Source: Zygnema circumcarinatum SAG 698-1b
Taxonomy: Eukaryota; Plantae; Zygnematophyceae
NCBI GenBank assembly: GCA_037447605.1
Contig: CM074814.1
Location: 1,860,001-1,924,000, forward strand
Length of the DNA: 64,000 nt
Direction of reading: 5' to 3'
This document shows, one piece after another, positions 1-64,000 of the stretch. A program made the position numbers and the translations under genes. The notes beneath the pieces are model-generated. The model searched no databases and had not been told where the DNA came from. It worked only from the letters and a program-made list of their open reading frames with translations. Each line of letters begins with the position of its first letter. Position 1 is the stretch's first letter.

Positions 1-1438
1 CGCTGCTGGTGGGTGCAGATGGCCTGCGTTCCAACGTTCGTGCCGACGTGGCTGGCCCTCATTGGCCACACGACAATGAGCGCACCATCTGGAGGGCGAT
101 GGTTCCCATCGACCGCTGCGCGCACCCTGTGAGTGCTCCTACCGGCGCCCTCGTTTCTGAGCACCATCCAATACCAGGGCCAGAACCACCACGCAGTGGT
201 GGGAACATGCAGGGTGTGTCCCTCCCCACACAATGTCACAACCCTAATTTTGGCTGCCATGGCAGCTGGTGGAAGGTGGGCACATAGTGGCAGCTGTGGG
301 AGAAGGGCGCACTGCCACCATAGGGGACGCGGGAAGCGAGTGGCTCTATTGGGCATACACGGTAACAGATGCGGTGAGGGGAGAGGGAGTGCCCACACGG
401 TCGAAGGATGGGGAGGAGGCAAAGGAACTTCTGCGGAATTACTTTCAGGGATGGGATCTTGCTCTGCACGTGTTGGAGGTGGGGGACACCCTGTCTTGGC
501 TGGAGGATGAAAGGGATTTTTGAGGTTAAGAAGGGTTAAAGTAAGTGGATACCATTGTTGAGAGGGGTTTCTAGGAGGAGTGAGTGATGCGCTTTTTTGA
601 CAAGCTGGTAATCTAAACAAAAGTTTAGATTGTACATGAAAGTGTGATGCTGCAAGGAAGCATGTCCGGCCGTGCAGGTGACTGAGCCGGATGCCATTCT
701 GGAGAGGCGAGTTCTTAATTTGCCTGTTCTCGATCAATGGGCGTACGGCCGAGTAGCGCTCCTGGGAGGTAAGCTAGCTGTTTTTTTCTCTGTTTTTTTA
801 AGGCTTGAATGATTGTCAGTCCCGCACTATGTTTTTCACGCTGCAATTAATCTGTGTCAGCTTTAAGTGATCACATGCTTCTCCCCGCAGATGCTGCCCA
901 CGCAGTGGTGCCTGTGCTGGGCCAAGGCGCCAACCTCGCCTTTGAAGATGCATGGGAGCTTGCCAATCAACTAGCTTCAGCCCCGGACGCAAGGTATCCA
1001 TTCTGATGGATTCTGCTTGAGAGAGAGCAGAGAGAGAGCTTGTTGAGGAAAGAGCAGGGAGGATAGCCCACCAACAGATGAAGTAATTCCCTGCATGGGA
1101 GGCACCTGGCAGCTATCCTCCAGTCCCGTCGCATTCTGGATAGCCGCCATCCATCGCTGCACTTTCATGCCATGTCTCCCTCCCTCCCTACCTCCCTCCC
1201 TCCCTCTCCCCTCCCTCCCTCCCCCCTCCCTCCCCCCCCTCCTCCCTCTGGCAGGAGCGCGCTGAAAGAGTACGAGGCAGTGCGCATCCCTCGAGCTCGA
1301 GCCATCGCAGCGCAGAGCATGGGAGCGTCTGCCAAAACGTACGCCTCCTCGATTGATGAACAGACAGGGCCGCCCAAGCATGGAGACATGGCGAGGTTTC
1401 AGGACTACATGTACGGCTATGTGGGAGGGCGCCTGTGA
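1..1438 (+). CDS. FAD-dependent monooxygenase (salicylate hydroxylase/zeaxanthin epoxidase-like), 5' truncated; exons approx <1..128, 266..478, 678..768, 891..993, 1255..1438
   Basis: Spliced peptide has LLVGADGLRSNVR (DG motif) and RVALLGDAAHAVVPVLGQGANLAFEDAWELA (GD motif); GT-AG introns keep frame; stop at 1438. Confidence 0.85.
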
Positions 1439-2133
1439 GGGAGGCCGCTTGAGTGAAAGTTGGGTGGGTTATATCGTGTTATGCAATGCAGCTGCTTGTT
1501 TAAGAATTGGGCTTTTTAAGTTGTATTTTTTTTTTAAATGGACATGCGGTAGCGGAGTTGAGCATTGTCCGAGAGAGGTGATGCCTGTGTGCAGCTACAC
1601 GTCCCTTTATGTCCATTTTGCCCTATGCAGCAGCTTGTAGGCGTGGGGAGGTCGAAGGGAGAGAGATAGTTATGACTTAATTACGTTGCATGTGTCCGCC
1701 AATGTTTGTTGATCTGCATTCTAACTTTAAAAACATCTCCTTAAAATCTCAATCTCAATGCTAAAGCAAAATAATTGCAACCAAGCAGACAGAATAAATT
1801 GTGCGTATTCTCAACTGCCGCACACGCAACTAGGAATGCATGCATTGAACAACATCAACATGGAACATTGAACGCTAGAAAGGTTGCAAATCTCTCCTAG
1901 AAAGGTTGGTGGTCCAAGAAGATCTTTGGAGCACGTCACGAGACTCGAACAAGCGACCTCTGCCCCGACCCCCCCTCCATTCAGAACTACAGTACTGTCG
2001 CTCGTCTTCCAACCGGTTTCCGCCACGTGGACTATCTGTCTTATGTGGCGTGTCCCCATTGGTCGACGCCGTTCCGAATGGCCTAGTGTCCTCTTGCCTT
2101 CCCCTTCTCCCTCGCCTGCAGCTGCGGGGCGCC

Positions 2134-5100
2134 ATGGAGGGGGGCCGGCGAAGGGCGCCTGCCGCCATGGCGGGCGTGCAGGGCGTGCTCGGCGCTGCAC
2201 CCGCTCAAAGGCTTGGGCCTGCTGCTGCACCCGCAATACCGAATGCTTGGGGTAAGCCGCCTGGCGCCTCATCTTCTCCCTGGAACTCCGCCGCAGCAGG
2301 TTCAGGGCCACCTCGAGCAGCTCCTGTTGTGCTCCCATCGTGGGAGAGCAGCGTTCCGCCTCGAGCTGACAGCAGCGATGATGATTCGTTCAGTGGAGAC
2401 GAGGACGACGAAGTCGGGTTGCAGGGAGGATCAGAAAAGCGGCGGGCTGGGGTTGAGGAATTGGAAGGTAGCATATTCGGAGGCTATCTACAAGGCAGGG
2501 TACATGAGACAGACGGAAAGGTTTTTGAAGCAGGTTTGGAAAAAATTCGCGACCAGTTGCTTGCGGGACATTCTGGAGCCACAAGATGCTTGATATGCTT
2601 GGAGCGTATCAAAGGCTCGGACCCAGTATGGTCTTGCACCGAGAGTTGCTACTGCATTTTTCACATAGTATGCATACAAGCCTGGGCGCGCCAGTCGGCC
2701 AATGCCGCTGCCGCTCGAGCAGCCAATCAAAATCTTCCCTCTCTGGCTGAGTCAGCAGGCGAAGGCCTTAGCACTAATTCTGCAGGTTTGCACGGTTCAA
2801 GCAGATCAGCAGCTCAGCTGGCAGCTCAGGCTGCTCTGGAAGCAAGCTGGCACTGCCCTAAGTGCAGACATGAGTATTCCCCGGGGGACGTCCCGAAGGT
2901 ATACCGTTGCTTTTGTGGAAAGCAGCGCGACCCGGAATTCAACCCTTGGCTGGCTCCTCACAGCTGCGGAGAAACTTGTGAGAAGAAACTTTCCGAAGGC
3001 TGCGGCCACAAGTGCACTTTGCTCTGTCATCCCGGTCCTTGCCCTCCCTGCCCTCAGCTCATACGTTCCTCTTGTTACTGTGGGAAGAAAAAGGACCTCA
3101 AGCGCTGCGGGCACCGGGAATTTTCGTGTGCTAAGCAATGTCACGGCCAGCTGGCCTGTGGGGTTCACAACTGCGAAGCTATCTGCCATCCAGGAGAATG
3201 CCCTCCATGCCCTAAAAAGAGTGAGTATAGGTGCCGTTGCGGGCAAATTAGTGAAATTAGGAGTTGTGCTGAACGTGACTTCGGCTGCGGACGACAGTGC
3301 GACGCAGAGTATCCCTGTGGCAGGCACCAGTGCGAAAAGATTTGCCATGAGGGGCCCTGTGGTGAGTGTCCTTTATCCGGAAAGAGAAGTTGCCCCTGTG
3401 GAAAGTCCGTGTACAGTGATCTCTCCTGTGACAAGCCGTCACCAACTTGTGGCCGAACTTGCGATAAGCCTTTGGCATGCGGCCGCCATAGATGTCCTGA
3501 ACGCTGCCATACAGGCCCCTGTGCCGACACGTGTCGGCTGGTGATTGCAAAACGCTGTCGGTGTGGAGGACTGTTGAAAGAGGCAAGTTATCGACTCACA
3601 TTTCACCGTTTGTAGTCCGTAAGCAACTTATGGAAGTACGCAGGCAGGAGAATAAGTGTGAAAAGAATATGTTTTGCCATGTAAAGTGCGGACTTTTGTA
3701 GTGTGCTCAAACAGTCATCCGACAGAACAGCCAGTCAAGGCCTTGCCTCGCGCGAACAAGGCGCCTCGTGTCACAGCAAAATCAGCAATCAGCAGACATC
3801 TTTTGTCTCATGCGTATAGTTATAGAGCAGATTACATAAGCTCTCTCTCTAAGGAAGTTAGGCCAAGCCTTGCACAGTTGTTTTGAGGGTTCCATTCCGT
3901 TCGTCTGTAGGGTTTTGTCACTCCATGGCGTCGCACATGTAGTTGACGAAAAAACATAAGATGATCAGATTCGTTGACGGGCTTGGCTTAAAGCAGGTTC
4001 CTTGCAGCCAAGAGCTTCACTGCGAGCGTCGTTGCCAACGATCACGAAACTGTGGGCGGCACATATGCAAACGGCGATGCTGTGATGGGGCGTGTCCTCC
4101 ATGTGCAGAGGTTCTGCCAACATAGACTGCTCCCTATTTGACATCTGTACCACATACATGTGCAAGGCTGCTTGTTTTAATGTTCTAATCGTAACTTTTT
4201 TGTTGGCATTTGACACCTCCTGGGCAGTTCCTTTAGTTTGCTTCATGTGCACACCTTGAGATTATACGATGGTGCTTATTCTGAGAAATGATGTGGATGC
4301 TAACTGGCTCAGGTGTGTGGAAAAAAGCTCCGCTGTGGCAATCATAAATGCCCAGCTCCTTGCCACAGGTGAAGTATTCAGCAGCATATTATACCCAGCA
4401 TAGTTTATTCTGATGTCGCATGGGACCACTAAAATTGTGACCTCCGAAAGTTAGAGCATTCAATCAAGTTACCGTTGTGCTGCTAAAAGCGTGCTTGCTG
4501 CATCCAATGCGCCTGCCTGAACAGTTGTTGGGATTCGTGGGGCTCTGTACAGTGGCCCATGTGCACCTTGCCCCCTCACTGTGCGCATCTCCTGTGCTTG
4601 CGGGAGCACTGCTTTCACTGTGAGTGCAAAAATAATCAAACTGATGAGATGGGATGGAAAGGATAGGTTGCTTCCGGGAAGGAAAGAGACACAGGCCCCT
4701 TTCCGTATGTGGTTGTTGTCTAATGTCGTTTTGTCTGCCACTTATTTTGAGAGTTAACTTCTGCAGCAGTTAGCTAGCTTTGCTCTGATGAACTGTGCAG
4801 GGTGTCAAGGGTGTGTCAGGTTCCATGCGGAGCAGAGAGAGGGCAAAAACCACCAAAATGCTCCAAGCGCTGCACGATTACACAACTGTGCTGTCATGGT
4901 AGCAGCTGCAAGGCAAGTGTATACAGCAATCTCCTATGATTATAAGATAGGCCGGACTTAATGACAATCAAATTGTCAATACAGCTCGCTCAAAACAGAA
5001 ACAGCTCTCTCGAATTAGTATCTCTCGGAGTTGTTTCAACCAAGCATACCAGTAATATGGTCTGATACATGTAGAAGGGCGGTCTCATAGGCTGCTAAAT

Positions 5101-8100
5101 GCATTCTGCTTGTTGTTTACTGTCGGCAATCGTGGGCAGAAAAATGGTGAACAAACAACTGACAGGAAGGGGCATTCCGCTCGCAGTATTAATGCAAGCT
5201 GTCCCCTCTCACTCATGACAGAAAGTAGTTGCTCAGAATTTTGTTCTCGCTGAGGAGTCCCAGGAATGTTCATCCGAGCAAGATATAGTATGAAGGCGAC
5301 TCCTTCAGTGAAGATAATGCTATTTTGAAGAAGTCCGTCTGCTGTCACAGGCTTCCTTATTTCATTAGAGGTGGGGTTTTTAATGGCAGCCGCACAGATG
5401 TCACTATGGCGCTTGTCCTCCTTGCGACCTTACATGCAATGAAGAGCTCCCATGTGGCCATCGCTGTCCTCTCATGTAAGGCCTCCAGCTCGGTGCTGCT
5501 TTACCAATTTGGAGGGGTCAACCTCAATGCAGCATCTCCCTAACTGCTCCTGCAGTCTCATGTTGGCCACAGCCAAACTTACGAAACTTGCAAGCTGAAG
5601 TATAAATTGTGTCATGCTCATCAGGCTGTAGGACTTCCTGCAATCACGCGCCTAGTTATTTCTGTATACTCCATCCCAAATTCGTTTTGCTGAGTTGCAG
5701 TTTCCTGCTACCTGTCCAGATGTCACGGGCCAAAGCCTCCCCCCAATCCTGAATATACTTTGCGTCCCCAAAAGAAGCGCCAAAAATGGCCGGCTGGGGA
5801 GACTGGGGTGATGGAGGGGAGACCCTGCCCCCCCTGCGTGATACCTGTTGTACGACCATGTCGAGGTCGCCACCTTAGCAGTGAACGCACGGTGTGTAGA
5901 ATCGCTCTCCCTCTCTCTCTCTCTCTCTCCTCTCTCTCTCGCTGTCTCTCGTGGTTTCTCTCTCAATTTCTGTTTCTTTATTGGATTCCTCCAGTGAAAA
6001 AGGCCATGCGGAGAGGAGTAAACTGTACTGTTTGGGCCGCTGCAGATGCCTTGCAGTGCAAATCCCATATTCAGCTGCGGCTTACCATGTGGCAATCCTT
6101 TGGCCTGTGGAAACCATCGATGCAATCGTCCCTGCCATGATACAACAGGAGGCAAGGTGTATGAGAAGCACACGTTTCAGGATTTTGTGGACCCTTATAT
6201 ACAGACTGAAGCTGAGAATGGAGAGGGCGTCTCGGAAGAGGTGTATAATACGTGTCTACAATGCGAGCTAAGCTGCAAACGAGTGAGTATACTTGGCATG
6301 CTGCCACATATGAGCGTGTTTGGCCTCCAAAGCAGGACAAGCACTACAGCTTGCCGGTGGGATCTTAGAAACCACACCTGCTACCCTTTCTTGGACTTAA
6401 CAAATCGCAAGATTCTGTCATTCTCGTCTTAGATAGACCACCTGCTCACCATTAGCATTAGGTGGGTGCATATTTTTGTGCAGCCAAGAGAGCCCGCATG
6501 CCCACACCCCTGTGTGGCTCCTTGCCACGTGGCGCCATGCTCACCTTGCATGACTTTGGTGAAGAGAAGCTGTCACTGCGGAGCAATGGCGCATGTTCTC
6601 GAGTGCACCCTCTTGGGGAAGGCGCAGGGGGCTGATCGCGACCGCCTTCTGTCATGCAATGGGCCGTGCCACAGGTAGGAACTGCTGCACTCAGACTGCA
6701 CTTCGCACACCTCTGCTGGTTTGCTACCTACATTGTGCTACATTGCTGCCATTGCCGCCACTTTACATATTGTTGCAACTGTTTTTTCTCTTGCTGATGA
6801 GGAAAGAGATACAGAATTTACTTAATATTAGCAACATATACAGGTTCCCTTCAAACTAGCTTGCCCATGTTCTTTACACAAAACGATTGATTTCCTTAGT
6901 TTCACTTTCGTCATTCGCATGAATCTGCTGTATTATCATCTGCAATTACTACCAGAGACACATGCCACATTTGATCCTTCATTGTATTTCACTAATGCAA
7001 TCATTAACGGAGTGAGTGGGGAGTGATCCTTCATTATGGTTGGTGTGTATATTGACGATAGAGGCTGGAAATTGATGTCTCTACTCCTCCATGCATTTGC
7101 AGGAAATTGCAATTTTGTACACATCTGTGTCCTCAAATCTGTCATCCTGGGCCATGCCCCGACCCTGCCAAGTGCCGAAAGAAGGTAAAGCGACACACTT
7201 TCTTAAGCTTCTTGAGTTGGCCTCACCCTGTCAGTTGTGAAGGCTATACTGATGCCTCTTGCACCATAAACAGTTGTTTTAGGTGACGGTATTTCAATGA
7301 GGTACATATCTCGATGATGACAATGATGTCTTCATGTTTCTTGGTAAGCGATAGGAGAAAATGATTTGAACCTGTGGGAGCAGCTACCACACAGCCCTTA
7401 GACAGTGGGTGAACTATGAGGTGGGTCACAGGTTACTGTACGGTGCAACTGCCAGCGGCTAAAGAAAGAATGGCCGTGCTTACAAGTTCAGGCGGCAGAA
7501 AAAGAGAGAGGAAGGCAAGGCCCAAGCAGAGGGGGGGCAGGTGGGGGCCTCCTGCCCTGTGACGAGGAGTGCGCTCGGCTGGAGAGAGAGAGGAGGGAGG
7601 CGGAAGAGCTGAGAGCGAACTCCCCTACAGAAGCAAAGCAGGAGGTAGGACGTTCATTGGAAATTTGGCTGATGTTTGTAGAAGTGATCGCGGAGCAGTC
7701 TTTTGTAAAGTCAGATGATTATGCAGAAGTTTGGAGTTAACTTTTTGGGAAAAAAGCTGTGACCATGCACTTTCTATTTATGGGCTTCGTGAGGCCCTAT
7801 CGGTAGGATGATAATCGCAGAGTAGGCGCGCGTGTGCGCATGGGACTGTCGTTTATCTTTAGAGAACTCGTTTGGGTCTATGCTGAACCAGTGGGTAATG
7901 ATGGTGAGGCAGATTGTAGAAGCTGCCACAGGCTTGAGGAGAAGAAAGAAACGCACTTTCACTCATGCAGAGGAACAACGGCAGCCATGGCTGAAGGTTA
8001 GCACCGTAAATCGACTTAAGAGTAATGAGACCTCTAAAGCTGGCTGAAAGCACATATAAGGCCTGTTCTTATGTACCCACACTCCTCCCTCATGCCTGAC

Positions 8101-8391
8101 CCTGCCGCTCCTTTGCTCCAATCATTTGTGCCCCCTTTCAATGGGTGTGTATTGATATTTTTCACCCTGAACGACATGTGTTTGCTGACTAACGAGAGGG
8201 TGGGAATGGGAGTGGCGGATGTGCAGAGAGTGCCACCCCATTGGCTGCGTTTGGTAGCAGTGGTGCTCGTAGGGCTTCTTCTGGTCATTGTGTTTTTGGG
8301 AACGTCAGCGGCTCTCAGCCGCCTCTCCCATTGGATGAATGTCCGCGACGCTCGTCGATCAAAAGGCCGACCACGCACTCGCCACTTTTGA
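2134..8391 (+). CDS. NFXL2: NF-X1-type zinc finger protein with N-terminal RING/PHD-like domain and C-terminal transmembrane helix (NFXL2-like), multi-exon
   Basis: [17 protein letters not shown]...HIVCIQAW...WHCPKCR followed by many CGxHxCxxxCHxGxCPPC repeats over several exons; last exon [17 protein letters not shown] then stop at 8391. Confidence 0.9.
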
Positions 8392-9587
8392 CATCCAAAT
8401 AACTCTCCGGAGGCACTGCAGTTTCGTTTATAATGAAGCATACAGTTTCCTTGCGTTGCCTCTATGGATAGAGGTCTTCACCACGAGAGATCGCGGTAGT
8501 TTTGAAACTAATTTGAAAGTTTGTACGATGAAATGCTTTTTTCCTATCAAATTCAACTTCTGTTTTCAGTTTATGCTGCTGCTGCCCTTGGTAAGGGTCT
8601 CATTCAAGGCCGAAATCCTGCATGTCAGCGTCAGCCTCGTTCGGCAACAGGGATGCACAGGCAAAACTCTAGTATCGTAAACTGGCAGTGCCTCCTCTAT
8701 CTCTCCCCTCCCGCTCTCCCTATTCCTCTCCCGCCCTCTGCTCCACCTCCACCTTCGGGTTTTTTGGGTTTTTCTCCATTTCCCTCTCTTTTCTCCTCTC
8801 TCCCCTTTTGAGGCCACGTGTCCAACTTTATTTTGTCTACACGAGCAGAAGAAGCCATGCGTAGTGTTCCACTGTCAAAAAAGACTTCTGCACCTTCAGA
8901 TCGTGGCTTAACGCAAACACCTAGCCTCCTCCCATGTCATGCCCTCCCCAGATTGGACACGCAACGGTGACAACCCGCAGGAGTCGCTCAGCATGCAAAA
9001 TCTGAAACCAAATCGTTTGCAGCCATACTGGAGCTTGTCGACCCACCATTGTCAAGGCCGCAGCATTTCACATTCAGGTCAGGCACATCCGGGGATTACA
9101 TATCTGTGTCATGGACAACTATTTATTTTCATTATTTTGAAAGAAAAAACAACACGAGCTCCGTGCTCCCAGGAGCGGTGCACGCCAATGGGTAGCCTTT
9201 GAACAAATTCCCATCTTCACCACTGGTTTCGGCAGCCGAGGCGGCATTCTGACCAGCACATCTTCCTCGTCGTGCTATTCTGATGAACTCACCAAATAGT
9301 ACATGGAACCCCTAAGCGGCCATCGACCTTCAGAGCACGCAACTGTTCAGCCTGACGACTACAACGACACTATATTACAAAATTTTGAATGCAGGGCTGG
9401 AGTTTGAACATTTAAACTAGAAAAAATCAATAATTTATTCCTAACATGCTCGAGAATTATCGCAGCGTTGCGCATTGTCTGCCGAAGAGGGCAGCTCGCT
9501 CGAACGTTTACCGGGCAATCACATAGCGGGGCCTTGGGCTTTGGGGCTTCGGGGCGTTGGGCGTGGGGGGGGGGGGGCGGCGGGCGG

Positions 9588-11226
9588 CTACTCGGCGGCG
9601 GCTCGCAGCGCGCGGCCCTCGAAGGCGGAGTAGCGGCAGTCGGGCTGCAGCACGTCCGAGGAGACGTAGTCCGCCGGCGCCGCGCCGTCCAGGAAGCCGC
9701 GCCACCGCCCGCCCCCGTCCGCCACGATCGGCCGCTTCAGCGCCGCGCTCAGCCGCTCGAACTTCGCGTTGCGCTCCTCGCGGCCCTCGCGGTACGTCTG
9801 CCCGAGCACGCCATGGATGGCAGCCGTCGTCTGCGCCGCCCAGCCAGGCCCCCCCGCAGCCGCTCAGAACAACCCGCAGGCGGAGCTGGAGCTCTAACGA
9901 GAGCAGGCAGAAGAAAACGAGAGAGAGAGAGAGAGCAGGCAGGCGGGCAAGCGGGCGTTACCTGAATCCAGTTGATGGCGACGCTGATGTGCACTTGCGC
10001 GTCTTCGGGCCGCTGCAGGAGAGGGTGCGCGGGGCGGAGCTCGAGGGCGAGGTCGAGGAGGCCGTCGATGCGCACGGTGTAGCAGTCCACCTCCATGGAG
10101 CCCCTCTTCTTGATGGCGGCGAAGCGGATGGCGAGGCCGCCCGGCAGCGCGGCCTCCTCGCCCACGCGCAGGCGCGGCAGCGTGTTGCCGTCCGCCTCCG
10201 CCAGCGCGAGGAAGCCCTCCGCCCCGCGCGCCGCGCCCGGGCCCGCACGTGCCGCGAGGAGCAGCGAGTGGCGGGCCCCCCCCGCCTCCGTCCAGAGGAG
10301 CCCGAGCTCGCGGATCCACGTGCGCACCTGCCCCTGCTGCTGCACCTTCCCGCCCTCTGCCTCTCCCTCTCCCTCTCCCTCCTCTCGGACCGCGTCCGCG
10401 CGCGTGTCCAGGTAGCCCGTCATCTTCATGTTGACGTGCAGCCGCCGGTCGCTGAGCAGGCAGAAGCTGCGCCCCGGCTGCCCGCCGAAGTCGTAGTGCG
10501 TGCCCTGCGCGCCCTGGAAGTGCGGGTCGTCGCGCGCGAACGGCGGGCACTTCGCGCCCACGCGCGTCTCGTACTGCGCGCCGCACACCGGCCCGCTGCT
10601 GCCGGCGGGGTACATGTAGCAGATGTTCAGCCGCCGCCTGCACCCAGACCCGCCTCCCGCAGTCAGGGAAGCCGCGTCGCGGACCGGGAGGGGAAGGGGG
10701 AGGGAGAGGGAGAGAGCGAGAGGGAGAGAGAGCGCGGGGGCGGGGGTGGGGAGTACTCACGTCTGGATGGACTGCCAGAGGGCGCAGTTCTTGGCCTTCT
10801 TGCAGGCCCGGCAGCACTCGAAGGATGTGTTCGTGGGCTTCACCCTCACTTGCAGCCCGCCCACCATCACAACGCCGTCGAAAGGGCAGTCTTTGTCGAA
10901 CGCGCATAGCGGCGGCAGCTTCGGCACCTGCGCACGCACTCTCCGGGGCGTAAGCGAGAGAGACAGAGAGAATGAGCGAGGAGACGCGGTCTCCGAGGTG
11001 GGACGCTAACCGGGCTCCGACTTGCGACTTAGCCCTCCGCTGCTTTGAACCGCCCGAGTGCCAAGCGAGGCGAGGCTCTCACCGAGAAGTTCCCAACGAT
11101 GCCTCCCGACAGGCACGAGACGCAGCCATTGGGCGACGAGTAGTCGGGACAAGTGGGGGCTGCCGACTGCGCGCTGGCGGCCACAGCCAGCGCCAGCAAC
11201 AGCAAGGCCAAGCGCAGGACCGACAT
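9588..11226 (-). CDS. Secreted Cys-rich PAN/apple-like + root-cap/VWD-like protein, copy A; complement(join(9588..9830,9962..10637,10761..10927,11083..11226)), 409 aa
   Basis: Reverse complement of copy B; signal peptide MSVLRLALLLLALAVAASA, DDPHFQGAQGTHYDFGGQPGRSFCLLSD, IHGVLGQTYR. Confidence 0.85.
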
Positions 11227-11227
11227 G

Positions 11228-12136
11228 ACTGCGAGCACAGGAGACAAGGTCGAAAGTAGAAGGGAAATAACACAGAGTGTGAAAGAGAATACGAGCGAGA
11301 GTAAGAGAGGAAGAGGGAGGGGAGCGAGGGAGAGAGGGGCGAGAGACAGAGTTCTGGAGAGCGGCGACTGGCGAGCAAGTGCTCCCGCTGCCCCCTTGTA
11401 GCGAGCGCGCCGCCCCGCCCCTTGGAGCCCGCCTGGCAGGTGCCGCGCCAGGAGCGGTTCGCGCGGCCAGGGGCGCCGTACGAACATAACGTACGGACCG
11501 ATATACCGTACGGAATGCGCTGACGAAAGGTGCAGAAAGCAGTGGATTTTGGGCCACGCTGGATCCTGTCACCCGCCAGGCAACGAACCCGCGCGTGCCA
11601 CGTGGCGTTTGTAAGAACGACATTGACTTTTGATATGACATTGTTGACGATCATTGACGATTCTGTGCGTGAATATCTCATCGACAGTTGAACGGCGCAG
11701 AACGGTGTGGTTGTAAACATAGAACTCGCTTGGTTAGTGTACGGACAACCCAGTTCAGAGGTCGCGCCAGGCGCTCTGCTGTACAAATTCAAATCTCGAG
11801 ACTGCCTCGTCCGTATGGCAAGGCGTACGGCCAATGTCGGCAATGCTCGACAGCCTGGAAAAACCCTGCGCCGCCTCTGTGCGAATACTTGCATGCCACG
11901 TGGTGCCCTCACGCCGCTACGCGAATACCTGCGCGCCACGTGGCGGCCCGGCTCTGCCGCTATGTACATATGGCCGGGGGCAGCGGATGGAAGGGCAGCA
12001 GGCGCCACCCTCTCTCCCGCAGCCCCACTCGCCCGCCCTCTCTCTCGCCCTGCGCTCCCTCCCCTCTACCTCTCTGTGCTCTTCTGCCGCTCTGCCAACT
12101 CTCTCCTCGCCTCACTCGCCTCCCTCCAGCACAAGC
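11228..12136. promoter_or_regulatory. Bidirectional promoter with three G-box/ABRE-like GCCACGTGG elements (11597, 11895, 11935) and a CCGTAC/GTACGG cluster (about 11476-11512)
   Basis: Lies between two divergent ATGs; motifs read directly; CT-rich leaders on both sides. Confidence 0.6.
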
Positions 12137-12137
12137 C

Positions 12138-13776
12138 ATGTCGGTCCTGCGCTTGGCCTTGCTGTTGCTGGCGCTGGCTGTGGCCGCCAGCGCGCAGTCG
12201 GCAGCCCCCACTTGTCCCGACTACTCGTCGCCCAATGGCTGCGTCTCGTGCCTGTCGGGAGGCATCGTTGGGAACTTCTCGGTGAGAGCCTCGCCTCGCT
12301 TGGCACTCGGGCGGTTCAAAGCAGCGGAGGGCTAAGTCGCAAGTCGGAGCCCGGTTAGCGTCCCACCTCGGAGACCGCGTCTCCTCGCTCATTCTCTCTG
12401 TCTCTCTCGCTTACGCCCCGGAGAGTGCGTGCGCAGGTGCCGAAGCTGCCGCCGCTATGCGCGTTCGACAAAGACTGCCCTTTCGACGGCGTTGTGATGG
12501 TGGGCGGGCTGCAAGTGAGGGTGAAGCCCACGAACACATCCTTCGAGTGCTGCCGGGCCTGCAAGAAGGCCAAGAACTGCGCCCTCTGGCAGTCCATCCA
12601 GACGTGAGTACTCCCCACCCCCGCCCCCGCGCTCTCTCTCCCTCTCGCTCTCTCCCTCTCCCTCCCCCTTCCCCTCCCGGTCCGCGACGCGGCTTCCCTG
12701 ACTGCGGGAGGCGGGTCTGGGTGCAGGCGGCGGCTGAACATCTGCTACATGTACCCCGCCGGCAGCAGCGGGCCGGTGTGCGGCGCGCAGTACGAGACGC
12801 GCGTGGGCGCGAAGTGCCCGCCGTTCGCGCGCGACGACCCGCACTTCCAGGGCGCGCAGGGCACGCACTACGACTTCGGCGGGCAGCCGGGGCGCAGCTT
12901 CTGCCTGCTCAGCGACCGGCGGCTGCACGTCAACATGAAGATGACGGGCTACCTGGACACGCGCGCGGACGCGGTCCGAGAGGAGGGAGAGGGAGAGGGA
13001 GAGGCAGAGGGCGGGAAGGTGCAGCAGCAGGGGCAGGTGCGCACGTGGATCCGCGAGCTCGGGCTCCTCTGGACGGAGGCGGGGGGGGCCCGCCACTCGC
13101 TGCTCCTCGCGGCACGTGCGGGCCCGGGCGCGGCGCGCGGGGCGGAGGGCTTCCTCGCGCTGGCGGAGGCGGACGGCAACACGCTGCCGCGCCTGCGCGT
13201 GGGCGAGGAGGCCGCGCTGCCGGGCGGCCTCGCCATCCGCTTCGCCGCCATCAAGAAGAGGGGCTCCATGGAGGTGGACTGCTACACCGTGCGCATCGAC
13301 GGCCTCCTCGACCTCGCCCTCGAGCTCCGCCCCGCGCACCCTCTCCTGCAGCGGCCCGAAGACGCGCAAGTGCACATCAGCGTCGCCATCAACTGGATTC
13401 AGGTAACGCCCGCTTGCCCGCCTGCCTGCTCTCTCTCTCTCTCTCGTTTTCTTCTGCCTGCTCTCGTTAGAGCTCCAGCTCCGCCTGCGGGTTGTTCTGA
13501 GCGGCTGCGGGGGGGCCTGGCTGGGCGGCGCAGACGACGGCTGCCATCCATGGCGTGCTCGGGCAGACGTACCGCGAGGGCCGCGAGGAGCGCAACGCGA
13601 AGTTCGAGCGGCTGAGCGCGGCGCTGAAGCGGCCGATCGTGGCGGACGGGGGCGGGCGGTGGCGCGGCTTCCTGGACGGCGCGGCGCCGGCGGACTACGT
13701 CTCCTCGGACGTGCTGCAGCCCGACTGCCGCTACTCCGCCTTCGAGGGCCGCGCGCTGCGAGCCGCCGCCGAGTAG
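12138..13776 (+). CDS. Secreted Cys-rich PAN/apple-like + root-cap/VWD-like protein, copy B; join(12138..12281,12437..12603,12727..13402,13534..13776), 409 aa
   Basis: Four exons sum to 1230 nt with GT-AG introns in compatible phase; CCRACKKAKNCALWQ...CY Cys pattern; DPHF and HGVLGQTY motifs of root-cap/LEA-related VWD-like proteins. Confidence 0.85.
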
Positions 13777-14983
13777 CCGCCCGCCGCCCCCCCCCCCCCA
13801 CGCCCAACGCCCCGAAGCCCCAAAGCCCAAGGCCCCGCCATGGCCAGGCATGGCCTGGCAGTGTATTCGAGGCAGATGTAGAATATGTGTGGCTGATGCT
13901 TGTCTTTATAAATTAGTTTTCGTTTTGTATATGTTTGGCCGGAGAAGTGAAGCTGGACGATTAGTTGATTAAGATTGATGCTCCCGTAAAAGAGGAGTGT
14001 TGTAGTTAGAGGTCGAGAGTTGCGAGCAATAGAACTGTGAGAGTGAACAGCATGTGAAGTTCACGATCACCGAATAAATGTACTCAATCAAGATAACAGT
14101 CGTTGCCTTTGAACCCTCTGACCTTCTCTTCCTGTTTGTCATTGCTAGTTTTTTCGTATGGAAGTAGTCCGCTTTCATTTGCAAGAAGCATGGCAGAATT
14201 GTGCGTCGTGGGGTGGATACGTAACCTCATCAGCATCTGGAAAATACACCTCCCCTGCTCGCACTCTGCATCACGGACGAAGGGAGGGGAGATGTGGGCA
14301 AATCTGAAACGTCAAAGGATATTTCTTGGGTAAAAAAAAGTAATGCCAGAGTTTTGCACGAGTCGGCAGAGGGGCTGGGGATGCAGTGGCTTCCCCGCGT
14401 CCTTTGCAACCTCTCTCTCGTCTTTCTTGTAAGTGATGGGAACTCAATAGATTCGTGGAAAGGACTCGTGCAGGGCAACGTGAAGGCAACAGATTCCGCC
14501 CACCCTTAGTGGTTTTGAAGACAGAGGGATGGAGTTGGGGGGGAGGTGTGGGGGGGGGGAGAGGAGGGAGGGGGGGGAAGAGAGCGAAGTTAGAGTTTAT
14601 TTGTTTTTCATTCCATAGTGAGAAAGGAAGATTGGAATACTACCAAAGAAAGTGACACTTTTAGGTGGGAATTCCCAAGTCATAAACGCAACACCTCTTA
14701 CGAATCAGCATAGCATAAAAGGCCAACATGCTGCAAATCACGTCCAATTTTGTGCATTGAACATTTGGTACACGCTTAGTTTGTAGTACAGGTCAAATGT
14801 ACATCAAAAAAACTGCATGCACTCCCCCTGTCTTCAAGAGGAGTATCGTGCACCAGCGAAAGCAGTGCGGGGGAGAGACTGCAAAAAATCTCAGGCATTT
14901 CGCCCATTCAGCATTGCGCTTTATAGGCTATTTCTTGCCAGCTTTCCCTTGCTAGGCGGGAAAAGAATGTACAGAAATCATAT

Positions 14984-16609
14984 TCACAGGAAGGACCTAT
15001 TGGTCACAAACTCGAATGCCAGAAGTCCAAGATATCCGATCATAGCCAGGCGGCCATTCCACCGCTCTGCCTTCGCATTGAAGGGTCCATTCCTGTTTCA
15101 AACGAGCAAAGGGAAAGCCGTCAGCACTTAATTATTTCTCGCAGTGCTCCTTACTGCCTGCATAGAGCATTGTATAGGCCACGTGGTTACAAGTATTCGG
15201 CTAAGGACTGATCGGTCTCAGACAACAGACTTACTTGCGGCTGTCAGGACTCTCCCCATTGAAGAATGGGATCAATGAAGCCGCAATAATGAGGTTTGTA
15301 GCTAGAATAAGCCAAAAGAACCCCGTGTTGTTAGGCTCCGTGATCTGCTGCCAGATAGTTTTGTGTGTGATTGCCTCGGAGATGAGTGCCCAGACGAAAC
15401 CAGTCATAGCCTGGCATCCAAAGAGAGCGCGTTCAGAACAACATCACGCAAGTGAAAATGAGTAGATCAAGAAAGACCTTACTCATAAGCTGCGCGGCAT
15501 GAAACTTGGAGACAGTTTTGCGTCAATAAAGACAGGCTCTGAACTATTTCAGCTCGTCAACATCAGATACTTACAAGGCGGCCATTCATTGTCTCAGGTC
15601 CCACGCCGTCAAACGACATGATGCTTCCAAATGACCGGTCTCCTGTTTCAGGACGACGTTCAATCTCAGGCCGAGGAAGTGCACCAGGCGCAGGCTCCGC
15701 TCCAAACACGGACTGCTTTTCACTCTGGTTTTGAGACATATTCTTTTGAACATCGCTTGAAGAAATGTTTTGCTTCGTGCCATCAACAACACCCTGGGCC
15801 TGTCGAGAACATAATTCCAATTAAAAGAAGGGGCGTGAGAGTTAGCTGAGTGAAGAGGGGCTTTACTGCTGACAAACGATTTTGTTTTGGAATTAAATGA
15901 GAACATGCGCCTTCATTGACGCGATTAGATTTAAAAAATAACACTCACGACTTCGAAAGGTTTAACTTCACAACTTCAACTTGCGTAGGTAAAAGGGTGT
16001 CCTGAAGAAATCGAAGAGAGTTCGCAAAAACCAGGTAGTGCTATATGGTTCAAACACCAAATGCAATCTGAAAAGGTCATGCTGCTGTTTGCACGTAGCC
16101 GAAAGTATTGATATTTCTACCAAATCCTATGACTTCAAAGAGAATACGTAGACGTAATTTCACGATGAGAACGCCAAGAAGGCACTCGTGAGACATACCC
16201 TGCCCACGGCATTCTTTGCATCTTGCTGGGCGTCAGCGCGCACACGGAATGTAAAGCCAGCGGGACGGCCGCGGCGAGAAACAGTTGGCACTGGAGACAC
16301 GGGACTGCAGGAGCAGCTCCAAAGTGTTAGGATCACTTCTCTGCCTCTAGGAAAAACAAAATGAGTAAACAATGCAAGGAGCTTCCGGCACAATGATACA
16401 TGACGTTCGTTCGTCTGTTCCAGACTAATCAAACCATTCCCTTGTCAGATCCTCCGCTTCCTGTAGATGAACTGCGGCACAGTTGATCAACAGCACGCTT
16501 TTTCAGTCCTCACGCAACGCTATGCATCCTTTCAGCGCTACTGCCGCTCCACTCACCCGCACACGAGGCCAGCGCTGCTCCTGCACGCAGCCATTGCTGA
16601 AGCCGCCAT
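14984..16609 (-). CDS. ELIP: Early light-induced protein (three-helix LHC-like), plastid-targeted, multi-exon
   Basis: Transit peptide MAASAMAACRSS...FRVRA; helix motifs GPETMNGRL-AMTGFVWAL and NAKAERWNGRLAMIGYLGLL; stop at 14984. Confidence 0.9.
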
Positions 16610-16699
16610 GGTCTCCGATCCGAATTGTCCGACTCCTCCTTCCCCCCTCCCGCCACTAAAGGCCTCCCCCTCCCTCCGCCCCCTCCCCCCCCCCGCGCC

Positions 16700-16830
16700 G
16701 CGTGGCGGGAGCGCAGGCCCCGCGGGGCGCCACGTGGCCGAGCGCGCGCTGGGGCCCGCGCTGGCGCGAGGGGGCCGCGCCGCCCGGCACCCGTACGCGC
16801 CGCTCGCCGCACGTGCGGGAAGGCGTGGCG
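16700..16830. promoter_or_regulatory. G-box elements upstream of ELIP (GCCACGTGGC 16729-16738; CACGTG near 16810) in the divergent ELIP/PFD6 intergenic region
   Basis: Motifs read directly; G-boxes are established light/ABA elements of ELIP promoters. Confidence 0.55.
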
Positions 16831-17331
16831 CGCGGCCATGGGGCCACGCGGCATGCATGGGGTGAGGTTCTGTGCGGCAGTCCCGTTGCCGTCTATTCGT
16901 TCTATGCTGCTGTTGCGCTGGTTATCGACGCTTTCGCTGTGTTGCAGAATGTAGAGAATTGTTTGGCCACGGAATGCGACTAACGTGACGTGGACCGCGT
17001 GCATTAAGGGTTGAGACTATTAGTCAAACTGTAGTCGGTTAATGGTCAAGAAGGCATATGGCTGATGTAGCCTATTTGCAGCCAACACATTTCCGCATTG
17101 GGGCCGCTTGGCTGCTGACTATTCCGCTGACTACACTTGCCGCCCCCTCTGCTGGACTACTGTACTGCGGCTGAAACGTACTCGATGTGGCCACGGCCCC
17201 ATGGCATGGAATGGGGATGGCATGGCATGACATGTCATGGCATGGCATGGCATATAGCGGGGCGCATCGAGGATGCTATTGAGCCTGAAGGCGGGAAGTG
17301 GGGAGGAGCGCAGAGGGGAAGGGGCGGAGGG

Positions 17332-19299
17332 ATGGCGGGGGCCAGCAAGGAGGTGCAGCGGCAGCTGGAGGCGGAGGTCAACGCGCTCCGGGCCGTTCAG
17401 AAGGGTGAGCCCTCCCGCCCCACAAGGGAGGAGGGAGCAGAAGACACGCTTATTCAACCATGGAACTGTCCCCCGGCACCCCTGTCTGCCTGAGCTCTGC
17501 AGTTCGAGTTCTTCTAAGCCTGAATATGCATCATGACGTCAGAATCAGCTGCTGCAACATGAAATTATCGATTACAGGGCTTGTTTGTCGGCCCCCTCGC
17601 GACAGACCGCCGCAGCAGCATTAGCAAGAAGTCAGCTTATTGTCATGGAGTTTAGGGGTTGCACTGGCTTGGATTTAGGAATAACTGTGTTGGATGAGGA
17701 ACGACCTAGGAGGTAGCAGCACAGCTTGTGCGGTTCCTGCGTTTTTGCCCCGAACTTCGAAGCTCACGGAAATATTGTGTTGATGCAATTCATTCCTCAG
17801 AAAGCGGAAAGATGATGTGGTTGCTAGCTGGAGACAACGCGCAGATTGCCTAAATGCAGTCAGCCAATCCAAGTTGAGCTTGAAGTTGAACACAATGCAA
17901 TGCATGTGTTCTCTTCAGCATTATGGAAACTTCGCAGGCATCGAAAATGTTGGAAACTAATAAGCTTCCAGCTTTCATATGATTTAGTACCACATGGAAA
18001 AGAAAGCAGTCGAACCCGGATCCTTCTCAGACGTGAACAATTGTCCAAAGTTTTTTGTTGGTTGCATGATGTCTCCGAAGTCCTTCACTTATGAATGTTG
18101 ATCGTTATCTTTTCGGTGGGATGGTCTTTACGCATGAATAACCACGCAGATATCAGCAAAAGCCACCAGATGAGCCAGCAATACACATTGCAACACAGTG
18201 AAAATGAAGTTGTGAAGAGGGTAAGTCCTTCGGATAATGCCAAAGAGTCCTTCTCTACCCTAAGAAACAGCAGGCTCAAAAACTATGTTTACTGGTGTGT
18301 GATAAGGGGTCTCAACTAGTGAGGTAACGGGTCCCCAATAATTACTTGTGATGTTCGACACGATAGCTGCAAAAACTTAAAGCCCAGTTGTTAGCTACAC
18401 TTGTGCTGTTGACATTGTAACCATGACCCATTTGAGACCAACTTGTGGAGTGAAAGCTGATCTCAAAAGTTGCCATAATCTCATTTGCCCTTCTTGACAT
18501 GTTTGTCGCGAGACAGGAACTAGATCTGTTGGAGGAGGATGCGGTTGTCTACAAGCTCATTGGACCCGTACTTGTTAAGCAGGACCTGCTGGAGGCCAAG
18601 GCCAACGTGGCAAAGCGGATCGAGTACATCTCTACAGAATTGTACGTTCTAAACCTTTTAGTGACTTGTATTTTCTGCTGCCCGCTTCCCCCATTCCGAT
18701 CGGGTTGCAACGTGCTGGATGACTTTCCATGAGTCAATTTCATCGCCATTCTATGTTCTCTGCTTCAAAGTCCAATGCTGATTGGGGGGAATAGAAAAAA
18801 ATAAACGTGGATGGTAGGCCGTTTTGCTTCATCATGGGTGGCAGGAAAGGTCACTTTGGGTCTAGCCAATTAATCAATAGGACAGTCAAGAACAAGCAAG
18901 TGAGCCTTTCCATTTGTCATTGTGCTGTGGCAGAAAACGATTAGAAGGGACGCTGAAGTCATTGGAACAGAAGGAGAGCTCCAAGAGGGAAGATGTGAGT
19001 GCCCTTTTATATCTGTATGATGTGTTGCTTAGGCAGGTGATTGGGTAAGGTTGACTTGCTGTCTTCTCTGTTACATGAGTTGACTCTCATCATACGCAAA
19101 CTTGAAGAGCCATGGGCCATGGAATAATCTCTGCTTTATGAAAATGAAGAAGAGATGAAGCAGCAATAGGATGTAACTCCTTGTGCATTGCAGCAATTTC
19201 TTCATAGAGTCAACCACCTATATACCCGAACATACTTTTTGGGATTTGTTGCAGGTACTAAGAATACAGCAGCGGATGCAGTCTCTAAGTCAGAAGTGA
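17332..19299 (+). CDS. PFD6: Prefoldin subunit 6, five exons
   Basis: MAGASKEVQRQLEAEVNALRAVQK-DISKSHQ...ENEVVKR-ELDLLEEDAVVYKLIGPVLVKQDLLEAKANVAKRIEYISTEL-KRLEG...-VLRIQQRMQSLSQK*. Confidence 0.93.
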
Positions 19300-21053
19300 A
19301 GCACAACGGACAGTAGGCTTTCAAGGGAAGCTTTTGCGAATCTTCCTTCTGGGGGAGAATCAGCTTTGATCGCAGCATACAATTTCCCCTGCAGTAGAAC
19401 AGGAAGCGTAAGTTTGATTGAGCCAAGCGCTCGTTTTCCCTCAGCTGCTAAGGTTAGAACTTGATCGTTCCAACGACCAGATGTAACCGACGACGTGGTC
19501 AGAGCGAGCTGCCTATGACCACGAAGCTGTTTCAGGATGCAACCGCTGTGATCCAACCTTTGAATTTCACGGTGTTAGCGGCTTCAGTATCCAGTCCAAC
19601 AATAAAACACATAGCGCATGTATGTGAGAGCTGCCACCTGGAGGCCACACTATGCACGAATGGGTTGCTTCCTTTAACACGGCAGATAGGAGACTCAGTT
19701 TGAGAGCAGGACTGAACACGCAGTGAACGGAAATAGTTCCTGAAAATGTATTTGGGAAATAATGAAATTCTATTAGTGCAAGTCTTGACCCTCGTTTTGA
19801 AGGATTATACCTTTGTGGTCGCCATCATTATTTGATCGTGATGATTTATGTACATGTAAGGGATTTTCCAAATCTCCATGCCAATCGCTTTCTTAAAGAC
19901 ATCGTTCTGCTTTCAGAAGGAATCGCTGGGGGAATCAGTTCCTCCGCAGACGATTGTTGAAGTTATGAGGGAATATAAAACGAAGGATCCCATGAAAGCA
20001 ACGCTGCAATTTTAAGCCCCGACCACACGTAGTGATAGAATCCAAGCGACGATTTTGTATTTAGTTTGCATTGGAACATCATAAGCAAAACAACAAGCTC
20101 TCCAGGGCCTGCAAAAAGCTACCTCGTGACAGAAAGGTGCCACATGAACTTGCTTTTTTGCTGGATTGCCAAACTTATAGTAGTTCTTTGTGAATACGAT
20201 TTGGCTGAGAAATGTGATAGTTGCTCCAACTTCCATTGGCACTCTGATTCTATTTGCTCAGAATATTGGGTCATTTTAAAATGAGAGTCTAAGATATGTG
20301 GCATGGTAGCAGGAAGAGACGTTTCGGGGGACGGGGCGGCTACCGCCTGAGGCTCGCTGTGAGAAGGATCAAAGCTGGCAACATCGATATAGTGATCGAG
20401 TGGGTAGTGTTGGAAGATCTCCAAAGAGGGATGCAAAGGGGGAACAAGGCTTTTCCTCCAATAACGGAGGACACGAGGAACAAGGAAAACATAGGTACTA
20501 ACAAATGGCTATGTATGCATCAACAAGATGGCTAATTTGCCTGAGCTGAAAGTGAGTGGAAACGTGTTTAAAAAGGTCTTGCAAAGGTAATTTCTTACGA
20601 GAACTAAGACTACATATCCATGTCAAGTCACCATCTTAGCCCGCAAAAGCTACCATAGGCTGGGATTACGTCGTCATGGAAGGAGAACCACCACAGAAAC
20701 GGTTCAAGCAAGGACCGAAAAGAAACGATGTACACATGTGATGAGTAATCATTCATGTACGCCTCTTCAAATAGTCGATTCGTGTTCACATGTTCGCCAG
20801 AAACCATCGCTCAGGAAACATGCTGTAGTGAACGTCGACAGTTTTGAAACTGGTGACATCGTCTCGAAGGATTCCTTATTGTTCTTATGGTTTTTCTGCA
20901 AACTTACTGCTACGGCAATACATCCCTTCGCCAATATGCATGACTAGCTCTGATAACGCTTTCTCCTCCGCACAATACGAATGCGTTCCTTGAGCCCCGC
21001 CGCTCCAACATTAAGCAGAACACCTCCCAGACGCGCCATGCTGCCTCCAGGAA

Positions 21054-21179
21054 TCACTTGGACGGTCCAGGCGGAGCGCGAGGCGGCGAGCGCTTAGCGA
21101 TGTAAGCGAAGAGGATGGCGCCGGGCATCACAATGTACTCCGCCACCGCAGCCACCCTCGACAGCGCCGCGCCCGCCAT
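21054..21179 (-). CDS. Putative 41-aa single-pass microprotein MAGAALSRVAAVAEYIVMPGAILFAYIAKRSPPRAPPGPSK
   Basis: GCCATGG start context, GC-rich codon style like other first exons here, central hydrophobic stretch, telo-box-like AACCCTAAT upstream; below the ORF-track cutoff. Confidence 0.45.
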   Translation of the reverse strand: MAGAALSRVAAVAEYIVMPGAILFAYIAKRSPPRAPPGPSK

Positions 21180-22012
21180 GGCTGCCCCCACCACAGCCTG
21201 CCGAGGAGAGCCCCTCCCTCTCGCCGCAAGCCGCCCGCTCGCTCCGTCTCCCTCCGCGCCCTCTCTCAGCGAACCCTAATTCTGCTTTAACCCATACACC
21301 CCGCGACATACGTCAGCAGGTTTCTTGCCGTCACTGAAGTCCAAAGAGTGCTGACGCACGCAGGCGACCGTTGTCCAATCCGCGCATACGGTGGCTCTCA
21401 TTTCGCAAACTGATGACGTCAGCAAACCGCAAGTTTTCAGGCGACGGCCCCCTCGGCTGGCATCGCTTCGCCCTCTCTGAACCGCCACAGGCCGTGGCCA
21501 GCATTTCGTGGGCATGGCGGAGATGGACATGGCTGCCAGTAATGCCTACCGCTCTGCTCGACTCTTGGTATCATGCTGGAAAAACAAAATTTCGATGCGG
21601 CCTGTGAAATCATTGGTGAGCATGCGCGGTCTGCTTGGTCTGAAGCACCGCCGCGCGGAGGATGGTTTAGGCTACAGAAGGAGGTCGCTTTGCATGGGTT
21701 GCTCAAAACATCACATCTGGAGGTGGTGATGCATGGGAGGTACATGCTGGACACTTGTGCACTTCCAATGGGAAAAAACATCCCAAATCGTCATCGGGAC
21801 TGTATCACAGCAAGCAGCCCTTCGGTTTCTGAACAACGGCACTGGTGCTGTGAGAGCAAGATATTTGCGAACACTTTATTCCGCCAGTCGGAAGATTCGG
21901 TTACAAAAAAATGGCTAAGAGACGCTTACTTTGGCATCCCCCCCCATGCTGACAAGAAGGGTGCGGGGAGAAGAAAGTAGATTAATAGTTATCGCAGTAA
22001 TTTGGGGTTAAT

Positions 22013-24457
22013 TTAGCTTTTTTGTGCGGTCGGTCCCCCGCTGAAGCGGAGGGGAGGGCCGAATCGCTCAAAGAAAACCTGCCTCACTTTGTCAGGCTTT
22101 TCAATGGCTCCTTTCTGCGACTCTGTCTGAGGCCAATAGGCCACCGAGCAGTCACTCGCGTGTCTGGGCACAATGTGAATGTGGAGGTGGGAGGGTATGG
22201 AGGCCCCCGAGTCCGGCCCAATGTTGATGCCAACGCTGTAAGAATCTGCGCCTGTTGCCTCCATGACAGCCTGCCCAGCAAAGAGTACAAAAAGGGCTTT
22301 ACCGTGACTGCGAGGTTGCAGGGAATAGGACACCTTAGCTTCATGGTGAAAGCCTGCAGCTTTACACCTTTAAACCACCACCATAGGAACATAAGAACAT
22401 AAGAACATAACAACATACGAATTTAAAAGAAGGAAATGTTTCCCATTACATACAAACACGACTCAGTATCGAAATTGACAACCAAGCGTCTGCTTTCTTG
22501 TTCCCACAGAAAAAGGGTTCATGAACTCACTGCGCATGCATCCGCTGTGAGCTGCATGAGTTCCATGACCTCCTTCTCTGTGCAGAGATCCAGAGTCGCC
22601 ACGTGGCGGTGGGGAATGACCATGACGTGGCCGTACCTGTACGGCTTCACACTGAACAGCACCCGCCCGCTGCTGCAGGCGAGGAGGGCGTCGTCCTCTC
22701 TGCAGAGAGGACACGTGTCGTGTGACGGCCAGTCACACGAAAACACAGGGATGGGCTTTTGTGAAGAACCCTCCGCGGAAGAAATTGAGTCACACTCATG
22801 AGCATCAGGTCCCTGCAACAGCATGCATTGGAGTGTGAGCCCTGAGAGGGAGGGGTAAGAGGAGGAAGGAGGGAGCGAGAGAGGGAGGGGGAGAGGTTGA
22901 GGAAATGGTGGTGGTGGGGGGGGGGGGGGTGAAAGCTCAGATATAAAGTTGCAGGGAGGAGGAAGAAGAGGAGGGTAGAGAAGGAAAGGTGAAGGACGAA
23001 GCATGACTGGAGAAGACGAGGAGATCGCATAAAAACAAGGGGCAACACAATATATGGGAAGGTGGGGGGTATGTGGGAACAGAGAATGGAGAATAAAATA
23101 ATAGAGAGGGTAGAGCAGATAGAGCGGTGATTAAAATATGAGTGAACACTGACGGGCGAAGAGTGAAACAACTTCTGATGAAACCGCACAAACAAAGTAT
23201 ACTATACTGAAGGACGGCCGCAGTGAGCCCAATCTTTCAGGGGTAAATCTTTGACCTTGGATAATGTATGACGAAAATTGCTAAGTTGACCAGACATTGA
23301 ACTCGCCACCGGTCCATTCAGACAGTGTAATAATGCTGGCGGCTCCAAAGAGAGACCTCTCAGGCTGACGAGTGCGGGTAAGAGTGGACCACCCAGCAAT
23401 GACTTCATTAAAGCTCCATGTGTGAAAATATTAATAACTCATTAATATTCACTGTTGCAGCAAGGACAGAGTCACGGCTGTGAAGAAGATTGAGGGCCTT
23501 GACCTACCTCGGCTCTCGCAAGTTCAGTTTCCAGAGCGCGTCGAATCGTCGTCCATTCCCCACGATGGAGAATAGACGCCTTCGGTCAGTTCAAGAACAC
23601 ATGCAACACAGTACGAGCCAAGTCAAACACTCACCTGCAGCTTGATTCATTTATCATGTTGTGATCTAATCTCCTCAACCCTCTTATCGTTAACAACAAA
23701 ATTATTGAAGACAATGTTAATCCAAAGCTTACATTTCAAGTTATCCACTTTCTCGTTGCCATGACTTCAAGCATGGACTCTTGAAACGAGAATGCTTAGA
23801 GACGAACATGACGTAAAAAACTGCATTCGATCACATAGCAAAAAGAACGACGAAAGGACCCTAAAGTACCTTAGTGGTCCACCACATGAAGTTGGTATCG
23901 TGAAGGTTCCTCGGCACCACATGCACATGGAGGTGATGCAGCCCCGCAGCCCCCAGAGCGTCGTCGGCATTCGGCCCAAAGTTGAAGCCCACATTTGCAC
24001 TCGCCTGCAGTCCTGAGCGCAAATGCAAATGCGAGACGAATACCGACTAGTTACAGCCGCCACATTCCAATGCTGCTCAGATTCCGCCAAGCCTTGCGCA
24101 GAAAACTTCACCGCAGGCATTCCACTGCAGCGCTCTCTTCTGCAGAGGGAAAGACCCCTTTCCGTAACGCACCATGGCTCCCAAGTCCCGCTTCCCCCAA
24201 GGGCTCCCGACGAACCAGGCGCGGTACGAGGCCGCCATGGCTAGCCCCACTGTGGAGATGAGGTCGAGCACCTCCTCCGGAGAAAGCTCGGCAAGCTGCG
24301 CCACGTGGCGGGCAGGCACGACCATGACATGGCCGACCTTGGAGGCGGCGCCATGGCTCCCTGCGCCCCACACGATTTTGGAGCTGCGCGAGCAGTGCAG
24401 CACCTCCCCCTCTGCGCACACCGCACAGCCCCCTCCTGCTCCTCCCCCCTCCGCCAT
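22013..24457 (-). CDS. Tandem double HIT-domain protein; complement(join(22013..22270,22531..22812,23508..23579,23870..24004,24173..24457)), 343 aa
   Basis: Repeat 1: CAVC...GHVMVVPARHV...VGFNFG...HLHVHVVPR..DTNFM; repeat 2: CPLC...GHVMVIPHRHV...VGINIG...HLHIHIVPR; four phase-0 GT-AG introns join them in one frame. Confidence 0.8.
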
Positions 24458-25368
24458 TTCCGTTCGCGCTTTCCCTCCCGCCCAGCGGGGCCCAGTGAGC
24501 GCAGAGCACGCAGTACGGTACTGACCGTTGAGGCGGATGTAATTGAGCTGTGGCTGTAAGGGCCCAATGCTTGTCTACAAGTAAGCAGATAATGGTGCCT
24601 GGAATAATGTGTTAGTTACTTTGCCGCATACCTTGTCATGTGTCCCCGGCTTACGCAACTTCGATAAATCTAGGGTGGATCTCAAGATCAGCGCGAGGTC
24701 AATGCCAAACCCCATAGCCCCATTGTGAAAAGGGGGGACTTTCCATTCGGCATAGATCTCACAATGGCGATGGGAGAAGGGTCGCAGCAACTAAAGTGCG
24801 TTTGTGGGATGGGCCAGAGTCTTGAACTCAAAGAGTCCTTCGTGGTGAGGTTGGAATGATATTCAGCATGGACTATCAATCAGCCCCTGCTTTTTGGGCA
24901 ACCACTGCTCAACTTCAACTTAAGAAGAAGTTGCAGCGTCTTGAAACGGAAAATCATTGCCATGCCAATAAAGGATTTACTCGAGCAAACAAGAGCATGG
25001 ACTGAATCTTCACAAGCCAGTGCTCACGAGGGTGAGATCCTCCACCCTTTGAATTGAAACTTTGTACACATAGACAGGAACCATTTCCAGCTTGTAAACG
25101 TGCGTTTGTAGGAGCTACCTCGAATGTCACTCACGAGACTCTTAAAGATGGGCTTTCTAGTTCCGGCAAGCACTTGCGCGAAAGGTAAGCAACAGACCAA
25201 CGCTGAAGCGCAATCCCAACATAAACAAACAAGTGCTGCAAAAAGGATGTGAGGATGGCTCGGCGCCTCTGATTGACATGACATGCCTCCAAAGCTGCCT
25301 GCCTGCCTGGCTGACATGCATGCATGCATGCTGCCATGTGACTACCCGCTATGCCTCGTGGTTGAGCC

Positions 25369-25505
25369 TCTAACCCTGAAAACCAGCAAACTTGACATCC
25401 CTAACCCTAGAACCCTGAGAATCTTGAAACCCTAGATACCCTAAAAGCCCTGAAACTCTGGAAAACCCTAAAGCCCTGAAACAGTAAACCTCGAAAACCT
25501 CCAGG
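25369..25505. repeat. Degenerate telomere-like (AAACCCT-type) repeat cluster
   Basis: Repeated aaccct/aaaccct/accctaaa variants at short spacing. Confidence 0.55.
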
Positions 25506-26093
25506 TTACATATCAGGAAAAAACCAGAAAACCCATTAACCTTGATAAGAAACGAGCTCTCAAACGCCGAGACACCGAGAGCGTAGCCATCCACAGCGGA
25601 TGGGCGGACAAGAATTCAGAATCGAAGAACAGAAATCGAAAACGAGAACCTTTGACGAACTCGAAAGCACGAAGAGGCAGCAGGAAAGCAAGGAAAGAAA
25701 CCAAAGAAAGGTGAAAGAGGGCGGAGGTCCGCTCTGCTTTCGGCGTGGTGATGTTGTGGAAGTATCCCCCTCGGCTTTTGAATGTCCGATAAAGCGCATC
25801 CCTTAGAGGCAGACAGACAAAGGCAGGCAGAGACACAGAATTCGCTCTCTCGTTATTCGGACCTTGGCGCATGGTGGATGCAGATGAACGCAAACTTGTT
25901 TTGGGAGAGGCATAGGGCACACCCATCTCCTGTATATGAGAAAAAGGCTTTGCATACCCCGCACCCAACTCGTCCTGAGCTGCTGCTTCAGTACCCAACT
26001 TCGCCCCAATTCACTCTCTATTTTTCGCCCCCTTATCATGACCTATTGCTCAAAACACGCTAGTGCCCCTTTGATTTGCTCCTTTTATCCCTA

Positions 26094-29000
26094 TTATTGT
26101 GAAGCCTGTACAGGCAGCCGCGGGTGCAGTTTCACGAGGAGGCCGTACTTCATGAACAGAGTCAGCGATGGGCGATACTTGGCGATGTGTCCTGGAACGA
26201 TATCCAAACGGAAGTTCTGAAGAACAACTGCTGCAACGGATTTCATCTGCGAAGAAGGAAACCCCATGATGTTCCCCCAGTACGCAAAGAATACTTTCGC
26301 GCATCGTCCGATATGTAGCAAAGACTATCCTTAAATGCTGCAAGGGCTATCACAGGAAAGGTTTTCAGTACAAGGGGAAACAAAACACTACCATCAGCAT
26401 GAGGTAGAGCCGATTCCATGGGCCCAAAAATTCTAAGTAAAGTTAATTCAGAAGAAGTGAGTGCACCTGCAGGTAGGCCAATTCCCGTCCAAGGCAGAGC
26501 CGTGGGCCGGCGTTGAAAGCCAAAAACTTGAAAGGGGACTCTGCTTGAAACTTCCCATCGTTTCCAATCCACCTCTCAGGTCTGAATTCGGTGGCATCAG
26601 GACCCCAAACTTTCGTCATGCGCCCCAATGCATATATTGAGTAGGTCATACGCCATCCCTTCGGAGCAAAGCTGCCATCTGGAAGTGTGTCATTTTCTAA
26701 AACAAACCTGCAGCAATGAGGAGAATCCCCTTTCAGAACTCTCATAGCAATGCCTGTATAGCAGTTAGCGAGTAATCCGTTAGGTCAAGCACAGGAGGGT
26801 TGATTCTGAGCATTCGTCATAATGCGAAAAAGTAATCATGAAAAAATCTAAGACTTCTTTTCTAGTTTGGAGAATGTGTTGAACTTTGCGTACACAACCA
26901 ATGTGAGGCACAATCTGTGTCTAATGCATGCAAGTAACTTCTAAACACCACTTATATTAAGATGAACACTTCAGAGACTCACTTGGTGTCTGCAGGGACT
27001 GGAGGATAAAGGCGAAGTGATTCCGAGATTGCTGCATGAAGGTAATGCATAGACCGAAGCTCATCAAATGTGAATGTTTCTCTGTTTCTCTCATCTGGAA
27101 GGATATACAAAACCCCAGCATTAGTGACGCAACGGCAAATGACTGAAGTCATCTACATGGGTCAAGACTCAAGATGGCTCAGTCTCAATTTGGTCTTCCA
27201 TGTACCATTGCGGCAGTCAGGAAACGAGGGAAAAAAAAGTCGAGATTGTATCTTTGTATGTCAAACTTCCAAAAGAAGGGCATGCCTTCATCATACAAGA
27301 TGACGAGTTCTGCCAAATTGATGATTACCTGCACTGCGAGCAGCAAGAATGCAATTGATCTCTGCAACTATCTTGTCCTCTATATGCCGATGGCACGTCA
27401 GCAACCAGAAAAACCAAGTGAGAGCAACTGAGGAAGTGTCCCTCCCGGCGAGTATGAAGTTGGTGCAGACATCGCGCAGACGGGTGCTGGAATACTGCAC
27501 TGCTTCTTTCCGCTGTCCGAAAATAATGAACCTAAAACCCCCCAGACACGCACACCTTTCAAAGGATATTATGCGTGGACAGAACAAGGTCAGCTCCCTT
27601 TGAACTGTCACAGAACCTTCCTTTTCTTTCCATCAATCGTTTTCCAAAACATGTGCTACAGACACTAGCCACCAAGCTCAAGAAACATCAGTGGCTTGTT
27701 ATTCAGAAACTACCTTGATAGGAGGTCACTGTGCTCCTCCAGCTTGCTATTGGAGACGTGCCTTCCCGGATCTCCCTCATTGCAATCCCTCACATCTGCC
27801 AGTTCCTTCAGCCGCTTCTCGATGACTCTGTCGGCAAACTCATGGACTGCCTGCAAGCCATGCAGCTCAGGAAGAGTGCCAAGAGACTGAAGGTGAGATG
27901 TACGCATATTAATTACGACTTGGGGCATTTCTTTCTCTACTTCGCTCGGAGCATGCATTCTTTCTTCGTCAATGGATAAGGTTATGAAAGTTAGCCAGTT
28001 TTATTAAACAGTGGCAGATCACTCAATAAGGTCAGCCGCAAGTGTCCCCTTCCTCAGTACCCAGCATTTCAAAACGACACAAAGGAAAAAAACAGACTAG
28101 AATATCGCGGCCCTTTACTTCGTTTCTTAGTCAGTGCACCGTCCTCTCCTACCTTGACAGAGGATGTGAGTTCGCCTTCCCAGCCACATTGCAGCAACCG
28201 GAGGAATTTCCAAACGAAGTTTGGAAAGAGATTACGCATAGTAGTGGCCTATATAAAAGATAGCAATTCCAGACTAAAGTTAACGCATAGCAAGGCGATG
28301 GAAAAAAATCACGGTAACGAGGCTTTTATTCTAGTGCAGCACGTGCCGTCAGAAAAAAGGAGTGCAAATGAGAATACCGCCACCAACCACAACGCCTCAC
28401 AGTTTAGTTCTTCCGTTCTATTGCATACGGCCACACAAGCTATGAATCTCATACCATTAAATCTCAACAAGCATTGGGGGTGAATGATCCCCACCGCTGT
28501 TGCAGTATCAAAAGCTTTGGCAAACGGAACATCTGGCAGACCTGGCGCCAAGCAGCCAGGATCAACTCCAAAGCCGATGTGACAGATGCTGTCAAACGTG
28601 TATCTAAGCAGGACATCTTGAATGTCGATCATTTCCTTCGTTTCCATCGCCTGCATCAACCTTATTAACTAGTCGGAAGGATTGCAACAATGTGAAACTG
28701 CAAATAGTTTGAGGAGAATGCAAGGAGATCCTGATAATCATGCTTGCAGGTTCAGAAGACTTGCTAATAAAGTCTAGCCGATGCTAAAATACGTATGCAC
28801 TCTGAAGCACCTGGCGGAGGGTTGGAAGTAGCCGGTGGGACACTTCTTTGGCGACAGAGTTGATGAGAAAATGGCGTAGAGACTTTGACGACAAGGCCAA
28901 GCTGGCTGTTTTTCGCTGTTCTATCCAAAGCTCATCGTCGCTGTTGAATATGCCATGGCCTAACAGGTCTTGAAAAGTCTCCTGAACTTGTGAGCAGCAA

Positions 29001-29605
29001 ATGTTTCATTGGTAGTAGCTGTCGGAGCCATTATCCATAGTATCGAAAATTGGTTGGGTCAAATGACATTTCAAATTATGCGGGGACAGGTATAGCAACC
29101 TACCTGAGTTGTAGGACCTTTTGGATAGTTCTGGAAGTTGGTCTTTAGAATGTATTCTATAATTTCTGGATTGGCCGTGATAATATCATTCAATCCGCAT
29201 GCCTTGGAGATGAAGGTGAGTGAATCCGACCTCTGCAAACTCTAAAAACGAGCTATTAGCAGACGATGCGTTCTGAACATCATTACAGGACGATAAAACG
29301 AAAGCGAAACGAAAGGATGAAGAAAGTCATCAACAACAGCCATCACTTCGTCGCAGACTGTATCTCACCGCAGCATACTTCGTTACTTCATCGTGAAGAT
29401 TTTCCAGGTTTAAAGCAATAAACGGCAGGGTTCCCACGAAAGGCCAATAGTGGGGACCAGGATAGTTGGTTCCATTCATGATGTAGTGCACGCAGACGTA
29501 CAGAACGACGGCTCCCAGCAGTGCCCATCCGGCCGAGATCGGCAGCCATGCCCTGGAGAAAAAATCTTGAAGACTAAAGCAGAAACCCCAGACGGAAATA
29601 GCCAT
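26094..29605 (-). CDS. Cytochrome P450, clan 86 (CYP86/94/704-like fatty-acid hydroxylase), copy A, multi-exon
   Basis: [81 protein letters not shown] heme motif. Confidence 0.92.
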
Positions 29606-30512
29606 GGCTGCCCCCCTCAAATGGGGGTTTTTTTTTTTTTTTTTTCCGAAAAAGTTGGTTTTATGGAGAAAGCTGCAAACTATCTTTCGGCAAAAGAATG
29701 CGATGGGTAGTGGGGCAGTCCCTTGTACAGGGGCTAAGAGCACGCCTGCGCCTGCCAGCCGCATGTCCCCTCGACTACTAATTGGCAAGCCTAAAATCAC
29801 TATCACGAACAAGCGGTCCTACACATACGCCAAGGAATTTCCTGGCGCTGCCATGGATATAGCGACTGGAGATAAAAAGCTATGTAACTAATCAATCACA
29901 GCATGCCACGTAAGAAACATATGCAAACGTGACAAGCCGTGATTGGCTTGCACTTACCGCAGGCCATGCAGCAGCCCTGATCGTACGAATGGGGCTTACT
30001 TCATCCTACGGCTGAACGGCAAGAGACGCTCTCCACTATTGAAGTGGGGGCACTTCTAAATGCGGGCCTTTGCGAAGCACGAGCATGGAAGGAAACCACG
30101 AGACGGACGAGGAACGGCGAGAGAACATGGATTGGGCAGGGGAGGATTGCTTGTCGCATTTGACGCATTGTCTTTCAACACGGGTCAACAAGTATTGAAA
30201 ACATGTTCTTTTGGTCATGGATGGGAACTCCTTCCTGCATGTTTTGCTGAACGGATTCCACGAAAACGATATGTTTCTTAATTCATTTTTTAAACAAAAA
30301 TGTGGGGGGCGAATCATAATTGTGTTCAGACCATAGAAGAGGGCACTGTATCTAGAACTCCTCCCAAGTCTCCTACAACTAACTCACCTATGTATTGTCG
30401 AGTAGAGGCGACCAAATAGCAATAGCAACACATTGCAAGACGTTCGAGAAAAACTTCAAATAAAGACAAGCTAAGTCTGCTCCTTTGTTTGTCCGTTGCC
30501 ACTTGTCAGTTG

Positions 30513-33500
30513 TCAGCGTGGATGGACTGTCATAAGGAGGCCATGTTTCATGAACAATGTGAGCGAGGGCTGGTACTGAACGGGGTGCCCTGGAACGAGC
30601 TTCAAATGGAAGTTTCGAAGAACGGCTCCTGCAACTGACTTCATCTGCACTCGTCCACGGCACACCAACACCATTTCAATTCCAAAACAACAGATGATCT
30701 CCAAAAACAGCTTGCTGGCAAAGTGCTCACCTACGCATCCTAAGGACCTTCATGGAAATCTCGCAGTAGATATAGCAATATGACATATAGTACCTGAACG
30801 TAGGCCATGTCTCGACCTAGACAAAGGCGAGGGCCGGCATTGAACGAGAGAAATTTGAATGGAGATTCTGGTTGAAACTGCCCATCTCTTCCCAGCCAGC
30901 GCTCCGGCTTGAACTCCCTCGCATCGGGACCCCACACTCTTGTCATGCGGCCCATTGCATAGATTGAATATGTCAGCCGCCATCCCTTCGGCACAAATGT
31001 CCCGTCTGGGAGAGTGTCATTATCAATGACATATCTGCAGTGCCAAAAGCAACTCCCCTCAGGCCCAGAATCTGCATCGAGATGCAAGGACAGACGTTCA
31101 ATCTCTTCCGTGGAGTTGCTTTAAGTACCGTAGTAACTGCCTCTTACTCCTTTCAAAACTTCAAAAATGTGCTCCAAGGTCTTCAATTGATGAGTGTAGA
31201 AAATGGACTTACTTGGTATCCACAGGAACTGAAGGATAAAGGCGAAGCGATTCCGTGAGCGCTGCATGAAGGTACTGCATGGACCGAAGCTCATCGAATG
31301 TAAAGGTTTCATTGCTTCTCTCACCTGCAAATATGATTAAAAATAACTTGGTAAGGAACAAAATCTGCAGTTGAAGCACCCCTCCAAAAACCAAGCGAAT
31401 AACTGGCACCTACTTCAATTACAATAGTGGCATTACTATTTTGCTATTTCTTCCAAAAGGATGAGCGCGCTCTCACAAGGATCACGAGCTGCAAGAATGC
31501 GGTCGATCTCGTCGTGAATCTTTTCCTCCACGTTCGGATGTGAAGTCAGCAACCAGAAAAACCAGCTTAGAGCAACCGAAGAAGTGTCCCGCCCGGCAAG
31601 TATAAAGTTGGTACAGACATCGCGCAGGAACGTATTGGAATATTCCTGTTTTCCACTCTGCTGCCCAAGAAGGATAAACCTGCAATAAACGTACGCAGAT
31701 ATTTCGTCACTGCGGTGATTACCTCATCTTTTTACAGACTTCAAGATTTCGGTTGAGCTGCTCAATTATAGTGACATTCGAGCAATGAACAGTAACTCTT
31801 TCTAGGCCAGCTCAGTTTGCAAGTTGATAATGTCACCTAGACAAGAGATCACTGTGCTCATCGGACGTGCTATCAGTACAAGGACGTGTCGCATCTCCCT
31901 CACGGTTCTTCATTTCTGCCAGTTCTATTAGGCGTTTCTCAACAACTCCATCAGCAAACCCGTGGACTGCCTGCAAACATCACCCTTCAAAAAAGCCCTT
32001 AAAAAATGAGGATAAAAAACGGGAGGTTGAGCTACACGTCTAAGATCCAAGGAGTTCAAATCTTCTTAGAATTTCAACAAGTCTCACCTTGATTGCCTTT
32101 GTTAAGTCTGACTCCCACCCGCACTGCAACCACCTGAAGAATTTCCACGCAAAGTTTGGCGTCAAATTGCGGACAAGAGTGATCTGCAAAGAGGCAAAAC
32201 AAAGTGTTAGTTTTTCATCAAACGATTCCTTCAACAGATCGGTTTCCCACATGAGGAATTTCCTTCAGAATCGTCTCAGCATGCCTATTAATAAGAATAT
32301 AAGACCATCAAGCATGATTTGATTCCAGTCGTTAATTGTTGCATTGCTATCCTGGGATCTATAGGGCATGCAGATGCCTATGATAGGCGACAGCATCTCC
32401 AGACGCGCACATGTCATTCCTTCATTTAACTGCTAAGTGCAACCACGGAAAAGGTTCATGCTCAGATAATAAAATCGAAAGGAAAGTCCTCACTTGCGTT
32501 GCGTGATCGAAGGCTTTTGCAAACGGAATTACTGGCAAGTCTGGTGATAGACAGCCAGGATCAACGCCAAAGCCAATGCGACAGATATTGTCAAATGTGT
32601 AGCGAAGTAGCACATCTTGCATATCAAGAGGCTCCTCTCTTTCCATTGCCTGCATCAATCAAATCACACATGTGATTCCTGTCATGTATTTGAGCATCAG
32701 ATTGGCGCCCACGAGCTTGTTGCCAAACAAGCGTGCTGCTTTATATGATTGCTCACGCTCTATAATGTGCATAACCAACAGAGAATCGAGAACAAGGCGG
32801 ACTTGTGTACCTGACGAAGTGTTGGTAGAAGGCGGTGGGAAACCTCGTCAGCAACGGAGGTCACGATAAGGCGGCGAAGGGATCCAGTTGAAAACTCCAA
32901 GCTGGCTGTTTTTCGCTGTCCTTTCCAAACCTCACCGTCGCTGTTGAATATTCCATGGCCAAGGAGGTCTCTAAAAATTTCCTGTAACGAAACCAAGATT
33001 TGACGGAGAAGGAGTCAACAGCCAAAAACGCCTTGGATCCAAAGTAAATTGTTTGAACGAGAACTCTGTGTAAGTTTCCAAAAGGATACCCTTTAAAACA
33101 GCGCACCTGGTATGGAGGCCCTTTTGGATAGTTTTGGAAATTGGTTTTCAAAACGTACTCCACATTGGTCGGATTGGCAGTGACAATCTCATTCAAGCCG
33201 CATATCTTGGAGACGAAGGTGAGGGTTTTGGACCTCTGCACTTTAATAAAGCCATTTTTTTAATATGTTAGATTACGTCAACATGAAAGTGAACCGATCC
33301 AAAACGTCTTGAGATTCTCGATTTCATCAGCATGAATACGCAAAAGACGACTAACTCTGGCAAAAAAGGACCCGGTTTTTTTCCAAAACTAGAGAATACT
33401 TCGTTTGCCTTGATAAGTACTAATTACAATGCAAATGTAAGTCTTTTGGATGATCAGTAGTAATTGCCAAAGAAAACGTAACACACTTGAAATGTATCAC

Positions 33501-33915
33501 TGATCGCGTTTATCACGTACTAACAACTATGGACAAAATAAGGGCGAAGAGATGTGGCACTGATCTCGAAAATGAATCGTTTCTCCACTTTTGAGACGAT
33601 ACAAAAAAAAATGTAAATAAGCTGAAAGATTAAGGCCTCTCTCACCTCCATCATTTCTGTGCCTTCATCGTAAACTCTGTGGAAAGTTCTCATCATCGAT
33701 GGCAAGCAGCCAACAACGGGCCATATATGTGCACCAGGATAATTTGATCCATGGATAAAGTAATGCACGCAAACATACAGAGCCAGAGAACCGATTACAG
33801 TTAAAATAAATTCTTTTGGCAGAGGTGGCGAGAAGCTTGAGGTCCCAAGGAAAGAACCATTCATCACGGAACTCATTCTAGACATTGCAAACATGAAGAC
33901 ATCTGACTCGGCCAT
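30513..33915 (-). CDS. Cytochrome P450, clan 86 (CYP86/94/704-like), copy B, multi-exon
   Basis: [84 protein letters not shown]; introns at similar positions to copy A. Confidence 0.92.
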
Positions 33916-34647
33916 ATTGAAAGCACTCTCTTACACAAGAAAAAAACTAGATGATAAAAGCTGTTCCTTTGTCTGATTCACGACAACTGCAAACACATCC
34001 GCTTCCTTTACAGATGCTGAGGTCCCTAATCAACAGCTATCAATATCTCAGGAAATCCAACCAGTCCATCTGCTCTATAGATAGCTTCCATAGATGTTCC
34101 CTCTCTGCATTTCTTGTCCGGCAAGACGGCGCCTTCCCCCACGCCGACCACAGACCCTTGCAGCCATGGCCTGGCCTTGACGGATGTCCACATTGGAAAG
34201 GCCGCCGGCGTCAGGACAGGGCGACGCCTGACGCTGCCCAACGAAATCAGAACCGGTACAAGAGTCTTGTTTGAATCACTACATCCGAGGATACTTTTTT
34301 CGAGCTGGATCCCGTTCTGCAATGTCGAGCAGTCGTCGGGCCAACGTTTGGGCTCGGACGTGACGGGCCCCTCAAAGAGCGGGCCAATCAAGGCGACATC
34401 AGAACTGACCCTCCGATCTATGCTCGATTTCAGCGTCACAGTTACGGGCGGCATCACAGTTCCAAGCCTGTCTCGGAGGCGTTCAGTTTTGACCCATCGG
34501 ACGGGTCACGACTAACATGGACCGCTGCTCAAATCGTGGCCGTTCATTCTCCGAGGATGCGCCACGATGTTGAGGCGCAAAAACAAAAAGGACGCGCCGT
34601 CGTAATAGTAAAAATCGGAAGGCCGGCCGGCGGGCGCTAGGCCGGCC

Positions 34648-36362
34648 ATGCAGATCCTTGCAGGGTCCGCCTGCGCGGAGCCCCTCGGCGCCGCCCTTCC
34701 CTCTGCCGCTCCTGCACATCTCCGTCCCCGCTGCGTCCTACGCCTGCGATTCACTCTGCCATGTAGGCGCCACACGGCTCCCGGGCTGCCCGTCTGCAGC
34801 TCGACCCTCGCTTCCAGGGTGCTGGGGCCCTGTCCACCGGATCAGCACTGGTGGGACTCCAAGATCTTCTCCTACCCACTTGTTGTGAGGACTGATGAGG
34901 AACAGGCGATTGAGGGAAAATACCCCTGGCGTATGTATTACTATGGTCGGGATGTTGACGCGTGGAGGCAGGGCATTAACCTGCCGTTCCCTAATACGCC
35001 TCTCGGTCGAGTAGGGCTCGCAGTTAGTGGAGACGGCCTGTCGTGGGAGAGATTCCGGGGACACCTGCCCGCAGGCGCCATCCTCGACCCCAGCGAAGAC
35101 CCGCAGGCATTTGATTGCGCGCAGGTTGGCTTGGGGGAAGTTCTGCCGGGAAAGGAGGAAAAAATATGGCGGATGTTCTACATGGGTGGAGGGCACGACA
35201 GTATTGAAGTCCCGGGAAGCGGACAGGTGATAAAGGGTGTAAAGTCTCGTATAGGAATGGCGGTTTCGGACGATGGAATCGCATTCCGAAGGCATGGCAG
35301 CCTTCTGCTAGATGTCGGCAATGTTGGGGAGTTCGACGAAAACAGCGTCGGTTTTCCAAGAGTTTTGCCGCCTGCACCCGATGGTACTTTTTCTTTGTAA
35401 AAAAAAAATGCCAAAATGTTTTATCCAAACAGCCGTCCAATAAGTTATTGTACAATCACCAGATTTCAACATGAAATCTCATTCTCTTCGTTCTTAGTCC
35501 TCTTGTTTTTGCGTTTTGCAATGCCCACATCTTCTACTTCAATGTGGGCTATGAGCGAAAATAATTGCTCTTTTTTATCGTTCACTTGATAGATGAACTC
35601 CAGATAGAGAAAGATAGAGGACTGTAGAGCTTCAAGACATCCACCTCTTTACTTCCATGCCACTGACTCAGGCCATGCGCTCTATCTTCCTTACAACAAT
35701 CGATGAGGCAGCAGTTTCCGATGGACCGACACGTGGCAGTTGTTGGTTCTTACAGGGCCGCAGCGATGGCTGATGACATACCACACTTTGAATTTCACGC
35801 GCGGCTTTGTGATTGGCGTGGCGACATCGGTTGACGGAGCCACGTGGCAGAAGGAGGGGCAGGCTCTGCATGGGGGCCCGGCCGGCTCGTGGGACATGAA
35901 CGGCGTCATGACACGCTGCGTACTGCGGCTGGGGGGCAAATTTGTCATGTTCTACGAGGGAGCGCGGCAGCCCAGTGAGTGCGTGTGACACTAGTGTGTG
36001 TCGTACGTCTCTCAACTTCGTCAAAATAGTGACACCATCATTTTCATTGTTCATGTGCGCCTTCGGCAGGCAGATACGCCATTGGCATTGCAACATCGGA
36101 GGATGGTATTGTATGGGAGAAGGATTCAGAGGTCGGGCCGGAGCCTGGAGGGCCGATTTTCTCTGCTCGAATGGAAGATGACGCGTGGGACAATTTATCG
36201 GTGGGTACGCCGAACGTAGTCGCCATGCCGGACGGCACATTCCGGCTGTACTACACGGGGCAGGGCCGGCTGAAATCAGGGGAACAAACTCGGGGCATCG
36301 GCGTGGCACTGAGTGACGGCACAAATTTTCGATCTTGGCATCGCCTTGAATCTGGGTGTTGA
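34648..36362 (+). CDS. Five-bladed beta-propeller glycoside hydrolase-like protein (arabinanase/levansucrase/invertase superfamily) with probable transit peptide; three exons
   Basis: Repeated blade motifs WRMYYYG...GLAVSGDGLSWER, WRMFYMG...GMAVSDDGIAF, WLMTY...GVATSVDGATW, FRLYYTG...GVALSDG; phase-compatible introns near 35383-35755 and 35977-36069. Confidence 0.8.
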
Positions 36363-36770
36363 CGGCAGCATTGTTTTCAAGAGGCAAATATTCCTGTTCA
36401 CTTCGAATCGCTGGTGAAAAAATAGTTCAATTGAATATGAATGCCGGCTATGTAATAGCCATAGAGCTACAGATGTAGCCTTTATGATGCGAGTGCTGTT
36501 GTGTGCAGTCGACATGGCATCTTTTTGCAATGGAAACATACCACCACCACCACCACCACCACCATCAGGTTGAAGCATCGAGCATAGGCTTTGAGTCCTG
36601 ACGTGAAGCTGAGGTAGTTGTTGTGCTTCACCGTTCGAATGTGATGCAGTCATAGTCTCCCGATTGTTAATTTGTTCTAAGTTATACAATGAAACCAAAT
36701 AGGCATGCGAGCGAGCTTCACGCTCTCCGCCGCGCGGAGCCGCAGACTCGCGCAGGCACTGGAGGACCTG

Positions 36771-36843
36771 GAATTAGGGTTCGGAGGTTAGGGCACGGAT
36801 AGAAATTAGGGTTCGGGTTTTGGGTGAGGATTTTGGGTTTAGT
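36771..36843. repeat. Telo-box-like cluster (ATTAGGGTT, TTTTGGG)
   Basis: Several TTAGGGTT/TTTTGGGT variants read directly. Confidence 0.4.
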
Positions 36844-38087
36844 GTTTAACAACTGGTAGCCCTATGTTACAAGGTAAAGGGAGGTAAGAAATTACTGAAG
36901 CCCTTGCGGACCATCGTTCCGGCCTCGGGCGGCGGTACGGCATTGTACGGCCGACGTTCAAATACGGTACGGTAAAACCGAACCGGTTGAGAAATTGTTC
37001 AACGAGTTTACTTAATTTCTCAATTCTCAATCTTATTGAATAGGGTTGAACTTTGAACACTCGAGGTCGAAACTTTTTCGATCTAAGAAAAAGGAAAAGG
37101 GAAAGTTCAAAGTCTCAATGTGTTTAGTCGCACGTGTGGATTCCAACTTTTGCCACGTTGGTTCCGTGCGATTCGAGAGATCCAGTTAACCCGGACGCCA
37201 ATTTTTTCGTACGACTCCTCAGGCGATCTGATCAACAATTTCTGTACAAACCTCCGGTTCCACGCGGGTTGCGATCCGCTAAAATCTCATTGTTGATTGG
37301 TGAATCCCAGGAAAACTCAAATCGATCACGACCAATATTTTGTTCAATGCTCAATTGGTTCTCCATAAAATTTGTATTGAAACAAAAATAGGAATTCATT
37401 TTTCATTTCGCAAAAAATGCATCATGTTCACAAAGAAAGAGGCTTTCTTTCAGAAACTGGTTTTGAAAGTATTTTTTTTTTTGTGAAGCAAAACTCTTCG
37501 TTCTTTCTCAACCTGTTCAAACTTAACGGTAGAGCGCCCGTCGCCGCAAGGACGTTCCACAAGTGCGGGTACGATCGAAGGTTCCTCGCACGAGCGGCGT
37601 ATCCGCTCTTTGTCGCGGCTTTGCGTGCCGGCCCTACGGGAGACCCGCGACGTACGGATGGCGGTCCAAGGGCGACCGTACGGCCAGGCCAGGGCGGGTG
37701 CCGGGAGCTTGCCGACGGCGCGGCATGATTCAGGAACGAGGCCGTACGAACAAGGACGAAAGGTCAAAGACGTTTCGGACACGTGGCGAGCCTTCCAAGA
37801 TTTTGGGGCAGGGCGGCCGCTCTACGTTTGTCGATTTTCGTTTGGACAACGAGACCGTACAGGGATCGGGCCGCGACAAGAGCTAGGTTTTGTACGGTAC
37901 GCGTTTTGTTTGACGATTGTGCCGACATCTACGGTTTGGACGGTACAGTAAAGTACAAATATGTACGGCACGTACGGTCATGTACATGGGCATGCGCATG
38001 GGCATGGCATGCATGGGATGGGCATGGGTACATGGGGTTGGCAGCAGGTACGAGTCAGGACTCGGGAGGGGCTGAGAGGGCGGGTGG

Positions 38088-38240
38088 TAGGAGGGGAGGG
38101 CGAGGGAGGAGGGAGGACGGAGGAGGGAGGACGGAGGAGGGAGGGCGAGGGAGGAGGGAGGACGGAGGAGGGAGGGCGAGGGAGGAGGGAGGACGGAGGA
38201 GGGAGGACGGAGGAGGGAGGAGGGAGGAGGGAAGAAGGAA
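38088..38240. repeat. GGA/GGGA purine-rich low-complexity tract in the 5' region of the Rab gene
   Basis: Repeating gagggaggacgga units. Confidence 0.8.
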
Positions 38241-38258
38241 GAGAGCGGAGGCGAGGTC

Positions 38259-39600
38259 ATGGCGGGGAGGTACGGCGCCACCACAGACGACTACGACTAC
38301 CTATTCAAGATTGTGATCATAGGAGACAGCGGCGTGGGCAAGTCCAACCTACTCTCGCGCTTCACCAAGAACCAGTTCAGTTTGGAGAACAAGTCCACCA
38401 TTGGCGTGGAGTTCGCCACGCGCAGCATTGAAGTTGACGGCCATGTCGTCAAGGCGCAGATATGGGACACGGCAGGCCAAGAAAGGTACCGCCGCGGAAT
38501 ATTCCCCTAATAGTTAGGAAGTAGGTGCGCCTGCTTGGGGCTGCTGCAGCTGCAGGCATCTTCTGCCAAGTAATCTCTTCGTAGAGTTTTAATTTTCTGT
38601 AGGTGCTATCTGCAAGTAGCTATCAAGCTGGATGATCATGATGACTTGTGTTAGCCTCTTTCAGTAAAAGAACAGATAGATGCGTGTGGTCGGTGGTGAG
38701 TGAGACTCCCGAGTCTTCTACTTTCACTCAGAAACTCTGCTCACATAATCTCTTCCAGACGCATAAAGTAGGAATTCTGTTTCTTCCAAGACTGTACAGC
38801 AAGGCAATCAGGCGATTCAAACTACTTTATTGAGTCAGTCTGGAATTTAATTGATTACACTGAACAAACAATCCGCTGCATTACACGTGATCATCAACGA
38901 GGAATGCATGCATAGGTTATCTTGAGACATTTGACAATATTCTTTTGCAGTTATTCGCTCTGTGAAAGTTTATTGTTCCAGAGTTTACTAGGTGCCGCTT
39001 ATTAAAAATGATCACTATCACGATCACAAGTTATTGAAATCTCACATCTGCGCATGACCATATGAGACTTTGTCTTCTGAATACCTTCTTGGTTGGCTTT
39101 CAGCTCTTAATGCTAATTTGAATCTCCCCTTCCACCATTCCTCCGCTTGCAGATATCGAGCAATCACAGGGGCTTATTACCGCGGCGCCATGGGAGCCCT
39201 CCTCGTGTACGACATCACGCGGGCCTCCAGCTTCGATAATGTGAACAGGTGGTTGCAGGAACTTAGGGCTCACACGGACGAGGATGTGCAGATAATGTTA
39301 GTTGGAAATAAAGCAGACTTGGTGGATTTGCGAGCACTGCCTACTGAAAGGGGCAAGAAACTTAGTGAGCACGAGCACCTATTCTTTATGGAGACGTCAG
39401 CCAAGGATGGAGAGAATGTGGACGAGGCCTTCACACATGTGCTGTCACAAATTTACAAGTCGGTAGCGAGTAAGAAATTAAGGCAACCGGTAGATGAGCA
39501 TTCTACACCCTCGCGGGGCAGGTCAATCATTGTCATGGATTCACGACTGACGTCGCCTGAAGTTAGCACCAAGGAAGCAGCGACACCTTGCGCCTGCTAG
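38259..39600 (+). CDS. RABA: Rab11/RabA family small GTPase; join(38259..38485,39153..39600)
   Basis: [57 protein letters not shown]-terminal CxC (CAC). Confidence 0.95.
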
Positions 39601-40787
39601 CTCCCCTATTCCTATGAAACTCGCTTTCAACCACTCCTTTTCCGGCTTAGAAATTGCATTTACTTTTGTTGCTTAGCCGTGGCAACCACGAAGGAGACTG
39701 CAGGTCGGGTATCCAATTGTATAACGAAGGCCATCGATCGTCGAAGCAGCCTTTTAGAACGGAGCTGACTTCTCCTTACTGTGATTGTGGAGGCACTGAG
39801 GTGCCTCGCTTCCAATTGCAAGGTCAAACAATTATCCAGGTTGGCTTTTTCTTGACTACAAATAATAGTGACTTGGGTTAGAAACTCCTGGCATCCTGCA
39901 CTTGCTTAGGTGACACATCAGAGAGTAGAGGTCTCTTTAGTCCACAGTGCTTGTTTGCAATAGCTTGCCCTTACGCCCAATTCCTTGAAGTCCTAGGAAG
40001 GCCTGCTCTTAACTTTGCTATTGATGTACCCCCAAAGGAAGCCTGGAACTCAAGCATATGAATGTGTGGGTCGACCCCAGCGTTCAGAAGGACATGGGAT
40101 GCGAATTGATCCCCGATTTTGCTGAGAAAGCCGCATGCATGTCAGAGCGCTCTTGTGGCAGTTACGTGAATGGAGAAATTTTTTCACTGTCCAGCACAGA
40201 GCGCTGTGTTGTCTATAGTAAGAGCTGTCGTGTCTCGGTCCAACCATGGGATGCCATGCCTTGCTCGCCTTGATGTCAGTGGGCACATGGGATGGTACAT
40301 CACATGGGATGGCACATCATCACATTACGTGGCACATCATCCCATCACATTGCATGTGGTGGCGTTGGCTAGACCTGCCATCATAGTTGTGGAAATTGTG
40401 GCTATTGGGAAGCGTTACGGGCATCATATCGCATCCTTTTGGGCGCAGCTCATGTGCTCATGGGAGGGATCCCTTTTTCTTCTGTCAGAAAGGTGCAAGG
40501 CTGCAAAGGGAAGGCCTGTTGCTGGGCATCCACTGTGGGCACATCGCAGCACACGGGCGACAAATTAGAGCTGGCCACGCTGGACAGAATGCGTACGTGA
40601 CGACCTGCTATTGGGCCAAGCCTCTCTCAAACCTTTTAAAGGGAGCATCTTTCAATTGCGATCCGCCAAGTGTACGAACATGTGCACGTAGCGAGCCGCC
40701 ATTGCAAGATGCTCGACTACAAGCACCTGGTTCAGTTCGCTATGGAGAAATGCCCTCTACAACATTCCACAGATCGGACCATGAGAC

Positions 40788-41030
40788 AAACCAGTCGACT
40801 GGTTGGCAACCAGTGGTTGCGGACCGAAACAACCATTCGACTGGTTGCCAACCAGAGGCTCAGGACCGAAACAACCATTCGACTGGTTTGGAACAAAAAA
40901 TGCCACTGGTTGGCAACCATTCGACTGGTTGCCAACCAGTGGTTGCGGACCGAAACAACCATTCGACTGGTTGCCAACCAGTGGTTGCGGACCGAAACAA
41001 CCAGTCGACTGGTTGCCAACCAGTAGACGT
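40788..41030. repeat. 42-bp minisatellite (about 5-6 units, AACCATTCGACTGGTTGCCAACCAGTGGTTGCGGACCGAAAC) with internal palindromes
   Basis: Unit read directly; translates as 14-aa repeats such as HSTGCQPVVADRNN. Confidence 0.85.
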
Positions 41031-41766
41031 CCAACCATTGCCATCCAATGGTTGTCCAATGGTTGCCGATCCACGGGTGCCGAATGTTGACATTCGGCAC
41101 CCGGGGGGGCGTCTCCAGACTCTCCACTAGGGCTTGTCAGACTTAGCAGAAAGTTACGAAAAGTTCGCGATCAGTATTGCGAAAAGAAAAGCTACTGATG
41201 CCTGATAATAATTGCTTTGCCGAACCTGAGCCGAACCTGTTGCAAGACAACTTTACGGACGGCGCGTCCTAAACGTACTGACCGTACATATCGTCCGTAC
41301 GAATTCATCCGCAGCTAAAAGAGATGCGGACGGGCGGAGTGACGAAACGGGCGTTATCGTGACGCCATGGCGGTCCGGGCGTCCCCCTTCCTGCCCGCCG
41401 CCGCCTCCCGCCTCCTCCCCCTCCCCCTCCCCCTCCGCCCGCCATGGCCCGCCCTTCCAGTCAGCTCCCGTACGTTTGCCGCCGCCCGCGCGCGGGCGGA
41501 CGCGGCTACGTCGCGTCACGATCACGGTCAGCTTCGCGAGCTCAGTTTTTACGGACGTTGACTCGAAAAGTTGGGGAAAGCTCGCGATCGTGTTACGGAC
41601 TTTTTTGAAGTCTGACAACGCCTTCTCCCCAGTGAAGGTACGCTGTTTGGCGGGAGAAACCACGGATTGCCACGTTGGCACAATGGATGACGTGGCAGGT
41701 TGTGATTGGACCAGTTGAGACATCAGCACGCTCAAGGAAACTCGTCTTGGTGTTCCTTCTAAGGCC

Positions 41767-44700
41767 ATGGCGCTGCACGCAGGGGCCCCTTCGGTCTTGG
41801 CAGCGCCGCCATGGCGGCGGGCGGGCCGGAGAGTGGAGCCCGCCTGGAGGGTTGCGGGGCCGCGGGCGCAGGCCCGGGCGGCAGGTCAGCCACACAGCTG
41901 CCTTCTTCTTGCTGCAAGGCTGCGAACAGCTGTAACCATAACTTCAAGAACAGGCTTCTGATAGCGCTTTTCATGTATGAAAATGCGCTCAATGAAGGAA
42001 GATGTGGAGAAGTTGCTAGGAAGTGTTTCCTCCTCAAGTTCACGATGAAACGATGAAAACGGGCAAGAGTTTGTTAAAGACCTGCATTTTGGTTTGATGA
42101 GAAGACGTGCGAATTGGGAAGCAAGATAACTATGCGAAATCTTGTTCTAGTTGTGACGAGCGGCAGCTCTAAGGATGCAGGGAACAAAGTTCATTCCGAG
42201 GCTATTACTTTCTCACAGTAATCGCCTGCCTGACTTTTCGGGCTTTTTAGCAATTCCTGCTGTTGTCCTAAACCACTTTACGTATAATCTGTCAATTTTT
42301 AACGAAAGATAGAGCGAACGTTGCATTTGCCCTTCTTGGAGTGACAAGCGGGGGAAAAAAAAAAGCTAACAGCGACATATGAGCCAACTCGCCAGCATAA
42401 CAGGAATTTTGCCAAACACAACATAGGTGATATTCCAGCGCTATGAATAATTTCTTGGGGGGGGAGATTCTCACTTGTTCTTTTAGGATAGAAACGCCGG
42501 GAAAAAAACGAATAAGAAACGGATAGAACCGTTTTTACGAATCGCGCTACATTGTTTAAAATCAGGTCAATCTGAACAATATTTCTCCAAAAGCACATAC
42601 GTAGTACAAGAGCTGTTGATGAAAAATCCCTTGCATGCTTGATCTTTGCTTTCGACACCCTCGACATTGGCTCAAGTTCACACAGTGAGCGATGAAAACG
42701 TAATGACTCAAGAGTTTTCTTCCTTAAAACAAAGGGAGATATTGTCGGTGTGTAGGCCTGGTAATTCGCACCAAGTGATTACACGACTGTGACGCTTCCA
42801 TAGAAGGGATGGAGTGGAGTGAGGCCTCATTTCTTGCTACTGGTGATTGCTTGCAGACCTTGTGAAGCTTGGCGGAACTTCCCTCCAGGTTTCACCTTTA
42901 GGCATCGGCACCTTGCAATGGGGGGACCCTCGAAGCGGCTTCGGCACAAGCTACAACGAGACAGGACTGTCAGAGGCCTTCGATGTGCTTGTTGATGGAG
43001 GCATCAACTTTTTTGACACTGCTGAGGTGCGGATGTGAGAGCTGGTTCACATTCTTTTCTAAAGTGTAGGATGGGGTCTGTTGGGGATGTTGTCACTTAC
43101 AGAGCTTTCTGCATTTCTCTCCTTACAAAGACAACGTGAAATTTAGTGTGAATGATGACTATGTAATTACCTGAAACGGGAATCATCTTGGAAATAATGA
43201 CTGTCAGCCGCTACTCGACCCTACCGAGATGCGTTATTGTTCGACTACTTTGTGTGGCAAGCATGAAAAAGCGGGTCGTTCTGCTTCATTTATCTTTGGC
43301 AAACCTTCCAACTCTCCTAGTTCACTTCTGATTCCGATTGTTCCAAGCCTGAGAAGGGGGATCACGAGATGGATGCCGGCACCAGGTATACGGCTATCAG
43401 AACATTGAAGCAGGACAATCTGCTGAGCAGCTTATCGGCCGATTTATGGAACGTTCTATTGTTCAAGCGGCGTCTGCCCCGCCTGTCGTGGCAACAAAGT
43501 TCTTCACTATCCCGTGGACGAAATTTCTTGTGGGTTCGTGTTTTCCCCTAACATTTGCAGTTTTGATGACTTGATGGTTGAGTTAGTTCTGAGGATTTGC
43601 TGGTAGGAAATGACGCTACTTCACAAACCCATGTTGCAGCAAACGAACAATCTATATACCTCTAACTCAATTCCGTCCTTCCAACCAAAAGAAATCAGCA
43701 AGCATCCCGTGAAATGCCTGAGCGTCGCCTCAGCAGTTGACAAGAAAGTCAGTTGAACTCACTAGCTGTCAGCCTGTGGAACAGGCATTGTAAAAGAGAT
43801 TGTTGAGGGCTGCCTGTCTCCTGCTCTGTGTCCACACATGCAGGCAACAGTTGTCAGTTGCCCTCACAACGACCTGACTCAACTGTTTGAATGCGGCTTC
43901 GAGGCAGGTGGAGGGTGGAGGTTGGGGCGAAGCTCAATGGTTCCGGCACTGCGAGAGAGCCTCAGACGAATGGGCAGAGATCGAGTGGACCTGTGGCAGG
44001 TGGATTCGTGTCTCCCATTCAGGACTAGTGACTGCATGCTAGAGACAGGGCAGACCTAGTTCAAGCTATGTTCAGCTTTTTGCTGTTACGTTCTGTCTGT
44101 TGAATTCCTTTTCTTTTTGTTTTTCAAGTGCAGATTCACTTTCCTTTTCCTACAATATCCAACAAAGCTCTCATGGAGGGCTTGAAGGAAGCAGTGGATG
44201 TTGGCCTTACGAAAGCTGTTGGAGTATCCAATTACAGCAAGGAACAAGTATGTTGCCTTTCTTTACAAGATGTTCCCTTGTAATCTCTTCTGTCGACCTC
44301 TTTGATCCTTTCGCTGTTTGCCATGAGAGGAGGTTATGGAGACAGAAATGACTTAATTTGAATTGATGATCGTCGCTAGTCTATCACTTTTCAAACCGCA
44401 ACTTCTTTATAACTAGCTTTCTCTGACCTTCCAGATGGAAGAAGCGCATCATTTACTAGAAAGCAATGGTATTCCTCTCGCGTCCAATCAAGTTCGTTAC
44501 AGGTTTGTGGGAGCTCTCCTTACCATTGTGAAGAAGGAGCAGGCGACAAACTGGGCATTCCACGGACCAGAGAACCTAGAGGCTTTATGTGTATATGTTG
44601 TCGGATCAGTTGCAAGCTCATCCACATTTCTTGGCTCTCATAGTTCTCTCTATTTTGCAGTCTCCTGAGTCGCGGACCTGAGAAGGACGGCCTGTTGGCT

Positions 44701-45871
44701 GCCTGCAAGGTGAGTTGGAGCGTGGAAGGAGTGCTGAGCTGGCACGTCTATTCTTTATTTGCATCTCCTTTGAACAACGTTGTAGGGTTTTTCGTCTCGC
44801 CTCCACCTCCCAGGAATGCTGTTTGAATTCTTATCATGTCGGACTCTCATGACATGACATCCAACTCATGACATGAGCGGAGATTTCAGGATCTCAATGT
44901 CACTCTGATCGCGTATTCTCCTCTTGCAACGGGGCTTTTGACGGACAAGGCACTGGAACGGAAAGATAAGCAGGCCTTGAAGGTAATCCTATGCTTGGAT
45001 CTGATATGGCAATGAAAAGTCCTTTACTTGAACTGCTGCACCGGTGTCTGTGGCAGGCAGGGGACGGGACTGTTGCAAAGGAGCTGAATGTGTGGACCTT
45101 GACATGAATCTGTTTGAAACTTGCAGGTGCAGCCGCTGCTCAGGCTCATGGCCTCTATTGGCGCACAGAGGGGCAAATCAGTAACGCAGGTACAAGCACC
45201 GGTGTCACGCTTTTCCTGTGTGCACTTAAAGAGTTAAGAATAAGAGTTTCATTATTGTTTGGGCTCGCCCACCCAGAGATTCCTCAACGGGAGGTGCTTT
45301 TTGCTTGCCTCTGAGGAGGAACAGGTGGCTCTGAACTATCTCATCTGTAAAGGAGCCATCCCAATTCCAGGGTGAGTCATGTAATTTGATAGGCGTCGGA
45401 GGGGGTTGGTGGTGTTGCACATCTTTAACAAGAGAATCTGGCAATGTGTAAGCAGCTTTCCAACAGGGACAAGGCAGGAAAGAGTCACGATGGGCTCAGG
45501 AGGTTAATCTTGTCATGCATAAAAACTGGGTCTTCGGCTTGTTCGCGGAAGCAGGTGCAAGTCGGTTGAGCATGCGAGGAGCCATTTGGAAGTCCTCGGC
45601 TGGCGGCTCGATGCTGATGAAGGTGAGAGCGCTGACATCATTACTCGCTCGGTGCCGGTGTCGGTTTATTGGCAAGAAGCCTAAACATGCTGAAGCCCCT
45701 AAAAAACTCTAAAAGCTACTGCAAGGAGGAAGAAGTGTATGAACCTGGCAATTTCCATTACCTCCGGGTTATGGGTTACGGTTGTTATTGGAGCTGCGCT
45801 CACATTCTTTATTGCTTGTGCCTTCTGCAGTGGCATCGCTTGAAGGCAAAGTGGGGGCCTTGGGCCTGTGA
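41767..45871 (+). CDS. Plastid-type aldo-keto reductase (pyridoxal reductase-like), multi-exon; possible alternative first exon 41367..41526
   Basis: LGGTSLQVSPLGIGTLQWG, GGINFFDTAEVYG, VATKF, VDLWQIH, AVGVSNY, LASNQ, LIAYSPL, QVALNYL..KGAIPIPG. Confidence 0.88.
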
Positions 45872-46486
45872 TTGAGTTAAAAAAAGGGATGTTTCTCCCA
45901 CTTTGTCGTAGATTGGTTCCATTGTTGCGTTTGCTTTTCTAGAGATTTTAGAATTCTTAGGGTTGTTTTGTAGCATCTGGTCACAGACAATGTCCAGCTC
46001 GTCGTGAATCTACATAGTATCGATCAAATCCGCAAGACTTTGAGCTGTGAATGTAACCTGAGGGAGGTGTCGTGCGGCTTAATTTTTGACTTTGCTTGTA
46101 GTTTGGATTTCTTCGTGTAACTTTCATCTTTGACTTTGGAGTCCTCATGATAGTCATCCAATATTCATTCTTTGCCTCTTGCCTAAAGTTTATTCAGAAA
46201 TAACTTTCATTCCTGTTCTCGCCCATCCTCCAAGAGGTCAGCAGATAAGCACAGCACAACGTGAGACCTCGAGAGTGCCCAGACATCACCAGCTGAACTG
46301 GAGCAACAACAGAACGTTTCATTTTTAAAAAAGCACTCCACACAAAATAAGGTACACAACACAATGCTACCTAAGGACGACACAACTTTGCAATATACAG
46401 CTCCTTCCTCCCTTCCTACCTCCCTCCCTCCCTTACGCGGAGAAGAGGTCTCCTTATCTCCTCTGCACAATACTGCCTGCCGCATG

Positions 46487-49400
46487 CTATGGCAGATAAA
46501 GATGTTGGCCTTCGTATATGTAGTTTCTTTCGCAAACCTGCAGGAAGGGTAAGTCTTGTTAGGTAGGGAGAGGGGGGAGAGGGGATGGGGATGGGAGCAT
46601 TAAGCAAAGCAACAAACAATGGAACTTACCTCAGGGTTCAGTTCATAAAATCTGGAGCTAGGATTGCAATAGTGCTCCGGTATGATGCCCGCCAGGCGAT
46701 CTCCAGGCTTCACCACGTACACTCTGTGCACAGATTTGAATCAGAGCCTGGAATGAGTTTATAGAACAACAAGGCAATTTTTTCTCACGATTCGAAATGT
46801 ACGAGCATTACCATTGACTTCATAATATGCTCTCTTCCAGCAAAAATAAGAGGTCAAACGGCTTTCAACTCAACACATTTCAGACACGTCACATACACAT
46901 GGCATGCATCATCAGTTACGGCGTAATGGAGCACATCAGCAAGGGACAGTTCCGTACAGAATGCTGAGATCATTATGCAAAATAGCTTCACTCCAACACC
47001 TATCAGTCGTAACTTTGGAGGTACTGAGCAGTAAGCAGGGGAGAAGGAGCGGAGGAGAGCGGTTCGGGAGCCGGGGAGAAGGTTATAGTCCTAGTGGAGA
47101 GGAACACCTTTTACACTTGCCGGATCAAATGCTTCTTTGACCAGCAATGTGTATATATATATAGAAAGCCATATCAACCACACGCTGTACATAGCAATAT
47201 GCCATTGTATTAGTCAAACGACTGTCCCGAGTTTGACTGTGGATGATTTGGAAAAGTAGTTTGTCAATGGTAGAAACTGCCTGGGGATGCCTGGACAACC
47301 TGCTATAGCGGTGTAAAAAGACAGACTGGCTAACCGGTCAAGATGGTTCGGATGGAGAGGCAGTTTTATCAGACTGCAGTGGGGATTGAAACCTACCCGC
47401 TAGGCCTATGTCTTCTGGCGAAGCACCCCAAAAAGAGCCCACGCGCATGGCACAAGCAGGCCGTAATCGTAAGTCAGAGGATCCCCCAGGCTGCCTCAAT
47501 CCTAAGCCACTGCACAAAACCACCACTATGGCCCCAAACCAGCAGCAACCATCTGCCTTTCTCCAGAGTTCTTCACCATCACTCATAACTCCAAGCACAC
47601 TCAATTCAGACATACACAAAGATCAGTCTCAGAGTCAACCAGAGGCAGACAGTTCCAAAATCAGTGGAGTTCCAAGTCAATAAAAACACGAGCAAGCAAC
47701 TAACCTTCGCTTGCGATTTCCTCTGGGCCAGAAGAAGAGAAGAGCAACAACTATCGCAGCGACACCTCCAGCGACCTGCACAAGGCAAGTATTGAAGGAG
47801 GAGATGATCAGATGTTTCAACGCATAGAATCGGAAAAACCTCGTCATGCTTTTGAGGTGTGAGCTTCAGATTAAGAAGCTGCTATGGTGAAAATTGCACA
47901 TGAGTGTATGGACATTCAACTTCCGGGGAAAGCAAGCAAGAGGATTGAGATGTCAAAGTTGTAAGTTTCAAAACTAACAATAAGTTACGTCTCCTGAGCC
48001 TCCTCTGCCACAGACTATTTCCAGACCACGACATCCAACTCTCCCCCAAAAATCTAAAACCTAACTCCCAAAGGATCTGATTTCCCAAGAGGGTCAATGA
48101 ACTGGTGGCTGCTTGTTTGTAAGATTTTGTGCAAAAACCTGAGTGAGGATTGGCACAGTTTCTTCCTGCTAACATTTGTTTACAGGCGCCTGCTTCATTT
48201 GTAGATACAAAAATGGAAAATGCCCAAGTCGATAGGAAGTGACACTTCTCACCGGGATAGACCTACTAACCTGTTTGACAAGCATGTTCAATGGCTGTTC
48301 CTCTATAGTCGGAGCATCCTGAGTCTGCTTTCTCAAAGCTCCACTGCTGCGGCTTCCATAATCATCGCCCTGAGACATCCCCCAAAATACTTCAGCAACG
48401 AGAAAGTATATGTAAATCTGCCGAATTGTGAAGACCTTGTAATGGGACCTAACTGGACTGAAAGCAGTCAGACATATTATCCTACTAGGATTTGTCCAAG
48501 CGAATTCCGGTTTTCGGTAGCTCTGAGAGCCATTTCCCGAGGAGGAACATCGGTGGAAATGTAGTGAGTGCTGAATAGGTGACGGAAGTCCCTCTTAAGG
48601 GCGTGTGTGTGTGGTTGGTTTCATAAGCGAGGATTTGACACAGCCATCTACTTGTACTTGTTCTTATGGTGAAGAATCTGACTAAAACAGGGAGCAAGAT
48701 AAGTACTAATGGAATAGGCAGAAGGAAAAGGGAACCCTGCCTGGTCACTCATACTTCAGGAGTCAATAAGCCTAACGACACTTTCTAAAGTTCTAGGCCG
48801 ATACCCGTTCCGTCCTATATACTTGCTCTAACAAAGATCAACGAAAAAGATCAGCATGTTTCAGCAGAAAATGGGCAGAGATGAGTGATTGGCCAACACT
48901 TACCACAGAAATTCCCCGTCTGAGAAGCTCTTGTCGCCTTAGCTCCTCCGCCGCGGCAAGCGCTGCAGTCTCATGTTGGAGCCTCTCCGAAGCCTGCTGC
49001 CTAGTCAAGCTTCCAGCAGGGGCTCCCTCCACCTCCTGCAGATTCGCATAGCAGACAAATGAGATATGGGAAACACAAACAAAAGCATACAGCAGAATGT
49101 CTGCGACTGAAGGCAATAATTCTTACAGCGTACCATCTAAAGCAGGTTTTAAGGAAAATATCTAGTCACAAACCCCAAAAGTCTCCTCCACTTATGCTAT
49201 CCAAATTCTCTCCTCACCTTCTTGAGATTTTCGATGGCCTTGATGCGATTCCGCACTTGCTCATATGGAGACGTATCGACCTCAGACTTTCCAGGTGAGC
49301 CCGCACCCACAGCTCCCGCATAGCTGGAACGCACGTCTCCCGAGGAATTAGCTGGAACAGGTGAAGGCCTCTCTCCAATTGGTGGAGAAGATCCGCCAGT

Positions 49401-52178
49401 GGAAGGACTAAAAGTGGATGGAACAGCAGGGCTGTCGGCAAATAAAGTTGGCCTGAGATTGACTGGAGAAGGAGGACTGCGTTCAGGTGAGGAAGTCTGA
49501 ACGAGTGGGGGACTGCTGGATGATACAGGAGGCACACGTTGTGAAGGAGGAGAAGTGGGTGTATCTGGAGAAGGTGCAGGAGCAATGGCTTCTGATGCAG
49601 TAGTTGCAGAAGCAACATTGGCTGCCACAGAGGGGGTGGGCTCTATTGGAGCAGATTTTGGTTGTTCAGAAGCGGCAGCAGCTGCTGCTGTACCATTGGC
49701 TGCCACAGAGGGGGTGGGCTCTAATGGATCAGATTTTGGTTGTTCAGAAGCGGCAGCAGCTGCTGCTGCACCATTGGTTGCCACAGAGGGGGTGGGCTCT
49801 ATTGGAGCAGGATTTGGTTGTTCAGAAGCGGCAGCTGCTGCTGCAGCAGCAGCAGCTGCTGCCTCTTGCTTCTTCTTTGCAGCATTAGCTCGCTGCAAAA
49901 ACGAAAGTATGAAGTATCAGCATGACTTCGTGCATAGTCTTACTGTATTCCAAATGCAATAAGGAAGTGCTGGGCACTACATTAGGCAGTCAAGAGGGAA
50001 TATAGTCAAGATTATAAGGCACGATAGTTGAGCCCGGGAAACGAAAGACCTACCATACAAATGAATGCCAAAAACAGTTTTCACAAACATAGTTGAAATG
50101 CTCACCATTGCTGCAATCTTCGCACGTTCTTCATCGGTAAGAACGAAGGTTGTCTTGACATGAATCCTTCCACCATTGTTGAAGCTCACAAATTCATCTC
50201 GGAACCCTTTTTCTACAATTGACGGCACACTTATTGCTGGCCCACCACAAAAAAAAATTGCCAAGGTCAGGACTGCATGTAAAAAACGACCTACTTGAGA
50301 CTTCCAACATACCTTCTCTCTTGCTCTGTAAAAATCAATGAAATACATAAGATTATAAGTGTACATGGTTCCAGACCTATTCCGACAAATACCAGGGTCA
50401 AAATTCAATGAAGCAGATGCCATTCAAAGAAAACAGAGCATAAGTATATATATTATTTCACATCCTATTATGAGTTTGCAGACAGTGAGGCGGTTGCTAA
50501 TCTGCACAATGTACACTTTTCCTATACTCGCTTCCAAAAAAGATACAATGAGAGTTAAACTACTTACAAGCTTGACCAACTGGGGCTTCAGTCTTCGCGT
50601 CAAATAGCACTAACGTTACAGGCTCTCCCAAATTGAGCACAGGACTGCAACAAAAAAACGGAGCATCCATCATCTAAACGCTTGTACCTAGGGAACCACG
50701 CTTTTTTGTCTTTCCACAAAAAGCTAAACAAGGGTTGATCTAATTTTGCCGAGACATACCTTACAATACTCAAGGACAACACATGCTTTACACGAAAAAT
50801 CCTCTAACTATGAATGTCCGCTGGTAAATCCTCTAACTATGAATGCTCGGTGGTCATTTTGAGAGCCAAGCAGTGCTCCAGAAACACTACTTAAACAATA
50901 TAGGAAAAAAAGCCAAAATAAAACATTAATTTCAGCACAAATGCTGGACATTTTGAAGAAAGGAAAGGACAAGTTTGCATCAACTGGAGTAAAGATTCAA
51001 CCTAGTTCTGCGGGCAAAAAATTACAAGGCAGCTTACAAGTTGAAATCAGAGAGAAATGGGCGAATGGACGATGAGCCCGATGCCGCACCAAACGCAGCT
51101 TGTGCTCCCGTCGCATGTTCGGCTTTTCCCACTTTCACTGAAAGCCAGTCCAAAGACACGGTCCATACCTGACTGATTGCACTTTCACGGTACTAATCAG
51201 AACATATGACTACATGAAGTGGAAAAACCGGGGCCCATTCGAAAACTTGCCGCTCAAAACTTAGAATAATAGATTCTACAACATTTTTGCCTCCACTTGT
51301 GGACCAAGAACAGGTGCAGAAGCTGGCTCTTCTCAAAAGGTTCGTCCATCTGCGGACTCTAATATTTGTTGTAGCCGGAGAGGTCTACATGTGCGGATCT
51401 TTCTCGAGGCTCACATGCACTATTGTCAAAACAGGAAAGCCTATTGCATGCTCAAATGTTCCATTGCAACTGTCAGAAAAATGTACAATGTACTAAGAAA
51501 GCAAGAACTCACCTTTTACAGCATACTTTTTACCCGCCTCCGCTGTTTGACAGGACACACAAAAGTCAGTTTGAGCTCACATAGGACACAAGTTCCTTAC
51601 GAACGGTTCGCTTTACTAATAACTTCCCTCTAAAGAGAGATGTAGCCCAGAAATGCAAACAGAACTCCGTGACAGAGTTGGTCTTGACAAGACCTGGGCG
51701 GCCAGCAACTGCCCGGGCTTCCTGGCTCCTACTCTCTGCCAGCAACTATTGCAGGAGCTCCAATGAATTTCAGTTATTGCGTCAATCGCTGCTCATTGTT
51801 CATGAAATACACTCATCGCCTTTGTACTTCCAAACATGAAAAGGTGTAGTCATTGCCTGGCCCTACAGTCTCGTTGAAATTTCCTCAGATATAAGTACTG
51901 AAACAAAACATTTTGCAGCGCAGAACATTCTGCGCGGAAGGTCCTTACCTCCTGTGTCTGGAAGGTCCACCACCTCCAAAACTGCAGAGGCACAACAGCA
52001 TACAGCGAGTCAACAGTGACGGCAATGCTCAAACAGGACAGTACTCCCGCCAACAAGAGCCAACTGTAACGAGCTGCACGCCCTGCATTAAGCTCTGCAG
52101 CAAGAAAAGGCAACCTTGCGAATCTAAAAAGGTCTAAGAGGAGAGCTGCTCACCCGTAACCCTAATGCTGCCCGGCAT
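46487..52178 (-). CDS. Membrane protein: N-terminal C2-like domain, Ala/Pro/Ser-rich linker, coiled coil, one TM helix, C-terminal LysM domain
   Basis: Start MPGSIRVT; IVEKGFRDEFVSFNNGGRIHVKTTFVLTDEERAKIAAM; TM VAGGVAAIVVALLFFW (47705..47775); LysM VYVVKPGDRLAGII...FYELNPE-VCERNYIYEGQHLYLP (46630..46723, 46487..46537); splice phases checked from the 50.1-kb exon to the stop. Confidence 0.75.
49610..49845. repeat. Three 78-bp coding repeats (SEQPxxxPxEPTPSVAxNGxAAAAAA)
   Basis: TTGTTCAGAAGCGGCAG recurs at 78-bp spacing inside ORF 49197..49898. Confidence 0.85.
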
Positions 52179-52380
52179 GGCTACGGCTCTCCGCAGCCCC
52201 ACCCTCCCGCCACCAGCGCGCTTCCCTGCCTCTTCCCTCTCCGCCTCTCCTTTCCGCTCCCACTCCCTCTCCTTCGCCCTCCCTCGCCCAGCTTTGAGAG
52301 CACTATCCGCCTCGAGCTCCGAATCTCGCGGGCCTGCGGGAGGCCAATCTTGAGTAGCCTTGGCACGTGTGAACTAAAGC

Positions 52381-52430
52381 ACAGGGGGGGGGGGGGGGGG
52401 NNNNNNNNNNGGGGGGGGGGGGGGGGGGGG
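52381..52430. other. Assembly gap (10 N at 52401-52410) inside a poly-G run in a divergent promoter
   Basis: N bases flanked by long G homopolymers. Confidence 0.95.
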
Positions 52431-52485
52431 CGCGAGAGAGGGACAGGGAGAGGGTGGAGCGGGAGTGGGAGGATTGGGGGCGGCC

Positions 52486-55012
52486 ATGGGGAAGGCGAAG
52501 AAGACTAGGCGCTTTGCAGAGGTGAAGCGGCTCTTGGCGCCTCGCGAGCTGAGAGAGTGAGTGCTCCCTCTCCTGCACTCCTGCTCTCCTGAATGCTCTG
52601 CCTGCCGCTCGCCATGGTTGATAGAGGCTACAGCTGGTAGGCTGCTGACGGGTACACGGGCCGGACAGGCATCAAAAGGCCGTGCTCGACCCTAAGAAAC
52701 ATCGGCAAGATGAGCCTCCGCTTCCCCGAAATGTGTACGTTGCACAGCTCTTCAGCTTGTTGTTGTGCTGTTACCTTTGCCTGCAGACTGCGGGCGTTGC
52801 ATAGAATTTGCTCTAGTTTATCCAGAAATTTTTAATTGCAATTTAAGGTTACGCTCTACGTTATTGTGCATGTACAGCACTTATAATTGTTGCCAAAATT
52901 TAGTCTTCGTAAAACTAAAAAGAGAGAGCTCTTCTTCCAAAGCGATGGAGAGTAAAATGCACAATAGGCTATCGACCTCATATAAACCTTTGGTTGGGCC
53001 ATGAGTACTGAAAATTTAAGGGCGGGAAGTGCTTATTTTAAAGTAATATTCTGCTTCCAAACAGCAGCCACCCTCTCCTTTCGAAATGAATTTAGCAAGC
53101 CTTGTTGCAGTGTTGCAGCTCTTGCTGAGGCACAGATAGAGAAAGCCACATTCAAGCATGACTGGATACGACGATGCTAGAGTTTTTGTTGAACGCATAC
53201 GTTCGGCTTCGTTCGTCGTTTGGCTTGACTGGCTAGGTTGTGATGTAACCTAGCTTAACCCCGTGCTCGTGGCTGAAATCTCCTAGCCTTCTGATTGAGC
53301 AAGCTGGAACATCATGATACTGTACATTCATGACTACCTTCAACGAGAGGACTCGGCTGTCCTGGAGTAGTCTTGACAGGGTCTAGAAAAGAATGAACTC
53401 CGCTTGACTAACGTCCATCTCAAATTTTAGCCAAGTTTCTTAACATGCCGATTGAAATAGAAGGTCTGCAACTGCAAGCTTTTCCCAAGTCTTCAACATA
53501 CTGTATGCAATTGCAATTGCGCAGACCAAACGTCTCAACTGCGCTGTTCTTCAAGCACAACACAGCACTGGGCCCTCCGTACCAGGTGTTGGTGGATACC
53601 AACTTCATCAACCTGTCAATTCAGAATAAAGTACGTATGTCTGCCTGCAGAACTTGTTGCCAGCAGCAGATCCTTCTTTTGTTGATATACTAAGGTGAAT
53701 TCGAGGCTTTTAACTCTGTGACGTTTGTTGGGTGCAGCTGGACATGAAGAAGGGGATGATGGATTGCTTGTATGCCAACTGTAAGTTTCTTAGTTTCGGC
53801 CCTTCGAAGTTATTCACCTCCAATCAAGCTCTTTGAATAGTGAAATCAAGATTTCTTCTCTAGACTGGCTTTTCTTTTTTTATGGAATAATTGTTGCATA
53901 GACACTGGGCTGGGCGTTGCAGGCACGCCCTGTGTCACGGACTGTGTGATAGCAGAGCTTGAAAAATTGGGCCAGAAATACCGCGTGGCCCTTAGGTAAG
54001 GCTTGCTGCGTGTAGGTTGCAGCTTGTTCTGCTCGTTTGTTCTTTTGTGCACTGGCTCTGCTCGGAGTTCAAACACAGCTTATTCGACTTTCGTTTTTGG
54101 CAGGCTGGCACAACATGACGATGTTGAGAAACTTCCTTGCACACACGCGGGCACGTATGCTGATGATTGTCTCATTCAAAGAGTAACTCTGGTAGGGCTG
54201 ACGTCCTGCACTTTTCTTCGTCCTTAGTGATCCAAAAGAAAGCGAGGCAAGAGAGCGAGAGAGAAAAAGAGATGAGAGAGGGATAGCAGGAGTGACCGAG
54301 CACGATGCACAGCTAACGAGAGCTGCTGGGGTTGGGGTTCTTGAGTATGTGATTCATTAGTGTCTTCAACAATCCTTAAGTCCCGTCTTTTGTGTAAAGT
54401 GATAAGGGAATGTCGCTTGAGCTGGGGAACCAATTGAAATGATCCAAGAGTAGCAACATGGACAATCACCAACAAGTTATGCTAATGCTTGCGGCTTACC
54501 TTTGGGAGCTGGGAAGTTTAGGGCAGTCCTTCCACGTGTTATAGTTCGTTTGGTTTTGAAAGCTTATTGGTTGAGGTATGCAGCACAAGTGTTACATCGT
54601 TGCAACGTGTGATCGAGATTTGAAGAGGCGAATTCGGAAGGTAAGTCGACTCTTTTCGGCCGTTCTTTATCTCACGTTGCCATGCATTACGTTGCTTAAA
54701 GCCTTGAAAGGAAGCTGAAGTTTTCCGCGTGGGCTATTTTTACAGATTCCTGGAGTCCCTATCATGTATATATCGCAGCACCGGTACTCCATTGAGCGGT
54801 TACCAGAGGCGACAATTGGAGGAGGTAAGAGCCACTTCTGTTCACTATACACGCCAAAAGTTGAAGAACAGAACAGGAATGTTGGCAAAAGGCTCGTCTC
54901 TATCTCTCCTCACTATATCTGTGCTTAACTTGAAAGCAACATGAAAGGGAACATGTGTTGATGTTGATTGATGTTGGTCATCTTGCCGCATTTTGCAGCT
55001 CCAAGGTTGTAG
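52486..55012 (+). CDS. FCF1: rRNA-processing PIN nuclease FCF1/UTP24, multi-exon
   Basis: [88 protein letters not shown]. Confidence 0.95.
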
Positions 55013-55415
55013 CACAGTATAGCTTGGCACGTGCAGGCGTGCGGCTGCATGCCGCGATTGTGGCCCACGGAATCCGATGAGGCTGAGTTCAATAAAACTT
55101 TCAGCAAGGCTGCTGATTTCATGCTCCAATCAGCACTGCTTGAGGTTTCCCGTCCATCACTCGTTGCAGTTCTGCAAGTCGGTTGCTTCAACTGTTTATC
55201 ATCAACTTAGGGCGGTGTGTAAGCAATTGGAAGGTTGGGCTCTGAAAGATGTTGAAGAAGGTGATGGGTGATAAGCAGTTGTGAAACAAGCTAATTGAAG
55301 GGGAGACACCAAGCACCTGCTTCGGGTTTCAGAGTTGGGGTGGAAGTGAGGGGAAATGCCATAGGCATTTTTGGAAGTCCGTTGAGTCCGTTGAGTTCGA
55401 CTACAGTTACCTCAG

Positions 55416-56050
55416 CTTTCCTAGCCCTCTTTATCCCCGGCCTTTCCTAGCCCTCTTTATCCCCGGCCTTTCCTAGCCCTCTTTATCCCCGGCCTTTCCT
55501 AGCCCTCTTTATCCCCGGCCTTTCCTAGCCCTCTTTATCCCCGGCCTTTCCTAGCCCTCTTTATCCCCGGCCTTTCCTAGCCCTCTTTATCCCCGGCCTT
55601 TCCTAGCCCTCTTTATCCCCGGCCTTTCCTAGCCCTCTTTATCCCCGGCCTTTCCTAGCCCTCTTTATCCCCGGCCTTTCCTAGCCCTCTTTATCCCCGG
55701 CCTTTCCTAGCCCTCTTTATCCCCGGCCTTTCCTAGCCCTCTTTATCCCCGGCCTTTCCTAGCCCTCTTTATCCCCGGCCTTTCCTAGCCCTCTTTATCC
55801 CCGGCCTTTCCTAGCCCTCTTTATCCCCGGCCTATCCCCGGCCTTTCCTAGCCCTCTTTATCCCCGGCCTTTCCTAGCCCTCTTTATCCCCGGCCTTTCC
55901 TAGCCCTCTTTATCCCCGGCCTTTCCTAGCCCTCTTTATCCCCGGCCTTTCCTAGCCCTCTTTATCCCCGGCCTTTCCTAGCCCTCTTTATCCCCGGCCT
56001 TTCGTAGCCCTCTTTATCCCCGGCCTTTCCTAGCCCTCTTTGTTCCCGGC
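55416..56050. repeat. Homogeneous 26-bp tandem array (CTTTCCTAGCCCTCTTTATCCCCGGC), about 24 copies
   Basis: Near-identical units; one truncated unit near 55832-55843 and one substitution near 56004. Confidence 0.97.
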
Positions 56051-56179
56051 CAGGGATAAGTCCAATTTTGTTCGTGTTAGTGTCTAATAAAGAAGGCCTG
56101 TTTGGTCAAATTCCCTTTCAGTCACTTTTGTTCATTCTGCATGGTCAGTTTGTTTGACGATGGTTGTTTGTAATCGTAC

Positions 56180-57715
56180 AAAGTGTTCTGCTGTATCGTT
56201 GGAGGTTCAATATCGTTGTCAGTACAGTATCGTTGGAGGTTTAATATTGATTTCGATGCTGTATCGTTTGAGGTCCAATATCGTTTTCAGTACAGTATCA
56301 TTTGAGGTGCGATATCGCTATCGGTGTAATAGCGTTGTCAGTACAGTATCGTTTGAGGTGTAATATCGTTATCGTTACCATATCGTTGGGGGTATAATAT
56401 CGTTATCGGTACAGTATCGTTTGAGGTGCGATATCGTTATCGGTGAAATATCGTTGTCAGTACAGTATCGTTTGAGGTGCGATAACATTATCGATGCAAC
56501 ATCGTTGTCAGTACAGTCTCGTTGGAGGTGTAATATCGTTATCGGTGCTGTATCGTTGGAGATGCAATATTGTTGTCAGTACAGTATCGTTTGATGTACA
56601 ATATCGTTATTGGTGCTATATCGTTGGAGGTTCAATATCGTGATCGGTACATTGATCGGTACAGTATCGCTGGAAGTGTAATATCGCTATCGTTACAGTA
56701 TCGTTGGAGGTATAATAGCGTTATCGGTACAGTATCGTTTGAGGTACAATATCGTTTTTGGCACAGTATCGTTGGAGTTGCAATATCGTTATCGGGACAA
56801 TATCGTTGGGGATGCAATATCGTTATTGGTAGAGGGTTGTTGGAGGTGCAATACCGTTATCGATACAGTATCGTTGAAAGGTGCAATATCGTTAGTACAG
56901 TATTGTGTTGTCAGTACAGTATCGTTGGAAGTATTTCAGTACAGTATCGAGGTGCAATATCGTCATCGGTACAGTATTGTCGGAGCTGCAATATCGTTAT
57001 CGTTACAGTTTCGTTCGAGTTGGAATACAGTACCAGTACAGTACAGTACAGTACAGTATCAGTATCAGTATCAGTACAGTAGACCCCCCCAATATTTTCG
57101 CCATGGTTTCGGCAAATATTGGGCGAAAATATTGGGTAGCGAAAATATAAGGGTGTCCGTGTTAACAATAGGCGGGCGGTATTAGGTTAGAGTTACTGTG
57201 TGTCCGTACGTATCGTATCTTTCGTACCGTATCGAAGCCACGAAGAAGAGGAGTGGAACGAGCGCCTCTTACGGCGGCCCGTGCGGGAAGAGTCTTGAGC
57301 CCGTAACGGCTAGTACAGCTAGTACGGCTCGTAAGGTTAGTACAGTACGAATAGTACGGCTAGTACGAACCTTAAGGCTAGTATAGTACGGTTAATACGG
57401 CTAGTACGGTTCGTAAGGCTAGTACGGTACGGCTAGTGCGGTCAGTACGGCAAGTACGGCTAACACAGCCTTACCGTACAAAAAAAGTGGTTTTGGCAAA
57501 ATCAGGGCGAAAATATTGGGTAGCGAAAATAAGAGGGGCGAAAGTGGTTTTGGCAAAATCAGGGCGAAAATATTGGGTAGCGAAAATAAGGGGCGAAAAT
57601 ATTGGGGGGGTCTACTGTAGTAGTTGTATCAGTACAGTATCGTTGGAGGCATAATATCGTTAGCGGTACAGTATCGTTGGGGGTATAATATCGTTATTGG
57701 TACAATATCGTTTTG
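56180..57715. repeat. Degenerate satellite built from AATATCGTT and CAGTACAGTATCGTT(G/T)GAGG modules, interrupted by a MITE
   Basis: Dozens of TATCGTT motifs; pattern resumes after the insertion at 57620-57712. Confidence 0.85.
57077..57617. mobile_element. Non-autonomous Tc1/mariner (pogo-like) MITE, 541 bp, 26-bp TIRs, TA target duplication
   Basis: Left TA|CAGTAGACCCCCCCAATATTTTCGCC, right GGCGAAAATATTGGGGGGGTCTACTG|TA (exact inverted match); internal GGCGAAAATATTGGGTAGCGAAAATA repeats and a 57-bp tandem duplication. Confidence 0.88.
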
Positions 57716-58285
57716 CATCGCCAAACGCATCGTCACTGGTGTCGACATTCGCGGACAAAAAAAAATCAAAACTTTCCGCGGAGAGGTGCGGCCCGTCGAG
57801 ATCGGCCCGCGATCCAATAGCGATAATATCGACTGCCGGTAGGCGAGGGGCGCACCAGTGCTCGCCACGTGGCACTAAACACATGCCACGTATGCGGGGC
57901 TCGCAATCTCGAACCGCCACGTGGCAGCCGGCGGGCGCGCCGCAGAGAGCCATCACTTGGTCGCCCGCCGACAGGGACCCGCGCCACTCGCCACCCCTCG
58001 GTCGCCGTCCCTAAGGGACGGGGTGGGGAGGGAGGGGATTGGGTTTGCACGAACGAGCGAGCTCAAGGAGAGGGGCAGGAGGAGCTTGGAAGAGCAGGGG
58101 CAGGCAGGGAGGGGCTGGAGAGGGAGCCGTAAGCAAGAGCTTAGGAGGAGGAGTCAGGAGTTTGGGGGCCGGGGCGGGAGAGAGGGGAGGATTGGGATGC
58201 AGAGAAGTGGACAAGGGAGCCTCGCAGGATTGAAGGTTGGAAGTAAGTGTGGCTGGGAGAAGAACGGTGGCAACGGTTTTGCAAT

Positions 58286-59261
58286 ATGTCGTCGCCACCG
58301 TCGCAGTATGCTTCAGGCAACCCTCAGATGACCGCATTCTACTATTCGTTTCCCGTTTTTGGTGTGATTTTGCTAGGAGTCGCGTTCGCGCTAGGCTGTT
58401 TTGTGGCCATCCTTTGCCGTCAAAGAAATCTCAGCCGTCGCCAAGCTATGAGGATTGTACTTACTGGGAGAGGATTTCCACCGCGAGTTGAACGAGAAAC
58501 TGTCCCCGTTGTTGGTGAAGTGGTACCACTGCATGAGATCAAGGTTGACAGCAAGACCGGCCAAGTTATGCATGTAAGTTCTGACTATTTTAACTTCGTG
58601 CAGCCGCAACAATTTAAGATCGCTGACTGATCGCATATCATTGAACTTACTGGAATAGCTTGGTCTCACCTGCACCACTGTCCTAACCGAGTATTTGTAG
58701 GATAACATGTCACGGTTTTGCTATCAGGAAAGTCGGCGTTATAGACTAGAGCTGTGGCGCCACACAAGCTCAGGCTTCATATCCTTTCAGTCTAGCGTGA
58801 ACGGCGCGCAGATACCTGGCATTGTAGTTCAATGTGGAGCATTTACGTGCTTTCCAGATGTATTTTTTGATACAGGTTTCTCGTATGCTCCTGTGACTGA
58901 CAAATTTCGTATCGCAAAAAAACTCTACAGCGCAGGTGTCTCGACTAGGCAGGGAGCAGCTTCTCCTTTTGGAGTATACACATCTTCAAGTTCCTCTTTT
59001 CAGTGCGTGGCATTTAGGTGTTGTTGTTTTCCCTGGGTTTGCATGCAGGATTCTGATCTCCCGCTGGACTTCACCCCCGTCATTCTACCTGGGCAAGAAC
59101 GACCTGGAGCGTTTGCCATATTGGAAACGCCAGCTACGGCTGAGCTTGCTCGGCAGCAAAGGAGCCTCTCCCAACTAACGGAGGGAGGACGGGAAGAGAT
59201 TGGCGAAGCAAGCCCTCAAAGAGAAGGAGGCCCAAGTGTGCGTGTTGTGCAGCGGGAATAA
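58286..59261 (+). CDS. Small single-pass membrane protein (At5g65660/GDU-like architecture); join(58286..58573,59049..59261)
   Basis: N-terminal TM FPVFGVILLGVAFALGCFVAIL followed by basic residues; downstream VILPGQERP motif resembling VLMPG/VIMAG; phase-0 GT-AG intron. Confidence 0.55.
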
Positions 59262-59647
59262 AGTTCACCTAGTTGGGTCAATGCACCTTGATCTGAAGGT
59301 CAGGCCAATGTGAGGGACGAGAGCTCACGACACGGAGAAAAGGTGGAAGAGAGGTAACAAAAGGGTTTATGTACAATATTTTTCTAGTACCATGAAACAA
59401 ACAATCATGACTGGAGACGGGTAAGAGGAAGCAGTGTGCTTGGACGAAACCGCTACTCCGTATAAATGAAAATATTACATTGAACCACGTTAACGATGCA
59501 CCGTGGAGTCGGAGGCTGGTCTACGTCCTGCAGGTCTACGTCCTGCATTATTGAGGTAGATTACATTAGACGACAAAGATTGGCATAGAGGAATACAATT
59601 TTGACACAAGTTGGCGCAATTGACACAATCGGACCTAAGAGGAGCGG

Positions 59648-61457
59648 CTACGAAGAATTGAGAATGAGTTGTGAGTAAGCTCGCAAATTCGCAGCAGTTG
59701 GGAGACCTCCTGCCACTCCATTTCTAAGTAGAGTCGCAACTTCATTGCCGAGGCAGGCGGCCGCCTCGCCAAGTACATCGTCACGTCTTAACAAGCCACC
59801 TTCCATAGTTCGTCCCTCTGTGCTGGGGATGGTTTGCTCCACCAGGAGCTGCAGGAATTCAGCACATTTCAATCTGCAGGATTGCAAAGAGCGACAAAGT
59901 CACACGGCTTACTGTAGCTCAAGCAAGAGGTTTATAACAAACGCAGTGTTAGGCGGCAGTTAACTTGTGGCTCACAGTTGCAGTTTTAGTCAAATAAGCT
60001 GAGTTTCAGGCAGTCAGATATTACACATGTCCTCCCGAGTCTGTCTGCAGCAACAGTAACAGCAAATGCAACAATTAAAGAAGTATATAAGAATAAGAAT
60101 GTAGTTCTCAGTGCAATTACCTCAACGTTATGTCGGAAAGGCGGTTTTTCAATAGGCGAGCCACACGTGTGACGCCACCCACTTCTCTAAATGTCTGCCA
60201 GCAAGCAAGCACACATCTGGATTGAATAGATGATTCCCAACACGCTTGTAAACTGCTCTGTTGGCTGACCCACCCGTGATTGAAAAACATACCTGCTGGG
60301 ACCCAGGGCAATCTAAAAGCACTGCCAAAAGTGCATCCAAACTCGCTGACTGCACAGTAGAACTAACGCCCTTCATCTCCAGTCGGTCCAAAAGCTCCTG
60401 TAAAAGACAGTCGAATATTCTTCATAAAGCTTCTGTGGTGATTGAAAGTTGGTTCTACCAGTTAATGTTTACTTAACCGACGATTCAGAACAACTCGACT
60501 TTACAAATTTAAAAACGATTTGAGATTCTTAATAAATCATTCATCTAGAGCGAAATCAACGGGAATAATACTCCTTGCAAGGCACCATCACCAGAATTGG
60601 ACTATTGCAAGCTTAGTATTCGTTGGACACTGCGCAACGTTGTCCGTGTGTTGAGTTACAATCCTCATGTTCCACGAAAAATACTCTAGGGCACATGTTT
60701 TGTGGTCCACGATTGTATGTCTTGGTTCCCAAGTACAATAAAGAAGCGAATGGCCGACTCTGTTCTATTCAGACTTCCGTTGCAGCTTTTCCCAAATCTG
60801 TGCCAGTGCTGGTTACCTTTGCAGCACCATGGCGAGCACCCAGGCTGCGGCTGGAAGGGTCAAGAATGCAGCAACCCTCCAACAAGCGCAGAGCCCCAAA
60901 CGTATCCTCCTCACTGCTGGATTGCCATACAGTTTCCACATTGTGCTTGTCTGGCAGTTCCGTATTCGATTTGGCCACTGAAAGTGAATTTTCAAACAGC
61001 ACAGGAACAACTGGCAAAAGGACATGAAAGCGAAATGCAAAGAATGAGTAAGAAATTAAGCCATTTTTTAAAACAATCTCCAACCAGAACTACTACTTAG
61101 GTTAGCCGAATGCCAAGGAAGAGACGTGCTAAGTGCCCCTTGGTATAATCCTTTCACACTGCAACTGCCAAAATAGGCCATACTCTGCAGGTCAGGATAA
61201 AGCTGGCTGTCGCAAAAAAGCGGTCCAAGATCGTCGGAGGCCGACACAGTCTCCAGCAGCACAGCCAGTCGCCGCACCCCTCCCAAGCGCACGTGCGAGA
61301 AGGGCGAGGTGGCGTCCCGCAGCCCGGCGCGCAGGCGGAAGGAGAGCTCCCGCGTGAGGCGCTGCGCCGAGAGCGCAAAGCGTAGGGCCGCCAACGCCGG
61401 GCCCTCCCCTCCCTGCGCGCCCGCGCCCGCCTCCCATGGCGCCGCCGGCAGCTCCAT
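59648..61457 (-). CDS. Cdc14 SIN-component-like protein (S. pombe Cdc14 family, not the Cdc14 phosphatase), multi-exon
   Basis: ALRLLEGCCILD, QSASLDALLAVLLDCPGSQQ, FREVGGVTRVARLL, RLKCAEFLQLL motifs. Confidence 0.7.
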
Positions 61458-62386
61458 GGCGCCCTCCCCTCCTCCCTTGCTCCACTCCTTGCCTCTACTC
61501 TCCTCCCCTCTCCTTCCTACGGTACCTCCTCCGGTCCTCCCCCACCCCCCTCGGCCTAAAGGGTCCGAGCAAGGCCGAAGAGGCGAGGTGCTCTTAACGA
61601 CAGCGGAGACCCAATCAGAGCGCGCCACGTGGGAGACATTGCACACGTGGCATAGTGCGATTGGCAGAATCGGACACCGGGACACTAAGGGGACACTTTC
61701 GTTCACAATGTCTTTGGAATTTGTTTCCAAGCCCTCACCTGGAAACACCCCATGGCCATCGCCCCATACATGGACATGGGCCACTGGCATGGGCCACACG
61801 GGACATGGACCACATGGCGACCTAGACCATTTGTGACTGGTTGCCATGTTTTTTTCCATGTACACTATTTGATGGCATCGCCATGAAACATCGGTGAGGC
61901 CATAGCCATCGTCGTCGTGATGTGACTTGCATAACCTTTACTGGTGCTTTCATGTCGACCCTTTTCTATGTACATTTGATTGCGTCGCCACTCGCCACCA
62001 AGAGATCCATGTCACTCCACTTTACAGTGAGCAACGAGTGTTGAATGTTTGATGTTTCCTCCTGGTTCATGCGTCACGGCCAGGCCCAGGGGTCATGACC
62101 CCGTGGGCACAGCCGTATGCTAAAGCGTGTCTCGTGCAACCATCATGCCCGCATGGCTGCATGATGGCTATGGATGCATGATGGCTATGGATCCATGATG
62201 ACGATTCGGGACATGGGCGCGTGCGTGGCAGAATGGGCATGCGGGCGCCTGTCATTTGCCAAAACGAGCTGAACGGGAGGGAGAGCCGCTCCCGCTCGCG
62301 CCTGTTGCGACGGTTGCGCGCCCCGCCTCTGAGAAGGCCCGCAGGGAGTGAGGGAGGGAGGGAGGGAGGGAGAGAGGGAGGGAGCC

Positions 62387-63856
62387 ATGGAGTGGGTGGC
62401 ACGGCAGCATTTGGACATCCACCTCCATGCGCAGTGCGCAGCTTTCCACCCTCGCCATCCTCTCTTTGCCGTCGCACTGCGCTCCTCCATTGTCGGTGAG
62501 GCCTCTTGCACCGCCCTCTCTTGTAGCGCTGAGAGCGACACGCGAAACAGACAGTTGATTTGCGCTGTGGACATACATTCATTGGAAACTTTGGATTGGC
62601 ATCTCAAACTTCTGAGTAAAGCTCATCAGCACTCATTAGGAAGGCACATCGGTATCGGGGAAGCCAACAATGAAGCACTACGAAGCATAAAAAATGGAAA
62701 GAAAACAAAATATCTAGCAAGCCGGAGAAGGCTGTTTAATGAGCATGCGCGTTTTACGTCGTTGAGGCAGTTGTTCATTTCACGACTACAGGCAAACAGA
62801 AAAATTCCTTTGCAAAGATGCACATTCCTGCAGTTCATTCAAGCGTTGACAATACATCCATAATTTTGAGAGGATCATTAGCTTTGTCACACTTGAAGTT
62901 GCAAACGAGAAACGCCAGTTGTTGTTTTTATAAATGTTTGATCCCCATCACTGAAGCCAACAGTCTAGGTTAGTTTTGTTTGTTTAATAACATGTTATAT
63001 ATGCATTCCTCTTAGTGCTACTCAAATTTCTATGATGGATGAATGTCAGCTCCATGCTCACTGCTCGTGCCTGTTCACGATTTGCCATTTTTTCATCAGT
63101 ATTTTTAGCGACCTTTTCATTAAGACTTGCACCACCGGAACATGTTCACGTTCACTTTCACGTGTCGTCATGCTCAAAGTCTTGAGACGAAGTTGGCCGT
63201 TTGAAAAACCTGATGGAAAGCTGACATACGGTGAAGTGATCAGAAATATTAAAATGTAAGGCTGATTGCATGCATTTTGAAATCCTCCAGATTGAAGTAA
63301 TATGCAACCTTTGGAGGTTTTGCGAGGCCGAGCCTTGGAATGCGCCACATGATTGAAGCATGTTTCGTACTTGGATTGTGTTGAATCAGATAATTTCAGC
63401 TGTGCAAACTCCTCATCGTCATGGGTTGTTTTTCCTGCTTGCTCTCAAAGTGCATATTTTCTTCACATCACTGATGGTGGGTAATAGCCTATTCTGGGGT
63501 TGAAAATTCCGACTGACTCTGGAGCTGTATATGATGTTAGTGGGTTTGAGAATTTTCTTCCGATCGAAGGCATTTAGGGAGTTGCGTGGCACACTCCAAA
63601 TGGCACACTCCACTTAACTGTGACATAGAGAATTGATTGGCATGAACGGAAAACTTCTGCTTGTGAGAGAGTGATGGACTTTCGCTCCATGTTTCAAGTG
63701 CGAATGCGGATGTTTACACGCCCTAACAAATGTCGTTTTAATGCAGAATATGACATTCTCACTGGATGTAAGCTCTCGAGCGTGGACATGGGTGGCCTGG
63801 TCATTCGGATGGCGTACAGTCCTGCCGGAGGACACGTCATTGTGGCCGTGCTTGAG
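62387..63856 (+). CDS. TWD40-2: WD40 subunit of the TPLATE/TSET complex (TWD40-2-like); first two exons 62387..62495 and 63747..63856, continues beyond window
   Basis: MEWVARQHLD...AAFHPRHPLFAVALRSSIV-EYDILTGCKLSSVDMGGLVIRMAYSP...VAVLE matches the TWD40-2 N-terminus as I recall it. Confidence 0.8.
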
Positions 63857-64000
63857 GTCAGTCCGCTTGTCGTCAATATTAAGAAAGACCTCTGTCTGTC
63901 AGTTAAGTTAGTTGGGAAAATGCGAACCTCGAGTCTGGTTGAGCTTGAAGAACAAAGTAAAGCAAATAATTTCAATTGGGCCACTTAATCTCATTCGCCT

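Follow-up and report, generated by a model that had tools for sequence, protein, structure and literature searches.

[quoted passage not shown] DipM, which joins LysM repeats to an M23 peptidase in glaucophytes, charophytes and moss, is required for chloroplast division and is located on the plastid peptidoglycan of the intermembrane space (PMC4015805), and chloroplast division in the zygnematophyte Closterium depends on peptidoglycan (PMC3398972). A 'C2+LysM' combination has also been reported from Chlamydomonas and Physcomitrella, with loss in angiosperms (Zhang et al., 2009; PMC2728734).

Here we describe a gene of Zygnema circumcarinatum SAG 698-1b, located in a window of 64,000 nucleotides (contig CM074814.1; all coordinates below are those of the window), whose product is a 505-aa single-pass membrane protein with an N-terminal C2 domain, of the type that binds lipids, a disordered linker of ~300 aa, a transmembrane (TM) segment, the basic cluster RGNRKRR and, at the very C-terminus, one LysM domain (aa 459-505), of the type that binds sugar polymers. 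That this architecture is combined with a cytosolic N-terminus and an exoplasmic C-terminus is very probable.

PPASP and the Zygnema protein are both membrane proteins of streptophytes that have a single TM segment, a single LysM and no transit peptide. For PPASP, however, nothing beyond an N-terminal TM segment and a C-terminal LysM has been reported, whereas 430 aa of C2 domain and linker precede the TM segment of the Zygnema protein. Moreover, mosses have three copies of PPASP and eudicots with the full pathway carry it as well, while the LysM of the present family is missing from the tested mosses and angiosperms, so that, given the moss orthologues, its presence does not coincide with a full peptidoglycan pathway. 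The LysM motifs of PpLysMe2 and SmLysMe1, which we tentatively take to be of the PPASP type, score only ~2 bits against the LysM profile of the present family.

The protein of Zhang et al. may be a different one: the N-terminal and LysM strings of the present family are not in the sequence supplement of that study (PMC2728734), the moss members found here lack LysM, and no chlorophyte relative is among the matches of a search with exon 6. DipM shares the LysM domain and acts on plastid peptidoglycan, but it is a soluble protein derived from cyanobacteria, with several LysM repeats and a hydrolase domain and with neither C2 domain nor membrane anchor; no LytM/M23 peptidase domain of the DipM/NlpD type was found in any of our Pfam scans. 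LysM receptor kinases and LYP/CEBiP have the LysM fold and recognize GlcNAc polymers at membranes; they carry a signal peptide, an ectodomain of three LysM and, as a further part, either a kinase or a GPI anchor, all of which are missing from the Zygnema protein, for which sequence and Pfam scans gave a single LysM and neither a signal peptide nor a kinase domain. A parallel in layout, given the topology argued for below, is with PDV1 and PDV2 of land-plant plastid division, in which a cytosolic N-terminal part and one outer-envelope TM segment are followed by a short intermembrane-space domain that reads a partner. What PDV tails bind is ARC6/PARC6 and not a glycan, and both C2 and LysM are missing from these proteins.

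Gene structure and domain architecture

The exon chain, rebuilt from the sequence, comprises 12 exons on the minus strand from 52178 to 46487 with every intron GT..AG (Table 1), and gives a coding sequence of 1518 nt that ends in a TAG stop codon at 46489-46487. Exon 10 (...ALLFFWPRGNRKR) stops 2 nt into a codon, and the resulting phase 2 intron leads into exon 11, which splices to exon 12; the joined exons 10-12 read R-VYVVKPGDRLAGIIPEHYCNPSSRFYELNPE followed by VCERNYIYEGQHLYLP and the stop. An intron-less Logan contig from a related alga (L001; run SRR8128902; product P0002) follows exons 4-12 colinearly, with ~85% nucleotide identity in the exons. The phase 2 intron from the TM exon to two small LysM exons, proposed in the preliminary description together with the junctions 47705/46723 and 46630/46537, proved exact; L001 spans both junctions at precisely those bases, and P0002 ends in the same LysM. 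The 78-bp repeat stretch of exon 7 has no nucleotide match in L001.

Table 1. Features of the Zygnema gene, in window coordinates
Feature	Position	Strand	Remarks
Exon 1	52154..52178	-	ATG and MPGSIRVT, start of C2 strand 1; GT donor; M1-P2-G3 invariant in 16 orthologues
Exon 2	51949..51981	-	C2 domain; joined VLEVVDLPDTG agrees with orthologue N-termini
Exon 3	51513..51542	-	C2 domain; from exon chain and orthologue comparison
Exon 4	51038..51137	-	C2 domain; L001 colinear at 51131-51038
Exon 5	50568..50644	-	C2 domain; P0002 agrees across the joins of exons 4, 5 and 6
Exon 6	50106..50236	-	C2 end and start of conserved helix FVLTDEERAKIAAM; L001 aligns at 50236-50112
Exon 7	49218..49892	-	Ala/Pro/Ser-rich disordered linker
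78-bp x 3 in-frame tandem repeat	49612..49848	-	26-aa unit, within exon 7; 92% matches
Linker motif VRNRIKAIE	49230..49256	-	aa 345-353; short, conserved
Exon 8	48904..49035	-	Charged segment, probably helical; L001 aligns at 49037-48926
Exon 9	48271..48369	-	Linker, ending ...PLNMLVKQ; P0002 counterpart ...PLNMIVKQ
Exon 10	47705..47775	-	Sole hydrophobic segment VAGGVAAIVVALLFFW, aa 435-452, and basic cluster PRGNRKR(R); L001 aligns up to 47705
Exon 11	46630..46723	-	First two-thirds of LysM; 61.5 bits against a background of <=4.5 bits
Exon 12	46487..46537	-	Last third of LysM and stop codon; 30.2 bits; junction identical in L001 cDNA

The gene is real, of expressed type and selectively constrained. 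Between the Zygnema protein and P0002, 46 of 47 LysM residues are identical, compared with 85/110 in the C2 domain and 155 of 263 aligned residues in the linker. Because its codon changes are also 18 synonymous to 1 non-synonymous, the LysM is, judging by these comparisons, the part under the strongest purifying selection.

Several lines of sequence and model evidence identify the C-terminal module as a LysM domain, in keeping with the complete LysM-like module described earlier. In the Pfam search that had been proposed as a check, the spliced 47 aa cover the whole of the LysM model PF01476 (1-43/43), although at 16.3 bits (E 0.0097) they remain below the 20.9 cut-off on their own, a value attained by the Klebsormidium (23.6 bits) and Selaginella (20.9) orthologues. 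The Zygnema LysM scores 85.8 bits with a LysM profile made from eight orthologues, the closest relative left out, and 2000 shuffles reach at most 9.5, which together with the full-length Pfam coverage places the match far beyond chance. The best matches of the family LysM profile in the PDB are all LysM chains (E 1.4e-6 to 4e-3; a few weak non-LysM matches have E>0.1), headed by Kbp (1.4e-6) and SafA (3.4e-6) and including LytN and LytE. An AF2 model of P0002:376-445, whose LysM differs from that of Zygnema at a single residue, has the predicted order beta-alpha-alpha-beta, with strands at 23-26 and 66-69 and helices between (pLDDT 74.8 overall, ~85 across the domain); nearly all of its 40 Foldseek matches are LysM, but with E 0.3-8 they are non-significant for so small a model. 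A Cys pair (YCNP...EVCERN) is kept in the algal orthologues, and the liverwort proteins also have two Cys.

The C2-like N-terminus noted earlier likewise has the C2 fold. Single exons of the window gave no match to Pfam C2 (PF00168), and orthologues scored 14-19 bits, under the threshold of 22, over residues 3-75; the family C2 profile nonetheless matched C2 chains in the PDB (9bkw, 6.3e-6; Munc13-1 C2B, 0.0027; MCTP2, 0.0048). The AF2 model is a beta-sandwich (pLDDT 84.6, pTM 0.74) with 140 Foldseek matches at E<=1e-3, of which the best 50 all contain C2 domains at a probability of 1.00, with TM-scores of up to ~0.73 among the matches listed; model and matches agree with an eight-stranded C2 sandwich resembling the C2 domains of E-Syt, MCTP and Munc13. 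A Ca2+-dependent C2 type appears to be ruled out by an incomplete set of acidic ligands: read from alignments, the Zygnema protein keeps at most two of the five in loops 1 and 3, and relative to Munc13-1 C2B, Lys or Val stands in place of the SDPY Asp, while of the Asp residues in loop 3 only the first (LLD; LFD in Zygnema) is kept.

No Pfam domain was found in the exon 7 linker, whose short motif recurs in the form [S]VKx[KR]IxA[FILY]E in P0002, Klebsormidium, Diphasiastrum, Ginkgo and two LysM-less relatives (P0029 and P0030).

Distribution of the LysM domain in streptophytes

With exon 6 as query, 33 relatives were retrieved at E<=1e-3. By sequence comparison the gene belongs to a streptophyte-wide family, of which it is the zygnematophyte-type orthologue; databases carry the family as uncharacterised, under automatic names only, and no functional study of any member was found in the literature. 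Members share a C2 domain beginning MPGxIxVxVLE, a long disordered linker, a KQV(L/A)GGA... TM segment and a 'WP(R/K)' motif. The linker of the database orthologues is highly variable in length and sequence (395 to 1289 aa), and the threefold 26-aa repeat is the Zygnema copy's own.

LysM is present in family members of Klebsormidium (K. nitens GAQ87986.1, 'LysM domain containing protein'), zygnematophytes (unnamed products of Closterium among them), liverworts (Riccia KAL2612692.1/KAL3680369.1) and lycophytes (Selaginella XP_024528382.1, Diphasiastrum KAJ7296572.1). Its consensus positions (G-D/E-x-L, LNP, IYxGQxLxLP) are retained across streptophyte orthologues, a divergence of ~700 My. The LysM of the Ginkgo orthologue is degenerate, and no LysM exon was found within 10 kb downstream of three Ceratodon loci and one Physcomitrium locus or of two angiosperm loci, in Striga and Dionaea. 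Database members from mosses that lack LysM are Ceratodon KAG0565954.1 and KAG0571603.1 and Physcomitrium XP_024384465.1. As the preliminary description stated for angiosperm proteins, seed-plant-type relatives (Striga GER35982.1, here P0028; P0029; P0030) terminate 13-17 aa past the TM segment. The gene tree agrees with the species tree, and on this distribution LysM is best read as ancestral in the family and lost or degraded several times.

The preliminary description had further suggested that LysM tracks the retention of peptidoglycan. In this form the idea is not supported by the moss orthologues, which have no LysM even though plastid peptidoglycan has its reference case in mosses. Similarly, nearly the whole Mur pathway is kept in many eudicots (PMC4815162, table S5), in contrast to the absence of LysM at both angiosperm loci examined. 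Because lineage losses are few, the LysM/peptidoglycan pattern carries little statistical weight.

Topology, membrane targeting and the LysM ligand

The protein has a single hydrophobic cluster, at aa 428-453 of 505, with a short, Gly/Ala-rich core of ~16-18 residues and flanking charges of -3 on the N-terminal and +5 on the C-terminal side, so that the basic cluster noted earlier after the TM segment is indeed present. Klebsormidium, Selaginella and Ginkgo have a C-flank charge of +4 or +5, whereas that of Riccia is only +1 and that of Diphasiastrum 0, although both carry LysM. Comparison with orthologues gave no N-terminal signal peptide, and a cleavable presequence is absent because Met1-Pro2-Gly3 is invariant and starts C2 strand 1, as the earlier claim of no signal or transit peptide implied. 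A single TM segment near the C-terminus, the lack of an N-terminal signal and a presumably cytosolic N-terminus recall tail-anchored proteins, whose luminal tail is classically ~30-40 aa or less. Since the part beyond the TM segment exceeds this (54-69 residues in LysM-bearing members, 13-23 in LysM-less ones), we term the protein tail-anchor-like. We infer that C2 domain and linker are cytosolic and that LysM lies across the membrane, through tail-anchored or PDV-type insertion; the organelle-type tail signal and topology first proposed for this gene are reasonable.

Basic tails can direct proteins to more than one organelle, peroxisomes included. [quoted passage not shown] The acidic N-flank, basic C-flank and modest TM segment together point to an organelle outer membrane over the ER or plasma membrane.

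A link of the protein to chloroplast peptidoglycan is plausible. In these algae no LysM ligand other than plastid peptidoglycan is known to lie behind a membrane of this kind, and we therefore tentatively propose, at somewhat less than even probability, an outer-envelope anchor with LysM on plastid peptidoglycan. Inserted in the outer envelope of the chloroplast by its TM segment, the protein would use its LysM to hold the peptidoglycan layer from within the intermembrane space, and lipids or partner proteins would be bound by the C2 domain and the linker motif in the cytosol, so that the anchor would couple the peptidoglycan wall to the cytosolic face. Several observations weigh against this mechanism, including the absence of LysM in mosses, the weak or absent basic cluster of Riccia and Diphasiastrum, a post-TM part too long for a classical tail anchor, the use of basic tails by mitochondria, a Cys pair with the potential for a disulfide of the kind seen in proteins of the secretory pathway, a best PDB LysM match (Kbp) that is a non-glycan binder, and the Foldseek E-values of the small LysM model.

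Somewhat unlikely, though a serious alternative, is an ER or ER-derived membrane protein whose LysM would be luminal or, after trafficking, apoplastic, with a cytosolic C2 domain that touches another membrane or a signalling partner; its ligand would be chitin or bacterial peptidoglycan fragments, as for a receptor, or else a GlcNAc glycan of endogenous origin, for instance the core of N-glycans. The characterised plant LysM proteins (LYK, LYP/CEBiP, LysMe) belong to the secretory pathway or apoplast (PMC2728734; PMC6207691), and C2 proteins with TM segments, such as MCTPs and synaptotagmins, are ER-plasma-membrane tethers (PMC6680132), in line with the resemblance of the C2 model to E-Syt, MCTP and Munc13 and with the conserved Cys pair. 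The missing signal peptide, however, argues against this placement, as do flank charges opposite to those that favour insertion into the ER with a luminal C-terminus and a single LysM with neither kinase nor GPI signal. Spans of plasma-membrane proteins are generally longer than the hydrophobic core found here, and a LysM near-invariant between two algae suits an endogenous ligand better than a microbial arms race.

It is improbable that the protein is instead a mitochondrial or peroxisomal outer-membrane anchor, or that its LysM fold has a non-glycan role (protein-protein contact or ion binding), in which case LysM would say nothing on peptidoglycan. The same C-flank and tail features suit mitochondria as well as the plastid outer envelope, and one study describes basic tails with dibasic motifs that send tail-anchored proteins of plants to the outer membrane of mitochondria (PMC4154396), yet no LysM ligand is known in mitochondria or peroxisomes. 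Similarly, a non-glycan role would agree with the K+-binding protein Kbp as best-scoring solved LysM and with LysM loss in mosses despite retained peptidoglycan, but not with the LysM consensus positions kept across streptophytes.

Finally, that the LysM exons are a chance frame or part of another transcript, the protein ending after the TM exon as in angiosperms, is extremely improbable and for practical purposes refuted by the junctions in L001, the codon changes, the profile score and the same C-terminus in six genera (Gonatozygon, Closterium, Klebsormidium, Riccia, Selaginella and Diphasiastrum). An additional short isoform ending before LysM may exist.

Gene structure and the C-terminal LysM module

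The C2–TM–LysM gene of Zygnema circumcarinatum was rebuilt as a minus-strand chain of 12 exons with GT-AG at every intron, and the joined exons form a coding sequence of 1518 nt, or 505 codons (see table). Spliced translation of exons 10-12 gives VYVVKPGDRLAGIIPEHYCNPSSRFYELNPE up to the split codon, continues as VCERNYIYEGQHLYLP and then stops, and the junctions proposed in the preliminary description (47705 to 46723 and 46630 to 46537) match this chain exactly. Exon 6 alone, searched against 1.84 billion representative proteins, returned 33 relatives, the closest of which (P0002; 88% identity over exon 6) is encoded by an 1851-nt Logan cDNA contig of a related alga (run SRR8128902). The contig runs colinear with exons 4-12 of the window at ~85% nucleotide identity, lacks the introns and crosses both junctions at the exact predicted bases.

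Between the window protein and P0002, 46 of the 47 LysM residues are identical, with 18 synonymous codon changes and one non-synonymous, while identity reaches 85/110 residues in the C2 domain and 155/263 in the linker; codon by codon, the LysM module is the most constrained part of the protein. Against a profile built from eight more distant orthologues, P0002 excluded, the window LysM scores 85.8 bits, and 2000 shuffles of it score at most 9.5. Taken together, the junction-spanning cDNA, the codon constraint and the profile score indicate that the LysM exons are genuine coding sequence on which purifying selection acts, upholding the exon structure and C-terminal LysM first read from the genomic sequence.

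Features of the window, with coordinates
Feature	Position (nt)	Strand	Description
C2–TM–LysM gene	52178-46487	-	12 exons
Exon 10	47775-47705	-	sole hydrophobic segment; last codon cut after two bases
Exons 11 and 12	46723-46630, 46537-46487	-	finish the exon-10 split codon
Exon-7 repeat	49612-49848	-	78-bp unit, three times in frame, 92% matches
Linker motif	49230-49256	-	[S]VKx[KR]IxA[FILY]E, aa 345-353
Assembly gap	52402-52411		10 N, in a poly-G/poly-C run ~225 bp upstream of the gene's ATG
Head-to-head neighbour	from 52486	+	starts MGKAKKTRRFAEVKRLLAPRELRE, then GT donor
Inverted repeat	9522-11230, 12134-13842		1709-nt arms, 100% complementary, 903-nt spacer
Zinc-finger ORF	1906-3612	+	569 aa; four NF-X1-type zinc fingers (PF01422, E 2.5e-13)

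The 47 spliced residues cover the whole Pfam LysM model (positions 1-43 of 43); on their own they score 16.3 bits (E 0.0097), below the curated cut-off of 20.9; the Klebsormidium and Selaginella orthologues reach the Pfam threshold. Taken singly, no window exon matched Pfam. A family TM-plus-LysM profile searched against all PDB sequences found LysM domains as its best matches throughout, including Kbp/YgaU (1.4e-6), SafA (3.4e-6), LytN, LytE, Thermus NlpC/P60 LysM, CVNH-LysM and MltD. Modelled with AlphaFold2, the C-terminus of P0002 shows the beta-alpha-alpha-beta order (pLDDT ~85 over the domain), and LysM domains make up nearly all of the 40 Foldseek matches listed for it, with E-values of 0.3-8 that fall short of significance for a domain this small.

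Family architecture and LysM distribution

At the other end of the protein, the family profile of the N-terminal domain matches C2 domains in the PDB (a Trichomonas C2 at 6.3e-6, Munc13-1 C2B, MCTP2), and its model is a beta-sandwich followed by a helix (pLDDT 84.6, pTM 0.74). Foldseek returned 140 matches to this model at E<=1e-3, and all 50 of the 50 matches listed are C2-containing entries, among them intersectin-2, E-Syt, MCTP2, Munc13, otoferlin, PLD-alpha and CAR proteins, with TM-scores up to ~0.73 among those listed. These PDB matches and models agree with the early domain calls, C2-like at the N-terminus and LysM at the C-terminus. The aligned sequences have another residue in place of the loop-1 'SDPY' aspartate, and only the first of the loop-3 aspartates is conserved, which points to a C2 fold whose canonical Ca2+ site is missing. 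The Pfam C2 model stays subthreshold on family orthologues (14-19 bits), and databases often leave them unnamed for this reason.

Common to all members are an invariant M-P-G start, a C2 domain ending in FVL(S/T)(D/E)EER.KI..MR, and a long, low-complexity and poorly conserved linker, over total lengths of 395-1289 aa; the TM is preceded by 'KQV(L/A)GGA' and usually followed by 'WP(R/K)'. Inside a linker that otherwise cannot be aligned, the motif [S]VKx[KR]IxA[FILY]E is kept from Klebsormidium to Ginkgo (the window protein, P0002, P0024, P0026, P0031, P0029 and P0030). By a hand estimate, these seven occurrences compare with ~0.02 expected by chance, and the motif is likely a docking site for a cytosolic partner. 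Exon 7 carries a tandem repeat whose 26-aa unit reads ...AAAAAASEQPKS.P.EPTPSVAANG; the related cDNA has no nucleotide match across it, so the repeat may be a recent expansion within the disordered linker.

Among algae, the window protein, P0002 and the members from Gonatozygon kinahani (P0006; run ERR2041121, identified in PMC13730384), Closterium and Klebsormidium nitens carry a C-terminal LysM, as do two Riccia liverworts, Selaginella and one Diphasiastrum paralogue among land plants. The module is recognisably degraded in Ginkgo (P0031) and in the other Diphasiastrum paralogue (P0021), and missing from Physcomitrium, three Ceratodon genes, Striga and two transcript-derived relatives (P0029, P0030) that branch near Ginkgo. 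The decayed modules remain in frame, e.g., HYFIQKGEESSSILRGQSEDTNARISKPKSKDLLYPGEHLILL, and appear to be intermediate stages of a loss that mosses and angiosperms have completed. Scans with tblastn and HMMs over six-frame translations of six LysM-less loci (four moss, Striga and Dionaea), 10 kb downstream included, found no hidden LysM exon above background (<=10 bits); the two window exons reach 61.5 and 30.2 bits with this LysM profile. The C2-domain tree follows the species tree and groups P0002 with the window protein as the sister of Closterium plus Gonatozygon (support 100/98). The window gene is a new zygnematophyte-type member of an existing, uncharacterised family. By this distribution LysM is ancestral in the family and has disappeared or decayed in mosses and in seed plants at the least.

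The family sampling covers streptophyte algae, Riccia liverworts, mosses, lycophytes, Ginkgo, Striga and Dionaea, and does not extend to ferns, hornworts, Marchantia, other gymnosperms or Arabidopsis. Among other queries, the whole of P0002 returned only Closterium, with low-complexity words dominating, residues 1-135 of P0016 only P0016 and its own isoform, and alignment A1 only its first sequence and an isoform. A terminal domain lost repeatedly as two tiny 3' exons disappeared, an event easily missed in annotation, makes the family a clean case of its kind, and its 3'-end annotation is unreliable. Two neighbouring gene models, one on Ceratodon chr7 (L003 13116-13561; a 67-aa product, 118 bp downstream of a family member) and a '454-aa' Dionaea model full of stops read straight through (L009 17333-18858), look like split-off pieces of the adjoining family gene. 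All database names are automatic ('LysM domain containing protein', 'C2 domain-containing protein', 'uncharacterized protein'). Striga asiatica GER35982.1 is called a 'phosphoglucosamine mutase family protein', has no such domain, and papers under that name concern genuine mutases, so the label looks like a propagated mis-annotation. Our literature search found no functional study of the family; with Arabidopsis outside the sampling, a characterised angiosperm member may exist.

Membrane topology and candidate location

Hydrophobic residues cluster only once in the window protein, at aa 428-453, and 54-56 residues follow. The N-terminus of the protein is C2 strand 1, invariant from Met1 onward, and therefore cannot be a cleavable presequence, in keeping with the initial view that signal and transit peptides are lacking; we infer a cytosolic N-terminus with LysM across the membrane as the only plausible layout. 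The net charge is -3 in the 12 residues before the cluster and +5 in the 12 after it (WPRGNRKRR). In tail-anchored proteins of the chloroplast outer envelope, a net positive C-terminal sequence contributes to targeting, sometimes with an RK/ST motif (PMC8836251), and the tails of LysM-less relatives match this type (NRRSSTLQRSRSK; NRRNLSVHQKSKQRKRK). Mitochondrial outer-membrane anchors are also reported to carry such tail features (PMC4154396), and the basic cluster is reduced to a weak +1 in Riccia and missing from Diphasiastrum (0); the case for envelope targeting is therefore no more than suggestive.

Mosses are known to have plastid peptidoglycan, and its presence in charophyte algae, liverworts and lycophytes is inferred. 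Because it is, to our knowledge, the sole LysM ligand behind an organelle outer membrane in these lineages, we chose as a tentative but possible reading an outer-envelope anchor: the TM would hold the protein in the chloroplast outer envelope, LysM would bind plastid peptidoglycan, and the cytosolic C2 domain and linker would engage lipids or proteins. We know of almost no host proteins that touch this layer from the outer-envelope side, and of almost nothing on how it connects with the division machinery in the cytosol. Conserved and single-copy-like, with its C2 domain predicted in the cytosol and its LysM on the far side of one membrane, the present protein is a concrete candidate for such contact. 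In Closterium, inhibitors of peptidoglycan synthesis block chloroplast division (PMC3398972), and the LysM-bearing hydrolase DipM is located on the peptidoglycan layer of the intermembrane space (PMC4015805).

The tether idea has been published for a differently built protein, PPASP, which consists of an N-terminal TM and a LysM, occurs only in streptophytes with a (near-)complete peptidoglycan pathway, and was proposed to lie in the outer chloroplast membrane, contacting GlcNAc (van Baren et al., 2016; PMC4815162). Candidate PPASP/LysMe-type LysM motifs, a set without true PPASP sequences, scored 2-21 bits against the family's LysM profile, no better than bacterial LysMs. A 'C2+LysM' architecture was tabulated for Chlamydomonas and Physcomitrella and as lost in angiosperms (Zhang et al., 2009; PMC2728734); the N-terminal and LysM strings of our family are missing from that paper's sequence supplement, and it may be a different protein. 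The present architecture is a variant among known LysM membrane proteins. A plastid-peptidoglycan tether is a reasonable and testable hypothesis built on indirect signals; it has a conceptual precedent in print and a clear counter-example in mosses. The preliminary description had further suggested that LysM tracks peptidoglycan retention. Its premise that seed-plant relatives end directly after the TM holds for the examples available; the correlation itself does not, since mosses, with the best-documented plastid peptidoglycan, have lost LysM. Many eudicots keep nearly the whole Mur pathway (PMC4815162, table S5). With few independent losses on the tree, this co-distribution carries little evidential weight either way.

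The main rival, itself rather doubtful, would be an ER-type membrane protein whose LysM faces the lumen or the apoplast. The secretory and apoplastic pathway hosts most characterised plant LysM proteins, C2-TM proteins typically serve as ER-plasma-membrane tethers, and two LysM cysteines are conserved in the algal orthologues, with two in liverworts as well; however, the TM is short, its flanking charges are opposite to those favouring ER insertion with a luminal C-terminus, and the LysM is extremely conserved. Should the protein prove to belong to the ER or apoplast, it would represent a new, minimal kind of membrane protein with LysM among algae related to land plants. Most of the remaining probability falls to a mitochondrial or peroxisomal anchor, for which the shared tail features speak, or to a non-glycan role of LysM.

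As for the outer-envelope anchor, a wider and improbable version makes the family an ancestral streptophyte coupler that, across the outer envelope, ties plastid peptidoglycan to the cytosol. In the intermembrane space LysM would take hold of the wall; on the cytosolic side C2 and the conserved motif SVKxKIxAFE would attract lipids or division/positioning factors, and the family would be a functional counterpart of the PDV plastid-division proteins that reads glycan, its LysM dispensable independently in mosses and seed plants.

Other features of the window

The start of the head-to-head neighbour presumably resembles the N-terminus of rRNA-processing Fcf1/Utp24, and the two genes would have a promoter region of ~300 bp in common. 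The inverted repeat lies where the window is richest in GC (66-69%), and both of its arms hold a 450-aa ORF with no Pfam match; it reflects either a palindromic duplication of very recent date or an artefact of the assembly. The zinc-finger ORF is likely to be one large exon of a gene for an NF-X1-like transcription factor.
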